Sequence record: ON286972
Length of the DNA: 64,000 nucleotides
Origin: Escherichia phage A4
Direction: 5' to 3' (one strand)
Part shown: positions 1-64,000 of the stretch, piece after piece
How the letters are laid out: each line of letters starts with the position of its first letter
Numbering within the stretch: the stretch's first letter is position 1
Made by a program: the position numbers and the translations under genes
Notes under the pieces: generated by a model
The model's database searches: none
Told to the model about the DNA's origin: nothing
What the model saw: only the letters and a program-made list of their open reading frames with translations

Positions 1-226
1 CTACTATAGTTACATATGGAATCATTGTTCTTTTATCAGTGATTATGGCAAATGATTTTAAGAGTGGTTTTCTTGAAGAAAATGGTGAGTTTTCTTCTAA
101 AACTGAAAAGTACTTTTATTATTTCTTTAAAATTTCGTATACAATTTTACTCATAATTTTGGGTTTACTATTGTATTTCATGTACACAATCTTAGATGTA
201 ATGCATCTTTTATAACGGAGATAACA

Positions 227-829
227 ATGACTTGTATTATTGCTTACACTGATGGTAACACATCTTTTATCGCGGGTGACAAACTGGGTAGTAATGGTTT
301 CACTAAAGCAATTCAAACTGAACCAAAAGTGTTTGAAAAAGAATTCATCAAAATCGATGAAAGTGGATTGAATCGCACCAAAGAAGTTATGGCAATGGGA
401 TACACGTCGAGCTTCCGCATGGGACAATTGCTGACGTATAAACTTGATTTACCTGAACAGCAATCAAACCAAACATTCTCACAGTACTTAGTACTTGAGG
501 TAATCCCACGTATTCGCACACTATTCAAAGAAGAATGGGGTGCTCGTGATACAACTCAAGATGTGGGTGGTGGTCAATTTATCATTCTTCATAATCATAC
601 AATTTATGAAGTGCAAGAGGACTTTTCAGTACTCCAGCCTAAGACTCAAATTACGTCAGTAGGTAGTGGGACATATCATGCAATTGCAGCTATGCAAGCA
701 TATATTGAAGTTCAAAAAGAAACAGGTGTTAAGATGGTTGATCGCACCGATTCTATCTTCAAAATTGTAAGTGATAATGTTACCAGCGTTAGTGCTGAGT
801 ATGATTTACTAAGCTATCCTAAGCTGTAA
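227..829 (+). CDS. HslV/proteasome-beta-like Ntn-hydrolase peptidase
   Basis: N-terminus MTCIIAYTDGNTSFIAGD resembles HslV MTTIVSV..VIAGD (Thr2 nucleophile present); later ITSVGSGTYHAIAAMQAY resembles HslV GSGGPYAQAAARAL. Confidence 0.5.
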   Translation: MTCIIAYTDGNTSFIAGDKLGSNGFTKAIQTEPKVFEKEFIKIDESGLNRTKEVMAMGYTSSFRMGQLLTYKLDLPEQQSNQTFSQYLVLEVIPRIRTLFKEEWGARDTTQDVGGGQFIILHNHTIYEVQEDFSVLQPKTQITSVGSGTYHAIAAMQAYIEVQKETGVKMVDRTDSIFKIVSDNVTSVSAEYDLLSYPKL

Positions 830-889
830 TACAAAAAAGGGGATTCTTATAATCCCCTATATTAATTTAATAAGGAGAGTATTATAACT

Positions 890-1102
890 ATGATAACTAT
901 CAATTACTTTTCACTATGCTTTGTTTATTTTGTTGTTGTATTTCTAGCAGTTGTAGCGTACAATAATATTAAATGTATATATAAAATTATCAAAAACAAA
1001 GAGAAATTCAATGGATGGATGATATATCACATTGTCATCTCGGTTGTGTGTATCTTATTTGTATACGATTTGAGTTCATTAGGTACAGTAGGTAAGCTAT
1101 GA
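890..1102 (+). CDS. small hydrophobic membrane protein
   Basis: 70-aa ORF, two hydrophobic segments; stop overlaps next start. Confidence 0.35.
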   Translation: MITINYFSLCFVYFVVVFLAVVAYNNIKCIYKIIKNKEKFNGWMIYHIVISVVCILFVYDLSSLGTVGKL

Positions 1103-1851
1103 TTTCTGACTCTTTTATAAAAAATAAAGGTAATAAACGTGTATTGGTTATTTCCGGTGCAGGTCTATCCGTTGAAAGTGGGATGGAACCGTTTCGCATG
1201 GACGATGGCCTATGGGATCAATTTCAAATAAATGATGTATGTAACATTGCACGTCTTAGTACTAAGTATCATTTAGTACACACTTTCTATAATACATTAC
1301 GTGTTAAAATGAAAGATTGTGTTCCTAATGATATGCATTATTATATCAAATCTCTAGAAGATACATACGGTGATAACTTTTTACATATGACTTCGAATAT
1401 GGATGATCTCTATACTCGTATTGGTGGTAATGAATTAAAGTTACATGGTAATTTAAAAGAAGTTATTGAGAATTTTACAATTGGTGGTGACGATTATAGT
1501 ATTGTGGATTGTGGTTATGAACCGTACATTCCGAAAGAAGGTGTCTTTGCGAAACCAAACGTAGTGTTCATTGGTGAATATTATCGTTATGTTGATGGTG
1601 AAAAACTCCCAATATACGATGAGCGTAATTTAATATTGCAATCCTTAACAGAAGATGATACAGTTGTAGTCATTGGTAGCAGTGACACAGTACTGAAATG
1701 GTCACATCTGGTTGCTTGTTTACCATGCTTTAGTGTTAATATCAACATCAGAAAAAATGATAACGATTTCATGTTCAATGAAAAAATTATAAAACCAGCT
1801 ACAAAAGCGATTCCAGTACTGGAAACTATCATTAAGGATAGAATGAAATGA
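1099..1851 (+). CDS. Sir2-family (sirtuin-like) NAD-dependent protein
   Basis: VLVISGAGLSVESGMEPFR..DGLW matches sirtuin NAD-binding motif GAGxSxxSGIPxFR..GLW; KLHGN candidate catalytic His; ATGA overlap with downstream Nudix. Confidence 0.6.
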   Translation: MISDSFIKNKGNKRVLVISGAGLSVESGMEPFRMDDGLWDQFQINDVCNIARLSTKYHLVHTFYNTLRVKMKDCVPNDMHYYIKSLEDTYGDNFLHMTSNMDDLYTRIGGNELKLHGNLKEVIENFTIGGDDYSIVDCGYEPYIPKEGVFAKPNVVFIGEYYRYVDGEKLPIYDERNLILQSLTEDDTVVVIGSSDTVLKWSHLVACLPCFSVNINIRKNDNDFMFNEKIIKPATKAIPVLETIIKDRMK

Positions 1852-2396
1852 TTCGAGAAGTACCTCTAGGTGAGTATGGTAAACGAGCAAACTTTGTATT
1901 CTGTTACTTCTTTGCTCGAAATTGTAACCCATATAAAGGTTATGAATTAAATGATATCCCTGTTGTGAATCTGGTATTACTCCAGCTTCGTTGGGATGGT
2001 TTACTGGGTGGTTGTGGTGGAACAGTCGAAGATACCGATGCCACCTTAGAAGATGCACTATTCCGTGAAATTCAGGAAGAGATGGATTATAATATTTTCA
2101 TCGAACAACTGAAACCATTGAAAACTTACGAACTATATCCTGGAGCACATACCCATAGCTATAGTTATGAAGTTACTTACGAAGAATTGAATGCGATTCG
2201 CGACGGATACAGTACTGCTAAACATGCAAGTGCAGAAGTGGCTGGTGTTAATTTATGTCACATTTCTCGTTATTCAAAGGGACAAAACCGAGAAGCAGGA
2301 TATAATAATCTTATGACACAAAACTTCATAGGAACTGCTAAAATGGAATTAGAACATCTTGTTCAATCCGAGAATTTACTGATTAGTTACTTATAA
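1848..2396 (+). CDS. Nudix-like hydrolase (degenerate Nudix box)
   Basis: GGTVEDTDATLEDALFREIQEE contains REIQEE signature of the Nudix box; start overlaps Sir2 stop. Confidence 0.45.
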   Translation: MIREVPLGEYGKRANFVFCYFFARNCNPYKGYELNDIPVVNLVLLQLRWDGLLGGCGGTVEDTDATLEDALFREIQEEMDYNIFIEQLKPLKTYELYPGAHTHSYSYEVTYEELNAIRDGYSTAKHASAEVAGVNLCHISRYSKGQNREAGYNNLMTQNFIGTAKMELEHLVQSENLLISYL

Positions 2397-2407
2397 GGTG
2401 AATTATA

Positions 2408-2740
2408 ATGTCTTACTCAATGTTTCTGGATGATATTCGTGATCCTGAAAAGTATTATCCAAATCAAAACATGGTTTTATGTCGTGATTATGAAAGTGCA
2501 TGTGCTTATGTAAATGAACATGGTTTACCACAATTTATTAGCTTCGATCATGACTTAGGTGATGTTGGGGAGGATGAAAAAACAGGGTATTCATTTGCAA
2601 AATTTCTAATTGATTATATGGTCGAAAACAATATCAGTACTGAATTCGATTATATCATCCATAGCAGTAATCCTGTAGGGAAGGTCAACATTGACACATA
2701 CTTACAGAATGGTTTTAGATTTTTGAGAGGGGACAATTGA
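2408..2740 (+). CDS. hypothetical protein
   Basis: 110-aa ORF with upstream AGGTGA; acidic motifs FLDDIRDP / SFDHDLGD; fold not assigned. Confidence 0.4.
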   Translation: MSYSMFLDDIRDPEKYYPNQNMVLCRDYESACAYVNEHGLPQFISFDHDLGDVGEDEKTGYSFAKFLIDYMVENNISTEFDYIIHSSNPVGKVNIDTYLQNGFRFLRGDN

Positions 2741-3036
2741 CAAAACATCATATACAAAGCTTTATAATCACAAGTGTTATATTTCTTGTTGTGTTTTGGT
2801 TCTTCTATCATCAAGATCAAACCAAGCACAGAAATATATACTACCGTACTGCTGTTGTTACTGACATAGGGCAGTGTGAAGAAAATACATGTTCATTTAC
2901 TTATAAGACTGAAGATGGGTCTATTAAGTATGGAGCATCAAGTAAACCAGTTTCAGTTGGGCAAATTGTTTACAATGAATGCTGGACAGAAAAGGCTCGC
3001 GGTCACCGCTGCTACGTTGACTATGAGCCACAATAA
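2737..3036 (+). CDS. hypothetical membrane-anchored protein
   Basis: N-terminal hydrophobic segment; TTG start in track, start uncertain. Confidence 0.3.
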   Translation: MTKHHIQSFIITSVIFLVVFWFFYHQDQTKHRNIYYRTAVVTDIGQCEENTCSFTYKTEDGSIKYGASSKPVSVGQIVYNECWTEKARGHRCYVDYEPQ

Positions 3037-3100
3037 GAAGTGTCTGAGTCTATAATCTACCGTAGAGCACAAGGATGTGCTCATAACTCAAGGATGTTTT

Positions 3101-4540
3101 ATGAAAAAATACACAATTGACACAAACGTACTACTATCCGATCCAAATGCAACTGTAGCATTTGATGGGGCAGCAGTGATTCTACCATTCACTGTTCTTG
3201 AAGAACTTGATTCAATCAAGAGCCGTAATGTTGACGTATCACGTGATGCACGTTTCGCAATCCGTAACATCGATGCAATTCTGAAAGATGCTACTCATGA
3301 AGAAATCAGCAGTACTGGTGTTAATATTGCCAATATCCACAAAAATATGGATGCATCCAGTAAGCTATTCGTTATGACGAATGAAGAAGCTGAAGCACTT
3401 ATTCGTATGGGCGGCAGTGAAGATAAAGTAGAAACTCTACTTAAAAGTACTGTACCAGATGACAAAATCATTCTAGTGGCTTTGGCATCACAATCAGTAC
3501 TGGTAACTCGCGACATTAACATGCGTATCAAAGCAATGAGCTACGGTGTTGAGGTACAAGATTACCGTCATGACGTTGCAATCGAAGATAGTGAGTTGAT
3601 TCATATTGGTCAGCACCACCTTGATATTGATTTCTGGAAAACATTCAGTGAAGTTAATAATGCTGAAATTAAATCCCAACAAGAAGGTCGCCGTCTATAT
3701 CACTATATTCCAACCGCATTGATTCAAGATGTTCTACCAGATAATCTATGTATTGGTGATTATCTATATGATAATGCTGATGTACTATTCGTATACGAAG
3801 GTCAATCTGCTATCGAAGAAGAAGACGGTTCACTAACACCTGAAGATATTTTGGTATTCCAGGATATTGGTCAAAGTATCGCTCTTCGTGCTAAAGTTTG
3901 GGATATTAAAGCAAAGAATATTCAACAGGCACTAGCAATTAACAGTATTCTTGACCCTGATGTACATTTGACAGTACTACTCGGTTCAGCAGGTACTGGT
4001 AAAACATTGATTACTGTTGCTACTTCACTCGAATTAGTGCTGGAAAAACGTAAATACGATCGTATAATCTTCTCCAAAACACAAGATTCTCAATTTGAAG
4101 AAATTGGTTTCTTGCCTGGTTCTGAAGCTGAGAAGGTCATCCCATTCTGTGGGGCTGCAATTGATGCACTAGAGTATCTACACAAAGACGATGCTAACCC
4201 ACAAGGTAGTATTGAAGAGATTCTCAAACGTAACGTAATGCAGTTTAAAGCATTGAACTTTATTCGTGGTCGTTCTTTTACTAATACAATTCTAATTGTT
4301 GATGAATTCCAGAACATCACCCCTGCACAGGCAAAAACTATTCTTACCCGTGCAGGTCAAAACTGTAAGGTTATCATTATGGGTAACTTAGCACAGATTG
4401 ATAGTAAGTTTATTAGTCCAGTTAATAGTGGTTTGACATATGTAACTGAAAAATTCAAAGATTGGGAAGGGTGTCGTATCATTGAATTGGAAGGTGTTGT
4501 ACGTTCTGCACTTGCAGAGTTTGCAGAAGAAAATATGTAA
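3101..4540 (+). CDS. phoH: PhoH-like ATPase with N-terminal PIN-like domain
   Basis: Walker A GSAGTGKT, Walker B IVDEFQN; N-terminal ~130 aa PIN-like; start moved to ATG 3101 (MKKYTIDTN) with AAGGA upstream. Confidence 0.7.
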   Translation: MKKYTIDTNVLLSDPNATVAFDGAAVILPFTVLEELDSIKSRNVDVSRDARFAIRNIDAILKDATHEEISSTGVNIANIHKNMDASSKLFVMTNEEAEALIRMGGSEDKVETLLKSTVPDDKIILVALASQSVLVTRDINMRIKAMSYGVEVQDYRHDVAIEDSELIHIGQHHLDIDFWKTFSEVNNAEIKSQQEGRRLYHYIPTALIQDVLPDNLCIGDYLYDNADVLFVYEGQSAIEEEDGSLTPEDILVFQDIGQSIALRAKVWDIKAKNIQQALAINSILDPDVHLTVLLGSAGTGKTLITVATSLELVLEKRKYDRIIFSKTQDSQFEEIGFLPGSEAEKVIPFCGAAIDALEYLHKDDANPQGSIEEILKRNVMQFKALNFIRGRSFTNTILIVDEFQNITPAQAKTILTRAGQNCKVIIMGNLAQIDSKFISPVNSGLTYVTEKFKDWEGCRIIELEGVVRSALAEFAEENM

Positions 4541-4547
4541 TCTATTA

Positions 4548-4576
4548 TTGACATTAAATGTGTTCATTGCTATAAT
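4548..4576 (+). promoter_or_regulatory. sigma70-type promoter (TTGACA-17-TATAAT)
   Basis: TTGACA 4548-4553, 17-bp spacer, TATAAT 4571-4576, ~30 bp upstream of ORF 4609. Confidence 0.55.
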
Positions 4577-4608
4577 GAACACACCATTATCGAAGAAGGA
4601 AGTAAATC

Positions 4609-4797
4609 ATGGCTAAACAACCTAAGAAAAAAGAACCAGAAGTTAAAGTTAAAAAAGTGAAAGTTATTCAATCCAAAGAACAACGCACTTATGAGCTACG
4701 TAAAGCTGAAACTTTAAGTGGGCTTCAGTCTCTACGTAAGCAAGGTGTACTAACACGTGCACAATATCGTGAACTGGTTGCACAAAAAGGTTTTTGA
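4609..4797 (+). CDS. small basic protein
   Basis: 62-aa Lys/Arg-rich ORF, GAAGGAAG ribosome-binding site, consensus promoter upstream. Confidence 0.5.
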   Translation: MAKQPKKKEPEVKVKKVKVIQSKEQRTYELRKAETLSGLQSLRKQGVLTRAQYRELVAQKGF

Positions 4798-4900
4798 TTT
4801 AACGCGTTTTTTTGGAGTTCTTAATAAATACTTTCATAAGAATAATAATACTTTTTATGAATTTAAAAAGAACTCCATGTGTTATTTCAGTAAGTTTTTC

Positions 4901-4927
4901 ATCCCTGTCAATTGGCAGGGATTTTTT
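4901..4927 (+). terminator. rho-independent terminator
   Basis: hairpin ATCCCTG-loop-CAGGGAT followed by TTTTT. Confidence 0.5.
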
Positions 4928-4941
4928 ATTGGTGGTAAACT

Positions 4942-5688
4942 ATGGATCTTGAAAAACAAACCGAAGCAATCATCACCGAACTAATCAAAATTGGTTATAA
5001 ATGCCCATTTATCTATGGTTCGTGGAATACTTTTTGTTTGTATAAGTATGATGACAAATTACCAAATGATATTGATGTTATTAATATAGTACCAGAAGAG
5101 TTTGAAGAAGGTGAGTTCTCTGTAAAATTAGATTGTATTGATATACCTGTCAATATTGAATGTATGACTCTCAATCATCTTCGTGTCGAATTAATGCGTG
5201 GTGATGTTAAATACTATACCATCGGTTTTGGTACTATTGTACCGAAATGTGCAAATCATCTTTTGATGTACCTTGGTCATATCGGTTCGGTTATGATGAC
5301 ACGCCGTAACAGTGAGATTCGTAAAATTTGCAGTACTGCATCAGATAAAGCCTTTAATAAAGGAAAAAAGAAGTTGACAGTACTGGAAGATTACGATAAG
5401 ATGTTAGGACTAAAGAACATCTGGCATAGCATTCACTTCATCTATATCATTACGCATTATTACAATCTGTACAGATCTAACACTGAACATGAAATGAATA
5501 TTGCGTCGATGAAACAAGAGTTTGATGTGCTTGAAATGCTGAACATTCGCGACAACATCTATAAGATATATGATGAAACATATGGTGATTATCATGTAAA
5601 AGCACAAGCTGTTATTGATTACGCGAAACCGATTCGTAACAAACTGATGACTGAATTTAGAAAATTATACCCCAAGGAGGATGTATGA
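4942..5688 (+). CDS. hypothetical protein (possible minimal nucleotidyltransferase fold)
   Basis: 248-aa ORF; YGSW..(17)..DIDV resembles GS..DxD nucleotidyltransferase signature, weak. Confidence 0.4.
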   Translation: MDLEKQTEAIITELIKIGYKCPFIYGSWNTFCLYKYDDKLPNDIDVINIVPEEFEEGEFSVKLDCIDIPVNIECMTLNHLRVELMRGDVKYYTIGFGTIVPKCANHLLMYLGHIGSVMMTRRNSEIRKICSTASDKAFNKGKKKLTVLEDYDKMLGLKNIWHSIHFIYIITHYYNLYRSNTEHEMNIASMKQEFDVLEMLNIRDNIYKIYDETYGDYHVKAQAVIDYAKPIRNKLMTEFRKLYPKEDV

Positions 5689-5751
5689 AAGATACTTTCA
5701 GAGGTCGCATGACTTTCCATTAAGGAACTTTAACTTAATGGAGAAAATAAT

Positions 5752-6309
5752 ATGTTCTTTGACCAAACATTTACGTTGTACCATGATTCTGGAAAAGTAG
5801 AGATTGTTGATAATCTTCTACAATATATTGCTGACCACGAAGGGGTTGAACGATTTCACAGCAAAATGAAATTTGATTTATCCGAGTTCAACAAGAAGAA
5901 TCGTGAATCATTCTGGAAAAATCGTTTCTATTATGAAATGTATCCTGAAAAGTTTGTCAGTTATTATCTCTGTACTGAAAAAGGTTTACTTGTATCGCCT
6001 GATTTACTTATGGGTGAATACATGGTTCTCTATAATGAGTACTGGGAACATAAACGTAAGGCCCGTGACACCGAATGGCGACACAAACGCTCTTACATGT
6101 ACAAGCATAACCATTTTCGCTACAAACGTCCTAAGACCCAACAAGAGCGTCGTATGGCGTGTGCAGTACTGAAGGATGATGGTGAACCTGATATTCGTGG
6201 AAAACGCAAGATGCGTTCACTACCGACATATTGGGACGATTTTAGAACAAGACACAGTACTGGCTGGAAATACAGTACTAAACGTAAACATCAATACAAA
6301 GGGAGCTAA
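5752..6309 (+). CDS. hypothetical protein, basic Arg/Lys/Tyr-rich C-terminus
   Basis: 185-aa ORF, AATGGAG ribosome-binding site. Confidence 0.45.
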   Translation: MFFDQTFTLYHDSGKVEIVDNLLQYIADHEGVERFHSKMKFDLSEFNKKNRESFWKNRFYYEMYPEKFVSYYLCTEKGLLVSPDLLMGEYMVLYNEYWEHKRKARDTEWRHKRSYMYKHNHFRYKRPKTQQERRMACAVLKDDGEPDIRGKRKMRSLPTYWDDFRTRHSTGWKYSTKRKHQYKGS

Positions 6310-6336
6310 TGCTCCCTATTTTTATATAGGTATATT

Positions 6337-6666
6337 ATGAACAAAATTGACGTTGAAGTTGTTATTGGCTATATTGAAATTGAACAGTGTGGTATTGATA
6401 CATTTATTGACACTCTTAATAAGTACCGTGCAGAGTACAAGGGGCACATTAGTCTTTCACCAGACGGTGGTTACGGCGGGTTCGATGGATACAATGTAAT
6501 TTGGACACGAGAAGAAACGGATGAAGAATACAATATCCGTTTGCAGTTAGAATCACAACGTCGCGAAGAAATTGAACGTCAAGAAATGAAACATTTAATG
6601 AACAAGAAATCATTAAGTGCTGAAGAGAAATCTAAACTTCTAAAATATATCAAGGATTACATGTAA
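6337..6666 (+). CDS. hypothetical protein
   Basis: 109-aa ORF; ATGTAATG junction with next gene. Confidence 0.45.
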   Translation: MNKIDVEVVIGYIEIEQCGIDTFIDTLNKYRAEYKGHISLSPDGGYGGFDGYNVIWTREETDEEYNIRLQLESQRREEIERQEMKHLMNKKSLSAEEKSKLLKYIKDYM

Positions 6667-7316
6667 TGAAAAATGTAACTCAAGAAAAGATTCTGTATCA
6701 CGCTAAACATAACGGTTCTTTCAATATTATTAGTCGAGAATACGTTGGTCATATGGCTAAGTTGATTGATAATTTATTGGAATTTGATTTCCTGAAATGG
6801 GAAACTAATAATCTTTGGTATGAATACGCTGGACAGCAATGGGAAAGTGATTATGATAATGCAACACATTCATATACTATCACCAAAGCAGGTGAAGTTC
6901 GTTTAGCCATTATGCGTTGTGCATATGCTTACAAAAATCACAAAGGTGAAGAAAAACATACTCGCAGAAATGAAGAGCTATTGCTTCTCATGGAATCAGC
7001 GAAAGTTACAATGTATGATTTGTTCAACCATCCGCGTTGGTATGAAAATCTAACCAAAGCAGAGTACAAAGCGTTGCGTTACATTGATGAACAGACCAAA
7101 ACGCCAATTTTAGTAGATGATGTAAGTGACGGTGAACTAAGCCTCAAATGTGTATTTGACAATTCCAGTACTGAGAGCATTGCTGACATTTCAGTACAAA
7201 TGGCACTTAAAGCTATGGAACTATTCAAGACGCAATACCAAGGTACAAATGCCGATGAAATTGAACGTGAGTTCATTACACGCGTACAGATTGCATTAGC
7301 TAAGACCAAAACTTAA
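6666..7316 (+). CDS. hypothetical protein
   Basis: 216-aa ORF. Confidence 0.45.
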   Translation: MKNVTQEKILYHAKHNGSFNIISREYVGHMAKLIDNLLEFDFLKWETNNLWYEYAGQQWESDYDNATHSYTITKAGEVRLAIMRCAYAYKNHKGEEKHTRRNEELLLLMESAKVTMYDLFNHPRWYENLTKAEYKALRYIDEQTKTPILVDDVSDGELSLKCVFDNSSTESIADISVQMALKAMELFKTQYQGTNADEIEREFITRVQIALAKTKT

Positions 7317-7334
7317 AAACATTGGAAAATAATC

Positions 7335-7520
7335 ATGAAAAGACTTGCATATGTATTAGTATTAATGTTAATATCATCTTGTTCACTAATGGACTTTAAA
7401 TACAGTACACAATACTATTCAGTGTTTGAAGAAGCACCAGATAACTGTTTACTAGAAAGTAATCAGATGTATGTCATTAATGGTGAAACAAAATTACAAT
7501 ACATTTGCAAAGAGGATTAA
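7335..7520 (+). CDS. putative small lipoprotein
   Basis: signal peptide with lipobox-like LISSC. Confidence 0.4.
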   Translation: MKRLAYVLVLMLISSCSLMDFKYSTQYYSVFEEAPDNCLLESNQMYVINGETKLQYICKED

Positions 7521-7523
7521 TTC

Positions 7524-7757
7524 ATGAAAAAGATTATCATTTCTTGTTTAGTTGCTGGGGCAACCTTACTCGTAGGCTGTGCACCTAAAGTTAACGAGAT
7601 GGATGCAGAAATGATCCGTAAGGACTTAACTAAACTGAATCATAATGGCACACTCTATGCCTGTCATGAGATGCGTCACGGACAGGATCTAAATCTTATG
7701 TGTCGCAAAATTGTTAACCGCAAACGCTTAACAACAGTTCCAAAGGATGCTCAATGA
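7524..7757 (+). CDS. putative small lipoprotein
   Basis: MKKIIISCLVAGATLLVGC: canonical lipobox LVGC. Confidence 0.5.
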   Translation: MKKIIISCLVAGATLLVGCAPKVNEMDAEMIRKDLTKLNHNGTLYACHEMRHGQDLNLMCRKIVNRKRLTTVPKDAQ

Positions 7758-7779
7758 AAGACGTAATGGGATATAAACT

Positions 7780-8139
7780 ATGAGTGATTATGTTGCATTC
7801 CTACATCGTTTTGGTAAAGCTGAAGAAAAGCACATCATTCGTCTACCAGCTTATGGTGAGAAAGACTGGTACAAAAGTACTATCAGCGTAGGTGCATTCC
7901 GTGACCGTGAAGCTGAATTCTTTCTCGGTAAGCAACATGAACGAGCAGTACTTTGCTCCCTTTGGCGTTTAGACGAATGGGATGAAGAGAATGCAAGAAC
8001 TGCGGTATCAATGCTTAAAATTGTTGGCATTGCAAACTATCAGCACCCATATGATCTATTACCTACGTTTACCCATGCTTCATTGTTTGACTTTTATAAA
8101 GCAATCGGGTATGATTATAAAAAGAAACGTTATATCTGA
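7780..8139 (+). CDS. hypothetical protein
   Basis: 119-aa ORF. Confidence 0.45.
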   Translation: MSDYVAFLHRFGKAEEKHIIRLPAYGEKDWYKSTISVGAFRDREAEFFLGKQHERAVLCSLWRLDEWDEENARTAVSMLKIVGIANYQHPYDLLPTFTHASLFDFYKAIGYDYKKKRYI

Positions 8140-8149
8140 GGATCAATCC

Positions 8150-8953
8150 ATGTCGAATCCAATCTGTAAGCATTGTTCAAAAACTAAATTCTACCATGAA
8201 CCACATACATTGAAATGTCCTAAACCTTCTCGTTCTCTTCTCGTCACTTATGAAGATGTTAATGTATATGATGAAGTAGTTTCTGAACCAAACGTTTTAG
8301 TTATTCCAGAAATCAATCAAACCGTAAGTACATTACTAGATTGGAAAGAACAGATTACCAATGTAGATGATTTTGTTATTCCGTTACATGACAAACAATG
8401 GGTTTTTGATACGATTTATAAAAATGCCGATGTTGATTGTGAAGAAGAAGCAGATGACCTAAAATGTGCATTAAACAATTGTGATGGAACTGTCGTTTTA
8501 GGTAAACCGGATACTGCAAATGATGGAACTTATCTAATGTTTGGTATGAAAACCAATATCGGTGAACTTGAAGATGATTATTGCCTTCTTGATAATATTA
8601 CATTAATAGAATGGAGTAAGCTTTCTAATTTAGAATTGATTGAAATTGGCACTTTTGAAAGTCATATGGATATTGATGAAAGTAAGAATAAAGGTATTAA
8701 TGCCTTTATGTCTGAAGTTATTGGGCGTTCATTGTATAGTCCCGATTCCGTTGATATCAAAACGACTGCTGATTGTAAAGCATTCCTAAAGCAAGAATAT
8801 GATGTTGAAAAAGCAAAACGCATTAAAAAAGAAAAATGGGGTCAAATCGAATACCGCTTATTTGAATCAGATGAAGGTAGACATTACACCTTAGTATCGT
8901 ATAACGATAAACTAATTTCTCATTACGCTTTTGCATATAACGAAGACTACTAA
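8150..8953 (+). CDS. hypothetical protein with N-terminal Cys-rich segment
   Basis: start moved to ATG 8150 (MSNPICKHCSK) with GAGGA 7 nt upstream; track ORF from 7982 overlaps previous gene. Confidence 0.5.
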   Translation: MSNPICKHCSKTKFYHEPHTLKCPKPSRSLLVTYEDVNVYDEVVSEPNVLVIPEINQTVSTLLDWKEQITNVDDFVIPLHDKQWVFDTIYKNADVDCEEEADDLKCALNNCDGTVVLGKPDTANDGTYLMFGMKTNIGELEDDYCLLDNITLIEWSKLSNLELIEIGTFESHMDIDESKNKGINAFMSEVIGRSLYSPDSVDIKTTADCKAFLKQEYDVEKAKRIKKEKWGQIEYRLFESDEGRHYTLVSYNDKLISHYAFAYNEDY

Positions 8954-8997
8954 TAGTTCAGTACTGTCCATGTGGCAGTACTTTTTATGGAGACTAT

Positions 8998-9615
8998 ATG
9001 ACTACATCACAAAAGTACTGGTGGATTTTGGGACACCCTGAATTTATCAATAAAGACTACGTTGATGCTCGCATTGATGTTGAGCCACACGATGTATGTC
9101 CCATCACAAATCGAATTGAAGATTATCCGGCCCTGAATACAAAAACACAGTACTGGATCGAAATGCTAACTCCGTTTTTCGATGAAGACGAAGGGAAGTT
9201 CGTTCGTGGACATGAGTACGAGTTGGATTGTGGTGGTGATACATATGAAGAAGCAATTGATAATTTATACACCAAGATCCTAGAAAAGTACGGTGATTAC
9301 ACACAAGAAGAAGCGGAAGCTAAGTATGATGCTGTACATCAGCGTGTAGTGACGAAAAGTGCTTTTCCTTCATCAATGTTCCAACCAGAAGAACTTCGTA
9401 ACACATGGGAGAACTCAAAATTATCTGAAATTGAACGTGATTATATTCCAGGTGATATTGAAAACATTAAAGGTACAATAAAAGCCTTGAAAGAATTCCT
9501 CAAAACTTGTACAATAGAAGAACAAGAAGAGGCAAACAAACATTTACAATCCGAGGAATGTAAACTATGGGTGCTTGAGGAATCACTTAGAAAAGGCATA
9601 GACTACAACATATGA
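8998..9615 (+). CDS. hypothetical acidic protein
   Basis: 205-aa ORF; followed by hairpin using AGTACTG arms at ~8958-8990 upstream. Confidence 0.45.
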   Translation: MTTSQKYWWILGHPEFINKDYVDARIDVEPHDVCPITNRIEDYPALNTKTQYWIEMLTPFFDEDEGKFVRGHEYELDCGGDTYEEAIDNLYTKILEKYGDYTQEEAEAKYDAVHQRVVTKSAFPSSMFQPEELRNTWENSKLSEIERDYIPGDIENIKGTIKALKEFLKTCTIEEQEEANKHLQSEECKLWVLEESLRKGIDYNI

Positions 9616-9980
9616 ACCCGAAATTGCTTAAACTGGTAGAAGAACTCCGTGAGATGCCGCCGATTGAACAAGTTGGCAATTACAAACGGTATAGAGTAAT
9701 TGCTCGTGCACTGGATAAGAAAGGTCGAGTACTGGCTACTCGTACCAACTCTTACACACAGACTCACCCTAAGCAGAAAGGCTTTGCAATTCGTGCGGGT
9801 CGCCCTCAAGGGGAATTTTTACACGCTGAAATTTCGTGTCTTCTTGCTGCTCGTGCTGAAGTACATACTCTTCTTATCGCTCGTGTAAGTAAAGATGGAA
9901 TTCCAGTTCCAGCAAAACCTTGTGAGATTTGTACATTAGCAATTCAGGAGTACGGGGTAAAAGAGATTATCCATACATGA
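9612..9980 (+). CDS. cytidine/deoxycytidylate deaminase-fold zinc enzyme
   Basis: HAE ... PCEIC zinc-binding signature (H[AC]E and PCxxC). Confidence 0.5.
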   Translation: MNPKLLKLVEELREMPPIEQVGNYKRYRVIARALDKKGRVLATRTNSYTQTHPKQKGFAIRAGRPQGEFLHAEISCLLAARAEVHTLLIARVSKDGIPVPAKPCEICTLAIQEYGVKEIIHT

Positions 9981-10198
9981 AAATTGAACGATATCAGCAC
10001 CATACTGTACTGTTTGGTGAATCAATAATGTACTATTATATTTTTGAGCCAAAACATTCGTTACAAATAACTATATACGAAAATGGTAAATTTAAAGATA
10101 CCAATTTCCCATTACATGAATTGGCATTATATTCCAGTACTGATCACTTTAAGCATTTAGTATTTGTATATTGTATTCCAAATGAAAACGAGGAATAA
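9977..10198 (+). CDS. hypothetical protein
   Basis: start set at ATG 9977 overlapping previous stop; track ORF from 9929 overlaps. Confidence 0.3.
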   Translation: MKIERYQHHTVLFGESIMYYYIFEPKHSLQITIYENGKFKDTNFPLHELALYSSTDHFKHLVFVYCIPNENEE

Positions 10199-10200
10199 CT

Positions 10201-10611
10201 ATGTTAGAAGATGAGTTTCTAAAATTAAGTAGAAAGATATTTGATATACTAGGTGATGAAACAGATTTCAATCTAAGCGATAAAGATATCCCATTGGAAG
10301 ATGGTGGTTTCTTTTTCGCATTTGGATCTACGTATAATCTGGATATTTCAAAGCCTATCAGTGATGATAGTGATTATACTGCAACAACATATTTTGATTT
10401 CCAGCTTAATGGACACAAAGAGCGTTTACTAACGTACAGACGTAAAGGTAGTTTCAATAGAACCGAGATTACATTAATGGATTTTGAGAAACGCATCGAA
10501 CTCGCGAAGAAACATCCATTCATCAGTACTCATGCGTTTAATAGGCTAATCGATCTATTAGACAGTTATCCAGAGACAATACGAGGGTCATTACGTTTAA
10601 ATGCAGATTGA
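10201..10611 (+). CDS. hypothetical protein
   Basis: 136-aa ORF. Confidence 0.45.
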   Translation: MLEDEFLKLSRKIFDILGDETDFNLSDKDIPLEDGGFFFAFGSTYNLDISKPISDDSDYTATTYFDFQLNGHKERLLTYRRKGSFNRTEITLMDFEKRIELAKKHPFISTHAFNRLIDLLDSYPETIRGSLRLNAD

Positions 10612-10786
10612 AATTTTTAAAAAAGAATATGATGGTGAAAGTATCTGTGATATCCAACGTGATGTACATGAAGCGTTTAATTCCAGATTCAATCCATTAG
10701 TTGCTCAAATTCCACAAGATGAGTATGGATTCCAGGAAGGTACATTTACTGTAACTATTACATGGAGTCCAGATGAGACTAATTAA
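10601..10786 (+). CDS. hypothetical small protein
   Basis: 61-aa ORF overlapping previous gene end. Confidence 0.3.
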   Translation: MQIEIFKKEYDGESICDIQRDVHEAFNSRFNPLVAQIPQDEYGFQEGTFTVTITWSPDETN

Positions 10787-10863
10787 ACTATTCATTGGTT
10801 GCAGTGCAATTGCAATTTATATGTTATGCTAATCTGGTCAGTTGTTATTTTGTCTATTCTATA

Positions 10864-10888
10864 AAGCACCCAAGTGGTGCTTTTTGTG
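10864..10888 (+). terminator. rho-independent terminator
   Basis: AAGCACC-CAAGT-GGTGCTT hairpin then TTTTT. Confidence 0.55.
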
Positions 10889-11019
10889 TTTGTACAGTAC
10901 TTAATCAATTGCACTTTTCCTTGATTTAGGTCAAGAGAAAAAGGCCAATATGAGGCTATAATGCTCTTTGTTGAAGTTAAATAAATTCACCCAAACGAAT
11001 AACATACAAGGAATGTGAA

Positions 11020-12825
11020 ATGCAAATAGATAAATTATATACGGACGTAACTAACTTCCTCAACCAGAGTAACGCTGATTTAACAAACGAAAATGCAAAT
11101 AAAGACGCTAAATGTGTTAATACACATCGTGATTTATTGGCAGGTATTCTTTCTAAACATTATTCCCAAGATGTGATTCCTGATGAATTGATGAAGTGGC
11201 ATAATGAAGGTTACGGTCATATTCATGATTTAGACTATTACATTAGCCCATTAACAAACTGTTGTTTAGTTAATTATCCTGATATGCTTGCTAATGGCTT
11301 CATGATTGGTTGTGCCAAGATTGAAGAACCAAAAAGCTTTGGGGTAGCTTGTACAGTACTAACACAGATTGTTCAGGCTGTTGCAAGCTCACAGTACGGT
11401 GGTCAGTCGTTGGCTCACATTGACACTGGCCTTGCACCATATGTACAAAAGTCATGGAATAAACTTCTAGAAAAACAAAAGAAATACAATCTTAGTACTG
11501 AATTCATTGAAGATGAGTTGCGTAAGGAAGTTTATGACGGTTGTCAAACAATTCTATATCAAACAAACTCAATGATCAGTACTAATGGTCAGGCTGCGTT
11601 CATTTCTTTAAGTTTAGGATTAGGTACATCTAAATTTGAAAAACTAATCACTGAACAATATTTGAAAGTACATGAAAATGGACTAGGTAAAGATAAGATT
11701 ACTCCAGTATTCCCTAAAGTAATATTCTTTCTTCAGGATGGAATTAATATGAACAGTACTGATTGTAATTATGACTTAAAACAATTAGCTATGCGTTGTG
11801 CAGCTAAACGCATCTATCCTGATTTTGTATCAGTACCTTTGAATCAAAAAGTTACTGGAAGCACAACTATTCCTGTTACTCCGATGGGATGCAGAAGTTT
11901 CTTAGGGAAATGGGAAAATACACAAGGAGAAGAAAAATACAATGGTAGATTCAACCTTGGCGTTGTGTCTATCAACTTACCACTAATTGCTCTTGAGAGT
12001 GAGTCTGATGGTGATTTCTTTGATAAGATTGACGAGCACATGAATATTGCTTACAGAGCACAGATGAACCGTGTAGAACGTTTAAAAGGTACAAAGGCAA
12101 AACAAAACCCTATACTTTTCGCTGAAGGTGCGATTGCACGTCTTGATCCTGAAGACACTATTGACCATTTATTTTATAATGGTTATGCTAGTATCAGTAT
12201 TGGTTATGTTGGGTTATCTGAGTGTTCAGAGATCCTCACTGGTTCAATTAGTAAAGAGTTCTGTATGAGTATTTTGAACTACATGAAAGCAAAATGTGAT
12301 GAATTCAAAAAAGAGAGTAACATTGCATTTAGTCTTTACGGTACACCAGCAGAATCACTATGTTATAAATTTGCACGTTGTATTGAGGCAAAACATCCTT
12401 CAGTACTGAAACGTGACTTTATCACTAACTCATTCCATCAACCAGTATGGGTTGAAAGTACACCTTTTGCTAAATGGGATTATGAGGAAAACTTTGCTTA
12501 TCTAAGCAATGGTGGTAATATTAGCTATGTCGAAACACCAAATCTAGCTAATAATATACAAGCACTAGAAACATTAATAAATTTTGCTTATACTAAAATT
12601 CCATATTTTGGTATTAATCAGAAGGTCGATAAGTGTTTTGAATGTGATTTTGAGGGTGAATTTAGTGTAGATAAAAATGGTTTCCATTGTCCGGTATGTG
12701 ACAACCGCAATGAACGCACAATGTCGGTTATTCGCAGAGTATCAGGATATCTTAGTGCACCAAATAGTCGCCCGTTCAATAAAGGTAAACAAGCTGAAGT
12801 TATTCAACGTATACAACACATGTAA
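11020..12825 (+). CDS. nrdD: anaerobic ribonucleoside-triphosphate reductase (class III)
   Basis: 601-aa; C-terminal Cys cluster CFECDFEG..CPVCDN and glycyl-radical-like RRVSGYL; adjacent nrdG. Confidence 0.8.
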   Translation: MQIDKLYTDVTNFLNQSNADLTNENANKDAKCVNTHRDLLAGILSKHYSQDVIPDELMKWHNEGYGHIHDLDYYISPLTNCCLVNYPDMLANGFMIGCAKIEEPKSFGVACTVLTQIVQAVASSQYGGQSLAHIDTGLAPYVQKSWNKLLEKQKKYNLSTEFIEDELRKEVYDGCQTILYQTNSMISTNGQAAFISLSLGLGTSKFEKLITEQYLKVHENGLGKDKITPVFPKVIFFLQDGINMNSTDCNYDLKQLAMRCAAKRIYPDFVSVPLNQKVTGSTTIPVTPMGCRSFLGKWENTQGEEKYNGRFNLGVVSINLPLIALESESDGDFFDKIDEHMNIAYRAQMNRVERLKGTKAKQNPILFAEGAIARLDPEDTIDHLFYNGYASISIGYVGLSECSEILTGSISKEFCMSILNYMKAKCDEFKKESNIAFSLYGTPAESLCYKFARCIEAKHPSVLKRDFITNSFHQPVWVESTPFAKWDYEENFAYLSNGGNISYVETPNLANNIQALETLINFAYTKIPYFGINQKVDKCFECDFEGEFSVDKNGFHCPVCDNRNERTMSVIRRVSGYLSAPNSRPFNKGKQAEVIQRIQHM

Positions 12826-12834
12826 GGAGATATT

Positions 12835-13197
12835 ATGTCAATTCAAGGTAAACAAGTCATGTCTGGTGAGCACCGTGGAACTATCATGCTAATAGAAAAT
12901 GATATTGCACGTATTATTGTATCAAAGACCTTTTCTGAAGATGATGAAGTACTTTTGAGTACTTTTGATGGTGAGGTACTGCGTGATGTGGAAATTCAAC
13001 ACGCACCGAATATTGAAGGTGGGCAGCACTTGAATGTAAATGTTCTATCTAAAGAACAACTCATTGATGCACAAAATAATCCAGAAAAGTATCCGCAACT
13101 TACAATTCGTGTTAGTGGTTATGCAGTTCGTTTCAATTCACTAACAAAAGAACAACAAGATGATGTAATCAATCGTACTTTTACTAAAGGTCTATGA
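12835..13197 (+). CDS. grcA: GrcA/YfiD-like autonomous glycyl-radical cofactor protein
   Basis: [37 protein letters not shown] closely matches E. coli YfiD glycyl-radical domain (from memory). Confidence 0.75.
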
Positions 13198-13529
13198 TGG
13201 ACTTAAAACCAATTGTAGTTAACAAATATAAAGAACCATATGATGTGTATATTGGTCGTGGGTCTAAATGGGGAAATCCATTTACCCACATTAATGACAA
13301 ACAAACAAAGGCAGAGTTTATAGTTCCGACACGAGAAGAGTCGATTGAGAAGTTCAGAGAGTATCTTATCCAAAGAATTGAAAATGGTGAGGTTACTATC
13401 GAAGAACTACTTGAATTGGCTGGGAAGCGTCTTGGGTGCTTTTGTAAGCCAAAATCATGTCATGGTGATGTTCTTGTAGAAATAGTGAGTGCAATATTAG
13501 ATGAATTACCAGACGATAATCAAGGATGA
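13194..13529 (+). CDS. DUF4326-like protein
   Basis: [12 protein letters not shown] ... [11 protein letters not shown] pattern. Confidence 0.45.
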
Positions 13530-13980
13530 TTTAGTTAATGGGGAGGGAGTTAGATGCTCCCTTTTTGTTTCAGGGTGTAGCCACGGATGTGAAGAATGCT
13601 TCAACGAAAAAGCATGGGATTATCGCAGTGGTTCAGAATTCAGTACTGAAACAGTTGAAATCATCCTGAATGAACTTAACAAGCCATATGTACAAGGATT
13701 ATCCCTTTTAGGTGGTGATCCATTGATGCCAAAGAATATCAGTACTGTTATTGAGTTATGTAAAGTAGTAAAAGAAAAATATCCAAATAAAGATATTTGG
13801 TGCTGGAGTGGTTATACTTTAGAGGAAATAATAAATAATCATGCCTCCGCAATACTAGAGTACATTGATGTATTAGTTGATGGTAAATTTATTCTTGAAG
13901 AAAAGAATTTAGAATTACCATTTAGAGGCTCTAATAATCAACGTATTCTTCGTAAAGGAGTAGATTATGCGTTATCTTGA
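13501..13980 (+). CDS. nrdG: anaerobic ribonucleotide reductase activating protein (radical SAM)
   Basis: GEGVRCSLFVSGCSHGCEEC radical-SAM CxxxCxxC-like cluster; next to nrdD. Confidence 0.75.
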   Translation: MNYQTIIKDDLVNGEGVRCSLFVSGCSHGCEECFNEKAWDYRSGSEFSTETVEIILNELNKPYVQGLSLLGGDPLMPKNISTVIELCKVVKEKYPNKDIWCWSGYTLEEIINNHASAILEYIDVLVDGKFILEEKNLELPFRGSNNQRILRKGVDYALS

Positions 13981-14125
13981 TATTATTTCTGAAAAGATAC
14001 AGAAACGTGGAAATGAGTGGGTTGTTACTGACCACACAGGGAAGAAAGTTCTCGGTCGTCACCCAACCAGAAAAGAAGCACTTAAACAATTAAGAGCAGT
14101 TGAATTTTCTAAACACGGCGGTTAA
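13967..14125 (+). CDS. small hypothetical protein (52 aa)
   Basis: ORF below track cutoff; AAAGGAG 8 nt upstream; followed by terminator. Confidence 0.3.
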   Translation: MRYLDIISEKIQKRGNEWVVTDHTGKKVLGRHPTRKEALKQLRAVEFSKHGG

Positions 14126-14131
14126 TATGAA

Positions 14132-14156
14132 GAAGCACCCTTTGGGTGCTTTTTTT
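14132..14156 (+). terminator. rho-independent terminator
   Basis: AAGCACCC-TTTG-GGTGCTT then TTTTTT. Confidence 0.6.
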
Positions 14157-14163
14157 ATACTAT

Positions 14164-14171
14164 TATAAATA
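14164..14171 (+). promoter_or_regulatory. T4-type late promoter-like TATAAATA
   Basis: exact TATAAATA ~30 bp upstream of tail-fibre gene start. Confidence 0.35.
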
Positions 14172-14202
14172 CACTATGGATATCTAGATAAAAGGGATAT
14201 AT

Positions 14203-16887
14203 ATGGCAAAGAAAATATATGGTGGCATTGATGTTACACATAATGTAACAGTCAAAGGTAAGAGAAGTGTTCAGAGCATCAATGATAACGTATTTGATGA
14301 AAATGGCAATCTCACAATAGATGCATATACACAAGATGATATGCTGGAAATGGTTGGTATGTTACCCATTTCTCGTTATGGTACACAAAACTATCTACCT
14401 GCTGGTGTCAATGGTACAACAGTTGGTTCTTCAGAAAATACTAAATCCAGAAATACAAAATTATTTTTGGAAGATGATAACACTTTAGTAATGCTACGTC
14501 CTGGTACAAATGGGAGTACACAAGGGGTTTATTATAGTTATATGACCCAGGCGGTTGGTACAACAAATACAAGTCGTATGGTTAATACTACTCGTGCATA
14601 TAAACCAAATTATTTTGGTGATTATTATGCATACCATTTATATTCATGTAGTGATGATATTACATGTGGTATGGCAAGTAATGGTTCAATTAATAAACTT
14701 TTTGTATCCGTTAATAATGGCACAATGAACGATGCAATGCATACCGGAATTTTAATTGATGACTATGCTTCAGTTAGGCCAATTGGTGAAGTACAATTTG
14801 TTATTCGTGCAGAAGATGGTGCATTATACTTTTTCAGTTTAGATACACCAAGCAATACTCTTAAAATATCAGTGGTTAAAGTTACTTTTAGTCCAAGTAA
14901 TAACCCAGGTGGTGGTACTTATAGTGTTACTAGAATTACTGGTTGGGCCACAAGAACTTTTTATAATGCAATGGTATATGATGACAATATTGTTCCAACT
15001 ATGAAAATAAATTCAACAAATACCAATGATAATCCATACGTTTTAATTCCAAGTGGTATTATTGGGTTTGGTATTTATATGACAGACCCAGATTTATATG
15101 TTGCACAGAAATCAGGTACAACTACATTTAAATTTAGATTATGTGGCGATATGTGGATGACTAACGGCAGATATGATATACGACCACAACACAGTTTTAG
15201 TATGACTTTTGATATTGCTACTAAGCAATGTGCATTGGATAATATGACAACTACTACACCAGTTGCTGTTTATGATAATGGTACAAGCATGAATGAATCT
15301 GGTCCATGTTTAACAACTGACCCGTTTTATCTTCACGCAGGTGGACGTAACATTTTCAGTAATTATTGCTATGTTCCATCAACTGGGGATGCGTTTTGCT
15401 CATTTTCACCAAACCTTGCAGAAGCATTGAATATATCATATGCAAAATACCCACCCAAATCATTATTTGATTTAATGGATGTTAGAAGTGTATCGGCAAC
15501 TGATTTTATTAATGGTGTCGTATCACCAAGATTTGGTTCAGCAGTTGGTTCATTCCAAGTGGGTGTGGAGTTATTACCAAATAACAGTACTAAGCAATAT
15601 TCAAGACGTTCAGGTGATGGTCGTTTTTATCCATCCTATGCTGTACATAAAGCTACCCCGAACTTTACATTTAAGTCTCTAGACTATGGTAATGTTCTTG
15701 GCTATGAACCAACACCAGACCGAGCGTTTATAACTACACCAGAATCTAGAATTTTTATAAGTTCAATTTCTGGTTCAACGGTAACGACTAATGGTGGTGT
15801 TTTGGTGGCTGATAATAGAACATCAACGCCAATTAGTTTTGATTATAAAGGTAATGTACTGAATAATGGTACAATCAGTATGTCACAAGATATAATGAAT
15901 TCCATTAGAAATTCCGAATTTGCTAAAGTTGCTAGTTCATGGAATATATCACCAGCATCAATAAAAACATTATCTGTATTTGTTCCACAACAAACTGATA
16001 TTCCTGTTTTTGGTGTTCTTGCAGCATCTACTACAGCCCGTGGTCTATATATTCGAGTTGTTGAATTGAATGTCAATACAAGAACTGGTGATATTACAAC
16101 ATGGTCGTTCAAACGTTTAGTACATGAAAGTGTTCAAGCTGGGGATTACAAAACAGATACCGCATATCATCTTGATAGTGGAAGTATTGGTATTACTATA
16201 TATGATGCGGGTTCTTTCTACTTCATTGGTGGTGGTATTCCTGGTTTCTTTAATACAGTTGGTAATACAAACTCTCCATTTTTCCGTGCTACAGTGGATA
16301 AAGCGACAGCCCAATTTAATAATTTCCATATAGCTGGTGCACGTCCGATCTATGCATTAGATGGTCAACCATTCGCTTTACCTAACATTGGGTTTGGTAT
16401 TCTTCAAAGTATAGATAATAATAACAAAACAATTTTTAGAACATATGGTACAACATTAGCGGATTATAATGCATGGACTGATAAAGGAAATCCATTTATA
16501 TGTCTTGTTTCCCAAGATGTTGCTCAAGGTTTTATTATATACTTCACCGAAGAGACACCAGTACTGATATCCGGTAAACACTATACATTACCAATATCAA
16601 ATATAGATTTAACAACTGTGAAAGCAAATCCTGCCAATACTACATTTTATGTGTATATTAAATTAGTACAGGGTATTGCAAACTATCATATATCAACAAC
16701 TGAATTAGCTGAAACTCATTCAATATTCTGGATTGGTACAGTGAAAACTGATAATTTACAAATAACCGAAATTAATATAGAAAAACGTTCTCGTTTAGAC
16801 CTGTTTGGTTCATCATTCAACGCTGCCGGAAGTTCCTTCCCAGTAAGTTCTGGGTTCCCTTCAAGTTCTGGTAATGTGAATTGGTAA
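14203..16887 (+). CDS. tail fibre protein
   Basis: 894-aa Ser/Thr/Asn/Gly-rich; C-terminal module shared with 16898-17488 and 17499-20240. Confidence 0.55.
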   Translation: MAKKIYGGIDVTHNVTVKGKRSVQSINDNVFDENGNLTIDAYTQDDMLEMVGMLPISRYGTQNYLPAGVNGTTVGSSENTKSRNTKLFLEDDNTLVMLRPGTNGSTQGVYYSYMTQAVGTTNTSRMVNTTRAYKPNYFGDYYAYHLYSCSDDITCGMASNGSINKLFVSVNNGTMNDAMHTGILIDDYASVRPIGEVQFVIRAEDGALYFFSLDTPSNTLKISVVKVTFSPSNNPGGGTYSVTRITGWATRTFYNAMVYDDNIVPTMKINSTNTNDNPYVLIPSGIIGFGIYMTDPDLYVAQKSGTTTFKFRLCGDMWMTNGRYDIRPQHSFSMTFDIATKQCALDNMTTTTPVAVYDNGTSMNESGPCLTTDPFYLHAGGRNIFSNYCYVPSTGDAFCSFSPNLAEALNISYAKYPPKSLFDLMDVRSVSATDFINGVVSPRFGSAVGSFQVGVELLPNNSTKQYSRRSGDGRFYPSYAVHKATPNFTFKSLDYGNVLGYEPTPDRAFITTPESRIFISSISGSTVTTNGGVLVADNRTSTPISFDYKGNVLNNGTISMSQDIMNSIRNSEFAKVASSWNISPASIKTLSVFVPQQTDIPVFGVLAASTTARGLYIRVVELNVNTRTGDITTWSFKRLVHESVQAGDYKTDTAYHLDSGSIGITIYDAGSFYFIGGGIPGFFNTVGNTNSPFFRATVDKATAQFNNFHIAGARPIYALDGQPFALPNIGFGILQSIDNNNKTIFRTYGTTLADYNAWTDKGNPFICLVSQDVAQGFIIYFTEETPVLISGKHYTLPISNIDLTTVKANPANTTFYVYIKLVQGIANYHISTTELAETHSIFWIGTVKTDNLQITEINIEKRSRLDLFGSSFNAAGSSFPVSSGFPSSSGNVNW

Positions 16888-16897
16888 TGGAGATAAT

Positions 16898-17488
16898 ATG
16901 GCTTATAAATTTAGATCTGATGTGGAAGCGTATGCTTCCGTTAAATCACAAGGAAAAAATACTGGGACCACGATAACTGATCGTTCTGGTAATGTGTATC
17001 AAGCTGATGCTAATGGGAATGTTGATGTACCACTCATGAGTACAGATGATGTGAATTACATTACCAGTTCCTTTCCGTTATCACAATTTGGTTCACTTTA
17101 CAGTACTGAACCATTGGGTATTTCTGCTGCTGGTTTCAATTTAACTTTCAGTAAAGAATTACCATTGTTCATGGCGGGAGCGGTTTATACCCTCCCTGCT
17201 AAAACAATAACGGACCCAGGAGTTACTGGAACTAATATTGAAACACATTATGTATATGTTATATTAGATGTTGGGGTAGCTGACTACCTCATTTCTAAAA
17301 CTCAACGCCCTGAAAGTAGTGTTAATATGTACATAGGACAACTGACAGTTTTCCCAGATGGCATTACAGGGGTCAGTATAAATAAAGTGTCAAGATTTGA
17401 CGACTTCAGAGTAAGTGCTACAAAAATTGGTTCAGCTATCCCTATCAGTTCTGGTACACCAGATGTGAATAGTGGGACAGAATGGTAA
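16898..17488 (+). CDS. tail fibre-related protein (shares fibre C-terminal module)
   Basis: 196 aa; C-terminus ..SRFDDFR..AIPISSGTPDVNSGTEW parallels the two large fibre proteins. Confidence 0.5.
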   Translation: MAYKFRSDVEAYASVKSQGKNTGTTITDRSGNVYQADANGNVDVPLMSTDDVNYITSSFPLSQFGSLYSTEPLGISAAGFNLTFSKELPLFMAGAVYTLPAKTITDPGVTGTNIETHYVYVILDVGVADYLISKTQRPESSVNMYIGQLTVFPDGITGVSINKVSRFDDFRVSATKIGSAIPISSGTPDVNSGTEW

Positions 17489-17498
17489 AGGAATATAT

Positions 17499-20240
17499 AT
17501 GGCTTCGAGACGAATTATAGGAAACGCAGAAATACTAGGGAATTTGAAAATTAATGGAAAGTATGCATTACGTTCCTTTAATGGATTCCCTGCTGATTCT
17601 GCTGGTAATATCACTTACCAATATTATGACAAAGCGGAAGTGGATCAAATGTTTGATATGCTTCCTGTTTCAAGGGTAGGTGATCAAGATTACCTACCGA
17701 TGAGTATTAACGGTACATTTGAAGGTGCTTCTTCCTTTTCATTTGCAAAAATAATGCAACCTTGTATCATTGAAAATGATGGTACTGGTGTAATTTTACG
17801 TGCAGGTACAAATGGAAGTTCTTATGGTTTCTATTATGCTTATATAAAAAATATAAGAGATATAGAAACATTAACTCAAGATAATATAATTACAACCAAC
17901 ACGATGTATAGACCTTCTGTGCTACCAAGTACTGATTACATTTATGAATTTTATGGGTCAAATGCATATGAATTACTATTTTGGGAATCAACTGATAGAG
18001 CATCATACTACCTTACATTAACAAATGAAACATTAAATGAATCAGCACACAAACATTGCAGAATTCCAAAAACAGCAATAACAAATAAACCAATCTATGC
18101 ACACATCGTAAATGATTCAGTTTATATATGGTGTATGGATTCAAGTGTATTGAGTAGTGTTCGCGGGTGTGCATTTATCATATACACAGTACCTTTAACT
18201 GCATTTAATACTGGTTCAGTTTCGACAGTAACACAGATTAGTGGTTATTCAGGAAGAACTATAAGAAATGTAACATACACTGCATCTAATAATATTCGTG
18301 TTTATGATAGTTATTCAGCGTTGGGTTCAGGTGGTGATGCACTAATAGCATATGATAATGGTGTTTCCAGAATAGATTATTGGGAAAATAACGCATTTAA
18401 TACCCAAGCAGTTCTTAGTCCAGATGGTACAAAAATAAGAGTAGCGATATATCCAGGGTTTCGTGTCTTAACCGCAACAAAAACATCTGGTGTATATGCA
18501 CTTGGTATCAGCTTTACATATGATATCAGTACTAAAACAATGACACTTGACGGTTCTGAACGTGGTCCAATCAGAGTATCAGCTAATGCATCAACTGGTA
18601 GTATAACAGTGAGTAACCCGTTTTCAATCAATATGGAAAACTTTACAGGGTTTTATGATGGTGCACTTGGTAACTATGGTTCAATCTGTCAAACTTCTGA
18701 TGGTTTTGTTTTCACTACCAAAGCAAGATGGTCATCCATGCCGACCTATGCAGTACAAACATACAAAGTTTCTGGTACACCTTATGATAGTTGGGTTGCT
18801 AAAACACGTACTGGTAGTAATTTAAAACGCGTAGAAGTAATGCCCGTTTATGGTTCACCTGTAGGTGAAAACTTAATAGGTGTTCGTTTCGTTGATAAAC
18901 GTAAGATACTTGTTGCATGTTCTGGTACTGCTGATGGAATTTCTTATGGTTATGATAGTACAGTTTTTACTGAAATAGGTGAGAATCCAACTTATAGTTA
19001 TAAAAACTTGGAACAAAATACCACAATGAATGGTTTTGCACCATCAGGTAATAGACACTATTTAAGTACTGATTACAAATATGCAGGTATGGTAACATTG
19101 GTTGATGCCAATGGAAATGTCAGCACTTATGGATCTTCTTTAATAGAAGGTATCGATAAACCAGCTTATGGAAAATTCGACCCTGTTACAATGGACTTTA
19201 ACAGTGATAGATATGAAATTTCAGGAACTACATTATCAGGTATAGGTTATAATGCCGTTGCTAAAGCTGGATTGACTGGAATAACTGAACATAAAACTGT
19301 TTTTTATTATGTACCTGATACTACATATTCTAAATCTATTGCAGTCACTTCTGCACTAAACGGTACTACCAACGTGTGTTATATTATTTTTTCCGAAATA
19401 TCATGTAGTGCACTGGGTACAAGTGGTACTATAATTTTACGTGGTATTAGTGTTGATACAGCAAGATATACATCAATCACGAATACATTCCAAATTTCAC
19501 CAAATGAAATGATCAAACGTTGGGCTGGTATGACTGTTGCTAAGTTTAGTGGTTTTAACTACTTAGGTGTGAACATTTTATATGGCATTGATACCCCAGG
19601 TTGGACTCGTTATCCTAACATGATTGCTAAAGTGAAAAATGGTATTATTTCAAGTCAACGATATATGGAAACAACTTATATTTCAAACGCACAATTTGAT
19701 ATAGGTACAATTCCAGGGATTGGGTTTGGATATTACCAAATGAACAAAAACGATTATCAAACTAAATCAGTTTTTGCTGTATGTGGTACTACTGAAGCAG
19801 ATATGGATAAACTAATATCTGGTAATGAAACGATATCACAGTACTTAGTTGTTGCTTCACAGGATGTGGCACAAGGGTTCAACGTGTACTTTTCACAAGA
19901 AGTACCAGTTTTCTTGGGTGGAAAGTTTGCAAAGATACCACCGACTATGATAGACTTATCTACCATAAGTACTACACCAGATAATTCAACATTCTACATA
20001 TATGCGGTTATGGATAGAGGTACATCTACAGCTTCGTATCAGATATCACTATATCAATTATCAGAAACTATGACATCAACCTACATTGGTAAGATAGTAA
20101 CTGATGCTAATGGTATTGCATCAATCGAGTCTGAAAAAGTGTCCAGATTCTTGCTATACCGCCCAAGTACCTACAATCGTGGTTCTGCTATCCCAGCTAG
20201 TTCTGGGTTACCATCACAATCTGGTACTCGTTGGAGTTAA
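17499..20240 (+). CDS. tail fibre protein
   Basis: start moved to ATG 17499 with AAAGGAATATATATGG, same context as 14203; C-terminal VAQGF..SRF..AIPASSGLPSQSGTRWS. Confidence 0.55.
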   Translation: MASRRIIGNAEILGNLKINGKYALRSFNGFPADSAGNITYQYYDKAEVDQMFDMLPVSRVGDQDYLPMSINGTFEGASSFSFAKIMQPCIIENDGTGVILRAGTNGSSYGFYYAYIKNIRDIETLTQDNIITTNTMYRPSVLPSTDYIYEFYGSNAYELLFWESTDRASYYLTLTNETLNESAHKHCRIPKTAITNKPIYAHIVNDSVYIWCMDSSVLSSVRGCAFIIYTVPLTAFNTGSVSTVTQISGYSGRTIRNVTYTASNNIRVYDSYSALGSGGDALIAYDNGVSRIDYWENNAFNTQAVLSPDGTKIRVAIYPGFRVLTATKTSGVYALGISFTYDISTKTMTLDGSERGPIRVSANASTGSITVSNPFSINMENFTGFYDGALGNYGSICQTSDGFVFTTKARWSSMPTYAVQTYKVSGTPYDSWVAKTRTGSNLKRVEVMPVYGSPVGENLIGVRFVDKRKILVACSGTADGISYGYDSTVFTEIGENPTYSYKNLEQNTTMNGFAPSGNRHYLSTDYKYAGMVTLVDANGNVSTYGSSLIEGIDKPAYGKFDPVTMDFNSDRYEISGTTLSGIGYNAVAKAGLTGITEHKTVFYYVPDTTYSKSIAVTSALNGTTNVCYIIFSEISCSALGTSGTIILRGISVDTARYTSITNTFQISPNEMIKRWAGMTVAKFSGFNYLGVNILYGIDTPGWTRYPNMIAKVKNGIISSQRYMETTYISNAQFDIGTIPGIGFGYYQMNKNDYQTKSVFAVCGTTEADMDKLISGNETISQYLVVASQDVAQGFNVYFSQEVPVFLGGKFAKIPPTMIDLSTISTTPDNSTFYIYAVMDRGTSTASYQISLYQLSETMTSTYIGKIVTDANGIASIESEKVSRFLLYRPSTYNRGSAIPASSGLPSQSGTRWS

Positions 20241-20246
20241 AAAATT

Positions 20247-20276
20247 AAGCCTGTCTATTGACAGGCTTTTCTTTTA
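20247..20276 (+). terminator. rho-independent terminator
   Basis: 9-bp stem AAGCCTGTC/GACAGGCTT, 4-nt loop, T-rich tail. Confidence 0.55.
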
Positions 20277-20286
20277 TCCGTATAAT
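20258..20286 (+). promoter_or_regulatory. sigma70-type promoter (TTGACA-17-TATAAT) overlapping terminator hairpin
   Basis: TTGACA 20258-20263, 17-bp spacer, TATAAT 20281-20286. Confidence 0.5.
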
Positions 20287-20308
20287 GCTAAAAAACTAGG
20301 AGGAAACT

Positions 20309-20869
20309 ATGGTACAATCACGTTTTAGACCACCGCTGTCACCAGCACAGTTACAACGTTTAAAAGAAAAAGAGCAGCACTTTCAGAATACCCTAGTAGT
20401 TCGTTTGCTATGCAAAAGTGTAACTCTTAAAGATTTTGTGAAAACCGATAATGATCGTAAATCACTTATCGAACTTAAGTACAAGTTAAGTAAGCATAAA
20501 CTATATGGATTACTGGCAGAATACACCCAAAATCCATTCAGTGATCGTTGGTCTATGGTTCAAAAAAAACTGTGGGGTGGTGATGAAGAATTCATACTAC
20601 GCGATTTAAAAAATGCAATCATGTTTAAGGTTGAGTATACACCAGCAGGGATTGAACACAGAACCGAAGAAACTATCATTCAATCAAGAGATTTGTCATG
20701 TGTTGTTTCTTCAAACTTCGGTGTTCATTATGATATGCTTGATGATGATGAGTTAATGATTCTGTTCCATGTCATTATTGGTGCTGAAGATATTAAAGAA
20801 AAGTTATCACAAATTGAAGAAGAACAGCGTAAATTCAAAATCCAAAAGAGAATAACTGATTTATATTAA
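20309..20869 (+). CDS. hypothetical protein, paralog family member 1
   Basis: shares K[ST]D[NE]DR[KR]..L..K..LS[KS]H motif and C-terminal L.LFH with next two genes. Confidence 0.5.
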   Translation: MVQSRFRPPLSPAQLQRLKEKEQHFQNTLVVRLLCKSVTLKDFVKTDNDRKSLIELKYKLSKHKLYGLLAEYTQNPFSDRWSMVQKKLWGGDEEFILRDLKNAIMFKVEYTPAGIEHRTEETIIQSRDLSCVVSSNFGVHYDMLDDDELMILFHVIIGAEDIKEKLSQIEEEQRKFKIQKRITDLY

Positions 20870-20878
20870 GAGGTTACT

Positions 20879-21379
20879 ATGTTTTTCAAAAAGAAAAATA
20901 ATGATCACAAAAGAGAAAATGTAGAGTGGTGTACATTAATTCTTCCAGTACTGATGAAAAGCTATTCTTTAAAAGAAATTATCCGTACTGATGAAGATCG
21001 TAGAACTATACTTAAAATTAAAGAAATGTTAAGTTCTCATTCTCTAATGAAACTAATCACAGACCTAGTTAAAGAACCATACGGTGAACGTTGGTTATAT
21101 GAACCAGTATTCATATATGGTAATCATATCAACCGTGTAAAATTGTTTGATACCGAAACTAAGGTTGATTTTAATGCAGTAACATATTCATCTAAAGATT
21201 ATGATGAAAAACATACATTTGTTTATATTAACGGAGATGCGAATATTCTACCTAAACATGAACAAATGTTTTTGTTTCATTTACTCGTTGCACTTCGTGA
21301 GCTTGAAACAAAGTACAAGAAGTTAGAATACGAGCAGCATAAACTTAATGAATTTAATAAATTAAAAGGATTATACTAA
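20879..21379 (+). CDS. hypothetical protein, paralog family member 2
   Basis: RTDEDRRTILKIKEMLSSH motif; tandem to paralogs. Confidence 0.5.
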   Translation: MFFKKKNNDHKRENVEWCTLILPVLMKSYSLKEIIRTDEDRRTILKIKEMLSSHSLMKLITDLVKEPYGERWLYEPVFIYGNHINRVKLFDTETKVDFNAVTYSSKDYDEKHTFVYINGDANILPKHEQMFLFHLLVALRELETKYKKLEYEQHKLNEFNKLKGLY

Positions 21380-21882
21380 TGTTCTTCGGTAAACATAAAG
21401 TAAAAGATGATGGTATTCTTCAGTACTTAGTTGCGTTGATTTTAAACAAAAGTACTTTATTAGTACCTAATATTAAATCAGACAAAGATCGCAGAGAAAT
21501 TATTCAAAACAAATATCTTCTTTCAAAATGTGATCCTGTTATCTATGCATTTTGTAAGTACTGTTCAAAAAACTTGTTCAGTATTCATGTAGATTTTGAA
21601 AGACACGAGAGTAGAACAGATTCTAGGATCAACGTGTATATAATTAATGATTTAAATCGAGGGAATCGAGGGTTCATGTTCTGGATGGACGGACGTGATA
21701 TACGTGTGCGTATTAAAATGTCGGTTGGGTGGAAGGATTTTTCAACTTCTGTATCTGATTATCTTGTACTTCACGCACTATATAACAGTATTACTAACGT
21801 GAAAGATATCGACAAGAAAATTCAGGAACAAAAAGAACTGGATGATGCAAAGAACGAATACTTACAATATTACAGGAGTTAA
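21379..21882 (+). CDS. hypothetical protein, paralog family member 3
   Basis: KSDKDRREIIQNKYLLSKC motif; tandem to paralogs. Confidence 0.5.
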   Translation: MFFGKHKVKDDGILQYLVALILNKSTLLVPNIKSDKDRREIIQNKYLLSKCDPVIYAFCKYCSKNLFSIHVDFERHESRTDSRINVYIINDLNRGNRGFMFWMDGRDIRVRIKMSVGWKDFSTSVSDYLVLHALYNSITNVKDIDKKIQEQKELDDAKNEYLQYYRS

Positions 21883-21885
21883 TAT

Positions 21886-22287
21886 ATGGATCTTGATGAT
21901 GTGTATAGCACCATAAGACAGATGGATTCGTATAAAAAAGTATATAGTGGTTACAAGAGTGATAAACAATTTTATGGAATCGGGGAGTATGATGTAATAT
22001 CATTCGAATACGATGATACTGGTGAAAGTTCCATTAATATTGTTTGCCCTCGTGACCGTGAAAATAACTTCATGTACGTTGAAATCAATAATGATGGTTT
22101 ACACTTTACTAAAATATTAAATGGTGGCAAACAATCTATTTCTCTGGATTTATCCGAAGAAGAAAAGTTCTTTCAAGAAGATACTATAATCAATCTTGGT
22201 TTTAGTTTATCAGAATACAAAGTTCTTCATAAAGATTTCATGAAGTACTATAATGGGTTTCTTAAGGAGCTAACATTACATCTATGA
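21886..22287 (+). CDS. hypothetical protein
   Basis: 133-aa ORF. Confidence 0.45.
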   Translation: MDLDDVYSTIRQMDSYKKVYSGYKSDKQFYGIGEYDVISFEYDDTGESSINIVCPRDRENNFMYVEINNDGLHFTKILNGGKQSISLDLSEEEKFFQEDTIINLGFSLSEYKVLHKDFMKYYNGFLKELTLHL

Positions 22288-23525
22288 ATAATAACAAATT
22301 TCTTGAACAAACAATTGTGAAGCACTTAGCAGGTTCACAAGCGTATGGAACCAGTACACCTGAAAGTGATACGGATTATCGTGGTATTTTTCTTGCTAAC
22401 AAAGAATTCATCCTTACGCCTTTTTATAATGTAAAGGAAGTTTCTGATTCAAGAGAAGAAGATACTAAATTCTATGAACTAAACCAGTACTTAAGACTAT
22501 ACACAGAGGCTAACCCAAATATCCTTGAATCACTATGGGTCGATCCTGAACACATCGTAGAAAGTACTGAGATCTATGATTATCTACGCACTTTCAATCA
22601 ACAATTGCTTAGCTCAAAGATTGCACACTCTTATACTGGTTATGCCTATAATCAGGTTAAGCGTATGTCTAATCACCACGGGTGGATGGATAAAGAGCGT
22701 ATTGCTGAAAAACGTCTAAATGAAATCTTAGAAGATTTTCCAGTAGATGAAACTTTAGCATGGATGTATGAAAACTTCCCACACTATTTGGTAGAACGTT
22801 TAGATACTTCTAAACTACATCCATTTAATGCTAAGAAAATAGATTTTGAAAAATACATGCGTGATACTTCATTGCAGTTAGTTTCAACTAATCCGTTGAA
22901 ACAGTATCATTTTGTACGTTTAGTACATAATTACAGTACTGATAAAGTACTAGACCGTGATTTCAACTTATTGGATTATAACAATGGGTACGAATTAATT
23001 CATTACGGTGAAAATATCTTTGGTGTTATTATCAATCCTAATGAAAGTACAGTTAACGCGGATGGTTCTTTACGTTATTTCAACAAAGAACGCAGTACTG
23101 AAGAATTGAAAGTACGACCTGAACTCATTGTTAAATTCAATGAAAAAGAATACAGTGAGAACAGTGAGAACCGTAAAAGTTATCACAAATGGAAAGAGAA
23201 TCGTAATGCTAAACGTGCAATTCTTGAATCCAAACACGGCTACGATTGCAAACATGCTATGCATACGATCAGACTTTTGAATACAGCCGAAGAAGCATTA
23301 CAAAGCGGTATTATTCTGGTGAAACGTCCTGATGCTGATATGCTAATGGATATTCGCAACGGTAAGTGGAAATATGAAGAAGTCATGGAGTACTTTAACG
23401 ATAAGGTAAAATATATTCGTGAAGTACTTTATCCTAAGTCAGTACTCCCGAAGAAACCAGATATTGCATTAGCTGCGAAAGTACTGTTAGATATTCGCGA
23501 AATGCAGTGGTACGGTAAGAAATAG
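22284..23525 (+). CDS. Pol-beta-superfamily nucleotidyltransferase-domain protein
   Basis: N-terminal GSQAYGTSTPESDTDYRG fits GS-x(9-13)-DxD nucleotidyltransferase signature; 413 aa. Confidence 0.45.
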   Translation: MNNNKFLEQTIVKHLAGSQAYGTSTPESDTDYRGIFLANKEFILTPFYNVKEVSDSREEDTKFYELNQYLRLYTEANPNILESLWVDPEHIVESTEIYDYLRTFNQQLLSSKIAHSYTGYAYNQVKRMSNHHGWMDKERIAEKRLNEILEDFPVDETLAWMYENFPHYLVERLDTSKLHPFNAKKIDFEKYMRDTSLQLVSTNPLKQYHFVRLVHNYSTDKVLDRDFNLLDYNNGYELIHYGENIFGVIINPNESTVNADGSLRYFNKERSTEELKVRPELIVKFNEKEYSENSENRKSYHKWKENRNAKRAILESKHGYDCKHAMHTIRLLNTAEEALQSGIILVKRPDADMLMDIRNGKWKYEEVMEYFNDKVKYIREVLYPKSVLPKKPDIALAAKVLLDIREMQWYGKK

Positions 23526-23609
23526 TATTATTGAATATTGGTCTAAATGGGTCTAAAAAATCCACTTAGACCAATAAATACCCAATAATAACTAATTTAA
23601 GGATGGATT

Positions 23610-24239
23610 ATGGCTATTTCCTTTTACACCACAATGGAAGTTACTGGTGTTGTTAAATTCTCGAAAGCTGAATTTAAAAAACCAATATTAACATTTGATA
23701 CATCGTCTTTTAATATTATCAGAACACACGAAATTTCTGGTGCAGATAATCATTTAAGTAATTCAGTGATTACAACACTAGGAACAGATAGCAACCAATC
23801 GTTACAGATTGCTGCGTGGGCTGGGATGACAGAGACTAATAACGGTGTTAAAATACAAGCACGCACAACAAATGACACAAACAGTACTGAATGGGTTACA
23901 TTATATGATAGCTCCAACAGTACTGTGACAGTATTACCACAAGCTGATAGTTACGATATAGATACCAGTACTGGTAATAAAGTTTTTAATTTAACTCTAA
24001 ACAAACCAAACACTACAATTAATATCCTTCCTAATGCTAAAACTCAAGTATATGATTGCACTGTTATCATAGAACAAGGCACAGGTTCAAATCTTGTAAG
24101 CTGGAGTTCTAATGTGAAATGGTCATTCAATCGTCAAGTTCTTCTTTCATATGAACAATCCCAAAAAGATATAATTTCCCTAGAAACCTATGATGGTGGT
24201 ATTACATGGTACGGTGCTCTTATTCGAGCAGGGGTATAA
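23610..24239 (+). CDS. hypothetical protein (Ser/Thr/Asn-rich, possibly virion-associated)
   Basis: 209-aa ORF, composition like fibre proteins. Confidence 0.4.
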   Translation: MAISFYTTMEVTGVVKFSKAEFKKPILTFDTSSFNIIRTHEISGADNHLSNSVITTLGTDSNQSLQIAAWAGMTETNNGVKIQARTTNDTNSTEWVTLYDSSNSTVTVLPQADSYDIDTSTGNKVFNLTLNKPNTTINILPNAKTQVYDCTVIIEQGTGSNLVSWSSNVKWSFNRQVLLSYEQSQKDIISLETYDGGITWYGALIRAGV

Positions 24240-24240
24240 A

Positions 24241-27024
24241 ATGACAAAATATAACATAGATAACGTTATACAATTACTTTATGGTCATCATAGATTTTTA
24301 GAAAGAAATACAGGTGATACAGTAGATCCAACAAAACAGCATTACGTAATAAACGATCAAGGTGTATTAGCAAATAACCGTCATTTTATTAATTTCAGTG
24401 CAATGGAAGGTCAACCAAATGGTGACGGGACAACTGAGGGTCAAAGTCTTTTGATCATTGGTTATATCTATGCTTATCTTGCAACTAATGATGAAATGTT
24501 TTTGGATAAAGCTAAGTATTATTGGGACGCATATCACAAATATTTTTATGCTAATAGACAGTTTCCAGATCCACCACGTCCATTACAATGTAACTGGATT
24601 GTGAATGCTAAAGAACCAATACTCGCCAACTGGCCTTTGTCAGATGATGATTGGCCTACTCACGGTGGATTCAAAGGCGTAGAATTTAATTTCATAGATG
24701 GTCAATGTCGTATTCCACATGATGAGCCGTATTATGGACAATTCCTTGATAAAGTTACTTTTGCATTCAAAGGTGCACTTGCATGGAATCAGATTAACGC
24801 GTCAGTACAGGCAATATTACCAGATGGTAGTACTGACTGGGATAACCCTGGTGAACAATATGATGTTGATTGGGTAATTGATTACTTAGGACGTAAAGTA
24901 GATTATAATGGGGATATTATCAGTACTGGACACTATGAGTCAGAAAAAGGAACAGTACAGGTAAAAGACAGAACATTAAATGGTGTTTATAAATTAAACT
25001 TCGCTAATAGACAACCTGTTGAATTTGGTGGTACGTACATCGCACGTAATCAGATGCAACACAACCGTCCATTACATGTTCCTATTACTCTTGACTTTGC
25101 TGATAACGCATCTGATGCTGAATTATGGTTCAGTGATGCTTCTTACTTGTTATATAAAATAACAAAGGAAAGAAAACATTATCTTGGATGGAAATGTTCT
25201 TTACTTACTTGTTATGCATATGGTGACATTGATGCATTTGATAAATTCTTCAGACAAAGTACTAAAGTATCTTCGCCATTTACTGATGGTATTTCATATG
25301 ATTATTTTTATCCAAGTGATGCGATTGCTACATATTCCCGCAACGTTGATGGTTATATCAGAATACGTCAGGAACAAAGTGCACAAAGTACTCTTGAACA
25401 GCAAGCAATATGGTTCAGACTAAATTCTGATTCGAAATTGGTTGTTGATTATGGTGGAATATGTGATGATGGTTCTCCATTAACATTTAAGCCAGTACTT
25501 GACTTATCAAAAACAAAAAGTGATAATGATGCTATAAGATACCGTTGTGGTTTACCACTGAGTACCAGTACTGAAATTAAACACTCTGAAACTCCATTAA
25601 GTGTTTTTGTCCGTGAGAAGAAAGATGATGGTAGCTCTTATATTATGGCTGACAGCCGTTCAGTTGTTGATTATGGGGGAGCCGTATATAAAATGGAATA
25701 TAGTACTGATATTCTTGGTTCCAGAGTTGATACTATATGCGATATCAGTACTGGTGAAGACGGTGGTATAGTTGTAGGATTTTGGTTATTAGATTCAGAA
25801 AAAGCACCTATTAATTCTTTTACATATCGTTCATATGAAGATGATTTTAATATCAGAATCGAAGATGATAATGGATGGCGTTGGTGGTGGATGATTCCTG
25901 CAACACATGGTGAATGGACCACAATAGAATTGAAACCAGAGGATTTACATCTTTCTGGATATCAGCCAAATCACAGCGATGATCCTGACCCAGAAGCCCC
26001 AGTATATAGTGAATTGGAAGATTTCACTCTATTACCCGATACAACACCAATCAATGGAACTGCTAAAATCCAATGGTATTGTATAAATGATATTCCACCA
26101 CTATATACATCCGAAAATGGCGATGACTATACAATGACATTCTCTATTACTGTTTCTGGAACAGCAGCATATTCGGCGTATTTGGGGGATTGTGTAATTA
26201 AAGATTATGAATTAAATTCGTTACGTTACACTCCTGGTACTATTCCATTTTCAAATATTACTGATCCATATGCAAATCAGTACGGTGGGTGGCGTGGACT
26301 ACCATATCCTGGATACCAATACCCAGTAATTTACTGCTTTAAAGACGAACCAGTAGACCATACAAGAATGGGTAATATGTTGGATTTTATGAAAGATTCA
26401 CAAGAATGGTTTACAAACCAATTCGGTACAGTTGGTCCTTGTGCACAGGCATATGTATGGAACCGCTGGGACAACCTCAAATATGGTGAACCTGATACGT
26501 TTACAATGTTACACTGGGGTGATGAAGCATGGAGTGGATATGAACCACGTGCATTCTTTGGTGCGGCTCGTTGCTGGCAAGAATTAGCAGAGCGTGGTGA
26601 AGAACCACCAGTTGAATTGGTTGAGTTCTGTGAGAACTGGATTAACTTTTTAATTCAATTCCAGGATGAAAATGAAGGTCGTTCACCAACAATCTTTAAT
26701 AAAGATGGAACAGTTGAAGGCCCAGCATGGGATTTCACAGGACATATGTGTGGATTGTGGTTGGCAGGTGGTAGTGCATGTGGCTTAGCTGGGTGCAAGA
26801 TTGAACGCTTACCAGAAATGGTTGACAGATTGGTTGATGAATTGCAAAATAACTATGTAATAACAAAACCAGGTTCACCGATGAACGGCTCATGGAGTCC
26901 AGCAGTTCGAGAAGATTCAGACAATGGGATGTTCTTTGGATTTTGGGCTGGTGAAATCATGCGTGGTCTTGGTTTGTACTCAATGTACAGACTGAACTCA
27001 CACAATCGTTATAGTGAATTATAA
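24241..27024 (+). CDS. large hypothetical protein (927 aa), Trp/Tyr/Asp-rich
   Basis: start set at ATG 24241 (MTKYNIDN) rather than overlapping track start 24190. Confidence 0.45.
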   Translation: MTKYNIDNVIQLLYGHHRFLERNTGDTVDPTKQHYVINDQGVLANNRHFINFSAMEGQPNGDGTTEGQSLLIIGYIYAYLATNDEMFLDKAKYYWDAYHKYFYANRQFPDPPRPLQCNWIVNAKEPILANWPLSDDDWPTHGGFKGVEFNFIDGQCRIPHDEPYYGQFLDKVTFAFKGALAWNQINASVQAILPDGSTDWDNPGEQYDVDWVIDYLGRKVDYNGDIISTGHYESEKGTVQVKDRTLNGVYKLNFANRQPVEFGGTYIARNQMQHNRPLHVPITLDFADNASDAELWFSDASYLLYKITKERKHYLGWKCSLLTCYAYGDIDAFDKFFRQSTKVSSPFTDGISYDYFYPSDAIATYSRNVDGYIRIRQEQSAQSTLEQQAIWFRLNSDSKLVVDYGGICDDGSPLTFKPVLDLSKTKSDNDAIRYRCGLPLSTSTEIKHSETPLSVFVREKKDDGSSYIMADSRSVVDYGGAVYKMEYSTDILGSRVDTICDISTGEDGGIVVGFWLLDSEKAPINSFTYRSYEDDFNIRIEDDNGWRWWWMIPATHGEWTTIELKPEDLHLSGYQPNHSDDPDPEAPVYSELEDFTLLPDTTPINGTAKIQWYCINDIPPLYTSENGDDYTMTFSITVSGTAAYSAYLGDCVIKDYELNSLRYTPGTIPFSNITDPYANQYGGWRGLPYPGYQYPVIYCFKDEPVDHTRMGNMLDFMKDSQEWFTNQFGTVGPCAQAYVWNRWDNLKYGEPDTFTMLHWGDEAWSGYEPRAFFGAARCWQELAERGEEPPVELVEFCENWINFLIQFQDENEGRSPTIFNKDGTVEGPAWDFTGHMCGLWLAGGSACGLAGCKIERLPEMVDRLVDELQNNYVITKPGSPMNGSWSPAVREDSDNGMFFGFWAGEIMRGLGLYSMYRLNSHNRYSEL

Positions 27025-27055
27025 GTTGACAACCAACAAACAGTGATATAAACTA

Positions 27056-27087
27056 AGAGAACTTCATGAGAGGTTCTCTTTTTTTTA
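27056..27087 (+). terminator. hairpin + T8 run (terminator or 5' leader structure)
   Basis: AGAGAAC..GTTCTCT stem then TTTTTTTT; a TTGACA-15-TGaTATAAA promoter-like site lies just upstream (27026-27052). Confidence 0.4.
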
Positions 27088-27099
27088 TAAGGTGAAAAA

Positions 27100-27525
27100 A
27101 TGCTAAACGAACAAATCAAAGACGCACTACGTGTACTGAATCGCGAAGTTAGCCGTATCCATAAAAGTACTGATCGTTATAAAGTAATGCATGAAATTAA
27201 ACTAGAATTAGAAGCTATCAATAAGGGTGAATGGTTCCTTGAACCAGAATACCGTACACGTGAACCATCTGACGTTGAAAAAGCAATTGCAAAATTCATT
27301 TCTGGTCGTTATAGTGATGTATCAGAGAAAGATGTACTGATGAATTTACATTTAACCTCCTTAGAAATTGAAGAAAAATTCAAATTTGATTCACTGGACT
27401 GGGTAGAAATGATCATGGAACTTGAAGATGAATTTAAGGTTGAGATCGAAGATAAGTATGAATCAGGTGATACCAGAATCGTACATCTCGTAGCACATGT
27501 ACAAACAATGATCGATAAACGATAA
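27100..27525 (+). CDS. acyl carrier protein-like protein with N-terminal extension
   Basis: FDSLDWVEMIMELEDEFKVEIED closely parallels ACP [23 protein letters not shown] incl. phosphopantetheine Ser. Confidence 0.5.
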   Translation: MLNEQIKDALRVLNREVSRIHKSTDRYKVMHEIKLELEAINKGEWFLEPEYRTREPSDVEKAIAKFISGRYSDVSEKDVLMNLHLTSLEIEEKFKFDSLDWVEMIMELEDEFKVEIEDKYESGDTRIVHLVAHVQTMIDKR

Positions 27526-27570
27526 TTTTCAGCACTCTAAATAATATCATCATCTATAGGAGATATTATT

Positions 27571-27945
27571 ATGAGTGTACTAGATATTATTGTTTCAAAA
27601 GTACTGATACCGTTCTGGAAACCAATTGCGTTTGTTCTCCTGATGGCATCATGTACTTTTGGAGGCTGGAAGGCTAATACTTTTTATACTGGGTATAAAG
27701 AAAGTATTGAATTAAAAATAGAGAAGAAAGTAGATGCGGCTTTAAGTAAAATTGAAAGCCAAAATACCAAAAACTATGTAGAAACTAAACAGATAATGCA
27801 AAATAATGCAAAGGTAATAGAAACTAAAGTACCAGTTATTATTGAGCGTGAAGTGTATAGAAATGTATGTTTAGATGAAGAAGGGGTAAAACTTTTGAAT
27901 GATCTAAAACAAAATTCACTTGCAGCTAGAGAGAAATTTAAATGA
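27571..27945 (+). CDS. putative i-spanin (Rz-like)
   Basis: N-terminal TM segment, predicted coiled-coil remainder; overlaps downstream lipoprotein gene. Confidence 0.4.
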   Translation: MSVLDIIVSKVLIPFWKPIAFVLLMASCTFGGWKANTFYTGYKESIELKIEKKVDAALSKIESQNTKNYVETKQIMQNNAKVIETKVPVIIEREVYRNVCLDEEGVKLLNDLKQNSLAAREKFK

Positions 27946-28256
27946 AATACATATTAACATTCTTGATTACTTTTATGTTTATCACTGGGTGTTCTAATAA
28001 GGTTCCAGTTCAAGCGTCACCAATAATCACCCAGGAAATATTATTAGAACGATGCGAAGAAGATACACCAATTCCTAAAAAAATTGTTGTTGACTCACAT
28101 GGTAATAGAGGATATGCTGGTGATGAAATTCTTAACGTTCTGACGCGTTGGGATTCCATGTACAATGATTGTGCACTGAGATATGATGCACTAATTGATA
28201 CAATTCGCAAACTCCAAGACCAAAATATTCGTGTTAACATAAAAGTTAAGGAATAG
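27942..28256 (+). CDS. putative o-spanin (Rz1-like outer-membrane lipoprotein)
   Basis: signal peptide with lipobox ITGC; start overlaps upstream TM gene. Confidence 0.45.
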   Translation: MKYILTFLITFMFITGCSNKVPVQASPIITQEILLERCEEDTPIPKKIVVDSHGNRGYAGDEILNVLTRWDSMYNDCALRYDALIDTIRKLQDQNIRVNIKVKE

Positions 28257-28257
28257 T

Positions 28258-28869
28258 ATGTCTAAATATCATGTTTATTATGTAACCAAATTGAGTTTAC
28301 TAGATGAACTCAATCATACTAGTACCAAAATGAAACGTTATACTTATAATGGTATTACTTTCAGATACTTTCCACAAAAAGTACTAACATTCGTTAAGAA
28401 TTGTAAGTGCATTGCTTGTGGCATCGAGGCTACAGAAGTTCGAATCGAACGTTCCAACTGTAGTGATCCGGTATATGGTAAACCGCATTTAAATGTGTAT
28501 GCAGTATGTGGTCTTTATGAAGTTATGATGACTGTAGATCATAATCATCTTGCATCTAAAGGTGGTGCTGATTTGGAGTCAAACTTTAATACAATGTGTG
28601 CGAGATGTAATCAGTTGCGTTCAAATAAAACTGAAACGGTTGATGAATTCCTTGAGAAAGTCAAAAACCGAAATCTACTTGAAGAACATATGAATCGTTA
28701 TTTCAATAAGATTGAGAAGGAAAGTAAACGTCCTACACCAGAAATGCTCGAAGAACGTAGATTGCGTCAAGAGCTATGGGATAACGATCATCTGTGGCAT
28801 GTTCGTGAGTACGGGCGACACATGAAAGCATTAAAAAAGGCACAAAAGCTGTTGGATAAACATGAGTAA
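28258..28869 (+). CDS. HNH endonuclease
   Basis: VDHNHLASKGGADLESNFNTMCARCNQLRSNK (HNH core) plus upstream CxxC. Confidence 0.6.
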   Translation: MSKYHVYYVTKLSLLDELNHTSTKMKRYTYNGITFRYFPQKVLTFVKNCKCIACGIEATEVRIERSNCSDPVYGKPHLNVYAVCGLYEVMMTVDHNHLASKGGADLESNFNTMCARCNQLRSNKTETVDEFLEKVKNRNLLEEHMNRYFNKIEKESKRPTPEMLEERRLRQELWDNDHLWHVREYGRHMKALKKAQKLLDKHE

Positions 28870-28882
28870 TATGTTATAATAG

Positions 28883-28908
28883 GGACTTGAGAAATCAAGT
28901 CCTTTTTT
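28883..28908 (+). terminator. rho-independent terminator
   Basis: GGACTTGA-GAAA-TCAAGTCC then TTTTTT. Confidence 0.55.
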
Positions 28909-28922
28909 AATGGAGAAAATAA

Positions 28923-29279
28923 ATGAAATCAAAAATCTTTTTACCACAGTTAATGTGGCATCTTGCAGAGTTAGATGAAGATGATGTGTATACAGACTAT
29001 GGTGCATGGGATGACAGTACTGAAACCGTTGGTCCAGATGTGCAGTACAAAATCATTTGCAATGAAAGTAAAGGGCATAGACGATTTACTGAAGAATTTG
29101 ATCTTGTTTTTCTTGACATAAACGAGAACAAGTATTATCATTGTACGTATGAACGAGGTTTAACAGAATATCGACCACAACGACCATTCGAGTATGAAAC
29201 GGATGGTGTTAAGTGCAATGAAGTTTCTGTTACCAGAGAAGAAATTATCACTTATAGAACTTTGTGGAAATATGTGTAA
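28923..29279 (+). CDS. hypothetical protein
   Basis: 118-aa ORF. Confidence 0.45.
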   Translation: MKSKIFLPQLMWHLAELDEDDVYTDYGAWDDSTETVGPDVQYKIICNESKGHRRFTEEFDLVFLDINENKYYHCTYERGLTEYRPQRPFEYETDGVKCNEVSVTREEIITYRTLWKYV

Positions 29280-29677
29280 TGCTTAAAGATTTAGATTTTT
29301 CAAACTTAGAAATTGTTAGTGCTGTGAAAAATATCTCTGACATGGGAGACGAAAAGACAGTACTGTTAACTATTACATTTGTCAAAGAAGAAGATAGTTA
29401 TTTACATCTTACAGGTATTGAAGAACTAATTCATAAAACTAATCTACAAGATAATAGGAAGTATATTAAGCTTCAGGCTTCCTATACGAAAAAAACGTCA
29501 AATTTTGTAGACCTAAATAGTGTAGTCAAGGTGGTATTCAATCACCCTGAACAAAAGTACAGAAATGTGTCACGCAATGAGACAGATGCCAGTACTCTAC
29601 AGCTTCTTCAGGATATTGAGTTCATTGAAACAGTATTTGAACGAAGCAGCAAAGAATTGAAAAAAGTTTATATGTAA
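29279..29677 (+). CDS. hypothetical protein
   Basis: start ambiguous (track 29264; ATG 29279 overlaps previous stop). Confidence 0.4.
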   Translation: MLKDLDFSNLEIVSAVKNISDMGDEKTVLLTITFVKEEDSYLHLTGIEELIHKTNLQDNRKYIKLQASYTKKTSNFVDLNSVVKVVFNHPEQKYRNVSRNETDASTLQLLQDIEFIETVFERSSKELKKVYM

Positions 29678-29679
29678 TT

Positions 29680-29707
29680 GGGACAATACTTTATATTGTG
29701 CTATAAT
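29680..29707 (+). promoter_or_regulatory. promoter (GGGACA-16-TGcTATAAT, extended -10)
   Basis: same AATTGGGACAA..TGnTATAAT architecture as promoter at 60668-60695. Confidence 0.45.
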
Positions 29708-29713
29708 TATATT

Positions 29714-30253
29714 GTAATGGAAAATGTCAGTGGACGTTTTAACAACGGACAAGAAGAACCTACTTCTCTTGAAAATGTAAAGGATAGATGAGCCTTCCCA
29801 CTGAGGCGATGAGCAAAAGAAACCCGTTAGTACCATCCAAGTGCATTCATACAAACGCGAAATAAGACACGGATCACACGGCGACACGGCTCAATAAAGA
29901 ACTCCGATAAGCATACAGAGAGTTCCTCGATAGATGTATAAGGATCGCACCTTACCAGATTTGCTAAGGGAGTTTTACTTAAAACAAGCGGTCAATTTTT
30001 CTACGGGAAAGTTGCACCCAAAATTTGAGTAAAACGAGTACTGAATTGATCGAATAGTTCCAGTACTTTAGTGCAGGGGATGAAAATACCTGCGACCGTT
30101 GCATATGACTGCGATAGAGAGAAACAGAGCAACCCGCTTTCGTTCTCCAAAAATTGGACACCCTTGATCCGTCCAAAATATGGAGAAATTCGCAATTCGA
30201 TAAATTCCGATGCCATCAGCGTCAAAATCAAGAACCTTAATTGGTTCTTTTTT
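29714..30253 (+). ncRNA. candidate ~540-nt non-coding transcript (unclassified)
   Basis: no ORF >60 aa with a ribosome-binding site; only short overlapping ORFs in several frames; bounded by promoter 29680-29707 and terminator 30230-30253; locally GC-richer. Confidence 0.3.
30230..30253 (+). terminator. rho-independent terminator
   Basis: AAGAACC-TTAATT-GGTTCTT then TTTTTT. Confidence 0.55.
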
Positions 30254-30397
30254 AATATCATTCCCCTGCGGGGGGATGAAAATGTCCTCAACAAATCCCG
30301 TCAATCTTTAAAAGTACAATACAATATTAATTAATATGAATGAGTGAGTTATCGTAGATAACGAAACGAATTCTTGAGTTACGAGAGAACGAAGTGA

Positions 30398-30814
30398 ATG
30401 AGTAACGCAACGAATATTAAAAATTCATCTGATTTAACCAAAGAATTGTTTAAAAAGTTTTTTGAGTATCAAATCAATGAAGAGCATGGAATTAAACAGA
30501 ATTACATAAGTACAATAAAAACCAATAATATCCGAACTGAAATCTATGATAGTGTAATCGAATTTATTAATGCATTGAGTACTGAAAGACCTATAGTAGT
30601 TTTGTTTTTTAAACGAGATTATCCAGTACAAGTCAACAGGAATGTTCATTTCATTACAGAAAATGATTTAAGTACTTACACAACGAGTTCTCTTAGGAAT
30701 TGTATACTGATAGTATGTGATGACTCCGAGTATTATAGTAAAGTTGTATGGGATAGAAGACGTAATTCAGTAATAAGAGATATGAATCCCGAATTTACAT
30801 TTCTGATCAAATAA
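30398..30814 (+). CDS. hypothetical protein
   Basis: 138-aa ORF. Confidence 0.4.
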   Translation: MSNATNIKNSSDLTKELFKKFFEYQINEEHGIKQNYISTIKTNNIRTEIYDSVIEFINALSTERPIVVLFFKRDYPVQVNRNVHFITENDLSTYTTSSLRNCILIVCDDSEYYSKVVWDRRRNSVIRDMNPEFTFLIK

Positions 30815-30825
30815 ATAGACATAGA

Positions 30826-31287
30826 ATGACTCCCTGGAGAGATTTTATGGAAAATATTAACGACTTGCGACATGTTATGGACTTCATTGGCTGTACTGAA
30901 GAAGACAGTGCTTATGATGAAGTACTATTGACATTTATTGAAAACAGCATTATACTACCAGCAATTGCACATAGCTGGCATTTACAAAGTAAACACTACA
31001 CAAAACATCTACAATTAGATGAGTTGTATAAAGAGTTACCAGAATATGTCGATGCGTTCATTGAAGGCATTATGAACACTCGTGGTGCTTTACAAATTGG
31101 TACTGGACACAGTTATAAGTTCACACCAATTGAACAGTGTATTCCGATTCTTGAAGAATACTGTGAACAATGTAAGTACGTTCATGCTATGCTTGAAGAA
31201 GCTGAAGACTATGGCAGTACTAATACCCTTGAAGATATAATGAGTTTCATTGAGGGTACTTTATATAAACTTAAGTATCTTGAATAA
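30826..31287 (+). CDS. hypothetical protein
   Basis: 153-aa ORF. Confidence 0.45.
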   Translation: MTPWRDFMENINDLRHVMDFIGCTEEDSAYDEVLLTFIENSIILPAIAHSWHLQSKHYTKHLQLDELYKELPEYVDAFIEGIMNTRGALQIGTGHSYKFTPIEQCIPILEEYCEQCKYVHAMLEEAEDYGSTNTLEDIMSFIEGTLYKLKYLE

Positions 31288-31296
31288 TATAAACAT

Positions 31297-31326
31297 GGAG
31301 AGTCATTTTGACTCTCCTTTTCTTTT
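31297..31326 (+). terminator. rho-independent terminator
   Basis: GGAGAGTC-loop-GACTCTCC then T-rich run. Confidence 0.55.
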
Positions 31327-31347
31327 ACTATAAAAAAGAGGTTGACT

Positions 31348-31701
31348 ATGAGTGATTATCGCATAACAGCAGGTCTTATTGCACGTTTAGTAGATCCAGT
31401 ACCACGAGAAGATTGGGAATCTATCACTGACCGTCTGTTTCAAGCAGATGTAAACCTTCATATTTCTTATGATGGTATGCTAGTATATAGTACTGATAAA
31501 GATGTTACAATGTACGAGTTTGATATTCTCATTGGAGAACCAAGTGACAGTACAGAATTCAGTACTAAATGTGAACGAGAAGGTCTTTGCATTGATACTT
31601 CTTCTATTAAGCCTTATGTATCTTTATGGTATGATGGTGCTGATAGTCCAATGTCAACTACTGAAATCGGTGATTTCCTGAATGCAAATCAAAAAAATTA
31701 A
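31348..31701 (+). CDS. hypothetical protein
   Basis: start set at ATG 31348 with AAGAGG 7 nt upstream (track uses TTG 31342). Confidence 0.45.
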   Translation: MSDYRITAGLIARLVDPVPREDWESITDRLFQADVNLHISYDGMLVYSTDKDVTMYEFDILIGEPSDSTEFSTKCEREGLCIDTSSIKPYVSLWYDGADSPMSTTEIGDFLNANQKN

Positions 31702-32074
31702 ATTCCATCAGCATTGCTCAATTCATGAATGTGATGACTGTGGTATGTGTATGAGTGATATTTTTACAGTTTCCTGTAAAGGATTCAAATTCACACATGG
31801 TGAACCTGCGTATTGTTATGGTACAGAAGAAGGTGATATTGAAGTAGTACTGAAAGAGTTGTTCCAGTACTTGCAAAGTGCAGGGCATGATGTTACAATG
31901 CCCACATATTATGAAGATGAATATGACACTCATGTGGAAGAAAACATTTACTATAATCAATTCGTTTATGGTAATGGTTTTATCACATACCTTCACGAGA
32001 ATGGTATTGAGGTAAAAACTAAGTACACAAGTGACGATTATGATGATGATAATTCTATGGAGATTGAAGATTGA
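31682..32074 (+). CDS. hypothetical Cys/His-rich acidic protein
   Basis: HQHCSIHECDDCGMCMSD cluster. Confidence 0.4.
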   Translation: MQIKKIKFHQHCSIHECDDCGMCMSDIFTVSCKGFKFTHGEPAYCYGTEEGDIEVVLKELFQYLQSAGHDVTMPTYYEDEYDTHVEENIYYNQFVYGNGFITYLHENGIEVKTKYTSDDYDDDNSMEIED

Positions 32075-32640
32075 AAGCAAAAGACTTAGCAGCACTGTTG
32101 ATGCAGAATCCTGAAATGGAAGTGTATCATGAGCACATGCACATTGATGATATGTGTGAGGTTTACTATTCTGCTGAAAATGTCACTGGTATTGAAATTA
32201 CTCCAAGTGGTGTATTCATCAGTACTGAACGTGTTGATTTCAATTCCCAGCAAGAAATCAAAACTCCACATAATAAACCTCGCATTGGTGCTATTGACCT
32301 AGTATTTCATCAGGACCGTTTGGTAGAATATGATGAAGACGATGGTACTACCAGAACTGATGTTGAGAATGTTGTTTTTCGTTTTTATAATGCATACGAA
32401 GACCCAACTACTGGGGAAGACTTCTTCCGTGAGCTATTCGAGGATGGTCAAGTTTATGGTCAGGATGGAACAGTTTTTGTTCTGGACCCTAACTATGAGC
32501 CAGATCACAATACATGGCAATTCTATACACCACAAGATGTAATGGAAGTTAAAGTACTGACTTCTGTTGACGATGCGTGGAATCCAGTATATACTTCAAT
32601 GACCTTTGAAGAAGCACGTAATTTCTTTGTAAACAAATAA
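32071..32640 (+). CDS. hypothetical protein
   Basis: 189-aa ORF. Confidence 0.45.
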   Translation: MKAKDLAALLMQNPEMEVYHEHMHIDDMCEVYYSAENVTGIEITPSGVFISTERVDFNSQQEIKTPHNKPRIGAIDLVFHQDRLVEYDEDDGTTRTDVENVVFRFYNAYEDPTTGEDFFRELFEDGQVYGQDGTVFVLDPNYEPDHNTWQFYTPQDVMEVKVLTSVDDAWNPVYTSMTFEEARNFFVNK

Positions 32641-32655
32641 TAAGGATTCAAATAT

Positions 32656-32937
32656 ATGAAAATTGTTGGCGTAGCATGGATGTTGATGAATGATGGTACT
32701 AAAGGCTTTGAAGAATATGCAATCCTTGAAAATGTAAATGATTTAAAGCATTTCAAGAAAACCACTGACGATGATACATTCGATATCGTCTATACGTACC
32801 AGCTTATCCCTAATGACACAGACTACGAAGCATTTGAGTATGATTCTGATTTGTTTAACTCTGTAATTATGGATTCAGCAGAGTCCCTTGATGAAAATGC
32901 AGTACTTCTAATGTTGAGTACAGTACCAGCAATGTAG
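32656..32937 (+). CDS. hypothetical protein
   Basis: 93-aa ORF. Confidence 0.4.
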   Translation: MKIVGVAWMLMNDGTKGFEEYAILENVNDLKHFKKTTDDDTFDIVYTYQLIPNDTDYEAFEYDSDLFNSVIMDSAESLDENAVLLMLSTVPAM

Positions 32938-32944
32938 AGGTTTT

Positions 32945-33442
32945 ATGTATACAATTATATTATTGCGTAGTTCATATGGTGAATCTGATGGTGCAACTGA
33001 TGGTATAATGAGTTTTGATTACGCACATAGTACATCAGATGCGATTGATACCATTAAAGAGATTGTACGAACTGAACATTACCGTGTACGTTCTGAACCA
33101 TCGAATGCATTTGCCGATATTGCAATCACTGCATTGTATAATGGTAAAGTTTTTAGTACGTACCCACAATATTCTGAAGATATCTATATAGTTGCTGAAG
33201 CACCAGAATTCAGTACTGAAGAAGAAAAGTACATTTTCAATGTTGGTGATATAATGTTTTCAGAAAGTAAGAAAATCACAAAAAATCATGCTTTCTGTGA
33301 ACGAATTAAAAACGAAGAAAATGCATTAGGTAAAAAGTTAAAACCACTATACGCTAGTATGTTACGTGAAGAACAAGAACGCAAACATCTGGAGGAACTA
33401 ATGAAAAAGTATCCTGATATGGTGAAAAATTATGGCACTTAG
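32945..33442 (+). CDS. hypothetical protein
   Basis: 165-aa ORF. Confidence 0.45.
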   Translation: MYTIILLRSSYGESDGATDGIMSFDYAHSTSDAIDTIKEIVRTEHYRVRSEPSNAFADIAITALYNGKVFSTYPQYSEDIYIVAEAPEFSTEEEKYIFNVGDIMFSESKKITKNHAFCERIKNEENALGKKLKPLYASMLREEQERKHLEELMKKYPDMVKNYGT

Positions 33443-33767
33443 AGGTAGTAAGAAATATAATGCTTTTGAAACATACGTTTCGAAAGATGGAAAACTACAC
33501 CGAGATTTAAAGCCTGAGTGTAAGGTATTACTTGATACAGTGCGTGATGCACCTTATGGTGGTAAACGCCGCAAATTGATTTATGAAATTCTGAAAAGCG
33601 GTGCAGAATTACAGGTTAATGGAAAACATTGTGTCCAAACGAAGAATGATCCTGATATCTTACGTCTTCTTAAAGAAGGTAAGATTGAAATGTTCAATGA
33701 AGGTGTTTCTTATTACGGACAAAGAGTAAAATGTAAACATACTTTTTTGAGAATTAAAAATGGATGA
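33432..33767 (+). CDS. hypothetical protein
   Basis: 111-aa ORF. Confidence 0.45.
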   Translation: MALRGSKKYNAFETYVSKDGKLHRDLKPECKVLLDTVRDAPYGGKRRKLIYEILKSGAELQVNGKHCVQTKNDPDILRLLKEGKIEMFNEGVSYYGQRVKCKHTFLRIKNG

Positions 33768-33930
33768 AACAGATATAGAATTACTAATTCAAAATAATCT
33801 TAGTGTAGAAATAGAATCAGAAGATGTAGAACTGTGGAATAGTGATGGTAGTACTTCACCACATAAACGCATTACTGTAAAATTACTATACGGAGGTAGT
33901 GTAATTAGTACAACAGAAACAAGTTTATAA
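33760..33930 (+). CDS. small hypothetical acidic protein (56 aa)
   Basis: below track cutoff; ATG overlaps previous stop. Confidence 0.25.
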   Translation: MDETDIELLIQNNLSVEIESEDVELWNSDGSTSPHKRITVKLLYGGSVISTTETSL

Positions 33931-33938
33931 ACTAAGGA

Positions 33939-34529
33939 TTGGTTATGGGTAAACTTATTTTCTTTAGTGGGAGTATGTCATCAGGAAAGAGTACACATCT
34001 TTTACAGAACGCATATAACCACAAGAAGAACGGGATGAAAGTCATCTACTTAACGAGTGCATTAGATGATCGTTATGGTACTGGTAAAATAACATCGAGA
34101 ATCGGTATAGAATCTGAAGCTCAAGTTATTCCAAAAGATGACCTAAGCGTTATTCATGACGTAATAAAACTATTACAGGTTGACAATGATTATAATAGTA
34201 TCTACGTTGATGAATGTCAGTTTTTAAATCGAAAACAAATTGATTTATTAGCCGATATTGCTGATGAGCATATGGTTGATGTATATTGTTATGGTATTAA
34301 AACCGATTTTGAATCAAATACATTTGAAGGTTCTCAAAGGTTATTTGAAATAGCAGATGAGATCCATGAATTAAAGAACGTATGTGAAAATCAAAAGTGC
34401 GGAAGAAATGCCATAATGAATGCTCGCATCGTAGATAGTACTGATAAAGTGTTTATTGGTGGTGATGAATCATATAAGAGCCTGTGTAGAAAATGTTATA
34501 AAAACTATATGAGGAATAAAAATGGTTGA
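33939..34529 (+). CDS. tdk: thymidine kinase
   Basis: P-loop FFSGSMSSGKST, ~195 aa, C-terminal CRKC pair typical of type II TK. Confidence 0.75.
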   Translation: MVMGKLIFFSGSMSSGKSTHLLQNAYNHKKNGMKVIYLTSALDDRYGTGKITSRIGIESEAQVIPKDDLSVIHDVIKLLQVDNDYNSIYVDECQFLNRKQIDLLADIADEHMVDVYCYGIKTDFESNTFEGSQRLFEIADEIHELKNVCENQKCGRNAIMNARIVDSTDKVFIGGDESYKSLCRKCYKNYMRNKNG

Positions 34530-34755
34530 TAAACTACTTAAAAATATTGCAGTACGCTTGTTGGATGGTTTTGTTGATACAGTGAAACTACTATTCAGTA
34601 CTGCAATGAGCATTTTAGTAATATTGATGTTCGCATTAGTATTACATTTTGTACCAGTATGGATTGTAATTACTGCAATTGTCGTTCTACTTATCATCAT
34701 CTCGTACTTCACATATCGTGAAGATTTGCAAGAGTTGCTTGATAAAGATGACTAA
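34522..34755 (+). CDS. small membrane protein
   Basis: two hydrophobic helices. Confidence 0.4.
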   Translation: MVDKLLKNIAVRLLDGFVDTVKLLFSTAMSILVILMFALVLHFVPVWIVITAIVVLLIIISYFTYREDLQELLDKDD

Positions 34756-34801
34756 AACTTTATATTCCTCACTATGTGGGGAATATTTTTAAGGTAATAT
34801 T

Positions 34802-35263
34802 ATGATTAATCGTGAAATATTGCAATGCTTGTATCGTTTGGTTGATGTTTGTAAAGATACTAATCTATTGAAAATGGATTTTTATGAACACAAAGCTAAT
34901 ATATTAGCTGAAATTCTTGGATATACAAATCCTCAATTCCGATACTATGACGGTGCGATGTTTAGTGCATTTGATGGTAATTATTCAGTCCAATGCGTAG
35001 CACAAGAGTTATTTTATGTGTGGGATGACACAACGAATTGTCAGGTTATGATCGAAGTTAGATATCCAGATGGGAGTAATACACCAATGGGTGAATATAA
35101 TAGATTAGATACATTTTATGCATTACAACCATCCACACCTACACCTGTTCCATATCCTAATATTGAATCTGAAATTATCCATTATGAGATGATTCAGAAA
35201 TGTAAATCACTCTCAACTTATGATGAGATATATTTTCCATTAGTTTTTATAGGATCTAAATGA
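34802..35263 (+). CDS. hypothetical protein
   Basis: 153-aa ORF. Confidence 0.45.
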   Translation: MINREILQCLYRLVDVCKDTNLLKMDFYEHKANILAEILGYTNPQFRYYDGAMFSAFDGNYSVQCVAQELFYVWDDTTNCQVMIEVRYPDGSNTPMGEYNRLDTFYALQPSTPTPVPYPNIESEIIHYEMIQKCKSLSTYDEIYFPLVFIGSK

Positions 35264-35646
35264 TGAGATGGAAAAAGAGACATACTAAACGATTTACTGA
35301 GATCGTCAAAAAGTATTATAATTCTAAAGATAGTTTTGCATCTATGTTGTATGAAAGTATTACACCTAGACGTTATCCACAATGCTATGTTAATGTAAGA
35401 AACAAAAGTAAGAACCGATATACAGTAGAGTTATATGGGGAAGGTACTACATTTCTTGGGACTCGTATTTCAGTACCTTCTTACCTGTACTCACGAGTTA
35501 AACGCAGTCGTGTTCAGGGTGTACTAGTCGGATATCAAATGTTGTCCATTGATGAAGTTAATGATAAGCTCACACGAAACTTTTCTTACACAGATTTCGA
35601 AATTCATGATATAATCTTAGATATCTTATCAGATTTGGGGAATTGA
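35260..35646 (+). CDS. hypothetical protein
   Basis: 128-aa ORF, ATGA overlap. Confidence 0.45.
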   Translation: MMRWKKRHTKRFTEIVKKYYNSKDSFASMLYESITPRRYPQCYVNVRNKSKNRYTVELYGEGTTFLGTRISVPSYLYSRVKRSRVQGVLVGYQMLSIDEVNDKLTRNFSYTDFEIHDIILDILSDLGN

Positions 35647-35695
35647 CCGTGGTATACGTAGAAGTCTTTATGTTTGATGTTAAAAAAGGAAAAAA

Positions 35696-35830
35696 ATGAT
35701 GAAAGGATTAAAGAAATTTGGATCGGATTTTGTTAAGTGTATTCGCTACACTTATGATGCAAATCCAGAAATGACCGCCATTGTCGGTGTGTTTATTACA
35801 TTAGTTGTGTTAAGCTTTGTAGTGGTGTAA
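35696..35830 (+). CDS. small membrane protein (44 aa)
   Basis: below track cutoff; C-terminal hydrophobic helix; AAAGGAAAAAAATG. Confidence 0.25.
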   Translation: MMKGLKKFGSDFVKCIRYTYDANPEMTAIVGVFITLVVLSFVVV

Positions 35831-35833
35831 AAT

Positions 35834-36037
35834 ATGATTGAAATTAATGCTGATATATATTGTAGTGCATCACCCAATTACTTCATTTATGCACTAAGTA
35901 CATTTGGTGAAACTGAAGGTGAAACTTTTGTTTTAGTAGATAATACTACATGGTACAAAACAAGTAATAAAATTCCAAAAGATGTTTTGGAAACATATGT
36001 TCGTATTGAAAATAAAAACATATATGTACATTTATAG
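35834..36037 (+). CDS. hypothetical protein
   Basis: 67-aa ORF. Confidence 0.35.
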   Translation: MIEINADIYCSASPNYFIYALSTFGETEGETFVLVDNTTWYKTSNKIPKDVLETYVRIENKNIYVHL

Positions 36038-36044
36038 GTAAAAT

Positions 36045-36455
36045 ATGATTGAAATGGAAGGAACTCTGGTGTATGATCCAGACCGTGGCACTATGAAAAA
36101 GAAGAAGGACTTCTGGTTAGTACTGCAACTTCCATTACAGTTGGTTAGATACTACCAGTACTTCATCAGAACTGATCTACACATTGATGTTAAAGACCCA
36201 CAATGGGGAGCACACGTCAGTATTGTTCGTGGTGAAGTGCCACCAAATCCAGAGTACTGGAAAAAGTACGATGGTCAAAAAATTAAAATAAAATTCAATC
36301 CTGATATTGTTCAAGTGAAAGATAAAAAGAAACCAGGCTCGTTCTTTATCATAGAGTTCGATGATGAATTCATTGGACACATTCGCAATGAACTAGGATT
36401 ACAATCAAAGTACTTACGTTATCACCTCACAGTAGGGAGAACGTACTACGACTAA
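36045..36455 (+). CDS. 2H-phosphoesterase-fold protein (LigT/cyclic phosphodiesterase-like)
   Basis: two H-x-[ST]-x motifs: AHVSIV and YHLTVG, spaced as in 2H phosphoesterases; 136 aa. Confidence 0.45.
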   Translation: MIEMEGTLVYDPDRGTMKKKKDFWLVLQLPLQLVRYYQYFIRTDLHIDVKDPQWGAHVSIVRGEVPPNPEYWKKYDGQKIKIKFNPDIVQVKDKKKPGSFFIIEFDDEFIGHIRNELGLQSKYLRYHLTVGRTYYD

Positions 36456-36540
36456 CCTATAGGTTTGTCATACAATTGGCTAAATAAAATGGGTATTAAT
36501 ATACCCATAATTATAACCAAAAGAAATATCAAGATTTTAC

Positions 36541-36568
36541 TTGATATGAAATTGAAAGATGCTATACT
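36541..36568 (+). promoter_or_regulatory. putative sigma70-like promoter (TTGATA-16-TATACT)
   Basis: upstream of endolysin; followed by 14-bp perfect palindrome TTTCAGTACTGAAA at 36597-36610. Confidence 0.3.
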
Positions 36569-36702
36569 ACTTACATGTACAGAATGAAAGTTACCTTTTC
36601 AGTACTGAAAGTATTGTAGAAAGTCCGATGAGGCTTTTGCAAATGGCCTCATAAGCCCTCTTTGTAATTGCTCATCATAACACGCAAACAAAGGAGGCGT
36701 TT

Positions 36703-37629
36703 TTGACAATAGCGATACAAACACCTAAAACTAAGACAGCTATAGGCTTATTAGTTTCACTTGTTATCATCGCTGCGTTTGGATTTTATGGTTTTTCTCA
36801 ACATGATCGTGCATCATCATCGGGCGAAAGTCAGGTGCACAATTTAAAACCGCAAGTTACACAAATTCAAAAGCAGGAATTACCTAAAGGGTATACACCT
36901 AAAGTAGTTCCAGGCAGCGAGAAACATTATACTGTTGAATACGGTGATAGTTATCATTCGATAGCTAAGAAGTTTAAACCGCATAATGTGTTGTTTGAAG
37001 ATTACGTTACAGTATTGAAGAATATCAATCTTAATGCTAAACTTCATACATCGCAGGGTATCTTTATCCCAACAAAAGAGGATTTGAAAGACGTACTGTT
37101 ACCTGATGTGGTAGTACTTTTCGATTATAATGATCCTGAAATAGTTGCACACATCAAAGAAGCTGAAGGTTCAATTGAATTTCAGTCCAAGAACAAAAGA
37201 CGTTTACTTGGGGGAAAAGTTGGAGTTCCTTTCTACAATTCAAAATTTCATCCTTATAAGGATATGAAAGGTAATTATACAATAGGTTATGGACATTACT
37301 TAGGTAAGAACGAATCTGATGCAATTAAGTACAGAAACGGTATTACCAAAGCACAAGCACATAAACTATTACTTCAAGATTTGAAAAGGACATATAATGA
37401 CTTTACAACTCTAATGAAGAAAAAAAATGCAGTAAATCTTACAAAAGACCAACAACGTATTCTCTTTGACATGGCTTACACGATGGGTGTTGATAAGTTG
37501 GCCTCATTTAATAAACTATGGAGAAGTGCTGAAGCTGAAAATCATAAGAAGTTTAAAAGAGAAATCAAAAATTCCTTATGGTATAGGCAAGTAACAAACA
37601 GAGCGGATACTTTGTTAAGCTCAATCTAA
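36703..37629 (+). CDS. endolysin: signal-anchor + LysM-like + lysozyme domain
   Basis: TTG start after AAAGGAGG; N-terminal TM; YTVEYGDSYHSIAKKF LysM-like; NYTIGYGHYLG resembles T4-lysozyme TIGIGH core. Confidence 0.65.
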   Translation: MTIAIQTPKTKTAIGLLVSLVIIAAFGFYGFSQHDRASSSGESQVHNLKPQVTQIQKQELPKGYTPKVVPGSEKHYTVEYGDSYHSIAKKFKPHNVLFEDYVTVLKNINLNAKLHTSQGIFIPTKEDLKDVLLPDVVVLFDYNDPEIVAHIKEAEGSIEFQSKNKRRLLGGKVGVPFYNSKFHPYKDMKGNYTIGYGHYLGKNESDAIKYRNGITKAQAHKLLLQDLKRTYNDFTTLMKKKNAVNLTKDQQRILFDMAYTMGVDKLASFNKLWRSAEAENHKKFKREIKNSLWYRQVTNRADTLLSSI

Positions 37630-37643
37630 AAGGAAGGTGAAGT

Positions 37644-37976
37644 ATGCTAAATCTAGTTATTCAAGGTAATGTTGATATTACTCCAGCAATCCATGACGCA
37701 ATTCATCAAGAAGCAAACACTCTAAATAAATTTAGTGATTCTTCAGTACTGAATATTGGTGTTCATGTGAAAAAAGAGCATAAGACACAGTACGCAGTAA
37801 CTTTAACATCAGGTGGTAAGTCTGTTACTGCCGATGATGCAGATTTATACAAGGCGATTGTCGATTCATTCGAAAAAATGGAAACTGTATTCAGTAAAGA
37901 CAAAAGCATTAAATTGCACCGCCGAAACCATCCAGACCGTCCAGTTGTAGTTGATGTAACTGACGAAGAAGAGTAA
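37644..37976 (+). CDS. hypothetical protein
   Basis: 110-aa ORF, AAGGAAGGTGA ribosome-binding site. Confidence 0.45.
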   Translation: MLNLVIQGNVDITPAIHDAIHQEANTLNKFSDSSVLNIGVHVKKEHKTQYAVTLTSGGKSVTADDADLYKAIVDSFEKMETVFSKDKSIKLHRRNHPDRPVVVDVTDEEE

Positions 37977-37982
37977 TATAAT

Positions 37983-38012
37983 AAAGGGACAGATTAATTC
38001 TGTCCCTTTTCT
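37983..38012 (+). terminator. rho-independent terminator
   Basis: GGGACAG-loop-CTGTCCC then TTTT. Confidence 0.55.
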
Positions 38013-38027
38013 TATGGAGTTTTAATT

Positions 38028-38441
38028 ATGAATTATGCTTGGATGGAAATTGTAAAATCTCTCGTATCAACACATGATGTTGATTTACCAGATAGTCTAG
38101 TGTTTAATAGATGGTACTATCCAAATCCAGAGGACTGTAGGGTTGGAATTGGATTTTTTATTAATGATAAATCTAATTTGATTGGATTAATTGAAGATAT
38201 GAAATCCAACGCAGTATCAATCTCTATTGAGTTTAATGAAGACCACATAAAATACTACGACAATAAAATGGCAGAAGATGATGATGTTATAATCCCTGTA
38301 GATATAGACGAAGCTTCATTTTTTCAGTTATCATTGATTTATGATCTATCTAACATTACTTATGATAATGTGAAAGACCTTTTTATATTGTACAATAAAA
38401 TGTATAATTACTTTTTAAGACCTTTTTATATTGTACAATAA
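38028..38441 (+). CDS. hypothetical protein (C-terminus encoded by tandem repeat)
   Basis: 137-aa ORF; last ~20 codons lie inside the 43-bp tandem duplication. Confidence 0.4.
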   Translation: MNYAWMEIVKSLVSTHDVDLPDSLVFNRWYYPNPEDCRVGIGFFINDKSNLIGLIEDMKSNAVSISIEFNEDHIKYYDNKMAEDDDVIIPVDIDEASFFQLSLIYDLSNITYDNVKDLFILYNKMYNYFLRPFYIVQ

Positions 38442-38460
38442 AATGTATAATTACTTTTTA
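38375..38460 (+). repeat. perfect 43-bp tandem direct repeat (2 copies)
   Basis: AGACCTTTTTATATTGTACAATAAAATGTATAATTACTTTTTA at 38375-38417 and again at 38418-38460. Confidence 0.85.
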
Positions 38461-38476
38461 TAATGGAGGTATTGTA

Positions 38477-38662
38477 ATGGAATATACAATAGGTGCAATA
38501 GTATGTATCGCAGCATTATTAGGTGGCATTGGTGTGATGATTTACTTTGATGCAGAACCCAGTACTGAAATGGGTACAACCCTGGAACTCAAACCTGGCA
38601 TTAAGGTGAACGACTCTTACTGTTACGATCCACATAGTAATAAGTATGTGATTTGTTTATGA
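38477..38662 (+). CDS. small membrane protein
   Basis: N-terminal hydrophobic helix. Confidence 0.35.
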   Translation: MEYTIGAIVCIAALLGGIGVMIYFDAEPSTEMGTTLELKPGIKVNDSYCYDPHSNKYVICL

Positions 38663-39069
38663 AAAAGTTTAATATTAAACCGATATTTGATGCTATCGAA
38701 ATTAAATTGAAAGACCAACGAAAACCCGATGGTACTGGTTTATTCTTTAGTTTAGATAGAACCTACGTTGAAACACATGTATCAAGTTTTGATAGAACTG
38801 GTAATCTTTTCATCCGTTCATATAACATGTTTTATAGTGAAGATGTTTTTATGATAGATATCACTTTAGATGAAAGTATAGGTTTGATGTACATTGAAGA
38901 TGTTCAATCAAACGATCAACGAAACGGCACACTTCCTATTGGTGCTACCGAGGAAGAGTTTATGCAATATCAGTTCATTGATGATACCTTTGGTATTGAC
39001 TTTGTGACATATCAGAGTATAATGCGTGTATACGAACAGTATGAGGATTACGTAATTGGACGTTACTAA
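38653..39069 (+). CDS. hypothetical protein, paralog A
   Basis: C-terminal ..EEEFMQYQFIDDTFGIDFVTYQSIMRVYEQYE parallels next gene. Confidence 0.45.
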   Translation: MFMKKFNIKPIFDAIEIKLKDQRKPDGTGLFFSLDRTYVETHVSSFDRTGNLFIRSYNMFYSEDVFMIDITLDESIGLMYIEDVQSNDQRNGTLPIGATEEEFMQYQFIDDTFGIDFVTYQSIMRVYEQYEDYVIGRY

Positions 39070-39478
39070 AATACCCAAATTCAACGAAACGTTAAAGTAC
39101 TTTTCTGAACAAGAGTTCAGTACTGAAAGACGTGGTTTAGTCACATACAACCAATATCGCGTAATGTATACTAACCAGTTACAAGGAACAGTACGTATTA
39201 AAATCCGTAATGCATATGATGATGGTGATGAATTATTAATTATACTAAGAAAAAGTAAGATAGAACTACAATACCATAGATTTGATACTTCCGATGAGTT
39301 TGCATGGAATGTGTTAGAAAAGAAAGTAGGTTCATTGCCTGTAGTTGATGATGGACCTGAAACACTTGATCAGTACATGTTCATTGATGATACATTTAGT
39401 ATTGACTATTCTTCATTTCAGTATATACTATCTATACATAAACAATATGAATCCCGCTTGCGTGACAGATTAATTTAA
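39056..39478 (+). CDS. hypothetical protein, paralog B
   Basis: C-terminal ..LDQYMFIDDTFSIDYSSFQYILSIHKQYE parallels previous gene. Confidence 0.45.
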   Translation: MDVTKIPKFNETLKYFSEQEFSTERRGLVTYNQYRVMYTNQLQGTVRIKIRNAYDDGDELLIILRKSKIELQYHRFDTSDEFAWNVLEKKVGSLPVVDDGPETLDQYMFIDDTFSIDYSSFQYILSIHKQYESRLRDRLI

Positions 39479-39489
39479 TTGGAGGCTTT

Positions 39490-39612
39490 ATGATTGCAAT
39501 GTTAGAAGAAGATTGGGGTGTTTCTGAACAAGGAACCGACGAATATCAAGTTCCAGAATACAAGCCAAAAGGCTTCTGGGAAAGTCTGCGTGATTGGTTG
39601 ATGGGAGAATAA
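39490..39612 (+). CDS. small hypothetical protein (40 aa)
   Basis: GGAGG 5 nt upstream; below track cutoff. Confidence 0.2.
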   Translation: MIAMLEEDWGVSEQGTDEYQVPEYKPKGFWESLRDWLMGE

Positions 39613-39621
39613 GATTAGAAA

Positions 39622-40689
39622 ATGTATAAATTTTATTTTAATGAAAATAACGAGAAGGTATATTTCCATGAAGAATTAGGTATGCGTTTCGAATGGATGC
39701 GTCCCGAAGATTTATCACCAAAATTAATTAAAACATCAAAAACACCTAAAGAACATTTTGATGAAATAATAGAAAAAGGATATAATATTTTAGGATTTGC
39801 TATAACATCAAGTGATGAATGGAAATCTAGTTTTACAAGAACTGTTGTTGAAAAAGATGGTATTATATATACAAAAAGAAATATAAATGATATAAAAACG
39901 AAAGGTATGAAATATATCATTGGGAAATATGACAATGAAAATTATAGATATTATCTTTATAAGACTTCAAAAAGTCTAATGACTGGTGAATGTGAATTAC
40001 TTTTAGAACAACCAATAATTAAAGATAAAAGAACCAAATTAACTTATAAATGCTTAAAATGTGGTCACGTTGATGAAATGGAAATTAGTAATATACAAAG
40101 TGGTCAGGGTTGCTCTATTTGTCGATTTGAAAAAACCAGATTAGCACACGCATTCACCACCGCTGAATTTGTTGAACGAGCAAAAGAAATTCATGGTAAT
40201 GTATATAACTATTCAAAAGTCATCTACATTAATAGTAGCACTCATGTTGAAATAATTTGTAAAAAACATAATAATTCTTTTTATATCATTCCAAATTTTC
40301 ATATAGCAAAAAATAAAAATCAAGGTTGCCCAATATGCTCATCTGAACATACTGAATCCAGAGCTAGTAGAGAAATAACACGTTTTTTAATTGAAAATGG
40401 TATAAAATTTAATAAAGAACAAACATTTAGTGACTGTAAAAATAAAATGTTATTAAGATTTGATTTTTATTTGGTTGATTATGATATTTGTATTGAGTAT
40501 GATGGTAAACAACATTTTGAGAAATCACCTCATTGGGGTGGAGAAGATAAATTGAAAAACATCAAGGATAACGATACTATAAAGACACAATATTGTGAAA
40601 AGAATTTTATTAAATTAATACGTGTAACATATTATGAAGACCACTTAACTGTATTAAAAAAACATCTTTCAGAGGAAGGTATATTATGA
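39622..40689 (+). CDS. Zn-ribbon protein with C-terminal endonuclease-like domain (possible free-standing homing endonuclease)
   Basis: multiple CxxC pairs; C-terminal RFDFYLVDYDICIEYDGKQHF resembles PD-(D/E)xK/DUF559-type motif; gene markedly more AT-rich than neighbours. Confidence 0.35.
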   Translation: MYKFYFNENNEKVYFHEELGMRFEWMRPEDLSPKLIKTSKTPKEHFDEIIEKGYNILGFAITSSDEWKSSFTRTVVEKDGIIYTKRNINDIKTKGMKYIIGKYDNENYRYYLYKTSKSLMTGECELLLEQPIIKDKRTKLTYKCLKCGHVDEMEISNIQSGQGCSICRFEKTRLAHAFTTAEFVERAKEIHGNVYNYSKVIYINSSTHVEIICKKHNNSFYIIPNFHIAKNKNQGCPICSSEHTESRASREITRFLIENGIKFNKEQTFSDCKNKMLLRFDFYLVDYDICIEYDGKQHFEKSPHWGGEDKLKNIKDNDTIKTQYCEKNFIKLIRVTYYEDHLTVLKKHLSEEGIL

Positions 40690-41798
40690 AAAAGTATTTG
40701 GTGGGCGGCTATGTGAGGGACCGTTTAATGGGTATTCGTACAAAAGACAAAGATTATGTCATTGTCGGTGCTACCGAATCCGATATTAAGTACTTACAAA
40801 GTATTGGCTATAAGCAAGTAGGTAAGGATTTTCCCGTGTATCTAAGTCCAGAGGGTAATGAGCACGCATTGGCCCGTACCGAACGTAAAACTGGTACTGG
40901 TTACGGTGGCTTCGAAGTGAATACTAAAGGCGTGACACTAGAGCAAGATCTATACAGAAGGGATATTACGGTAAATAGCATAGCGTATGATCCAGTACTG
41001 CAAATTCACATCGACCCATACGGTGGTAAAGCTGATATCAAGAATAAAGTACTACGCCATGTATCCGAGCACTTCAAAGAAGATCCATTACGTGTATTAC
41101 GTCTAGCTCGCTTTGCTACGCGTTATTCTGATTTCTCTATACACGAGACTACTGAAGCACTTGCAATCGATATGGTAGCGTCTGGTGAGCTAAATCACCT
41201 TGTTCCAGACCGTGTTTATGTTGAATTTGAAAAAGCACTGTCAGAAGAAAAGCCAGCTAAGTTCCTTAAAACACTAAGTAAGTTGGGTTACTATGAAAAA
41301 GCATTTAATGCAACATTAACCAAAAAGTCATTGGAACTCATTGATCATATCTCTGATAATTGTACTGAAGCATATAAGCCATATTTCTTATGGTCTGTGC
41401 TTCTTGAGAAAGAAGAAGTTGGTGAGGATTCAGTACTGAATGGTGCTATTAAAATGCCCGTTAAGTACGTTAAATTCAGTAATTACATCAAACGTTTCCG
41501 TGATGATATCAAGGCATTCCGTAAAAAGACCCCAAATGAAATGGGACAATTATTACTGGATATGAATATCAAGAATAACGGCGGTGAAGAATTCCTTTAC
41601 AAAGTACTGGAATATTTTATTCTACGTAAAGAGATTGATTTAGACCTTGAAGATTTAATCATTAAGGTATATGATCGTTACACTGATGTAGTACTTCCAG
41701 ATATTCAACAACTGGTAAAAGACGGTGAGTTAGAAGCATCTGAAATCCGTGATTTTGTTTCAGATTTACGTTGTGAAGCAATTCAACAAATGTTTTAA
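40686..41798 (+). CDS. tRNA nucleotidyltransferase (CCA-adding enzyme) family protein
   Basis: N-terminal GGYVRDRLMG..DKDYV head-domain motif. Confidence 0.65.
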   Translation: MKKYLVGGYVRDRLMGIRTKDKDYVIVGATESDIKYLQSIGYKQVGKDFPVYLSPEGNEHALARTERKTGTGYGGFEVNTKGVTLEQDLYRRDITVNSIAYDPVLQIHIDPYGGKADIKNKVLRHVSEHFKEDPLRVLRLARFATRYSDFSIHETTEALAIDMVASGELNHLVPDRVYVEFEKALSEEKPAKFLKTLSKLGYYEKAFNATLTKKSLELIDHISDNCTEAYKPYFLWSVLLEKEEVGEDSVLNGAIKMPVKYVKFSNYIKRFRDDIKAFRKKTPNEMGQLLLDMNIKNNGGEEFLYKVLEYFILRKEIDLDLEDLIIKVYDRYTDVVLPDIQQLVKDGELEASEIRDFVSDLRCEAIQQMF

Positions 41799-41884
41799 AA
41801 CTCTGGGACAAGAGAACGACTTCTGATATAATAATTGTATCTGGGCATCATTGCTATTAAGAGATAAGATTATGCGTTATAGTT

Positions 41885-42301
41885 GTGGCATTATATTTTA
41901 TCGTGATGGTCAGATACTTGTTGGACACACAACACGGACAGAAGCATTGGGATTTACCAAAAGGTAAAACCGAGGGCAATGAAACATTTGCTGAAGCTGC
42001 TGTTCGTGAGTGCTATGAAGAAACAGGATTTGAGATTGATGAAAAGGATCTTCTCTTATTAGGTGATGTATCATACAGGAAAGGGAAAAGATTAGTTTTA
42101 TTTTTCTATACAGCTAAATACAAACCCGAACCGGATGAACTGAAGTGTAACAGTACTTATACCAATCGATATGGTAAAAGCCATCCAGAATTGGATAAAT
42201 TCATGTACATTGATGTTCAAGATTGTCAAAAGTATTTGACCGAACGAATGTGTAACAGTATAATTAAAGCTGTTAAATTGTTTCAAAAAAATAAAGGATA
42301 G
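41885..42301 (+). CDS. Nudix hydrolase (apparent frameshift at 5' end)
   Basis: perfect Nudix box GKTEGNETFAEAAVRECYEETGF; expected N-terminal strand MRYSCGIIFYRDGQILVGH is in the -1 frame starting ATG 41872. Confidence 0.5.
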   Translation: MALYFIVMVRYLLDTQHGQKHWDLPKGKTEGNETFAEAAVRECYEETGFEIDEKDLLLLGDVSYRKGKRLVLFFYTAKYKPEPDELKCNSTYTNRYGKSHPELDKFMYIDVQDCQKYLTERMCNSIIKAVKLFQKNKG

Positions 42302-42305
42302 TTAT

Positions 42306-42554
42306 ATGAAAGTGAAAATTTATGGTCGCACGACTGGTTGTAATTTCTGTGATACAGCAAAAGCAATTTGTGAGAACAATTCATTTGAAATGGATTTTAT
42401 CGATGTGGTTTCTGAAGGTATTGATGGTGCTAAACTATCAGAAATTTGCGGTGAGCCAGTTCGTCAAGTTCCACAAATTTTCGTAAATGATGAGTATGTT
42501 CCTGGTGGATGTACTGGTTTTGTTAACGGGCTAAAAGAAGGTCGCTGGAACTAA
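42306..42554 (+). CDS. glutaredoxin/thioredoxin-fold protein (NrdC-like)
   Basis: CNFC active-site motif near N-terminus, ~82 aa. Confidence 0.55.
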   Translation: MKVKIYGRTTGCNFCDTAKAICENNSFEMDFIDVVSEGIDGAKLSEICGEPVRQVPQIFVNDEYVPGGCTGFVNGLKEGRWN

Positions 42555-42793
42555 TGAATATCGATAAGGTATCATCACGAGCACGTGCATTGGCTGACAG
42601 TTTGGGAGTTAAATTTGAAACTCCAGATATCAACCAATCAAAACAAAAAGCTCAAAAGAAAATTCATGAAATGAAAGAATACACATCAAGACGTGAAGAA
42701 TACGATGCTGCTATTTCTCACATTATTGAAGTGTTTAGTAAAGATGATATTTTAGCATTTATTGCTTCACATGAGGTTGTAAAAAACCCCTAA
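42554..42793 (+). CDS. hypothetical protein
   Basis: 79-aa ORF, ATGA overlap. Confidence 0.4.
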   Translation: MNIDKVSSRARALADSLGVKFETPDINQSKQKAQKKIHEMKEYTSRREEYDAAISHIIEVFSKDDILAFIASHEVVKNP

Positions 42794-42828
42794 ATAATAT
42801 TGAAGAACAACAAGTTCTTCTTAACAAT

Positions 42829-43086
42829 TTGGGAGATACTATTATGCTCAGTTTTCGTGAACAATTAGCAAAAGGTCAATTTCAGACTAAAGCTCAAACA
42901 AATATTCCTAAAAAATCTGCATTCTTAGGAACAATTACGGAAGATGGTTATTGTGACTTCAATCCACCAGAAGATAGCTGGTATATTGAAAAAGACACAA
43001 AACGTAGTAATAGACTTCACAAAAGTACAATAGCAAGAAAGCATCGAAAAGAATTGAAGAAAATTCGTTTCGGTGAAGAAGAATAA
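42829..43086 (+). CDS. hypothetical basic protein
   Basis: 85-aa ORF. Confidence 0.4.
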   Translation: MGDTIMLSFREQLAKGQFQTKAQTNIPKKSAFLGTITEDGYCDFNPPEDSWYIEKDTKRSNRLHKSTIARKHRKELKKIRFGEEE

Positions 43087-43100
43087 CCTAATAATATAAA

Positions 43101-43130
43101 GGACTTGAGATTATCGAGTCCTTTTCTTTT
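43101..43130 (+). terminator. rho-independent terminator
   Basis: GGACTTGA-GATTA-TCGAGTCC (one wobble) then T-rich run. Confidence 0.5.
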
Positions 43131-43140
43131 CGGAGAACAC

Positions 43141-43617
43141 ATGATACATGAACATCACGGAAATCTGTTTGAATTATTCAGTACTGTAACTGATGATCAT
43201 ACTGCATTACATATTATAGCTCATGGTTGTAATGCTCAAGGTAAAATGGGTTCTGGTTTTGCAAAAGAACTCAGAATGCAGTACCCAAAGGCATATGATG
43301 ATTATAAAGAATATGAAAAGAGAATGGGTTTTCTAAGAACCGGACAAATTGCATATTCAGCAATTAATGATGATTTGATTATCGCAAACTGCATTACTCA
43401 AAAATGGTACGGAACTGATGGTGCAAAATACGTAAGCTATGATGCCATTGATGACGTTTTCATGCATTTGAATTTTTTCTGTAAAATTGAACGAAATGTT
43501 CATGTACACTTTCCGAAAATTGGAGCCGATTTGGGCGGTGGTAACTGGAACGTTATCAAAGAAATCATTGACCACAGGCTGGTTAATGCTGAAAAACATT
43601 TATATATTCTCAAATAA
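43141..43617 (+). CDS. macro-domain-like protein (ADP-ribose binding/processing)
   Basis: IIAHGCNAQGKMGSGFAKEL resembles macro motif NAAN..GGGV..AI; start set at ATG 43141. Confidence 0.4.
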   Translation: MIHEHHGNLFELFSTVTDDHTALHIIAHGCNAQGKMGSGFAKELRMQYPKAYDDYKEYEKRMGFLRTGQIAYSAINDDLIIANCITQKWYGTDGAKYVSYDAIDDVFMHLNFFCKIERNVHVHFPKIGADLGGGNWNVIKEIIDHRLVNAEKHLYILK

Positions 43618-43636
43618 ACAAAAGGACTTGACAAAA

Positions 43637-43945
43637 ATGACTATTACCGTTAAACTACTAAACATCAACAACGTTGGCCCAGTACTAGCAGTTCTACAAA
43701 CCGATGCTCCAGAAGCAGTAGTAGTTAACTACCCAGCACAGCTAGGTACTGACGAAAAAGGTGAAATCATTCTACGTGATTATCTAGAATTTATTAGTTC
43801 AGAAAAAGGTGTTATTTTCTTCAAATCTAACATCATCAGTATCAGTGATGCAAACCCTGCACTGGTTGATGCTTATGTTGAAGCAATTAAGACTCTAGAA
43901 GATAAGCCAGCGTTGATTGTCCCTGACAACAAAATCATCCTATAA
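43637..43945 (+). CDS. hypothetical protein
   Basis: start set at ATG 43637 (MTITVKLL); track ORF from 43487 overlaps previous gene. Confidence 0.45.
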   Translation: MTITVKLLNINNVGPVLAVLQTDAPEAVVVNYPAQLGTDEKGEIILRDYLEFISSEKGVIFFKSNIISISDANPALVDAYVEAIKTLEDKPALIVPDNKIIL

Positions 43946-43957
43946 TAGAGGTATAAA

Positions 43958-44335
43958 ATGGCTGCTAATGAAGTGAAAGCAAAAACTATTCAAGCTATCG
44001 TAGTACTGAAAGGTAAAACCCCATCACCAAAAGAATTGGTTATGGCTGGCATGACTATGCTACATCAGTACAACCCAGCATCCCCTAACTATGTTCAAGA
44101 ATATGAAGCCAAACAGTTTAAAGCTCATTGGGATTCATGGATTAAAGACAATGAACTGGAACAAGTTGTCTATGAAGCAGATGACATGGATGAAATGATG
44201 CAGATTGAATATCTTGCGAATCAGCAGTCAGTACCACTAAGTATGTTTGGTAATGGGGAAGAGGTTCTAGTACTCGGCCCCTTCACTAAAAAAGATATTG
44301 AACACATTGTCACTAACTGTACAAAGATAAGTTAG
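43958..44335 (+). CDS. hypothetical protein
   Basis: 125-aa ORF. Confidence 0.45.
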   Translation: MAANEVKAKTIQAIVVLKGKTPSPKELVMAGMTMLHQYNPASPNYVQEYEAKQFKAHWDSWIKDNELEQVVYEADDMDEMMQIEYLANQQSVPLSMFGNGEEVLVLGPFTKKDIEHIVTNCTKIS

Positions 44336-44547
44336 TGAGCGATCATCTTTTAACAGGTGTTTATAATCATAAATTAATAGTCGGGAATACTCATTACTGG
44401 ATTGAGCCAAATCAAGACTATATAATATACTATCATGATGGGAAACATATATATTCAGTTAGTATATTTGGTTTCCTTGATATGATAGATACTGAACACT
44501 TTGTTAACTTAGTTTATTTGCGTTGTTGGTACGATAGACTAAGCTAA
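44335..44547 (+). CDS. hypothetical protein
   Basis: 70-aa ORF. Confidence 0.35.
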   Translation: MSDHLLTGVYNHKLIVGNTHYWIEPNQDYIIYYHDGKHIYSVSIFGFLDMIDTEHFVNLVYLRCWYDRLS

Positions 44548-44598
44548 ATCAATAGCACCTCTAAATAATGTATATAAACATTAAAGAGGTGCTTTTTT

Positions 44599-45390
44599 AT
44601 GTCATATGACTATATGGGTGGAAATCCAGATGCCCCAAATTACGATCACCGTGAAAAATTAAAAGATGTGATTACACAAATGTTGGGTGCTGGTGCTGTT
44701 GAAGTTGAAATTACTGATGGACAATTAGAAATCGCAATCGATAATGCGGTATCAAACTACAGAGCATGGAGTTCTGCATCAAAAGAAGAAGCTTTTTTAA
44801 GCATGAAATTCTATGATTCTCAATCAGTTTACATGCTACCAACTGAAGTAGAAATTGTTAAGAAAATTTATCGTTATGGTAATGGTTATTTGAGTTCTGG
44901 TAGTGGTAACTCGGTTGACCCATTTTCAATTGCATTTACAAACACATATCTACTAACGTCTGCTCGCAACGCTGGTGGTTATGATTTAACAACCTATGAC
45001 TTCAGTTTCCAGTTTCAGGAATTAGTAGGTCGTATGTTTGGACGTGAGATTATTTTCCAGTTTAATCCCATGACTAAGAAACTGGTTATTGACCGTGATA
45101 TTCGCGGCACAGAAGAAGTACTGGTTCATGTGTATCATAACATCCCAGAACCACTACTATTCCAACGTCAAATGAGTTATCCGTGGCTTCGTGATTGGGC
45201 TTTATCGGAAGCGATGATTATGTTAGGTCGCAACCGTGCTAAGTTTGCTTCTTTGCCTGGACCACAAGGAACATTTTCAATGGATGGTGATACACTTCGT
45301 AATGAAGGTATGCAACTCCAGGAACAACTTAAAGAACAGTTGAAGAGATACAAAGATGGTGGTGAACCACTTGGTATGATTATTGGTTAA
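44599..45390 (+). CDS. hypothetical protein (possibly tail/neck-associated)
   Basis: 263-aa ORF upstream of sheath gene. Confidence 0.4.
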   Translation: MSYDYMGGNPDAPNYDHREKLKDVITQMLGAGAVEVEITDGQLEIAIDNAVSNYRAWSSASKEEAFLSMKFYDSQSVYMLPTEVEIVKKIYRYGNGYLSSGSGNSVDPFSIAFTNTYLLTSARNAGGYDLTTYDFSFQFQELVGRMFGREIIFQFNPMTKKLVIDRDIRGTEEVLVHVYHNIPEPLLFQRQMSYPWLRDWALSEAMIMLGRNRAKFASLPGPQGTFSMDGDTLRNEGMQLQEQLKEQLKRYKDGGEPLGMIIG

Positions 45391-45400
45391 AATAAAAAAA

Positions 45401-45424
45401 AGACTCCATGTTGGGGTCTTTTTT
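45401..45424 (+). terminator. rho-independent terminator
   Basis: AGACTCC-loop-GGGGTCT then TTTTTT, A-run upstream. Confidence 0.5.
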
Positions 45425-45440
45425 CATATACGGTGATATA

Positions 45441-45698
45441 ATGACAATTGAATATGCAAAATTCAGATGTGGAAAATTAAGCGACAATTATTTCGAATCA
45501 GAACAGTACTGGCGATTTATCAAAAATGCATTAGTAGATGTATTCACCAGGGATGTAATTAACGCATGGGCAAGTATATGCAGGGATGATAATGGAAAAA
45601 CATTTTATGTTGTATATGTGTCAGTATACAACGGTAATGAAACTATTATTGATATAGTTAGAAGCTTAGTTGGTGATGAATATATGAAGGAAGTGTAA
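45441..45698 (+). CDS. hypothetical protein
   Basis: start uncertain (ATG 45441 vs track 45408 inside terminator hairpin). Confidence 0.3.
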   Translation: MTIEYAKFRCGKLSDNYFESEQYWRFIKNALVDVFTRDVINAWASICRDDNGKTFYVVYVSVYNGNETIIDIVRSLVGDEYMKEV

Positions 45699-45700
45699 CT

Positions 45701-46327
45701 ATGGAAAGAAAAATCGTAGCCATCAATGGCTCAATAGGAAGTGGTAAAGATACATACGCTAAAACATTCATCGATAATGGATATACCCGTATGTCGTTTG
45801 CAAAGAACCTGAAAGATTCAGTTGCAGCTATTTTTGGCTGGGACAGGGAAATGCTAGAAGGAACTACTAAAGAAGGTCGTGCTATTCGTGAACAACCGGA
45901 TCAGTACTGGTGTAATAAATTAGGACGTGATGATGTTTCACCACGTTGGGTACTGCAAAATTACGGTACTAATGTAGTTCGTCGTTATTTGCATAATGAC
46001 ATTTGGGTATTCAGTTTAGAACGTTCTATGATGGAAATAGAAGGTAACATTATCATTACTGATTGTCGTTTTCCAAATGAATTGAAAATGATTCGTGAAA
46101 ATAACGGTATCATCATTGAAGTTCAACGCAATTTACCATTCTGGTATGGTCTAGCAGCATCATACAATAAAGGTGATATCCAAATGAAACCAGTTGAACT
46201 GGAATCAGTACATGAATCTGAATGGGCATGGATTGGTATTAACAACCCACATTATATTATCAAGAATAATGGAACTATAAAAGACCTAGAAAACAAAGCA
46301 CTGGATATTATTTATACGAAAAACTGA
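45701..46327 (+). CDS. P-loop kinase, deoxynucleoside-monophosphate-kinase-like
   Basis: INGSIGSGKDT resembles T4 gp1 SGVKRSGKDT P-loop; ~208 aa. Confidence 0.45.
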   Translation: MERKIVAINGSIGSGKDTYAKTFIDNGYTRMSFAKNLKDSVAAIFGWDREMLEGTTKEGRAIREQPDQYWCNKLGRDDVSPRWVLQNYGTNVVRRYLHNDIWVFSLERSMMEIEGNIIITDCRFPNELKMIRENNGIIIEVQRNLPFWYGLAASYNKGDIQMKPVELESVHESEWAWIGINNPHYIIKNNGTIKDLENKALDIIYTKN

Positions 46328-46421
46328 TAAAAAATCAATTAGCTCAAGTCAATTAAATCCACCAATAAATAAGACTATACGAAATATATTCGAATAACCA
46401 ATTATTTTTGGAGGATTTAAT

Positions 46422-49085
46422 ATGGCAGGAGAACTCCTATCGCCTGGCGTTTCCATTTCAGTTACTGATGAAAGTATGAGCACTGCTTCCGCACCTGGAA
46501 CAGTACCACTATTCATCATTGCTACCGCAGAAGATAAATTAGTACCAGGTAGCAACACAATCGCTGCTGGAACCACAAAAGCAAATGCTGGTAAGTTGCA
46601 ACTTCTAACTTCTCAGAAAAGTTCACTAGACACTTACGGCACACCGATTTTTCAATCAAGTAATGGTTCAGTTGTTCAAGGTGACGAACTAAACGAATAC
46701 GGCCTACATGCTGCTTATTCTTACCTTGGTATTACTAACCGTGCTTATGTTGTACGTGCAGATATCGACTTGGCACAACTATCACCTTCTGCTACTGCTC
46801 CAACTGGTCCAGTACCAAACGGTACATTGTGGCTAGATGTTGCTCAATCACAAGTTGAAGCATATGTTTCTAAAGTGGATTCACCAACCAGTTTCTATGA
46901 CTGGCAACTAAAACCAGTAACTATTGTTAGTGCTGAAGAAGTTAGTGATGTTAGCCTAGTTGGTATCAACGTTGACGATCTAGTACTACGTTATAAGCCA
47001 AGCAATGGTCAAATGCTAATGTACAAACGTGCAGCATCTGGTCTAGTTCAAGTTGAAACTTACCTTTCACCAATCAACAAAGTACCAGTAGGTAATACAG
47101 TTGAGAAAGGTAATATCTGGATTCGTGATGGATACACTCAAAATGGTGCTAATTACTTCGGTACTCGTTTTGTTATTAAACGTTATGCATCCCTAACTCA
47201 AGTTTGGAATCAAGTACAAGCATTCACTGGTAACAGTTTCCAAGAAATTGAATCCAAAAGTGGTGTTCTAAATAACAGCTTCATCGCTACTCGTTTTGAC
47301 TGGGATAGTAAGAGTTTCTCTTTCTATATTCAAAGTGCAAAACTACCAGCACTAAGTGCTCCAGCGATTCCAGTTGGTGAAACTGTAGTTGTTCAAGCAG
47401 ACCAAGATTCTTACTTGACTTTCTCTTATTTGACCAAAACTGTTAAAGTACTAGCAGTTGCACTAGGTGGTGTTATTAACACTCAAACTATTCTTGACAA
47501 TCTAAATGCTTCATCTGAACTAATCAATGATGGCTTTAAATTTAAAAGAGAAAGTAATGGTGGCCTAGTAATTAATAGTTCTAAAGGTTATAGTTTCAAA
47601 ACTGCACAAAGTGGTAGTGTACTATTTGATGAAGATGAATTTGCAAAACTAACTGTTGATAGTAATAACTATGCTTTGATTAACGTTAACAATTTCCGTG
47701 TTGATAGTAACGTTCCACGTAGTATCGCTAAAGAAGGTACTCTATGGTATGATTTCAGTAATTCTGATAATCTAAATGTTACCATGTATCTAGCTGATGT
47801 TGCTAATGACAAATGGGTTGAAGTTGACGAAGCTAACAAATATGTGCAAGTTGACGAACCTGCTGCTGACCGTACAATCTGGGTTTCTCCTAAATCACAA
47901 GGTATTGATGGCTACGATTTCTATCGTAATGTTAATGGTGAGTGGGTTAAACTTGACAGTACTGATCAAAGTACACTAAACGGTATGATCTTCAAGGACT
48001 TTAACTTCCCTGAACAAGTTCCAGCGGCTGCTCTATACCAAAACGGTATGCTCGCAATCGACCTTGGAAATACTGAAGGTGTGGTTAAGAAAATGATCGA
48101 TGGATTTTGGCATGTTGTCAGTGGTGTTGGTCTTGATGGGAATGGCTTGTTTGGTCGTGCTGCTCAACGCCAATTGGTTGTAGAAGCACTAAATGCAGTT
48201 ATCGTTGGAAACGATGATATCCGTTCTGAATTCATTGACTTTAACCTAATTTCTGTTCCTGGTTATGTTGAATGTTTAGATGAGTGTGTGACCCTAAACA
48301 CCGACCGTAAAGAAACTGCTTTCATCGTAACTGATGTTCCAGCACGTTTGAACCCAACTGGTAACGGTAATGCTGTTCAACAATGGGCAACTAACGCAAA
48401 TAACGCACCAAGTAATGGTGATGTTGGTCGTACTACTGCATATGATTATGCTGCTCAATATATGGGCTGGTGCTTAAGTACTAACGTTGATGGTGAAGAA
48501 GTTGCAGTTCCTGGCAGTACTATTGCAATGCGTACCTATGCATACAGCGACAGCGTAAGTTATGTATGGTATCCACCTGCTGGTACTACTCGTGGTGTTG
48601 TAACAAACGCTGCATCTGTAGGCTTCATCAATGATGAAGGTGAATATCAGCCAGTGGTTTATAACCAAGGTCAACGTGATGTAATGTACACCAACAACAT
48701 TAACCCAATTGCAATGCGTCCAAATCGTGGTTTGCTAGTATATGGTGATAAAACACTATCTCCTAACCAAACTTCCGCATTAAGCCGTGTTAACGTTGCA
48801 CGTTTAGTTGTTTATATTCGTCGTCAACTAGAAATTATTTCTGAACCATTCCTATTCCGTTTGAATACTCCAAGTACTCGTCAGGAATTCAGTGGTGTAG
48901 TTAATAGCTTCCTAGCTGAAATCGTTCAACAACAAGGTCTATATAACTTCGCAGTTGTTTGTGATGAAAGTAACAACACCTCCGAGCGAATTGACCGTAA
49001 CGAACTTTGGATGGATATCGCAATCCAACCTACTAAGTCTATCAACTTCATTTACGTACCGATTCGTATTGAAAAGACTCAATAA
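46422..49085 (+). CDS. tail sheath protein
   Basis: 887 aa; N-terminus MAGELLSPGVSISVTDES resembles T4 gp18 MTLLSPGIEL; followed by tube-like genes. Confidence 0.6.
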   Translation: MAGELLSPGVSISVTDESMSTASAPGTVPLFIIATAEDKLVPGSNTIAAGTTKANAGKLQLLTSQKSSLDTYGTPIFQSSNGSVVQGDELNEYGLHAAYSYLGITNRAYVVRADIDLAQLSPSATAPTGPVPNGTLWLDVAQSQVEAYVSKVDSPTSFYDWQLKPVTIVSAEEVSDVSLVGINVDDLVLRYKPSNGQMLMYKRAASGLVQVETYLSPINKVPVGNTVEKGNIWIRDGYTQNGANYFGTRFVIKRYASLTQVWNQVQAFTGNSFQEIESKSGVLNNSFIATRFDWDSKSFSFYIQSAKLPALSAPAIPVGETVVVQADQDSYLTFSYLTKTVKVLAVALGGVINTQTILDNLNASSELINDGFKFKRESNGGLVINSSKGYSFKTAQSGSVLFDEDEFAKLTVDSNNYALINVNNFRVDSNVPRSIAKEGTLWYDFSNSDNLNVTMYLADVANDKWVEVDEANKYVQVDEPAADRTIWVSPKSQGIDGYDFYRNVNGEWVKLDSTDQSTLNGMIFKDFNFPEQVPAAALYQNGMLAIDLGNTEGVVKKMIDGFWHVVSGVGLDGNGLFGRAAQRQLVVEALNAVIVGNDDIRSEFIDFNLISVPGYVECLDECVTLNTDRKETAFIVTDVPARLNPTGNGNAVQQWATNANNAPSNGDVGRTTAYDYAAQYMGWCLSTNVDGEEVAVPGSTIAMRTYAYSDSVSYVWYPPAGTTRGVVTNAASVGFINDEGEYQPVVYNQGQRDVMYTNNINPIAMRPNRGLLVYGDKTLSPNQTSALSRVNVARLVVYIRRQLEIISEPFLFRLNTPSTRQEFSGVVNSFLAEIVQQQGLYNFAVVCDESNNTSERIDRNELWMDIAIQPTKSINFIYVPIRIEKTQ

Positions 49086-49092
49086 CACACTA

Positions 49093-49118
49093 AGGGAACC
49101 ATATGGTTCCCTTTTTTA
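49093..49118 (+). terminator. rho-independent terminator
   Basis: AGGGAACC-ATAT-GGTTCCCT then TTTTT. Confidence 0.6.
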
Positions 49119-49163
49119 TTGTTTAAATTAAATACCATATATTCAGTAAGGTGAGAGGGATAT

Positions 49164-49334
49164 ATGGACGAAATAATTAAAAGTATCCTACAAGAATTGG
49201 CCTTTAATTCAGAATCACAAGAAGAAGCCCAAAATCTTATAGAAGCCTTAATGGAAGTATTAAAAGATGTGGGTATTGTGAGTGATTTTTCTGCTTATAC
49301 AAATGGTAGATGGTCAGTTCGGTGTAAGGTTTAA
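49164..49334 (+). CDS. small hypothetical protein (56 aa)
   Basis: below track cutoff; GAGAGGGA upstream. Confidence 0.25.
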   Translation: MDEIIKSILQELAFNSESQEEAQNLIEALMEVLKDVGIVSDFSAYTNGRWSVRCKV

Positions 49335-49435
49335 GCTATATACTGGTGAATTCCAGTACACATATTGTATTAATATGGATTGGTTCCCTATAGATAAAAC
49401 ATATCATTAAGTACTACATAAAGTATGTTAATTTT

Positions 49436-49443
49436 TATAAATA
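49436..49443 (+). promoter_or_regulatory. T4-type late promoter-like TATAAATA
   Basis: exact TATAAATA ~38 bp upstream of tail-tube-like gene. Confidence 0.35.
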
Positions 49444-49480
49444 ATATAAAGATCTCATTTCCTAATAGGAGAATTAATTA

Positions 49481-50164
49481 ATGGCTACTATGCTAGATCG
49501 ATATGGCGTTCCGCTTGCTGGTGGTGGTCGTATTTCAATGAAACAACCAAAAGCAAAATATAAATTCCGTGTAATTTTCTTTGGTTTTGGTGCCAATGAT
49601 GATGGCAACATGATTACACTAGATACAAACACTGTTGGTGCAGTATCTGTATCGCATGAAAACGTAACTGTTCATAGTTATAACAGTTCCGCACACTATA
49701 AAGGCAAATATACTTGGGATGCGATTGAAGTTGCTTTCCGTGATTCAGTTGGTAATGCTTCAGCAAAAGCACTTTACAACCAAATGCGTAAAGAATTCAA
49801 CTACTATAGTCAAGAATCTCGTATGACTGATTCCCAGTTTAAATTTGAAATGTGGATTCAAGAACTAGATGGTTCTAACAGCGAAAATGCAACAAACCTT
49901 TTTGAAGGTACTCTAAGTACTTGGGTTTGTCAGGGTTGCTTTATTGAATCCAGCAACTTTGGTGATTGGGATTACTCTTCAAGCGAAGCACAAGTTATTA
50001 CAATGAGTGTTCAACCAGATGGTTGTGCTAAGTTGGGTCCAAACGGTGAAGCATTCGGTGATGAAGTTACTGGTTTCGGTAACCCAAGTACTGCATCTTC
50101 TATTAGTGGTGCACAAACCAACATTAGTAGTACTACACTACCTGATACAAACTTCTTTGATTAA
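49481..50164 (+). CDS. tail tube-like protein, paralog 1
   Basis: YGVPLAGGGRISMKQPKAKYKFRVIFFGFG parallels next gene; position after sheath. Confidence 0.45.
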   Translation: MATMLDRYGVPLAGGGRISMKQPKAKYKFRVIFFGFGANDDGNMITLDTNTVGAVSVSHENVTVHSYNSSAHYKGKYTWDAIEVAFRDSVGNASAKALYNQMRKEFNYYSQESRMTDSQFKFEMWIQELDGSNSENATNLFEGTLSTWVCQGCFIESSNFGDWDYSSSEAQVITMSVQPDGCAKLGPNGEAFGDEVTGFGNPSTASSISGAQTNISSTTLPDTNFFD

Positions 50165-50181
50165 TTAAAGATACTTCTAAA

Positions 50182-50209
50182 GCCTCGAAACTATTTCGGG
50201 GCTTTTTTT
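50182..50209 (+). terminator. rho-independent terminator
   Basis: GCCTCGAAA-CTA-TTTCGGGGC then TTTTTTT. Confidence 0.55.
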
Positions 50210-50251
50210 ATGCTAAATAAAGTATAATACCTTAAATTAAAAGAGGTTGCT

Positions 50252-51028
50252 ATGGCAAAAAACATGATTAGTAAATATGGCGTTCCATTACCATCGGGAA
50301 GAAATAAAACAATGCTACAACCTAAAGCTAAGTATAAATTTAGAGTTATTGTTTATAATTTCGGTACTGATATTGATGAGCGTGATCACATCGCATTAGA
50401 TGTTGATAAAGTTGATAGACCAACAGTAACATTCAGTACTCATAAGTTGAACCATTTTACTACCAATACTACATATATTGGTAATCATAACTGGGAACCC
50501 ATCACACTAACAATTCGTGATTCAATCGGTAATGAAAGTGCTAAAGCATTGTCTAGACAGTTACAAAAACAATTAGATTTTCAAAGACGTATTACCTCCA
50601 GAAGTGAACAAGACTATGGTTCGTATAAATTTGGTATGGTTATTCAAATGCTAAATGGACGTAACACAGATGATAGTATTGAAGATTTGGCAAGAAATAC
50701 GGCTGTTTCTGCTGCAACCGCAGTGACAAATAATGGTGGGTTAGTTAACGCAGTAGATCAATTCATCGGCGGCTCCAACTATAATAGTGCTGGTGTAATG
50801 GAATACTTTGTTCTTACAGGGTGTATCATCACCAATATTAGTTACGATTCATTGGAATATAGCTCCAGTGCACCAGTAACTATGGATATTACAATTAAGC
50901 CTGATAATTGTATTCAATTTGATAATATTGAAGAAATGTATAGTACTCGCATTAATTCATTACTACCAGAAAAAGTTAATCAGGGACTAGATATCATTGA
51001 CCGTGTATTCGGTAATATAGGTTTTTAA
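50252..51028 (+). CDS. tail tube-like protein, paralog 2
   Basis: YGVPLPSGRNKTMLQPKAKYKFRVIVYNFG. Confidence 0.45.
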   Translation: MAKNMISKYGVPLPSGRNKTMLQPKAKYKFRVIVYNFGTDIDERDHIALDVDKVDRPTVTFSTHKLNHFTTNTTYIGNHNWEPITLTIRDSIGNESAKALSRQLQKQLDFQRRITSRSEQDYGSYKFGMVIQMLNGRNTDDSIEDLARNTAVSAATAVTNNGGLVNAVDQFIGGSNYNSAGVMEYFVLTGCIITNISYDSLEYSSSAPVTMDITIKPDNCIQFDNIEEMYSTRINSLLPEKVNQGLDIIDRVFGNIGF

Positions 51029-51038
51029 GGAGAGTACT

Positions 51039-53152
<2,114 letters not shown>

Positions 53153-53180
53153 CTTAAACGACCATTAATGGAGTTATTAA

Positions 53181-53711
53181 ATGAACAAACTACAACAAAT
53201 TCTAACAGAAAATAAACCTGTATATGAATATCGTGTCAAATTTGCATTTGAACCTAGTACTGAACAATTGAGTAAAGTTACCCAACGTCTAGTAGATCGC
53301 TATGATGCTTTCGAAGTTGGTGCTCTGAAGAAAACTATTTTCATGGAAAAACCACTAGACTTTTATGAACTAGATTGTGGTGAAATCTGGATGTTTGATT
53401 TCAAATGCAATCGTGGCGTACAGTCTAATGTACTAATGTATGAAATTGGAAACCTTCTATCTGTTACTGAAGCACTTATTCGTGTTCGCGGTAAAGATGA
53501 ACCACGTCAAATTGAAATGTCCATCAGTGAAGATGACGTTGATTTTGACGAAATTCGTGTTATCGGAAAAGATTTCGGTGATGCAGTAGATAGTACTGGT
53601 ATTTCTGGTCAAGAACGTGCTGATAAAGCAGTTGAAGACGCAAAAGAAGAGATTAAACGTGATAATAAATACTCTCAATATATGAGTGCTGGTTTTGGTA
53701 AAAAGGAATAA
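53181..53711 (+). CDS. hypothetical protein
   Basis: 176-aa ORF. Confidence 0.45.
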   Translation: MNKLQQILTENKPVYEYRVKFAFEPSTEQLSKVTQRLVDRYDAFEVGALKKTIFMEKPLDFYELDCGEIWMFDFKCNRGVQSNVLMYEIGNLLSVTEALIRVRGKDEPRQIEMSISEDDVDFDEIRVIGKDFGDAVDSTGISGQERADKAVEDAKEEIKRDNKYSQYMSAGFGKKE

Positions 53712-53714
53712 ACG

Positions 53715-54266
53715 ATGAGTATACTTAATGAAATGTTTGAGTATGAGGACAATGAACTGAATGAAGCTCGTCCTTATAGTCGTTCTCAAAGTGCTATTGA
53801 TAGTGCTAAAGGGAAAGTAAAAGGTATGTTCGGTAGTGGGCAGATTGAGCAAGGTGCACAGGAAGTTGGTGCAGAAGCTAACCGCCTATGGGCTGAATTT
53901 AAACGATATATTGGTAAAAAATATGGTAAAGCACAAAGCTCTGTTCCATATGCTGATGTTGCACAATTCTTCAAAGGTAATCAATTGGATGTGAAATTCC
54001 TCGGTAATAATCAACGCCGTTCTTTTACACCAAAAGATGTTGGTAACGCTCTATTACAGGCTGCTCGTGAATACATGAACACATATCGTGATCAAGAAGA
54101 GCCAGCACCAGCTAAACCACAAAGTGAACCAGCAGCAGCACCACAAGCTTCAAATGAACCACCACAACCAGCGGCGAATCCATCTACCCAATCACAAGGT
54201 ATTGCTGGTATTCTACAAGGTCTAAGTCCTGCTGAACGTGAGCAACTACTTCGAATGATTTCGTAA
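53715..54266 (+). CDS. hypothetical protein with Pro/Ala/Gln-rich C-terminus
   Basis: 183-aa ORF. Confidence 0.45.
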   Translation: MSILNEMFEYEDNELNEARPYSRSQSAIDSAKGKVKGMFGSGQIEQGAQEVGAEANRLWAEFKRYIGKKYGKAQSSVPYADVAQFFKGNQLDVKFLGNNQRRSFTPKDVGNALLQAAREYMNTYRDQEEPAPAKPQSEPAAAPQASNEPPQPAANPSTQSQGIAGILQGLSPAEREQLLRMIS

Positions 54267-54278
54267 GGGGATAATACA

Positions 54279-55751
54279 ATGCTTAAATTATTCAGTACTG
54301 AAAGTACGGTAGTTCCTAATGGGTATATCTATACTTCCCATACTGGAGCAAAATATGTCTTCTTAGAAGGTATGTGGTTCAATGATAGTAATATGATGAT
54401 GGTTGATCCACAAAAATATCCAAATATGTATGCTTGTGCTCGACAACAAATTGTTGAGCACAACAATAAATCAAACACTGCATTTAAAATTGGCGAAAAC
54501 TATCTTCACAATGGAAAAGAGTGTACGTTCATCGGTGAAAGCCGCTTCCATAGTGATGACGGTACTATTCTTTCTGAAAGTGAAGTGATTACAGAACTAA
54601 TGGGTGATGAACAACGTGTATATCAAGTTTCCAAAGAAACTCTACAAAAAGAGTGGAGTACTTTGAAATTTTATATTCTACCCCCACATGCACAAGATAT
54701 TTCTATCCCAGCAGGTATGGTAGTTCAAGGATATAAGTTTATTCCTAACAGTCATCGCTTTGTTGAACTAAAAAGCGGTCGCCCTGTAAGCCCAGAAATG
54801 ACACGTAAACTAAGTGAAGAAGGTCTTCGCATTGCTCGCCAATTATCTACAAACAATAAACTAATCCCATTGAAATCTGTATTGATTCAAGGTAATGTTC
54901 GTTCTGAATGGAACGGTAAAGAATTTTGCGATAATGACGGTAATGTGGTAGTATCTGAACAAGGCTCGAAAGCTATTTTCCAAGCATATTCACAGTTCGT
55001 TAAGGCAAATCCTGAAGATTTTCCTTCTTTAACTGGTGCTAGTACTGGTGAAGAACAACGTTTTGGTTCTGTACCGAAGCCAGAAAAAGTTACCGAAGCT
55101 GAAGATGAACCAGCAGTTGGTGTACCAGATGGATACCGTTTTACTTCTGGTAAAAACAAAACTTATGCTAAACAACGTGGTGCTTGGTTTGATGTTGAAA
55201 CTAAAAAACAACTAAATTCAGGTGCTGCACAAAGTATTGAGCGTGCTGCACAACAAGCTATTCTTAAACATAACGAATCCGGTGCAATGAAAATCGGAAC
55301 AAAAGTTACTTCTAAGAAAGGCAAAGAATATGTATACGTTGGTGGTGATCGATTCATTGGTCCAGATGGTAAAATGATTCCAAAAAGTGCTGCACAAGCT
55401 ATTCTGGATCGTTTTGAATCTTCTAAATCAGAGAATGAACCTAAACCAAATGACGCACCACAAGAAGAACCAAAAGCACAAGAAGAACCTAAACCTGAAG
55501 CACAGGCTGAACCGAAAGAAGAACCAAAGGAAGAGCCTAAACCAGAACCGACCCCTGAACCAGAAGTTGAGCAAGGGAATGGTATGGAAGCACTTGCATC
55601 ACAAATTAAATCTTCTCCTTATGCGAAAAAGATTACAGTACTGCTAACCCGTGGTGATAAGGTTTCTTTACTAGCCGCTGACATTCTATTAGCTGGTAAT
55701 AAAGATGAAGTAGTGCAGATTTTAAAATCATTAAATAATAATGATGAATAA
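54279..55751 (+). CDS. hypothetical protein with internal duplicated segments and EPK-rich linker
   Basis: 490 aa; recurring G.KY.F.EG / KIGTKVTSKKGKEYVYVGGDRF-like blocks. Confidence 0.45.
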   Translation: MLKLFSTESTVVPNGYIYTSHTGAKYVFLEGMWFNDSNMMMVDPQKYPNMYACARQQIVEHNNKSNTAFKIGENYLHNGKECTFIGESRFHSDDGTILSESEVITELMGDEQRVYQVSKETLQKEWSTLKFYILPPHAQDISIPAGMVVQGYKFIPNSHRFVELKSGRPVSPEMTRKLSEEGLRIARQLSTNNKLIPLKSVLIQGNVRSEWNGKEFCDNDGNVVVSEQGSKAIFQAYSQFVKANPEDFPSLTGASTGEEQRFGSVPKPEKVTEAEDEPAVGVPDGYRFTSGKNKTYAKQRGAWFDVETKKQLNSGAAQSIERAAQQAILKHNESGAMKIGTKVTSKKGKEYVYVGGDRFIGPDGKMIPKSAAQAILDRFESSKSENEPKPNDAPQEEPKAQEEPKPEAQAEPKEEPKEEPKPEPTPEPEVEQGNGMEALASQIKSSPYAKKITVLLTRGDKVSLLAADILLAGNKDEVVQILKSLNNNDE

Positions 55752-55764
55752 CTAAAAGGATTTA

Positions 55765-56715
55765 TTGAAAATGGCAAAAAAAATTAATGAAGCACAGGTT
55801 AAAATTGATATTGCTGGTCTAGAATCTGATGATCTAGAAGCACTATCCCGTATGCTTGCACTAGCTGGTCAAGCTGAAAAGCAATCATCCGTAGCACCTA
55901 CTGTTTCTCCAATCGCTCCACTTGACTTCGGTTCTTTTGGTGGTTCAGCGGAAGAACCAGAAGTTGTTGCTCCAGAAATGGGTGCTGATGTAGCACCTGT
56001 TCCAGAAATTGGTGAAGAAGACCCACTAGCACAAGCTGTTGATGATCTATCTGGTTCAGTAACTGATTTCGGTGCTGATGCAGAAGGTGAAGCTGACATT
56101 CCAGTTATCGATGTTGAAGCTCCTGGTGAAGAAGATGAACTTTCTCTTGACATGAGTGGTCAACCTAAGCTAGAATCTACTCTATCAGATGAAGACGAAG
56201 AAGTTATTGAAGAAGAATTCGATTTCGGTCGTATGATGTCTCTAGCTGGTCTTCCTGTTACTGAAGCAGTAGATGAAGATGAAGAAGAAATTGAAGAAGA
56301 AGTTACTGAATCTCAAATCCTTCCTGACCTAAGTCTAGAAGAAGAGAGTCCAGCACTTGACACAACTGATTTTGGTCCTTTCCGTTCTGAATACGATGCT
56401 GTTCAAGATGGTCAAGCTAAAACCAATGGTGTTGAAGGTGATAACTTCATCGTAGTTCCTAAAGGAAACCAATTCTACTGGAGACGTGTTGTTCAAGAAG
56501 AACTTGACAATGTTCCAAATCCAGAAGAATATGATAATGAAGGCAATGTACATCGTGTACATGAATTCAAGCCAAAAGCACCTGGTACTGCTCTAGGTGA
56601 TAACCCACTTAATGTTTACGAAGCTGAAGAAGAAGAGTCTGAAGAAGACGAATCTGTAGAAGACATTTTTGAAAGTCTCCAAAGTAAGTACAATAAGTTT
56701 CTAGGAGATAAGTAA
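55765..56715 (+). CDS. highly acidic protein
   Basis: 316 aa, Asp/Glu-rich. Confidence 0.45.
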   Translation: MKMAKKINEAQVKIDIAGLESDDLEALSRMLALAGQAEKQSSVAPTVSPIAPLDFGSFGGSAEEPEVVAPEMGADVAPVPEIGEEDPLAQAVDDLSGSVTDFGADAEGEADIPVIDVEAPGEEDELSLDMSGQPKLESTLSDEDEEVIEEEFDFGRMMSLAGLPVTEAVDEDEEEIEEEVTESQILPDLSLEEESPALDTTDFGPFRSEYDAVQDGQAKTNGVEGDNFIVVPKGNQFYWRRVVQEELDNVPNPEEYDNEGNVHRVHEFKPKAPGTALGDNPLNVYEAEEEESEEDESVEDIFESLQSKYNKFLGDK

Positions 56716-56716
56716 T

Positions 56717-57118
56717 ATGTCATACAGCTATCGTGAACTAGTGGAATCACTAGATGCGATTATGGCAGAAGAAGAAGTTCCTCAAGAAGAAAATGGTATC
56801 GTTGTCCAAGAAGATTCGGACAACGTTATCGTTGATTTACTAAAGGAAATCACTACATCTTTAGTTGCTTTAGTTGATAAAGCAAAAGAAGAAGGTTCTG
56901 ACCATAAAGAAATCGCAGAAAAACTTAAAAAAGCATGTGACATTTTGGCAGATGTGGAATATAATGATGACTTAGAAGCGAAAGACAGTACTAAAGAAAT
57001 TGAAGAAGATTTCGGTACTGAAGATATGGCTCCTAAAGTTGACAGTGAAGGTCATCGTAGCTATAAAGTTAAAGATGCTCCTTCTTATGCTGCCAGACAA
57101 GGTTTTGTGGGGATGTAA
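56717..57118 (+). CDS. acidic hypothetical protein
   Basis: 133-aa ORF, ATGTAATATG junction. Confidence 0.45.
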   Translation: MSYSYRELVESLDAIMAEEEVPQEENGIVVQEDSDNVIVDLLKEITTSLVALVDKAKEEGSDHKEIAEKLKKACDILADVEYNDDLEAKDSTKEIEEDFGTEDMAPKVDSEGHRSYKVKDAPSYAARQGFVGM

Positions 57119-57120
57119 TT

Positions 57121-57465
57121 ATGATACCACAACCCACTAACAGCACTGAATTTCAAAATGAAGTACTTATAAAAGTTAAAGAAGTACATGAATCGGACGC
57201 TGAAATCACTGACAGAATGCTTCTGATGTCTATTTTTGAAAACTTCAGAACTGGTGGTGGTTTGAGGCTTAGTAAGTATGGATTTATGATTTGTGAAGAA
57301 AATAATCTTTATGAATTTACAAAAATCCCCTTGCTAAGAGAGTTCAAAAGCTCTATAATATTTACATCGCTTGATAGAATATGTAGAAGTCCTTATTATG
57401 TTGATGGCTACTACATATATCTCTCCGACGCAATGATAGTTACTGAATTAACATTGTGTCGGTGA
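57121..57465 (+). CDS. hypothetical protein
   Basis: 114-aa ORF. Confidence 0.4.
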   Translation: MIPQPTNSTEFQNEVLIKVKEVHESDAEITDRMLLMSIFENFRTGGGLRLSKYGFMICEENNLYEFTKIPLLREFKSSIIFTSLDRICRSPYYVDGYYIYLSDAMIVTELTLCR

Positions 57466-57529
57466 TGATTTCAAGCAGTTATTTTCGATGCATATGTAGA
57501 ACGCTTCGAAAATAAAAATGAAAAAGATG

Positions 57530-57557
57530 TTGACAGTACAGATTAACGTGATATAAT
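57530..57557 (+). promoter_or_regulatory. sigma70-type promoter P1 (TTGACA-16-TGaTATAAT)
   Basis: TTGACA 57530-57535, extended -10 GTGATATAAT ending 57557, A-tract upstream. Confidence 0.55.
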
Positions 57558-57622
57558 GAACGTCACGAAGCAAGATTTCAAAATCACAAGATGTGAGATT
57601 GAAAAAGAAAGAAAAAAAGTTG

Positions 57623-57650
57623 TTGACAAGCCTGAACGATGTGATATAAT
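57623..57650 (+). promoter_or_regulatory. sigma70-type promoter P2 (TTGACA-16-TGaTATAAT)
   Basis: near-identical to P1, 93 bp downstream; A-tract upstream. Confidence 0.55.
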
Positions 57651-57817
57651 GACCACATCAAGACGGCAAACAAGATTGACCTTTTTAAACACACGGATGA
57701 TTCACTGAAGATAAGGAACTGATAAGTTAAAATACTTTTAACACAGTTCCTTTACTTTTGCCAACGGATTGGTTATAATATAAACCTAGTTTTTTATCCA
57801 ACAAAAGGAAAATACAC

Positions 57818-59143
57818 ATGAGCGAACAACAAGATATCCTGAACGTAAAACTGACTCCTAAGAAAGCAAAAATGGCTATGGCTCTGGCAGATAAAATTCA
57901 GGATAGTCTGATGATTTGGGGTAGCCCTGGTATCGGTAAGTCTGCGATTGCACGTCAATACGCTGACGAGAACTATCCTCTTCGTAAGGATAACTTGGCT
58001 AAAATCGAGTTCATGAAACAACAAATTGAAGTTGATACTGAAAATGCTGATGCACTTCGCCGCGAACTGGCAGCGTTTGAAGCAAAACTGATTGACCAAG
58101 ACACTAACTTCATCGACTTCCGTCTGTCACAGATTGAACCAAGTGACCTACGTGGTATCCCAGTCCCTGAAAAAGTGTTCCTGGATATGGATGGCAAACA
58201 ACTGATTGAATCTGAACTGGAAACAGCTAAAGATTACATTGCTGAAACAGCAGTTGTATGGGCAGCACCTAAAGTACTGAAACTGTCTCCAGATTGGAAA
58301 GGTGTTATCCTGTTTGACGAAATTAACTCTGCTATGCCGATTGTACAGGCAGCGTCTTATCAGCTAATCCTCGACCGTTGTGTTGGTGAGATGAAGCTAC
58401 CTAAGACTGCACTGATTCTCGCAGCAGGTAACCGTGAAACTGATGGCGGCGTAACGTTCTCTCTGGCAACGCCACTACGTGACCGTATGACCCACATCGA
58501 AATGGTTCCTTACCATCAAGATTGGATTGACGATTACGCGATTGCTAAGCGTTTGAACCCAGGTACTGTTGCGTTCATCAACAACACTGGTGCTAAGTAC
58601 TTCAACACCCTTAGCCCACAAGATCCTTCTCACAGTGGTGGTACTTCTCCACGTTCATGGGAAGCAGTAGCACGCTACGAAGACCTGAAGAAAGGCAACA
58701 ACATTGATAAAGAAGTGTTCCGTGCTCTAATCGCTGGTCGTGTTGGTGAAGGTGTAGCAACTGAATATATCGAATACGTAGAAAACGTATCTAAACTACC
58801 AGATACTATGTCCATCCTACAGGGTGAGATTAAAGAGATTGATGCAACGCTGGATATTTCTGCGAACTACTTCATCTCTCTGAATCTGGTTTATAAAATT
58901 ATCGACCTGTACAATGAGAAGCAAGAACAACGTCTTCCAGTTGAAGAGTGGGGCAAGCTGTGCAACAACTTCATCACCTTCCTGGACCGTAACTTCTCCG
59001 AAACTCAGGCAGAACTGGCAGTACTAGCAATTCGTACCATCACTCAACATAAGGTAGCGATTGCGTACAAAGATGTTCCAGCGTTCAAAGACTTCGTTAT
59101 GAAGTACTCTGACCTAGTACGCAAAGCACGTTCTCTTGGTTAA
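57818..59143 (+). CDS. AAA+ ATPase (MoxR/CobS-like)
   Basis: Walker A WGSPGIGKS, Walker B ILFDEINSA; CTG/CGT-rich codon usage unlike neighbours. Confidence 0.65.
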   Translation: MSEQQDILNVKLTPKKAKMAMALADKIQDSLMIWGSPGIGKSAIARQYADENYPLRKDNLAKIEFMKQQIEVDTENADALRRELAAFEAKLIDQDTNFIDFRLSQIEPSDLRGIPVPEKVFLDMDGKQLIESELETAKDYIAETAVVWAAPKVLKLSPDWKGVILFDEINSAMPIVQAASYQLILDRCVGEMKLPKTALILAAGNRETDGGVTFSLATPLRDRMTHIEMVPYHQDWIDDYAIAKRLNPGTVAFINNTGAKYFNTLSPQDPSHSGGTSPRSWEAVARYEDLKKGNNIDKEVFRALIAGRVGEGVATEYIEYVENVSKLPDTMSILQGEIKEIDATLDISANYFISLNLVYKIIDLYNEKQEQRLPVEEWGKLCNNFITFLDRNFSETQAELAVLAIRTITQHKVAIAYKDVPAFKDFVMKYSDLVRKARSLG

Positions 59144-59217
59144 TAACTAAAAGAATGTTTGACAAGAAGGATGCCACATGGTATCCTTCTTTTATCTTAA
59201 CTAAACGAGGAAATATC

Positions 59218-60621
59218 ATGTCCGATAAGAAATTTAGCGACGTAACACCACAACTCCAGAAAGAATGCCAAGACCGTTTGATTCTTGCTCGTACTTCTCT
59301 GATGTTAACTGCTCCATTCTTTGGTGTACTGGCTTCACGTCTGCGTCCAGTTGCAAACAATACATGGTGTCGTACCTTAGCAGTAGATGGTAAACATTTA
59401 TTCTATAACGTAGAATTTATCATGGGTATTCAAGACCCAAGCAAGAAAGAAGCATACGAAGAAGCAATTCGTGAGAAGCATCCTGAAGTAACTGAAGAAC
59501 AATTGAAAGAAATGACCGAAGGTTTGACTGATGAAAACCTGATTGCAGTTATCTGTCATGAAATTCTTCACTGTGCATACGATCACTTCCTTCGTCGTGG
59601 TATGCGTGACCCACAACGCTACAACCGTGCAGCAGACTACGCAATCAACCAAATTATTGTTCGTGAAAAAATTGGTAAGATTCAAAGTCAATGGTTGTAT
59701 GATAAGAAGTATGATGGTATGACCGCCGAAGAGATTTATATTCTTCTAGAAGAAGAAGATAAACAAGATCAAGATGAAGGTGAAGGACAACCACAATCTG
59801 GTAGTGGTGAAGGTGAAGGTAAATCACGCGGTACTTTTGGTGATATCCAAAATGGTAAAGGCAAAGGCACTACCATTGACCAACACGATGTACCACAAGA
59901 TGGTGAAGGTGGTGCATCTGAAGCACAAAAACGTGAATACATGGACGATTTCAAAACAGCAATGATGAATGCTGCTCGTGCAGGTGGTACTCCTGCTGAA
60001 ATCGCTCGTATGATCAATAACTTTAAAGAACCAAAAATTGACTGGCGTTCTAAACTTCAACGTACTCTTCGTAGCTGGTTGAAGTCCGATGCGACCTATC
60101 AAAGCCCAAGCCGCCGTTCGTGGGGTGCTGGTTTTGGTTCTAACGGTTCATTCTACGGGAATCCAATCTTCCCAGGTATGAAACCAGATGACGATATTGA
60201 TATTGCAATTGCACTCGATGCATCAGGCTCTATCAGTGAAGATATGCTTCGTGATTTCATCAGTGAAGTACTAGGCATCACTAAACAATTCAAGCAGTTT
60301 AAAATTCGTATCATGACATTTGATACTGAAGTTTATACTGTGATGGATTATAAAACTGGTGAAGAACGTAAGATTCTTGAATATCCAGTTAAAGGTGGTG
60401 GCGGTACTGACTTTGAAGCAGTTTGGGTTCACATGAAGCATGACAATTATAAGCCTAAACAGCTTATCATGTTTACCGATGGTGAACCGTGGCAGTCATG
60501 GGGTGATCCTAACTACTGTAAAACACTGTTTGTGATTCACAGTAACCCGAACAAAGTAGCACCATTTGGTGAAACTGTTCACTACGAATATGAAGCGGAC
60601 AAAAAACGCCAACGTTCGTAA
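59218..60621 (+). CDS. vWA-domain protein with N-terminal HExxH metallopeptidase-like motif (CobT/DUF2201-like)
   Basis: HEILH motif; MIDAS-like DASGS; start set at ATG 59218 with GAGGAAATATC upstream. Confidence 0.6.
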   Translation: MSDKKFSDVTPQLQKECQDRLILARTSLMLTAPFFGVLASRLRPVANNTWCRTLAVDGKHLFYNVEFIMGIQDPSKKEAYEEAIREKHPEVTEEQLKEMTEGLTDENLIAVICHEILHCAYDHFLRRGMRDPQRYNRAADYAINQIIVREKIGKIQSQWLYDKKYDGMTAEEIYILLEEEDKQDQDEGEGQPQSGSGEGEGKSRGTFGDIQNGKGKGTTIDQHDVPQDGEGGASEAQKREYMDDFKTAMMNAARAGGTPAEIARMINNFKEPKIDWRSKLQRTLRSWLKSDATYQSPSRRSWGAGFGSNGSFYGNPIFPGMKPDDDIDIAIALDASGSISEDMLRDFISEVLGITKQFKQFKIRIMTFDTEVYTVMDYKTGEERKILEYPVKGGGGTDFEAVWVHMKHDNYKPKQLIMFTDGEPWQSWGDPNYCKTLFVIHSNPNKVAPFGETVHYEYEADKKRQRS

Positions 60622-60641
60622 AAATAAATATAGAGAACGAT

Positions 60642-60670
60642 TCGTCGTTCTCTTTTATTTTATAATTGGG
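60642..60670 (+). terminator. rho-independent terminator
   Basis: AGAGAACG-loop-CGTTCTCT then TTTTATTTT. Confidence 0.55.
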
Positions 60671-60695
60671 ACAACCCAATTAACTATGATATAAT
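60668..60695 (+). promoter_or_regulatory. promoter (GGGACA-16-TGaTATAAT)
   Basis: AATTGGGACAA..ATGATATAAT, same architecture as 29680-29707. Confidence 0.45.
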
Positions 60696-60728
60696 GGAAA
60701 TCGTAATAACATACATGGAGAGTAATAT

Positions 60729-60971
60729 ATGAGTACTGAAAACAATGCACAAGACGAAGTAATCCTAGACCTAGTTGACCTAATCAACGCTGCTCGTATT
60801 ATGGAATCTGCGGTTGCACGTAATGCGTTTCAAGTTGATGAACTAGTGAACGTAGCACCAATTGTTTCCAAGTTCGTTAAATTTGCTGATAAAGCACTTG
60901 CTGATATCAAAGAACGTGAAGAAGCTGCTGCTCAAGCACAAGATACCGCTGGTACAGAAGGGGAAGAATAA
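60729..60971 (+). CDS. hypothetical acidic protein
   Basis: 80-aa ORF, GGAGAG upstream. Confidence 0.4.
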   Translation: MSTENNAQDEVILDLVDLINAARIMESAVARNAFQVDELVNVAPIVSKFVKFADKALADIKEREEAAAQAQDTAGTEGEE

Positions 60972-61627
60972 TGGCTGCTATTCGTCACACAGGTGTAATT
61001 CGTAATACTGGTTCTCGTGTTTTCGTTGTTTGGCGTTCACTTCCAGATGATCATGATCATTGTCTAGTTGTGTATCGTGACTCACTTCCAGAAGCATATG
61101 TATCTGCTGTAACCGATTTAGTTATGGGTCGTGGACAAGCTTCTGTTGAACTTTGGGAAGTTATGCATCAAGTAGGTTATCTCGATGGTCGTAAAATGCT
61201 AGATGTTCTTCACAATCTACAATATCTACGTAAAGTCCGTACTTGTGATATTGACATGCACACTGGCGGTAACAACAAGATTTCACTTGATGTACTGAAT
61301 GATGCAATCGACGGTAATGAAAGTAAAAAACATGAAGATGGTAAAGTAAAAGATTACAACCCATTCAATCCACAAGTTCAAGATACAAAAGTCGAAGATG
61401 AAACTATTGTTGATGAACTACTAAAAACTGCTGCAAAATATGATCAACTAGCTAAAGAGCATTATGAGCGTGCTTATAACCTAGAACCTTCTCTTCGTCC
61501 CAACGAAACGAATGTGAAAACTGATTCTGATAAGAAAGTTTTTTACATTGAACTTCCAGAAGGTATTTCTCAAACCAAAGCAATTGAGAAACTAAAACTT
61601 GTTTTTGCAGAGCGTAAGAATGGCTAA
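60971..61627 (+). CDS. hypothetical protein
   Basis: 218-aa ORF. Confidence 0.45.
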   Translation: MAAIRHTGVIRNTGSRVFVVWRSLPDDHDHCLVVYRDSLPEAYVSAVTDLVMGRGQASVELWEVMHQVGYLDGRKMLDVLHNLQYLRKVRTCDIDMHTGGNNKISLDVLNDAIDGNESKKHEDGKVKDYNPFNPQVQDTKVEDETIVDELLKTAAKYDQLAKEHYERAYNLEPSLRPNETNVKTDSDKKVFYIELPEGISQTKAIEKLKLVFAERKNG

Positions 61628-61925
61628 AGTTACTAGAGAAGATATCATTCTCAAAATAACTGAAGAAAGACAGAAACAAATAGATAATCCAAATACATTA
61701 TCTGATACACTTAAAACAAAGAATGATTGGGCTTCCTTATGTGCCTATTATCTCTTCGAAGGGGCAACTCGCCCCGATAAGCATGTATCATTCGATGAAT
61801 TTAGAGAGTCCTTAATCAAAGCTGGTGCTGTCATTTTGGCAGCCCTTGAAACCAGTTTCGCATTAGAGGATGAGAAATTACAAGAATTAATGTCTGCTTT
61901 GGAACATAAGAATGACGATAAATGA
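61620..61925 (+). CDS. hypothetical protein
   Basis: start set at ATG 61620 overlapping previous stop. Confidence 0.4.
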   Translation: MAKVTREDIILKITEERQKQIDNPNTLSDTLKTKNDWASLCAYYLFEGATRPDKHVSFDEFRESLIKAGAVILAALETSFALEDEKLQELMSALEHKNDDK

Positions 61926-62502
61926 ACTTGATGAAGCAATCAAGGGATTAACTAATACATTTTATAGCGGTGGTGCACAAGGTGCAGACCGCTTTTTCAC
62001 TTTATATGCTATGGAAAATGGTTTTAATGTAATTAACTTTTCATTCAAAAATCATAATCATAGTGTTGATGAAAGTACTATATTAGAAATCCCATCTTAT
62101 ATTTTGAATGATAGTTCTATTCTACATCAACTAAACATGGCATGTTATTCATTACAACGCCGTGTACCTAAACCTGGCTCGTATGTTTATAATCTATTAG
62201 CTCGTAATAGATATCAAATTTTAAACACAGAGAGAGTTTATTGTATGGCTTCACTTGTTTCACCTACTCAAGTTAGTGGTGGTACTGCATGGGCTGTACA
62301 AATGTATATTGACAGTACTGATAATCCTGAAATATACTGCTATGACATTAATGACAGAAAAGTATATTCATATAATCCAGTACTAAAAGAATTCGAAGAA
62401 ACCGCATCAGTACCTAAGCCGCATGGAAATTGGACGGGAATAGGCTCAAGAAATGCACAAGAAAAGCATATGATGCACTTTACAACATTTTTTCAAGGAT
62501 GA
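61912..62502 (+). CDS. Rossmann-like nucleotide-binding protein with GGAxGxD motif (SLOG/DprA-like?)
   Basis: FYSGGAQGADRF near N-terminus; assignment tentative. Confidence 0.3.
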   Translation: MTINELDEAIKGLTNTFYSGGAQGADRFFTLYAMENGFNVINFSFKNHNHSVDESTILEIPSYILNDSSILHQLNMACYSLQRRVPKPGSYVYNLLARNRYQILNTERVYCMASLVSPTQVSGGTAWAVQMYIDSTDNPEIYCYDINDRKVYSYNPVLKEFEETASVPKPHGNWTGIGSRNAQEKHMMHFTTFFQG

Positions 62503-62505
62503 ACA

Positions 62506-63435
62506 ATGAAACAACTACAAGAACTATATCAAAAAATTCTGGATGAAGGCGTAGAAAGTACTGATCGTACAGGTGTAGGTACTATCAAACTAATCGGTCA
62601 ACAAATGCGTTTTGACCTTCAACAAGGCTTTCCAGCAGTGACAACCAAACGTTTAGCTTGGAAAGCAATGACTTCAGAATTATTATGGTTCATTGAAGGT
62701 TCTCATGATGAGCGTCGCTTGTGTGAAATTCTACACGGCACTCGTGATTGGGAAAAGAAAACAATTTGGACAGACAACTACCTTAATCAAGGTGTAGCTC
62801 TTGGATATTCTAATGGTGAGCTTGGACCAGTTTATGGTAAGCAATGGCGTGAATGGGAAGATTATAAATTCAGTGCCAGTACTGTAGAAATTCAGGAATT
62901 GAAAGATAAAGGTTATAAAGTAATTGATTATACTGGTTCACATGGTGTTGTTATGCGTCGTGTTACTGACCAACTAAAACAAGTCATTGAAGGTATCAAA
63001 GCAGATCCATACGGTCGTCGTCACATTCTAAGTGCCTGGAACGTTGGTGAGCTTGATGATATGACTTTACCACCCTGTCATAGCTTCGTACAGTTTTGTG
63101 TCGTACAGGGTAAGCTAAGCTGTATTCTGCATCAACGTTCAGCAGATCTATTTTTGGGCGTACCATTTAACATTAGTAGCTATTCACTACTAACACATAT
63201 GATTGCTCAAATTACAGGTTTAGATGTTGGTGAGTTTATTTGGAATGGTGGTGATTGTCACATTTACAAAAACCACGTTGAACAAGTAAAAGAACAACTT
63301 CAACGTGAACCACGTGAATTACCAGAACTATGGCTAGATCCTTCAATTACCGATATTGAAGATTTTACAATGGATTCTTTCAAACTTTTGAATTACAATC
63401 CAATGCCAACAATTAAAGCACCAATGGCTGTATAA
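62506..63435 (+). CDS. thyA: thymidylate synthase
   Basis: ThyA-like N-terminus, active-site LPPCH, 309 aa uninterrupted. Confidence 0.8.
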   Translation: MKQLQELYQKILDEGVESTDRTGVGTIKLIGQQMRFDLQQGFPAVTTKRLAWKAMTSELLWFIEGSHDERRLCEILHGTRDWEKKTIWTDNYLNQGVALGYSNGELGPVYGKQWREWEDYKFSASTVEIQELKDKGYKVIDYTGSHGVVMRRVTDQLKQVIEGIKADPYGRRHILSAWNVGELDDMTLPPCHSFVQFCVVQGKLSCILHQRSADLFLGVPFNISSYSLLTHMIAQITGLDVGEFIWNGGDCHIYKNHVEQVKEQLQREPRELPELWLDPSITDIEDFTMDSFKLLNYNPMPTIKAPMAV

Positions 63436-63442
63436 TAGAAAA

Positions 63443-63467
63443 GGGAGACAAATGTCTCCCTTTTTTT
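63443..63467. terminator. bidirectional rho-independent terminator
   Basis: GGGAGAC-AAAT-GTCTCCC flanked by A-run upstream and T7 downstream, between convergent genes. Confidence 0.6.
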
Positions 63468-63930
63468 ATTTCACGGTTACTAATGTTCTTCCTGCAAAAC
63501 GAACATCAGGAGAAGAAGGAATACTATAAACTACACCAGTTAATGTAAACTTAACACTATCAACATCAACTTTAACAAATTCATCAGTTGTTACTTGTTC
63601 TTGAATTTCAGCATTAACTATATCAGTTTCTGGAACTGTCAGTCTGTAATATGCACCATCAAGTACCCAATTATCAACAGTGAATAATGTAGTTCTTACT
63701 GTACCAGAACCAATCGGAACCCATTTACCATCAACTTTCTGCATTGATGTTCTATTCTGTTCAGAGTACGCAATCATACCATCAACACCTTCACTGTCAT
63801 TAACAGTTGTTAGTACTGGCAATTGGATACCATAACGGTTAATACGTGTACGCAACACATTACTGTCATATACAGATAAATCCGCATAACCACGAACATC
63901 CATACGCAATTCACCGTTTAGTAGTTTCAT
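63466..63930 (-). CDS. hypothetical protein (only clear minus-strand gene; N-terminus may extend)
   Basis: 154-aa ORF convergent with thyA, ends at the shared terminator. Confidence 0.45.
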   Translation of the reverse strand: MKLLNGELRMDVRGYADLSVYDSNVLRTRINRYGIQLPVLTTVNDSEGVDGMIAYSEQNRTSMQKVDGKWVPIGSGTVRTTLFTVDNWVLDGAYYRLTVPETDIVNAEIQEQVTTDEFVKVDVDSVKFTLTGVVYSIPSSPDVRFAGRTLVTVK

Positions 63931-64000
63931 ATTAATATCGTTGGTAACGTGTGCAAATCTAAATGAATTACCACTGGTTAGCAGGATTCCATTAAAATTA

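What the first reader, a model, noticed from the sequence alone, without database searches (positions are those of the whole stretch)
227..829. Phage-encoded HslV/proteasome-beta-like peptidase with intact Thr2 nucleophile
The N-terminus (MTCIIAYTDGNTSFIAGD) and a later GSG..Y..AA block match HslV signature regions as I recall them, and Thr directly follows the initiator Met as needed for an N-terminal-nucleophile hydrolase. No HslU-like AAA partner is adjacent. It sits immediately upstream of the Sir2-Nudix genes, so co-regulation is plausible.
Basis: partly seen in the sequence, partly recalled or inferred. Interest (0 to 1): 0.5.

Follow-up and report, generated by a model that had tools for sequence, protein, structure and literature searches.

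The report
Orphan proteasome-like peptidase in jumbo phage
This phage gene encodes a small proteasome-type threonine peptidase with an intact active site but no partner ATPase; it belongs to an already catalogued, widespread but biochemically untested family, so it is a correct but fairly ordinary finding.

Summary

It is not an HslV orthologue. It scores 20 bits against a 137-bit NCBIfam cutoff. The basic pore cluster of HslV is missing, the pore loop is 8 residues longer, and no HslU gene lies in the window or near any of 166 homologous loci.

It fits the phage-spread "group I" orphan proteasome homologues catalogued by Fuchs, Alva and Lupas in 2021, most likely their AAH cluster. Close relatives are already annotated "HslV family peptidase" (PHROG_1040).

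The Sir2-Nudix adjacency exists only in this jumbo-phage clade (5 of 86 phage-derived loci). Co-transcription is plausible, but a functional link is unsupported.

The protein is absent from the virion proteome of a close relative, and phage T5 lacks the gene while its EPS7-like relatives have it. It is therefore an accessory, non-structural enzyme. The most likely mechanism is an ATPase-independent Thr1 peptidase made during infection. Its substrate is unknown.

The parts
217..220 (+). Shine-Dalgarno GGAG, 6 nt upstream of the ATG
   Evidence: Read directly from the sequence. The upstream ORF stops at 213-215.
227..829 (+). CDS of 200 aa: a proteasome-like (MEROPS T1-type) N-terminal-nucleophile hydrolase of the orphan phage/bacterial 'group I' family (PHROG_1040; probably the AAH cluster of Fuchs et al. 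2021)
230..232 (+). Thr2 codon, the predicted Thr1 nucleophile after Met removal; followed by the near-invariant Cys3
   Evidence: Thr in 349 of 351 and Cys in 337 of 351 family members. It aligns with HslV Thr1.
278..280 (+). Asp18 codon (proteasome Asp17 equivalent), within IAGD
   Evidence: Asp in 350 of 351. It aligns with the IAGD of HslV.
326..328 (+). Lys34 codon (proteasome Lys33 equivalent)
   Evidence: Lys in 351 of 351.
338..379 (+). 14-residue insertion (residues 38-51, KEFIKIDESGLNRT) that lengthens the S3/S4 beta-hairpin; specific to the jumbo-phage clade
   Evidence: The K34-G58 segment is 25 residues here. It is 11 residues in 267 of 351 family members and 13 in E. coli HslV. 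It is modelled as extended strands 35-43 and 50-59 at high pLDDT.
398..427 (+). Gly58 (Gly47 oxyanion-hole equivalent) followed by the family signature Y-T-S-S-F-R-M-G-Q
   Evidence: G58 in 348 of 351, T60 in 340, S62 in 348, R64 in 344 and Q67 in 344. HslV has A, A, T and E at positions 60, 62, 64 and 67.
521..574 (+). Pore-loop region after helix 2 (residues 99-116, LFKEEWGARDTTQDVGGG), ending in the invariant Gly116
   Evidence: 18 residues with net charge -2, against 10 residues (WRTDRMLRKL, net +3) in E. coli HslV. The family median is 18 residues with net charge -1. This is the lowest-pLDDT segment of the model (68-78).
662..670 (+). G146-S147-G148 (HslV Ser124 / proteasome Ser129 equivalent)
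   Evidence: G146 in 351 of 351 and G148 in 348 of 351. Position 147 is Cys in 175, Ser in 159 and Ala in 11.
838..858 (+). Weak hairpin between this gene and the downstream membrane-protein/Sir2/Nudix/cREC cassette; probably not a functional terminator
   Evidence: Flagged by the consensus scan. Free energy is -11.2 kcal/mol, z = -1.19, and 26 of 200 shuffles fold as well. It is absent from ELP-22, L007 and phAPEC6.

Best explanation
The gene encodes a catalytically competent proteasome-type threonine hydrolase of an orphan family that is spread mainly by phages.

Shown: it has the Ntn alpha-beta-beta-alpha sandwich of proteasome beta, HslV and BPH. Thr2, Asp18, Lys34 and Gly58 are essentially invariant across the family. 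The gene is under purifying selection.

Inferred from established knowledge of HslV, BPH and the proteasome: host methionine aminopeptidase removes Met1, so Thr becomes residue 1. Its free amino group and side-chain hydroxyl, assisted by Lys33 and Asp17 and the Gly47 oxyanion hole, then cleave peptide bonds.

Inferred with less certainty: the subunits assemble into stacked rings with the active sites inside. The enzyme works without a dedicated unfoldase, as proposed for BPH, on unfolded polypeptides, peptides or a narrow set of targets. It does so during the non-structural (early or middle) phase of infection. In this jumbo-phage clade a 14-residue extension of the substrate-binding S3/S4 hairpin probably tunes specificity or ring contacts. 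The substrate and the benefit to the phage are not known.

For: Sequence: PHROG_1040 at 3.6e-21. The family profile hits HslV at 2.4e-9, then proteasome beta and BPH. Relatives pass the Pfam Proteasome threshold: 26 and 31 bits and 38.3 bits for the T5-like homologue, against a cutoff of 22.4.

Active site: T2 349/351, D18 350/351, K34 351/351, G58 348/351. dN/dS is 0.04-0.2.

No partner ATPase: there is no HslU homologue in the window or in the flanks of 166 loci. Unbiased clustering of neighbouring ORFs finds nothing in more than 10 of 65 viral groups, or in more than 2 of 17 bacterial groups. Only 4 Escherichia-phage records hit HslU, against 57 that carry this gene. Fuchs et al. reached the same conclusion for all the new proteasome homologues (PMC8665760).

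Unlike HslV: it fails the HslV equivalog models. The HslV basic pore cluster Arg86/Arg89/Lys90 (PMC5777263) aligns to Glu/Arg/Gly, and the loop is 8 residues longer and acidic. The family also occurs in Streptomyces (L166, 163 bits), a phylum without HslV in Table 1 of Fuchs et al..

Non-structural and accessory: the phAPEC6 orthologue gp345c is not among the 62 virion proteins found by mass spectrometry, and the prohead protease there is gp227c. T5 lacks the gene between thy and rnh, while EPS7-like phages have it. Neighbours are nucleotide-metabolism or auxiliary genes.
Against: No biochemical data exist for any member of this family (literature searches). BPH, the closest solved structure, showed no activity in standard peptidase assays although it binds epoxomicin (PMC5777263), so 'peptidase' remains an inference. 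The oligomeric state could not be predicted here because no multimer modelling or model coordinates were available. Use of a host unfoldase (HslU, ClpX, ClpA) cannot be excluded by sequence alone. The query itself does not reach the Pfam Proteasome threshold. Position 147, the Ser129 equivalent, varies between Cys, Ser and Ala. The dS values are saturated, so dN/dS is only approximate.
Confidence: 0.6

Rival explanations
1. It is a functional HslV replacement. The phage subunit forms dodecamers that dock onto the host HslU ATPase and redirect ATP-dependent proteolysis to phage-chosen substrates.
For: HslV is the best sequence match among solved structures and the best Foldseek match by E-value. 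The E. coli host encodes HslU. Relatives are annotated 'HslV family peptidase'.
Against: It scores 20 bits against a 137-bit cutoff, and 18.8 against 157.75, on the HslV equivalog models. E. coli HslV scores only 39.8 bits on the family profile, where members score 160-270. The basic pore cluster Arg86/Arg89/Lys90, needed for HslV activity (PMC5777263), is not conserved, and the loop is 8 residues longer. From my own recollection of the HslUV structures, the HslU-tail contacts Lys28 and Arg35 of HslV align with Ile29 and with Phe36, which is Phe in 345 of 351 members. The family occurs in Streptomyces, a phylum without HslVU. Phage groups that do encode HslU-like ATPases (Erwinia Ea35-70 type) are not the ones carrying this family.
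Confidence: 0.12
2. It is a component of an NAD+/ADP-ribose counter-defence module with the downstream Sir2, Nudix and cREC genes. One example would be processing or activating one of those enzymes or their targets.
For: The genes share a strand and lie close together: 60 nt to the next ORF, then a translationally coupled Sir2-Nudix-cREC cassette. The order is conserved in Asteriusvirus-type relatives. In relatives the intergenic gap is about 27 nt with no hairpin.
Against: Sir2, Nudix and cREC co-occur with the gene only in 5 of 86 phage-derived loci, all with at least 70% identical orthologues, and in none of the other 81. In EPS7-like phages the gene sits between thymidylate synthase and RNase H. 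In Vibrio and Aeromonas phages it sits near RNR and PhoH, and in Salicola phage next to dCMP deaminase. T5 has Sir2 and PhoH but lacks this gene. There is no PADLOC hit.
Confidence: 0.05
3. It is a virion-maturation (prohead or tail) protease.
For: In about 10 of 65 groups of viral contigs, mostly small ones, the gene lies 3-4 kb upstream of portal and major-capsid-like genes.
Against: The phAPEC6 orthologue gp345c was not detected among 62 virion proteins. That phage has a dedicated prohead protease, gp227c, beside the capsid, scaffold and portal genes. In jumbo and T5-like phages the gene lies among metabolic early genes. T5 makes virions without it. Several of the small contigs carry their own HK97-type protease.
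Confidence: 0.03
4. It uses the proteasome fold for something other than bulk proteolysis. It could be a sequence-specific transpeptidase or ligase like archaeal connectase, or an amidase acting on a small molecule or a modified peptide.
For: There is a weak Pfam hit to the connectase N-terminal domain over residues 1-19 (E = 0.007). The jumbo-phage clade has an insertion at the S3/S4 site, where connectase carries its specificity element (PMC8665760). The strictly conserved family-specific residues Cys3, Phe36, Arg64 and Gln67 near the active site are absent from HslV. BPH shows that a perfect active site need not give generic peptidase activity.
Confidence: 0.12

Closest known systems
[quoted passage not shown]
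   Same: It is a compact subunit of about 180-200 aa with helices H1-H4 and no H5. It has no propeptide and conserves Thr1, Asp17, Lys33 and Gly47. [quoted passage not shown] It is found in many phages, in alpha-proteobacteria (Azospirillum, Skermanella, Devosia), in Firmicutes and in Streptomyces. It has no conserved context and no AAA+ partner, as the authors report.
   Different: The assignment could not be checked against their representative (WP_035979212) or their HMM database. The jumbo-phage clade has a 14-residue S3/S4 hairpin insertion that most members lack. Actinobacteria are rare in my top hits, which may be a bias of the search pattern.
BPH (Betaproteobacteria proteasome homologue; PDB 5OVS, 5OVT, 5OVU)
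   Different: Sequence identity is only 13-16%. The profile E-value against BPH chains is about 5e-4 to 1e-3, weaker than against HslV. The loop here is mildly acidic (net -2), not a run of Asp and Glu. The heptameric double ring of BPH is untested for this protein.
HslV (ClpQ), proteolytic subunit of the HslVU protease
   Different: It fails the curated HslV models. No HslU gene is present. The basic pore cluster is not conserved and the pore loop is 8 residues longer. The family-specific invariants Cys3, Phe36, Arg64, Gln67 and Gly116 are absent from HslV.
[quoted passage not shown] 2021)
   Same: It is phage-borne, belongs to group I and has no known function.
   Different: PPH is about 140 residues and lacks helix H2. 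This protein is 200 residues, with H2 at residues 84-103.

Membership tests
Proteasome-like Ntn hydrolases (Pfam PF00227 / MEROPS T1 superfamily) | Four-layer alpha-beta-beta-alpha Ntn sandwich | tested here: met
Proteasome-like Ntn hydrolases (Pfam PF00227 / MEROPS T1 superfamily) | Thr (or Ser) as first residue of the mature chain | tested here: met
   Met1-Thr2 in the ORF. Thr in 349 of 351 relatives and Ser in 1. Actual Met removal was not testable; it has been shown for BPH by mass spectrometry.
Proteasome-like Ntn hydrolases (Pfam PF00227 / MEROPS T1 superfamily) | Asp17, Lys33 and the Gly47 oxyanion hole | tested here: met
   D18 350/351, K34 351/351, G58 348/351, each aligned to the HslV equivalents.
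Proteasome-like Ntn hydrolases (Pfam PF00227 / MEROPS T1 superfamily) | Score above Pfam's gathering threshold (22.4 bits) | tested here: inconclusive
   The query gives no PF00227 hit. Homologues pass: P0054 at 26.0, P0062 at 31.3 and the Epseptimavirus homologue at 38.3.
HslV (ClpQ) proper | Score above the curated equivalog cutoffs (NF003964 137 bits; TIGR03692 157.75 bits) | tested here: not met
   20.0 and 18.8 bits, matching residues 119-173 only.
HslV (ClpQ) proper | Partner HslU AAA+ gene, normally in the same operon | tested here: not met
   tblastn with E. coli HslU finds no hit in the window or in the flanks of 166 homologous loci. Only 4 Escherichia-phage records hit HslU, against 57 that carry this gene. 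The host does encode HslU.
HslV (ClpQ) proper | Short pore loop with the basic cluster Arg86/Arg89/Lys90, plus the HslU-contact residues | tested here: not met
   The aligned residues are Glu, Arg and Gly. The loop is 18 residues against 10, with net charge -2 against +3. The cluster is defined in PMC5777263. From my recollection of the literature, HslV Lys28 and Arg35 align with Ile and with an invariant Phe.
HslV (ClpQ) proper | Dodecamer of two hexameric rings; peptidase activated by HslU and ATP | not testable with these tools
   This needs multimer modelling or SEC/EM plus enzyme assays.
AAH cluster (Fuchs et al. 2021) | Compact group I architecture: H1-H4 present, no insertions, no S12/H5, no propeptide | tested here: met
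   DSSP shows helices at 63-72, 84-103, 149-166 and 170-184 and a last strand at 192-197, with no fifth helix. The jumbo-phage clade adds one S3/S4 insertion.
AAH cluster (Fuchs et al. 2021) | Distribution: alpha-proteobacteria, Actinobacteria, many phages, and phage-mediated spread into Firmicutes and Bacteroidetes | tested here: inconclusive
   Relatives occur in 390 species genomes. The top 80 are dominated by Azospirillum and other Rhodospirillales, Myxococcota, CPR, Bacillales and Dehalococcoidia, with one Streptomyces. Relatives also occur in 355 viral contigs. This is consistent, but Actinobacteria are few in the subset shown.
AAH cluster (Fuchs et al. 2021) | Clustering with the AAH representative WP_035979212 in CLANS or HHpred | not testable with these tools
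   The representative sequence and the MPI 'proteasome_homologs' database cannot be reached from here.
BPH | Elongated, strongly acidic pore loop; tetradecameric double ring | tested here: inconclusive
   The loop is longer than in HslV but only mildly acidic. The ring symmetry was not testable.
PPH (Fuchs et al. 2021) | About 140 residues, helix H2 missing | tested here: not met
   The protein is 200 residues with H2 modelled at 84-103.
Connectase (Pfam PF09894 MJ0548_N) | Pfam threshold of 26.8 bits; no H1/H2; two-helix S3/S4 insertion covering the active site | tested here: not met

The most novel reading that the evidence does not exclude
This orphan family is a phage weapon. It would be a self-contained, ATP-independent threonine protease that removes a specific host protein, such as an immune sensor or effector or a stress or proteostasis factor, early in infection. 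Its presence in E. coli and Salmonella phages (Asteriusvirus-type jumbo phages and EPS7-like T5 relatives, with T5 as a natural 'minus' control) would then give the first genetically tractable system for finding out what any AAH-, PPH- or BPH-type orphan proteasome homologue does.
Probability: 0.12. Interest if true: 0.6.

Novelty: new member of a known kind. Interest (0 to 1): 0.3.

Why it matters
Proteasome relatives without a partner ATPase (BPH, Anbu, AAH, PPH and others) are numerous. This family alone has at least 2,196 clusters at 50% identity with E <= 1e-30, is found in 355 viral contigs and occurs in 390 bacterial species genomes. No physiological substrate is known for any of them. 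The invariant active site and purifying selection show that phages keep the enzyme working. Members in coliphages and Salmonella phages offer an easy experimental route. For this window itself the result is mainly an annotation: a correctly recognised, already catalogued accessory enzyme, with no demonstrated link to the neighbouring NAD+/ADP-ribose genes.

Tried and rejected
(1) Second 'protease' about 1 kb upstream in the relative ELP-22, considered as a possible paralogue or hetero-oligomer partner. It is an unrelated ClpP/NfeD-like protein and lies outside the window.

(2) Paralogues inside the window. There are none.

(3) Functional coupling with Sir2, Nudix and cREC. Co-occurrence is limited to one clade.

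(4) Any conserved neighbour. All-against-all clustering of ORFs within 5-6 kb of the gene in 86 phage-derived and 80 bacterial loci found none. PhoH is nearby in 8 of 86 loci, including three distant lineages, and nucleotide-metabolism genes recur loosely.

(5) HslU or another unfoldase. None was found. The AAA ORF at 57818 belongs to a MoxR-vWA-metallopeptidase pair.

(6) Terminator separating the gene from the Sir2 cassette. The hairpin is weak and not conserved.

(7) Defence-system relationship. There is no PADLOC hit.

(8) C-terminal extensions of some homologues as fusion clues. They are acidic low-complexity tails with no Pfam match. Several apparent 'long' bacterial forms are artefacts of upstream start codons in GC-rich DNA.

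(9) Virion or prohead protease role. This is rejected for this clade.

(11) Literature searches for experimental work on phage HslV-like proteins found only annotation-level mentions.

Full report
OBSERVATION. The window carries an ATG-started ORF at 227-829 on the + strand. It encodes 200 aa and begins MTCIIAYTDGNTSFIAGDK. A GGAG ribosome-binding site lies at 217-220, and the upstream ORF stops at 213-215.

WHAT THE WINDOW IS. The first 6 kb match E. coli jumbo phages of the genus Asteriusvirus (BAU.Micro_ELP-22, JP4, phAPEC6, G17 and others) at about 77-80% nucleotide identity, in the same gene order. The identical protein (P0001) is on record as 'hypothetical protein' on a 358,987-bp contig in E. 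coli assemblies. In two relatives the orthologue is already annotated 'HslV family peptidase'.

IS IT A PROTEASOME/HslV-TYPE PROTEIN? Yes, on four independent lines.

(i) Profiles. PHROG_1040 'peptidase HslV family' hits at E = 3.6e-21. A 27-sequence family alignment (A1) searched against all PDB sequences puts HslV chains first (E = 2.4e-9), followed by bacterial and archaeal proteasome beta and BPH. Met-Thr, IAGD, K-V and GSG are in register. The query alone does not reach Pfam's Proteasome model. Its relatives do: 26.0 and 31.3 bits, and 38.3 bits for the T5-like homologue, against a cutoff of 22.4.

(iii) Active site. I aligned 351 distinct relatives drawn from viral contigs, bacterial genomes and the protein libraries. 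Thr2 is kept in 349, Asp18 in 350, Lys34 in 351 and Gly58 in 348. These are the equivalents of proteasome Thr1, Asp17, Lys33 and Gly47. The GxG at 146-148 is kept in all but three, with Cys or Ser in the middle. The MT start is nearly universal in 86 phage-derived loci.

(iv) Selection. dN/dS against four orthologues is 0.04-0.2. dS is saturated, so the figure is rough.

IS IT HslV? No. It scores 20.0 and 18.8 bits on the two curated HslV equivalog models, whose cutoffs are 137 and 157.75. On the family's own profile, members from phages, Bacillales, Dehalococcoidia, CPR bacteria and Streptomyces score 160-270 bits, while authentic E. coli HslV scores 39.8. The family has its own invariant residues that HslV lacks: Cys3, Phe36, the T-x-S-F-R-x-x-Q motif after Gly58, and Gly116. 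The loop after helix 2 lines the pore in HslV and BPH. It is 18 residues with net charge -2 here (family median 18 residues, net -1), against 10 residues and net +3 in E. coli HslV. The HslV basic cluster Arg86/Arg89/Lys90, whose mutation cripples HslV (PMC5777263), aligns with Glu, Arg and Gly. From my own recollection of the HslUV structures, the HslU-tail contacts Lys28 and Arg35 align with Ile and with the invariant Phe36. Structurally the protein is as close to BPH as to HslV.

PARTNER ATPase. I fetched authentic E. coli HslU and searched with it. There is no hit in the 64-kb window or in the flanks of 166 homologous loci. In the phage collection, HslU-like genes occur mainly in Erwinia and Salmonella jumbo phages of other groups. 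Only 4 Escherichia-phage records have any hit, against 57 that carry this gene. The window has three Walker-A ORFs: the PIN-PhoH protein, thymidine kinase and an AAA ATPase at 57818-59143. That ATPase is followed directly by a DUF2201 metallopeptidase-vWA protein. This is the MoxR-vWA pair described for group 2.2 jumbo phages (PMC7824862), so it is not an unfoldase for this peptidase.

CONTEXT AND THE Sir2-NUDIX IDEA. Downstream on the same strand lie a 70-aa membrane ORF (890-1102), Sir2 (1099-1851), a Nudt16-like Nudix (1848-2396), a cREC domain protein (2408-2740) and a PIN-PhoH fusion (3077-4540). The Sir2-Nudix-cREC genes overlap end to end, whereas the peptidase is separated from them by 60 nt. 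The hairpin in that gap (838-858) is weak (-11.2 kcal/mol, z = -1.2) and absent from relatives, where the gap is about 27 nt. Co-transcription is therefore plausible.

It is not evidence of a shared function. Among 86 phage-derived loci with the gene, Sir2, Nudix and cREC are within 10 kb only in the 5 closely related jumbo-phage loci. Elsewhere the neighbours differ. In EPS7-like phages they are thymidylate synthase, a DUF3307 membrane protein and RNase H. In Vibrio and Aeromonas phages they are RNR and PhoH, in Salicola phage SCTP-2 dCMP deaminase, and in a Moorella phage unknown genes. Unbiased clustering of neighbouring ORFs finds no family in more than 10 of 65 viral groups, and those are portal- and capsid-like genes in small contigs. 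Nothing is shared by more than 2 of 17 bacterial groups. PhoH is nearby in 8 of 86 loci, including three distant lineages. That is a loose association typical of the auxiliary or early region of lytic phages. T5 has phoH, nrdD and Sir2 in the same region but lacks this gene, because thy and rnh are adjacent there. The gene is therefore an accessory cassette.

NOT A VIRION PROTEASE. The phAPEC6 orthologue is gp345c. It is not among the 62 virion proteins found by mass spectrometry. The prohead protease of that phage is gp227c, next to the scaffold, major capsid and portal genes (PMC7247149).

WHAT IS ALREADY KNOWN. Fuchs, Alva and Lupas (2021, PMC8665760) catalogued 22 new proteasome homologues. 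Their group I (HslV, BPH, AAH, CPH, PPH) is bacterial and phage-borne. PPH is about 140 aa and lacks helix 2. [quoted passage not shown] The authors found no informative gene context and no co-occurring AAA+ partner.

The present protein has all four helices and no fifth. Its bacterial relatives are dominated by Azospirillum and other Rhodospirillales, Myxococcota, CPR, Bacillales and Dehalococcoidia, plus a Streptomyces. This fits AAH best. I could not compare it with their representative sequence, so the assignment is probable, not proven.

The family is large. It has 8,453 clusters at 50% identity with E <= 1e-3 and 2,196 with E <= 1e-30, the looser count probably reaching into HslV. It is found in 355 viral contigs, 196 GenBank phage records and 34 viral structure clusters with the fold. 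A Salmonella jumbo-phage paper had already remarked on 'HslV without HslU' (PMC7823757). I found no experimental study of any phage member.

WHAT IS PARTICULAR HERE. The Asteriusvirus-type clade has a 14-residue insertion (residues 38-51) that lengthens the S3/S4 beta-hairpin. The segment from K34 to G58 is 25 residues, against 11 in 267 of 351 relatives. In BPH and the proteasome, bound substrate analogues pair as an extra strand with this hairpin (PMC5777263). In connectase, an insertion at this site confers specificity (PMC8665760). The insertion may therefore tune substrate choice or ring contacts, but this is inference only.

MECHANISM.
- Shown: the fold, the invariant catalytic residues, purifying selection, the absence of a dedicated ATPase, and the non-virion, accessory status.
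- Inferred from HslV, BPH and proteasome chemistry: Met1 is removed by host Met aminopeptidase. Thr1 then acts as nucleophile and general base, together with Lys33, Asp17 and the Gly47 oxyanion hole.
- Inferred more weakly: the protein assembles into rings and acts on unfolded polypeptides or a restricted set of targets without ATP, during the non-structural phase of infection.
- Unknown: the substrate and the benefit to the phage.

I put 0.6 on this overall picture, and more than 0.9 on 'active-site-competent proteasome-fold hydrolase'. The rivals are HslU-dependent HslV mimicry (0.12), a connectase-like or non-proteolytic use of the fold (0.12), a role in the Sir2/Nudix module (0.05) and virion maturation (0.03).

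VERDICT. The gene is a new member of a known but biochemically uncharacterised kind. Interest is modest (0.3). The finding is mainly a sound annotation. Its value is that coliphage and Salmonella-phage members, with T5 as a natural gene-minus comparator, would make the function of orphan proteasome homologues testable.

Noticed in passing
window 57818-59143 and 59155-60621: An AAA ATPase (PHROG_1297, with weak Pfam AAA/AAA_3 hits) is followed directly by a protein with a DUF2201_N metallopeptidase domain and a vWA-like domain. This is the MoxR-vWA-metallopeptidase chaperone pair that Iyer et al. 2021 predicted for group 2.2 jumbo phages.
   Followed up: partly
window 890-2740: A 70-aa membrane ORF is followed by a translationally coupled Sir2 / Nudt16-like Nudix / cREC cassette with overlapping stop and start codons. 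It looks like an NAD+/ADP-ribose-centred module of the kind discussed by Iyer et al. It is conserved only in the Asteriusvirus-type clade among the loci examined.
   Followed up: partly
window 3077-4540: A PIN_4 domain is fused to PhoH (487 aa, PHROG_2765). Shorter PhoH genes lie within 3 kb of the peptidase homologue in Vibrio phage 166E36-1, Aeromonas phage 4L372XY and contig L027.
   Followed up: partly
L050 10001-13765 (IMG/VR contig of 324 kb): Three paralogues of the peptidase family lie within 4 kb in one jumbo-phage contig. This could indicate a hetero-oligomeric assembly.
   Followed up: no
phage records KU886222 / NC_023557 (Erwinia phages Special G and Ea35-70) and relatives: These jumbo phages encode an HslU-like ATPase (about 42% identity to E. 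coli HslU over 63% of its length). Special G also has a proteasome-fold protein (BFVD A0A191ZBV1). This may be a phage-encoded HslVU-like pair in a different lineage.
   Followed up: no
L001 3065-3673 (Escherichia phage BAU.Micro_ELP-22); the equivalent position lies just left of the window start: A 202-aa 'protease' with a hydrophobic N-terminus and weak ClpP/NfeD similarity sits about 1 kb upstream of the peptidase gene in relatives. It is unrelated to the proteasome fold.
   Followed up: yes
L167 (phage T5, NC_005859) 6413-7862 compared with L002 (Salmonella phage fuchur) 3691-6327: T5 has thy and rnh adjacent. EPS7-like relatives carry a three-gene insert between them: a DUF3307 membrane protein, the peptidase homologue and an 89-aa ORF. 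This is a natural presence/absence polymorphism.
   Followed up: yes
L003 5001-5984 and proteins P0048, P0053, P0073, P0089, P0095, P0096: Some marine-phage homologues carry strongly acidic, low-complexity C-terminal tails of 100-200 residues with no Pfam match.
   Followed up: partly
window 11020-12825 and 33939-34529: An NrdD-like anaerobic ribonucleotide reductase and a thymidine kinase lie here. The left part of the window is an auxiliary or nucleotide-metabolism region, as in T5-like phages.
   Followed up: no

Follow-up and report, generated by a model that had tools for sequence, protein, structure and literature searches.

The closest described relative of the locus studied here is the jumbo-phage sirtuin neighborhood reported by Iyer, Burroughs, Anantharaman and Aravind (2022, Viruses 14:1977; PMC9503650), for which Serratia phage BF is the prototype. 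That paper had already put the RNA-end-processing contexts of this sirtuin clade into print and, from genomic context alone, proposed the same model that we favor below, a Tpt1/KptA-like RNA repair (section 3.7.3). It described the cREC domain, which the same group had first defined in a 2021 jumbo-phage paper (PMC7824862), as experimentally uncharacterized. In the literature searched, we found no paper on cREC later than Iyer et al. 2022 and no experimental work on the phage sirtuin or cREC; the relevant reports were Aravind-laboratory papers only.

The three-gene module at positions 1099–2740 of the window, by which we mean the whole 64,000-nucleotide stretch of Escherichia phage A4 DNA that was analyzed, shares with this neighborhood the sirtuin clade, a NUDT16-like Nudix hydrolase, cREC, a downstream PIN-PhoH gene and the phage supergroup (Table 1). 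The sirtuin, Nudix, cREC and PIN endoRNase genes are contiguous, co-oriented and syntenic with those of phage BF, at protein identities of 40% (Sir2), 49% (Nudix), 59% (cREC) and 69% (PhoH). Nudix and cREC are fused in BF but form separate genes in the window, and the 2H gene of the published neighborhood, which now matches the Pfam Acb1 (anti-CBASS) family, is missing from the window by tblastn, as are the adjoining NadM and NadV genes. The module arrangement is already known from the comparative genomics of 2021–2022, and finding it here adds little in itself; what we add to the earlier papers is the adjacency of NARP2 and an Acb1-like gene, together with details of the active sites. The three sirtuin contexts of Iyer et al. 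2022 were reproduced in our analysis. Our leading reading, held tentatively, is that the module forms the enzymatic core of a conserved Rak2-like block engaged in RNA-phosphate-directed NAD+ chemistry.

Table 1. Features of the sirtuin block and related genes elsewhere in the window.
Feature	Position	Strand	Basis or remark
G+C-rich hairpin separating HslV-like peptidase gene from block, terminator-like on either strand	838–858		
70-aa ORF, two hydrophobic segments (2-TM)	890–1102	+	ORF and sequence
CobB-like class III sirtuin, 250 aa	1099–1851	+	Pfam SIR2; PDB profile search; AF2 and Foldseek
NUDT16-like Nudix hydrolase, 182 aa, box GGTVEDTDATLEDALFREIQEEMDY	1848–2396	+	Pfam Nudt16-like; human NUDT16 match
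cREC domain protein, 110 aa, receiver fold, predicted phosphoesterase	2408–2740	+	Pfam cREC_REC
99-aa protein, one N-terminal hydrophobic helix, four cysteines in the C-terminal part	2737–3036	+	phrog_14661
PIN-PhoH: PIN endoRNase domain and PhoH ATPase	3101–4540	+	Pfam PIN_4 1.2e-21; PhoH 1e-43
Sigma-70-type promoter, perfect consensus (TTGACA, 17 nt, TATAAT), with TG	4548–4576	+	just past PhoH stop
Second Nudix hydrolase, canonical Nudix box, beside CCA-adding enzyme gene (40686–41798)	41885–42301	+	
DarG-like macro-domain protein	43141–43617	+	solved macro domains 8.5e-14; yeast Poa1p 6e-8
Weak SLOG/DprA-like Rossmannoid protein, YSGGAQGAD, beside thymidylate synthase	61912–62502	+	

The block runs in the order 2-TM peptide, Sir2, Nudix, cREC, membrane protein and PIN-PhoH, and is kept in 15/15 complete Rak2-like jumbo-phage loci at Sir2 identities down to 38%. 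The original prediction had outlined a sirtuin–Nudix–acidic protein trio, which stands, but had missed the membrane protein and the PIN-PhoH gene downstream. A membrane gene of the 99-aa type lies directly 3′ of cREC in all 15 complete loci, and PIN-PhoH is syntenic in every jumbo locus compared; its ORF opens with GTG at 3077, and AAGGA precedes the ATG at 3101. Directly upstream of Sir2, PBECO4 carries a similar unannotated ORF of 64 aa that has the motif YNNxKCxY in common with the 2-TM ORF. The hairpin is likely the upstream boundary of the block, and the promoter likely marks the start of the next transcription unit. No tRNA genes were found near the block or anywhere else in the 64-kb window.

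Within the block, the genes are closely packed. The predicted ATGA overlap of sirtuin and Nudix is present at 1848–1851, where start and stop are shared; two further overlaps had gone unnoticed, as the stop of the 2-TM ORF overlaps the sirtuin ATG in the same manner (ATGA, 1099–1102), and the TTG start of the 99-aa ORF overlaps the cREC stop. Between the Nudix TAA stop (2394–2396) and the cREC ATG we counted a spacer of 11 nt containing GGTG, rather than the 12 bp given previously. Overlaps occur at 31 of the 94 same-strand junctions in the window (33%), 10 of them by 4 nt. Since tight packing is the norm here, an ATGA overlap alone is no evidence of functional coupling; the translational coupling that had been proposed is correct as to the overlap, but we rejected the overlap as its proof. 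The frequency of overlapping genes counts against our leading reading. Instead, the module genes are linked by their conserved order and by gene fusion.

The sirtuin assignment was confirmed, and the Pfam matches of all three module proteins lie well outside chance. The protein scores 2.1e-19 against Pfam SIR2 (70.6 bits, cut-off 24), a profile search of the PDB returns E. coli CobB (2e-39), and its AF2 model (pLDDT 91) shows a CobB-type sirtuin fold with E. coli CobB structures as the best Foldseek matches (E 1e-18, TM 0.77/0.85); the closest sequences and structures are those of E. coli CobB and SIRT5. Every element of the GAGxS..G..FR..GLW and HG signature that had been claimed is found (G20-A21-G22-L23-S24, G28, F32-R33, G37-L38-W39 and H116-G117), and an alignment of phage homologs with CobB shows no variation at G20, G22 and G28 and very little at F32 and R33. 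The TQNID-type motif reads T98-S99-N100-M101-D102, ahead of H116-G117; only the Gln departs from the motif, with Ser, Ala or Thr in its place throughout the phage sirtuin clade. With the NAD-binding and catalytic residues intact on alignment, the sirtuin looks catalytically competent. The reasoning that a sirtuin yields ADP-ribose derivatives which a Nudix enzyme can hydrolyze is correct.

With E. coli CobB and human SIRT5, the phage protein shares the fold, the NAD-binding loop, N100/D102, the His-Gly pair and most acyl-lysine tunnel positions; those of the CobB pocket are mostly retained as Y64, M101, H116 and V155. It differs from them in its replaced TQNID Gln, a phage-specific VCNI motif, the absence of zinc cysteines and, in the jumbo-phage clade, the loss of the YxxR arginine, and identity is only ~29%. 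The lost arginine is CobB R95, the sole basic residue of the pocket, which is Leu67 in the jumbo-phage clade. From H116 to K152, none of the aligned phage homologs has conserved zinc-binding cysteines, and the corresponding region is shorter and carries a conserved GYEPYIP; the substrate site therefore differs from that of CobB. A true CobB ortholog was rejected, as the best NCBIfam score (93 bits) falls far under the equivalog cut-offs of 243–320 and indicates a divergent phage clade. A defense-type Sir2 NADase (ThsA, DSR, Sir2-HerA) or a known anti-defense protein was likewise rejected, because the sirtuin matches no PADLOC or anti-defense model. SirTM proteins are recognized by an adjoining macro gene; here the neighbors are Nudix and cREC, and the sole macro gene lies ~41 kb away. 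Among 50,697 phage records, 983 carry a homolog of the phage sirtuin; T5-like, rV5-like, KVP40-like and jumbo phages are all represented.

The second gene of the module had been called Nudix-like and can now be placed more exactly as NUDT16-like, matching Pfam Nudt16-like (PF22327; 3.8e-19, 69.6 bits, cut-off 27) and, full-length over residues 28–178, human NUDT16 (phmmer, 3e-13). Its box follows the NUDT16 variant and not the strict GX5EX7 spacing, with the REUxEE core reading R73-E74-I75-Q76-E77-E78, of which R73, E74, E77 and E78 do not vary within the clade. With REIQEE intact, we consider it a true NUDT16 homolog that looks catalytically competent. A NUDT16-type box and full-length homology are likewise found in Xenopus X29 and T4 NudE.1, and identity to NudE of T4-like Aeromonas phages is 28–30%; unlike NUDT16 and T4 NudE.1, however, the window protein is linked, and in relatives fused, to cREC. 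According to a preprint, earlier work had shown that T4 NudE.1 decaps NAD-capped RNA in vitro (bioRxiv 10.1101/2024.04.04.588121). A HMMER scan with the Nudix profile delineated a small family of 466 clusters, in which Nudt16-like domains are also fused to Ham1 and HD domains; these fusions point to nucleotide-pool cleaning and count against an RNA-directed role. Word-indexed searches with Sir2, Nudix and cREC returned no new fusions other than Nudix–cREC; for Sir2 (29 proteins, all 29 single-domain) and Nudix (11 proteins) they reached close relatives only, all of a single architecture.

The third protein, foreseen only as small and acidic, is indeed acidic (pI 4.35; 19 D+E versus 8 K+R), but its identity had been missed: it is a cREC domain (Pfam cREC_REC, PF20274; 1.8e-22, 80.3 bits, cut-off 27). 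The domain has a receiver (CheY-like) fold in which the acidic residues of the active site are conserved, and its invariant positions are D8, D9, R11, F46-D47-H48-D49, H85-S86 and N88. On the strength of this fold and the invariant DD, DHD and HS motifs, it looks catalytically competent. Its sequence had no match in the PDB and none among the PADLOC and anti-defense models. A word-indexed search retrieved 159 proteins down to ~33% identity, and the 120 matches listed were all short (81–154 aa), with a cREC domain at most. No histidine kinase was present among ~30 scanned window ORFs. Of five unrelated phage contexts of cREC that were sampled, three have an RNA ligase or RtcB gene close by. Because it is fused to Nudix in sister phages, with the two forming one polypeptide in 9/15 complete Rak2-like loci as well as in BF and CBB, cREC is the most informative partner of the module.

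The strongest independent contexts of the phage sirtuin clade are RNA-end-processing genes. In rV5-like phages, the genes run in the order metallophosphoesterase, Rnl1, cREC, PNK and Sir2 next to a tRNA cluster, placing Rnl1 close to Sir2; in T5-like phages and one further contig, L108, it accompanies HAD_SAK_2, an RNA-repair-type phosphatase, and in L108 it is followed by a Prs-like gene. Of 80 loci, 24 have NadV no farther than 8 kb from Sir2 and 18 have NadM, and these neighbors, together with the Prs-like gene, fit a stoichiometric use of NAD+. Among related jumbo-phage loci, NadM and NadV (NARP2) lie no more than ~6 kb upstream in 15 of 16, and an Acb1-family 2H phosphodiesterase gene directly precedes Sir2 in 14 of 16, being missing also from the 121Q and PBECO4 loci. 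NARP2, composed of the NadV Nampt and the NadM Nmnat, stands directly upstream of the block in Alcyoneusvirus, Mimasvirus, Eneladusvirus and other relatives, whereas the block itself makes no NAD+. In the 64-kb window, tblastn with the BF proteins as queries gave no match to NadM, NadV or the Acb1-like protein, and we rejected an NAD-salvage module inside the window on the lack of NadM and NadV matches.

The protein families and folds, the intact catalytic motifs, the conserved gene order, the Nudix–cREC fusion and the recurring neighbors are direct observations, onto which the preferred RNA-repair reading builds a reaction scheme. In the Tpt1/KptA pathway, Tpt1 is followed by a cyclic phosphodiesterase and then by the Poa1 macro phosphatase. 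By the proposed likeness, a phosphate oxygen would attack C1″ of NAD+, followed by attack of the ribose 2″-OH to give ADP-ribose cyclic phosphate, and the follow-up enzymes would have their counterparts in cREC, Nudix and the distal macro protein with its partial Poa1 similarity. The likeness is a functional analogy only, as the NAD-using enzyme here is built on a sirtuin fold and Tpt1 on an ADP-ribosyltransferase fold, and no 2′-phosphate-leaving ligase was identified for the phage module. The sirtuin would spend NAD+ on a macromolecular substrate, releasing nicotinamide and an ADP-ribose derivative, the favored substrate being a phosphate on damaged RNA while RNAs cleaved by host ribotoxins are being repaired; cREC would then open the ADP-ribose cyclic phosphate, and Nudix would cleave the pyrophosphate to yield AMP and ribose phosphates. 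In sister phages, the neighboring NadV and NadM could remake NAD+ from nicotinamide. All catalytic steps, their sequence and the choice of RNA as substrate are inferred. Some Tpt1 enzymes take terminal phosphates off RNA with NAD+ (PMC6573784). It is conceivable, if doubtful, that the phage protein leaves proteins alone altogether and is the first nucleic-acid sirtuin, using NAD+ to strip or ADP-ribosylate phosphates on cleaved RNA while Nudix–cREC dismantles ADP-ribose cyclic phosphate; were this so, it would represent a new NAD-dependent arm of phage RNA repair against host ribotoxins in ~2% of sequenced phages and, with any RNA-directed model, would widen the known range of sirtuin action.

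Observations consistent with RNA repair include the rV5-like and T5-like contexts, the ligase neighbors of cREC, the Rnl1-like ligase and PNK located 15–18 kb from Sir2 in PBECO4, and the CCA-adding enzyme and RlaP RNA-repair nucleotidyltransferase that the window also encodes. Other observations run against it. No RNA ligase was found in the window. The PBECO4 PNK is full-length and T4-like, and the phosphatase domain of a T4-like PNK should leave no 2′-phosphate; PIN nucleases, moreover, leave 3′-OH and 5′-phosphate ends, not cyclic phosphates. We know of no sirtuin with demonstrated activity on RNA. The acyl-lysine pocket of CobB is largely retained, and the substitution of R95 by Leu67 in the jumbo clade renders it ill-suited to a phosphate nucleophile. 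In sister phages, the NARP2 and Acb1-family neighbors both have known counter-defense functions.

The retained pocket also bears on a protein-directed reading, in which the sirtuin would act as an NAD+-dependent lysine deacylase or protein ADP-ribosyltransferase on host or phage proteins and Nudix and cREC would clear O-acyl-ADP-ribose or ADP-ribose, relieving product inhibition and recovering AMP and ribose phosphate. We regard this as possible but on the unlikely side. By sequence and by structure, the protein is nearest to E. coli CobB and SIRT5; the tunnel positions and catalytic His are conserved, and without the CobB Arg the pocket of the jumbo clade is more hydrophobic, as would suit acetyl or longer acyl chains. 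NUDT16 hydrolyzes both free and protein-linked ADP-ribose, and a nearby NadV would take away nicotinamide, a sirtuin inhibitor. However, the four-cysteine zinc module of the small domain, which shapes the peptide cleft, has lost all of its cysteines and given way to the shorter GYEPYIP segment; the recurrent partners Rnl1, PNK, HAD_SAK_2 and cREC are RNA-end enzymes and not protein-modifying ones, and cREC would be left without a clear role. Whichever model is true, the three proteins are small, soluble, and easily expressed and assayed.

A counter-defense or NAD-salvage role, which the original prediction had raised, is plausible but unproven: NARP2 and the Acb1-family gene upstream in sister phages speak for it, while the window holds no NAD-synthesis gene and the sirtuin matches no defense-system model. 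In its fuller form, the block would be a counter-defense island in which Nudix and cREC break down toxic metabolites or immune signals derived from ADP-ribose (for example, cyclic ADPR isomers, ADPR-cyclic phosphate or ADPR-1″-phosphate) alongside NARP2 and the Acb1-like protein, and the sirtuin modifies a defense component or tunes NAD+ turnover; we rate this as unlikely. NARP2 is known to defeat NAD-depleting defenses (bioRxiv 10.1101/2024.02.11.579819), and its presence near most of the related loci, like that of the 2H gene, fits such an island, as do the DarG-like macro protein and second Nudix encoded in the window; Iyer et al. have argued that the main task of Macro, Nudix and SLOG domains in phages is to counteract ADPr signals (PMC9503650). 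Yet the block is intact in the window although NadM, NadV and the Acb1-like gene were lost or never present, NAD+ use by a sirtuin runs against NAD+ rescue, neither the sirtuin nor cREC matches PADLOC or anti-defense models, and adjacency within one phage lineage may reflect shared ancestry only. If true, the reading would add further enzymes to the phage tools against NAD- or ADP-ribose-based immunity.

Least probable of all is that there is no functional unit, merely unrelated auxiliary genes side by side in a compact genome, with an independent sirtuin and a Nudix engaged in NUDT16-type house-cleaning of (deoxy)inosine or other NDP-X nucleotides: the frequent overlaps, a region rich in nucleotide-metabolism genes, the fusion of Nudt16-like domains to Ham1 (ITPase) in other organisms and a jumbo-phage synteny that stretches well past the block would suit it, but the Nudix–cREC fusion shows that the two work together, Sir2 and cREC are neighbors again in rV5-like phages, an unrelated lineage, and a parallel KptA–Nudix fusion is reported from Bodo saltans mimivirus (PMC9503650).

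Three more distant genes had been grouped with the module in a wider NAD/ADP-ribose toolkit, and their membership is putative. The second Nudix and the macro-like protein were both recovered as such; the likeness of the latter to yeast Poa1p is partial (residues 7–93), and it is possibly an ADP-ribose 1″-phosphate or ADP-ribosyl hydrolase. For the GGAxGxD Rossmann protein, the motif stands but the SLOG likeness is weak, with YAcAr at 7.5e-4 (under cut-off), a PHROG "DprA-like" match at 4e-25 and no match in a PDB sequence search. The nucleotide-metabolism genes cited above in favor of unrelated auxiliary genes are those for a deaminase, thymidylate synthase, a dNMP kinase, glutaredoxins and NrdD, the last assigned by homology to the PBECO4 annotation.

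Three open reading frames with the predicted sirtuin, Nudix and small acidic products are present, and the Sir2 and Nudix genes overlap by ATGA as read in the sequence; the spacer before the third frame, predicted as 12 bp, counts 11 nt and contains GGTG. Because overlapping genes are common in the window (31 of 94 same-strand junctions), the ATGA overlap alone is no proof of coupling. A hairpin and a promoter, the sole 12/12 consensus match within the first 6.4 kb, flank the six genes of the block. Window G+C is ~35%, and the + strand carries nearly all genes. The first 6 kb share 77-80% DNA identity and gene order with Asteriusvirus E. coli jumbo phages (PBECO4 and relatives), and NCBI has proteins, labelled 'Escherichia coli', with 98-99% identity to the window Nudix and cREC; their contigs measure 351,638 and 358,987 bp. 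The 64-aa ORF upstream of Sir2 in PBECO4, which lacks annotation in the RefSeq record, resembles the window's 70-aa ORF in place and in the motif YNNxKCxY. The 99-aa membrane protein lies directly 3' of cREC in every jumbo phage compared (38-51% identity).

Features of the window and of compared phage loci (window positions unless a locus is named)
Feature	Position	Strand	Remark
Hairpin	838-858		upstream edge of six-gene block
70-aa ORF, two hydrophobic segments	890-1102	+	stop falls within sirtuin start codon
Sirtuin	1099-1851		
Nudix	1848-2396		
cREC	2408-2740		
99-aa single-pass membrane protein, four cysteines in C-terminal part	2737-3036	+	start overlaps cREC stop
PIN-PhoH gene	3101-4540	+	next gene after membrane ORF
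Sigma-70 consensus promoter, TTGACA-17 nt-TATAAT, extended -10 TG	4548-4576	+	8 nt past PhoH stop
323-aa protein	7982-8953		
RlaP 'RNA repair pathway' nucleotidyltransferase	22284-23525		2e-17
355-aa ORF	39622-40689		4-nt overlap with CCA-adding enzyme gene
CCA-adding enzyme	40686-41798		1.8e-18
Second Nudix	41885-42301		adjoins CCA-adding enzyme gene
Macro protein	43141-43617		
PTH2-like peptidyl-tRNA hydrolase, weak	43958-44335		5e-4
SLOG-type protein	61912-62502		
PBECO4 64-aa ORF	L001 3622-3816		
Acb1-like 2H gene (BF; CBB)	L003 4504-4950; L004 5279-5725		beside sirtuin
Muenster sirtuin	L005 5267-6004		
cREC paralogue pairs (metagenomic phage contigs)	L007 5186-5527 + 5995-6372; L013 5184-5549 + 5926-6423		ClpS between

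Profile searches place the first frame in the sirtuin family (Pfam SIR2, 2.1e-19; also PHROG 'Sir2'), and the catalytic residues are kept on alignment, with the NAD loop GAGLS...G...FR, N100, D102 and H116-G117 conserved. Its best solved relative is E. coli CobB (2e-39, using a profile built from 19 homologues), and CobB structures gave the best superposition on the AlphaFold model (pLDDT 91; TM 0.77/0.85). NCBIfam scores fall far under the CobB cut-offs, so that a true CobB orthologue was rejected, and the sirtuin matched no defence-system model. Homologues occur in 983 of 50,697 phage records (tblastn), from T5-like, rV5-like, KVP40-like and jumbo phages. Alcyoneusvirus-type sirtuins (e.g., Klebsiella phage Muenster; P0012, P0013) carry GNGLS...YD where others have GAGLS...FR, a change that may impair the NAD co-substrate loop, though N, D and H are retained.

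The second frame encodes a Nudix protein that matches Pfam Nudt16-like (3.8e-19) and aligns with human NUDT16 across nearly its full length (3e-13); its Nudix box is of the NUDT16 type and keeps REIQEE. Only 466 related clusters emerged when 1.84 billion representative proteins were scanned in full with HMMER, and tblastn found homologues in 87 of 50,697 phage records, mostly from Rak2-like jumbo phages, with 17 from Aeromonas phages besides, the latter annotated as NudE or Nudix among the matches listed. The 10 longest multi-domain relatives scanned included fusions to cREC (1), Ham1 (1) and HD (2). Non-phage Nudt16-like domains joined to Ham1 (ITPase) and HD_4 (P0211, P0210, P0256) agree with the known role of NUDT16 in clearing inosine nucleotides. 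The third product is indeed small and acidic, and can now be named a cREC domain (PF20274, 1.8e-22), with D8, D9, R11, F46-D47-H48-D49, H85-S86 and N88 invariant among 34 homologues. Homologues occur in 139 of 50,697 phage records (tblastn), and a sequence search for solved structures returned no relative. The domain was defined, and termed experimentally uncharacterised, in a 2021 jumbo-phage paper by the authors of the 2022 proposal discussed below (PMC7824862); no later work was found in the literature searched.

The order Sir2, Nudix, cREC, membrane protein, PIN-PhoH recurs in the GenBank loci of PBECO4, Muenster, Pectobacterium phage CBB and Serratia phage BF and in 15 IMG/VR loci retrieved via Nudix. 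Retrieval via the sirtuin recovered it in 15 of 16 Rak2-like loci, the 16th ending at a contig edge. Over all these loci Sir2 identity is as low as 38%. Nudix and cREC form a single polypeptide in BF and CBB, and likewise in 9 of the 15 IMG/VR loci that are complete; this fusion is the best evidence that the two would act together. Published work and GenBank annotation already contain the Sir2-Nudix-cREC arrangement, which is not novel.

Iyer, Burroughs, Anantharaman and Aravind (2022; PMC9503650) proposed that the sirtuin is KptA/Tpt1-like, acting on RNA 2'-phosphates, with 2H, cREC, HAD and Nudix handling cyclic ends or ADP-ribose cyclic phosphate; they cite a parallel KptA-Nudix fusion in Bodo saltans mimivirus. 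All three of their sirtuin neighborhood types were recovered here. About 10 rV5-like loci run metallophosphoesterase, Rnl1 RNA ligase, cREC (Pfam 4.5e-15), polynucleotide kinase, Sir2; in the rV5 locus of GenBank, the genes for kinase and phosphoesterase diverge from Rnl1-cREC-Sir2, with tRNA genes alongside. A HAD_SAK_2 phosphatase (4.2e-20) lies 3' of Sir2 in 26 of 80 loci, almost all T5-like, with PhoH and NrdD upstream. In PBECO4, genes for a full-length polynucleotide kinase and an Rnl1-like ligase are situated 15-18 kb away from Sir2, outside the span of the window. For cREC by itself, two unrelated phage contigs show RNA ligase genes 2-3 kb away, and another has RtcB close by. Since RNA-end enzymes accompany the sirtuin in three lineages and cREC is linked to ligases independently, an RNA-directed sirtuin has the widest contextual support, and we tentatively favor it at somewhat under even chances.

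The phage clade departs from CobB in four respects. Zinc-binding cysteines are missing from every member, the TQNID glutamine is substituted, and the clade has its own VCNI motif. The substrate arginine of CobB and SIRT5 is Leu in the jumbo-phage branch, whereas rV5-like, T5-like and Vibrio-phage sirtuins retain it. Because the CobB acyl-lysine tunnel positions are mostly retained and the jumbo clade lacks the pocket arginine, a hydrophobic acyl substrate fits better than phosphate, and these pocket features argue against RNA as substrate. A protein deacylase whose partners clear its by-product, the cautious interpretation of the resemblance to CobB, is possible if rather doubtful.

The original prediction, whose observations and family calls were borne out, proposed counter-defence or NAD salvage, which would be one mechanism among several. 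Of the 16 Rak2-like loci, 15 have NadM and NadV just 5' of the block, the sole exception being Asteriusvirus (121Q); this pair constitutes NARP2, an NAD+ reconstitution pathway that overcomes NAD-depleting defences (bioRxiv 10.1101/2024.02.11.579819). Three unrelated contigs (L083, L069, L108) have NadV or NadM next to Sir2, the last combining NadM, NadV, HAD_SAK_2, Sir2 and a Prs-like gene; a fourth, L082, has NadM only, ~8 kb upstream. The 2H gene of the published neighborhood (BF_0110, CBB_118) matches the Pfam Acb1 anti-CBASS family (1e-15 to 4e-15), and 14 of 16 loci have it directly 5' of Sir2, so this RNA-repair neighborhood may include an anti-defence gene. These neighbors, together with the window's macro and second Nudix genes, speak for counter-defence; however, the block is retained in the window, where NadM, NadV (both also absent from the PBECO4 locus) and the Acb1-like gene are absent, and we consider this role unlikely. 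That the genes form no functional unit is less likely still, weakened by the Nudix-cREC fusion and recurrence in rV5-like phages. To the published picture, the present analysis adds the NAD+ salvage adjacency, the Acb1-like 2H identity, active-site details and the PBECO4 RNA-repair genes. The Sir2-Nudix-cREC block is a good experimental target.

Elsewhere in the window, the predicted second Nudix is real, and the macro-like protein matches macro domains of known structure and, over part of its length, yeast Poa1p, the ADP-ribose 1''-phosphate phosphatase; its matches to DarG models fall under cut-offs. The predicted SLOG-type protein retains some SLOG likeness, albeit weak. In large DNA viruses, domains of these kinds are found together above chance expectation (Iyer et al., PMC9503650). 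No tRNA genes were found in the window.

Among minor observations, rV5-like loci carry a NadV/Namat-like gene ~7 kb off on the opposite strand. Two metagenomic phage contigs encode cREC paralogues either side of ClpS, with AAA_28 (NadR-kinase-like) and ClpX genes nearby. PBECO4 gp086 (972 nt) carries the annotation 'WGR domain-containing protein'; for its same-sized window counterpart of 323 aa, Pfam gives no WGR domain and only a weak MCM_OB match (0.07). DUF4379, a treble-clef zinc finger, matches the 355-aa ORF (2e-7); since PBECO4 has only small ORFs there, this ORF may have been inserted as a homing-type gene.

What the first reader, a model, noticed from the sequence alone, without database searches (positions are those of the whole stretch)
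7335..7757. Two tandem small lipoproteins
Adjacent 61-aa and 77-aa ORFs both have signal peptides with lipoboxes (LISSC, LVGC). Small phage lipoproteins are classically superinfection-exclusion or receptor-masking factors, so the pair is a candidate exclusion module.
Basis: inference. Interest (0 to 1): 0.4.

Follow-up and report, generated by a model that had tools for sequence, protein, structure and literature searches.

The report
Two small jumbo-phage outer-membrane lipoproteins
Two adjacent small genes of a 121Q-like giant coliphage really do encode lipid-anchored outer-membrane proteins that are not the phage's lysis spanin, but their suggested role in blocking other phages is an untested guess and they are unrelated to the known exclusion lipoproteins.

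Summary
ORF1 (7335-7520, 61 aa) and ORF2 (7524-7757, 77 aa) both have a basic N-terminus, a hydrophobic core and a lipobox (ISS|C16, LVG|C19). The residue after the lipid cysteine is not Asp, which predicts sorting to the outer membrane.

The window is an Asteriusvirus-like jumbo phage; the 121Q orthologues are gp485 and gp486. Every homologue found keeps the lipobox cysteine and two further cysteines, while the signal peptide itself diverges freely.

The real spanin pair lies 20 kb away (27571-28256), so these are not o-spanins. Both families are phage-only orphans. I found no Pfam, NCBIfam or PADLOC match, no bacterial homologue, and no sequence or fold similarity to T5 Llp, T1 Cor or any solved structure.

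The two genes occur independently across phages, so they are not an obligate module. ORF1 evolves fast (41% identity to 121Q; flanking genes mostly 80-94%) and is replaced by a WGR-domain gene in G17-type phages. ORF2's mature domain is strongly conserved (88%).

Neither gene sits next to a receptor-binding-protein gene. The ORF2 homologue is absent from the phAPEC6 virion proteome.

Superinfection exclusion remains the best guess (about 0.35), by analogy only.

The parts
7335..7520 (+). ORF1: 61-aa prolipoprotein, orthologue of 121Q gp485, family phrog_22308
   Evidence: ORF listing. phrog_22308 at E 8.5e-15. 41% identity to 121Q gp485. Family alignments with invariant C16, Y27, A34, N37, C38, N49, G50, Y56, C58.
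7335..7379 (+). ORF1 signal peptide (MKRLAYVLVLMLISS) ending in lipobox I-S-S before Cys16
   Evidence: Read from the sequence. Passes the PROSITE-type rule. The signal region diverges (27% identity to 121Q) but the lipobox Cys is invariant.
7380..7517 (+). ORF1 mature domain, 46 aa, lipid-Cys then Ser at +2; three-stranded beta sheet with two invariant Cys (C38, C58)
   Evidence: AF2 model has mean pLDDT 79 (about 90 or more over the mature part), strands 23-29, 38-48 and 51-59. Invariant Cys. A disulfide is inferred, not shown.
7511..7516 (+). Shine-Dalgarno AGAGGA for ORF2, 7 nt before its ATG and overlapping the end of ORF1
   Evidence: Read from the sequence.
7524..7757 (+). ORF2: 77-aa prolipoprotein, orthologue of 121Q gp486
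   Evidence: ORF listing. 71-76% identity to the 121Q, G17 and fEgEco12 homologues. 17 protein clusters. 37 phage records by tblastn.
7524..7577 (+). ORF2 signal peptide (MKKIIISCLVAGATLLVG) ending in lipobox L-V-G before Cys19
   Evidence: Read from the sequence. Rule passed. The signal region is 29% identical to 121Q while G18-C19 is nearly invariant.
7578..7754 (+). ORF2 mature domain, 59 aa, lipid-Cys then Ala at +2; invariant C47, H48, H52, D55, C60; basic C-terminal tail
   Evidence: Alignment A4. 88% identity to 121Q over the mature part. Low-confidence AF2 model (pLDDT 62): helix 25-32 and strands 36-40, 43-52, 55-63, whose hairpin register would put C47 opposite C60 (inference).
6300..6317 (+). 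Terminator-like hairpin upstream of the gene block that contains both ORFs (context)
   Evidence: Consensus scan. G17 has an annotated terminator at the same relative position, before gp482 rather than after it. Not evidence of function.
8960..8982 (+). Terminator-like hairpin closing the block 6337-8953 (context)
   Evidence: Consensus scan.

Best explanation
ORF1 and ORF2 are two real, unrelated, non-structural phage genes made as prolipoproteins.

Steps that follow from established knowledge of the pathway: each precursor is exported by Sec, diacylglycerylated on the lipobox cysteine (C16 in ORF1, C19 in ORF2) by Lgt, cut by signal peptidase II and N-acylated. [quoted passage not shown] There a 46-aa or 59-aa beta-rich domain, probably pinned by one disulfide, faces the periplasm.

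Inferred step: from that position each protein most likely binds a conserved envelope component of Enterobacterales and makes the infected cell and its debris refractory to further phage attack. This could work by changing an outer-membrane receptor from the periplasmic side, as Llp, Cor and Rtp45 do. Alternatively it could intercept the incoming tail tip or tail lysozyme, as T4 Spackle does.

The two proteins act independently, not as a complex. Confidence is about 0.9 that they are genuine outer-membrane lipoproteins and not spanins, and about 0.35 that the function is superinfection exclusion in the broad sense.
For: Genuine lipoproteins: lipobox rule passed, with enrichment over shuffles. 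The lipobox Cys is invariant while the rest of the signal peptide diverges (29% versus 88% identity for ORF2 signal versus mature part). No homologue has Asp at +2. The Muenster homologue carries a LipoP SpII annotation.

Two further invariant Cys in each mature domain fit an oxidising periplasm. ORF1's mature domain gives a confident AF2 fold.

Not spanins: the i-spanin (phrog_1152, E 8e-26) and an overlapping 104-aa lipoprotein lie at 27571-28256. These are orthologous to the curated 121Q spanin gp511 and its partner (PMC6139136). They sit next to an ACP-like gene, as reported for Eneladusvirus (PMC7760394).

Non-structural: the ORF2 homologue phAPEC6 gp334c is not among the 62 virion proteins found by mass spectrometry.

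Conflict-type signature for ORF1: 41% identity and dN/dS about 0.6 against 121Q, whereas flanking genes are mostly 80-94% identical with dN/dS 0.04-0.21 (gp489 is lower at 59%). ORF1 is also swapped for a WGR-domain gene in G17, phAPEC6 and fEgEco12.

Phage-restricted: no relatives in 185,579 bacterial and archaeal species genomes. Only about 13 small lipoprotein clusters appeared among 1.84 billion representative proteins.

Precedent: Llp and Rtp45 are small periplasm-facing outer-membrane lipoproteins that abolish receptor-binding-protein binding (PMC9586334; PMC12685063).
Against: There is no homology to any characterised exclusion protein. The profile-to-PDB search hits T5 Llp (8a60_B) only over the signal peptide. 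hhalign of the mature profiles against Llp and T1 Cor gives probability below 1%. Foldseek against the PDB gives nothing below E = 1.

The Cys layout differs: Llp has a termini-clamping Cys11-Cys58, whereas here the mature-domain cysteines are C23/C43 (ORF1) and C29/C42 (ORF2).

Known exclusion lipoproteins sit beside the receptor-binding-protein gene (T5 llp next to oad; T1 cor just after the tail-fibre genes). Here the neighbours are metabolic or host-takeover genes: HslV, Sir2, Nudix, PhoH, dCMP deaminase, NrdD.

RaK2-like myoviruses carry many fibres that probably target surface glycans, which a periplasmic lipoprotein could not mask (my own background knowledge, not tested here).

Expression timing is unresolved. 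There is no T4-like late motif nearby, and a consensus sigma-70 promoter lies 2.8 kb upstream but with terminator-like hairpins in between. The ORF2 model is low confidence. No experiment exists.
Confidence: 0.4

Rival explanations
1. Envelope-modulating accessory factors unrelated to exclusion. The lipoproteins would bind or inhibit a host periplasmic or outer-membrane component (for example a peptidoglycan hydrolase, protease, Bam/Lpt/Tol-Pal part or stress sensor). The effect would be to stabilise the envelope during the long jumbo-phage cycle or to tune lysis timing.
For: Same localisation evidence as the best explanation. They are embedded among host-takeover and metabolic genes rather than next to tail genes. 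ORF2's mature domain is highly conserved across Escherichia and Salmonella phages (88% to 121Q; 83-88% in the Salmonella SD phages), as expected for a conserved housekeeping target. Invariant H48, H52, D55, C47 and C60 hint at a defined binding or metal site.
Against: No similarity to any known inhibitor or envelope-protein family. ORF1 is dispensable in many relatives and evolves fast, which fits conflict better than housekeeping. No known precedent among characterised small phage lipoproteins (my background knowledge).
Confidence: 0.25
2. They are o-spanins (Rz1-like) or unimolecular spanins that fuse the inner and outer membranes at lysis.
For: Small outer-membrane lipoproteins with cysteines are the hallmark of o-spanins. 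ORF2 has a faint signal-peptide-level hit to phrog_3224.
Against: A complete spanin pair exists elsewhere (27571-27945 i-spanin, 27942-28256 o-spanin). It is orthologous to the curated 121Q pair. Neither ORF has an adjacent type-II membrane protein. Neither has a C-terminal transmembrane segment (needed for a u-spanin) or a proline-rich periplasmic domain; ORF1's mature part has 1 Pro and ORF2's has 2 (read from the sequence).
Confidence: 0.02
3. The two proteins form one obligate two-component module (a heterodimer), or are tandem paralogues with redundant function.
For: They are adjacent, in the same frame and probably co-transcribed. Both models give a three-stranded sheet. Eneladusvirus phages also carry a second lipoprotein (BF_0127, Yen9-04 g120) overlapping the ORF1 homologue, with a weak hhalign match to ORF2 (probability 22-29%).
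Against: Distribution is independent. 24 phage records have ORF2 without ORF1, 19 have ORF1 without a detectable ORF2, and 13 have both. There is no profile similarity between the mature domains. Evolutionary rates are very different.
Confidence: 0.1
4. Chance ORFs or mis-annotated non-genes.
For: They are very short, ORF1 has a weak ribosome-binding site, and there is no domain hit.
Against: Orthologues are conserved across at least four phage genera in syntenic positions. dN/dS is below 1 for the mature parts. ORF1 gives a confident predicted fold. A near-identical pair is present in independent metagenome contigs.
Confidence: 0.02

Closest known systems
T5 Llp (lytic conversion lipoprotein; PDB 8A60) and the Cor lipoproteins of T1, phi80 and N15
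   Same: A phage-encoded prolipoprotein of the same size class (Llp 77 aa, Cor 75 aa, ORF2 77 aa, ORF1 61 aa). All have a lipobox, a non-Asp +2 residue predicting the inner leaflet of the outer membrane, and two further cysteines in a 45-60 aa mature domain. None is a virion component.
   Different: No similarity beyond the signal peptide and no fold match. The cysteines do not clamp the termini. The genes are not beside a receptor-binding-protein gene. The carrier is a jumbo myovirus, not a siphovirus. No FhuA-type receptor is known for it.
Rtp45 and the BASEL siphophage exclusion lipoproteins that act on LptDE
   Same: A small periplasmic outer-membrane lipoprotein that alters a receptor from inside (PMC12685063). 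This shows that the design is not limited to TonB-dependent transporters.
   Different: No Foldseek hit to any PDB chain released up to April 2026. I did not check whether the Rtp45 complex 9RPS is in that copy, and no direct sequence comparison was made. The genomic context differs.
Two-component spanin o-subunit (lambda Rz1; 121Q o-spanin partner of gp511)
   Same: A small outer-membrane lipoprotein with periplasmic cysteines.
   Different: The phage's own spanin pair is at 27571-28256. ORF1 and ORF2 have no i-spanin partner and are not proline-rich.
T4 Spackle (Sp), a periplasmic inhibitor of the gp5 tail lysozyme
   Same: A small secreted protein of a T4-like myovirus that acts in the periplasm. 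It would be a mechanistically plausible model for a myovirus whose virion carries a lysozyme (phAPEC6 Gp241 was detected in the virion).
   Different: From my background knowledge, Spackle is a soluble helical protein with an ordinary signal peptide. Here the proteins are lipid-anchored and predicted to be beta-rich. No family or fold match was found.
phrog_22308 / UniRef 'Lipoprotein' entries (RaK2 ORF511, Muenster gp205, Yen9-04 g121, Serratia BF_0128)
   Same: True homologues of ORF1 (33-41% identity) in the same syntenic neighbourhood near dCMP deaminase. They are already flagged as putative lipoproteins.
   Different: None has a tested function. The window's allele is a divergent branch, with nearest relatives P0018 (98% identity) and P0035.

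Membership tests
Bacterial-type prolipoprotein (signal peptidase II substrate; PROSITE PS51257) | Positively charged n-region, an uncharged hydrophobic h-region, and a lipobox [LVI][ASTVI][GAS]C with the Cys at about position 15-35 | tested here: met
   ORF1: K2, R3; LAYVLVLML; I-S-S-C16. ORF2: K2, K3; IIISCLVAGATLL; L-V-G-C19. Own implementation of the rule.
Bacterial-type prolipoprotein (signal peptidase II substrate; PROSITE PS51257) | Lipobox cysteine conserved in homologues | tested here: met
   Invariant or nearly invariant in alignments A4, A6 and A8, in all loci, and in all small hits of the representative search.
Bacterial-type prolipoprotein (signal peptidase II substrate; PROSITE PS51257) | Dedicated predictor call (LipoP or SignalP 6 SpII) | not testable with these tools
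   The predictors are not available here. The only indirect evidence is the GenBank note on the Muenster homologue, LipoP SpII 10.35 with cleavage at 18-19.
Bacterial-type prolipoprotein (signal peptidase II substrate; PROSITE PS51257) | Actual lipidation and globomycin-sensitive cleavage; outer-membrane fractionation | not testable with these tools
   Needs experiment. The +2 residues Ser and Ala (never Asp in any homologue) predict outer-membrane sorting by the +2 rule.
Llp/Cor superinfection-exclusion lipoproteins | Sequence relatedness of the mature domain | tested here: not met
   The PDB profile search hits Llp 8a60_B only at residues 1-19. hhalign against the Llp and Cor mature sequences gives probability below 1%. 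For full-length Llp against ORF2, only the signal peptide aligns. No PHROG or Pfam exclusion family was hit.
Llp/Cor superinfection-exclusion lipoproteins | Fold similar to Llp | tested here: not met
   Foldseek against the PDB: best E 2.0 for ORF1 (good model) and 1.2 for ORF2 (poor model, so inconclusive for ORF2).
Llp/Cor superinfection-exclusion lipoproteins | Intramolecular disulfide tying the N- and C-termini (Llp Cys11-Cys58; Cor C9/C57 in mature numbering) | tested here: not met
   Two Cys are present, but at mature positions 23/43 of 46 (ORF1) and 29/42 of 59 (ORF2).
Llp/Cor superinfection-exclusion lipoproteins | Gene adjacent to the receptor-binding-protein or tail-fibre gene | tested here: not met
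   The neighbours are hypothetical genes flanked by PhoH, dCMP deaminase and NrdD. The nearest tail-annotated gene is at 24190. Compare T5 and T1.
Llp/Cor superinfection-exclusion lipoproteins | Expression blocks adsorption or infection through a defined receptor | not testable with these tools
   Needs experiment.
o-spanin (Rz1-like) / u-spanin | Paired with an adjacent, overlapping or embedding i-spanin gene (type II inner-membrane protein), or carrying its own C-terminal transmembrane segment | tested here: not met
   The upstream 216-aa and downstream 119-aa proteins have no N-terminal hydrophobic segment. Neither ORF has a C-terminal transmembrane segment. The genuine pair is at 27571-28256.
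o-spanin (Rz1-like) / u-spanin | Match to a spanin family model | tested here: not met
   No spanin PHROG or Pfam hit for ORF1 or ORF2. In contrast, 27571-27945 hits phrog_1152, and 27942-28256 has weak hits to phrog_456 and PF23793.
phrog_22308 (ORF1) and the 121Q gp486 family (ORF2) | Significant full-length sequence match and shared synteny | tested here: met
   ORF1 matches phrog_22308 at E 8.5e-15 over residues 1-60. ORF2 is 66-99% identical to 17 clusters. Gene order gp482-gp483-gp484-ORF1-ORF2-gp488 is the same as in 121Q, Turkey3 and Turkey5.

The most novel reading that the evidence does not exclude
ORF1 and ORF2 would found two new families of exclusion lipoproteins in jumbo myoviruses, structurally unrelated to Llp and Cor. 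Each would lock a conserved Enterobacterales envelope machine, or neutralise an incoming tail-tip enzyme, from the periplasmic face. ORF1 would be an arms-race allele exchanged in a hotspot and ORF2 a conserved core factor. This would extend lipoprotein-mediated exclusion from siphophages with a single protein receptor to multi-fibre giant phages.
Probability: 0.2. Interest if true: 0.55.

Novelty: new member of a known kind. Interest (0 to 1): 0.28.

Why it matters
If either protein blocks phage entry, it would identify an envelope target used by RaK2/121Q-type giant phages, whose receptors are poorly known. It would also show that periplasmic lipoprotein exclusion has arisen more than once with different folds. 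That matters for designing phage cocktails, because jumbo coliphages are being proposed for therapy. It could also provide small proteins for probing outer-membrane machines.

As things stand, the result is mostly a tidy annotation. There are two orphan outer-membrane lipoprotein families, one fast-evolving and dispensable and one conserved, clearly separated from the spanin genes.

Tried and rejected
1. o-spanin reading: rejected after finding the real i-/o-spanin pair at 27571-28256.

2. Homology to Llp or Cor: only the signal peptides align.

3. Pfam, NCBIfam and PADLOC: nothing above noise. The 'MAGP', 'Slp' and 'Lpp/OprI' hits have E values of 0.06 or worse, far below the curated cut-offs.

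4. Foldseek against the PDB (both models) and against BFVD (ORF1 model): the only matches are ORF1's own relatives.

5. ORF1 and ORF2 as paralogues: hhalign aligns only the signal peptide, and the mature profiles show no match. A link between ORF2 and Eneladusvirus BF_0127 is weak (probability 22-29%) and is left open.

6. HExxH metalloprotease idea for ORF2's 'HEMRH': the Glu is Thr or Ser in close relatives, so it is not a zincin catalytic motif.

7. Long repeat proteins hit by the ORF1 profile in the 1.84-billion-protein search (for example P0034 and P0045): these are multi-copy short-stretch matches to a beta-hairpin-like motif, judged spurious.

8. Bacterial homologues: none in the species-representative genomes, by a pattern-seeded search of limited sensitivity.

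9. The 323-aa ORF 7982-8953 has the same length as the G17 WGR-domain gene, but the two are unrelated.

10. Promoter timing: no CBB-type middle motif or T4-type late motif lies near the block, so timing is unresolved.

Full report
**What is there.** The window is AT-rich (35.6% GC). It is 83-88% identical at the nucleotide level to Asteriusvirus jumbo coliphages such as 121Q, G17 and Sharanji, but identical to none of them. At the stated coordinates there are two + strand ORFs:
- ORF1, 7335-7520, 61 aa, MKRLAYVLVLMLISS|CSLMDF...
- ORF2, 7524-7757, 77 aa, MKKIIISCLVAGATLLVG|CAPKV...

They are in the same reading frame and separated by TAA plus one codon. AGAGGA lies 7 nt before the ORF2 start. 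Both pass a PROSITE PS51257-style lipoprotein rule. Only four ATG-started ORFs of at least 50 aa in the 64 kb pass it: these two, a third real gene at 27942, and one antisense artefact. Shuffled sequence gives 0.18 per 64 kb.

**They are real genes.** In 121Q the same slot holds gp485 (59 aa, 41% identical to ORF1) and gp486 (76 aa, about 75% identical to ORF2). The slot lies between the gp484 and gp488 homologues.

ORF1 belongs to phrog_22308 (E 8.5e-15). tblastn finds it in 32 phage records from Escherichia, Klebsiella (RaK2, Muenster), Yersinia, Serratia and Erwinia jumbo phages. It is always in a syntenic neighbourhood close to dCMP deaminase.

ORF2 is found in 37 records. These are essentially Asteriusvirus and the Salmonella SD phages, with 40%-identical outliers in EJP2 and Erwinia phage Hallingskeid.

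In every homologue the lipobox cysteine is kept while the rest of the signal peptide drifts. For ORF2 against 121Q, the signal peptide is 29% identical and the mature domain 88%. Each mature domain has two further invariant cysteines: C38/C58 in ORF1 and C47/C60 in ORF2. No homologue has Asp at +2. By the +2 rule, which is established knowledge, this predicts Lol-dependent transfer to the outer membrane.

Independent annotation agrees. Muenster gp205 carries a LipoP SpII score of 10.3, and UniRef names several members 'Lipoprotein'. A near-identical ORF1-ORF2-gp488 arrangement occurs on two metagenome contigs.

**Structure.**
- AF2 with a 13-sequence alignment gives ORF1 a confident mature domain. 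Block pLDDT values are about 89-94, with three antiparallel strands at 23-29, 38-48 and 51-59.
- ORF2's model is poor (pLDDT 62). It shows a short helix and three strands, and the hairpin register would place C47 opposite C60. I treat that as inference only.
- Foldseek finds nothing in the PDB for either model (best E above 1).
- In BFVD it finds only ORF1's own relatives.

**What they are not.**

(a) They are not spanins. The gene at 27571-27945 hits the Rz-like i-spanin phrog_1152 (E 8e-26). It overlaps by 4 nt a 104-aa lipoprotein gene at 27942-28256. Its sequence is the clear orthologue of 121Q gp511, which Kongari et al. curated as the i-spanin together with its downstream o-spanin (PMC6139136). 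As reported for Eneladusvirus, the pair follows an ACP-like gene (PMC7760394). ORF1 and ORF2 have no membrane-protein partner, no C-terminal transmembrane segment and are not proline-rich.

(b) They are not Llp/Cor-family members.
- A profile search of the PDB hits T5 Llp (8a60_B), but only over signal-peptide residues 1-19.
- hhalign of the mature-domain profiles against Llp and T1 Cor gives probability below 1%.
- The cysteine layout differs from the termini-clamping Cys11-Cys58 of Llp.
- T5 llp and T1 cor lie beside receptor-binding or tail-fibre genes. Here the neighbours are HslV-like, Sir2, Nudix, PhoH, hypothetical genes, dCMP deaminase and NrdD.

(c) They match no Pfam, NCBIfam or PADLOC family.

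(d) I found no bacterial homologues. Pattern-seeded scans of 185,579 species genomes found none. An exhaustive HMM search of 1.84 billion representative proteins with the ORF1 mature profile found 24 hits. About 13 were small proteins of 43-72 aa; every one I retrieved that was not N-terminally truncated has a lipobox. The rest were spurious repeat proteins.

**Pair or two singles?** The two genes are distributed independently:
- 13 Escherichia phage records have both.
- 24 records have ORF2 only. In G17, phAPEC6 and fEgEco12 a WGR-domain gene occupies ORF1's place.
- 19 records (Klebsiella, Yersinia, Serratia, Erwinia) have ORF1 without a detectable ORF2.

The mature profiles show no similarity to each other. 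Eneladusvirus phages do have another lipoprotein (BF_0127, g120) overlapping the ORF1 homologue, and its two-Cys C-terminal half aligns weakly with ORF2 (hhalign probability 22-29%). A loosely conserved 'lipoprotein corner' of the genome is therefore possible, but an obligate module is not supported.

**Evolutionary behaviour.** Against 121Q the other genes of the block are mostly 80-94% identical, with dN/dS of 0.04-0.21; gp489 is lower at 59%. ORF1 is 41% identical with dN/dS of about 0.6 (0.46 over the mature part). ORF2's mature domain has dN of 0.09 with saturated dS. These are rough Nei-Gojobori estimates on very short genes. ORF1 therefore looks like a rapidly diversifying, dispensable accessory gene in a variable slot, while ORF2 looks like a conserved factor.

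**Expression and location.**
- Terminator-like hairpins at 6300-6317 and 8960-8982 bracket the block 6337-8953.
- No T4-like TATAAATA late motif is nearby. The only ones are at 14164, 17377 and 49436.
- A perfect sigma-70 consensus promoter lies at 4548-4576.
- Timing remains unresolved.
- The ORF2 homologue of phAPEC6 (gp334c) is not among the 62 virion proteins detected by mass spectrometry (PMC7247149). This fits a non-structural role, with the caveat that small lipoproteins are easily missed.

The next step is inference from precedent. Llp jams FhuA from the periplasm and Rtp45 distorts LptD. By analogy, each protein would bind a conserved envelope component, or an incoming tail-tip enzyme in a Spackle-like way, so that infected cells and debris no longer support productive attack. 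I put this at about 0.35.

The main rival (0.25) is an envelope-modulating role unrelated to exclusion. ORF2's strong conservation and the metabolic gene context favour that rival. ORF1's rapid turnover favours a conflict role.

**Verdict.** The 'module' idea is not supported. These are new, uncharacterised members of the general class of small phage outer-membrane lipoproteins. Homologues are already in databases as hypothetical proteins or putative lipoproteins. Interest is modest.

Noticed in passing
window 27100-28869: This is the phage's real lysis spanin pair. The i-spanin is at 27571-27945 (phrog_1152, orthologue of curated 121Q gp511). It overlaps by 4 nt a 104-aa o-spanin lipoprotein at 27942-28256. 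The pair is preceded by an acyl-carrier-protein-like gene (27100-27525) and followed directly by an HNH endonuclease (28258-28869).
   Followed up: yes
window 7317-7779, compared with L001 2815-3397, L002 2818-4787, L003 2815-4325 and L016: The slot between the gp484 and gp488 homologues is a variable hotspot. 121Q has ORF1, ORF2 and a 56-aa CxxC zinc-ribbon ORF (gp487). G17, phAPEC6 and fEgEco12 have a short ORF, a WGR-domain gene (plus a 126-aa ORF in G17 and phAPEC6), ORF2 and gp487. The window has only ORF1 and ORF2.
   Followed up: partly
window 8150-8953: An extra 267-aa gene (phrog_36508, no Pfam hit) with a CxxC...C N-terminus sits between the gp488 and gp489 homologues. It is absent from 121Q and from the near-identical metagenome contig L014. 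The longer 323-aa ORF call (7982-8953) overlaps gp488 and is probably a false start. It is unrelated to the same-length G17 WGR-domain gene.
   Followed up: partly
window 4942-5688: A 248-aa gene with no PHROG or Pfam match. 121Q has only a 226-bp gap at this position between gp481 and gp482. It is flanked by terminator-like hairpins at 4901-4922 and 6300-6317.
   Followed up: no
window 4548-4576: A perfect sigma-70 consensus promoter (TTGACA, 17 nt spacer, TATAAT, with an extended -10 TG) just after the PhoH-like gene, probably an early promoter. T4-like late motifs (TATAAATA) occur only at 14164, 17377 and 49436. The first lies about 40 nt upstream of the 894-aa gene that starts at 14203.
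   Followed up: partly
L006 2501-2803 versus L004 2501-2973: Klebsiella phage Muenster gp205 (100 aa, annotated as a putative outer-membrane lipoprotein) is an in-frame fusion. It joins the RaK2 ORF511 lipoprotein (an ORF1 homologue) to the C-terminal part of the neighbouring cytoplasmic-looking ORF512. This is either a deletion or a sequencing difference.
   Followed up: no
window 7665-7679 (ORF2 residues 48-52): ORF2 contains H-E-M-R-H, which looks like a zincin HExxH motif. The Glu is Thr or Ser in close relatives, while H48, H52, D55, C47 and C60 are invariant. This is possibly a metal or ligand site rather than a protease centre.
   Followed up: partly
L007 2290-2689 and L005 2290-2689: Serratia phage BF and Yersinia phage fHe-Yen9-04 carry a second 82-aa lipoprotein (BF_0127, g120). 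It overlaps the ORF1 homologue by 38 nt, so these phages also have a tandem lipoprotein pair, in the opposite order if BF_0127 is ORF2-like. It has a serine-rich C-terminal tail.
   Followed up: partly
window 14203-16887 and 17472-20240: Two paralogous genes of about 900 aa (both phrog_3573, function unknown), separated by a 196-aa gene.
   Followed up: no
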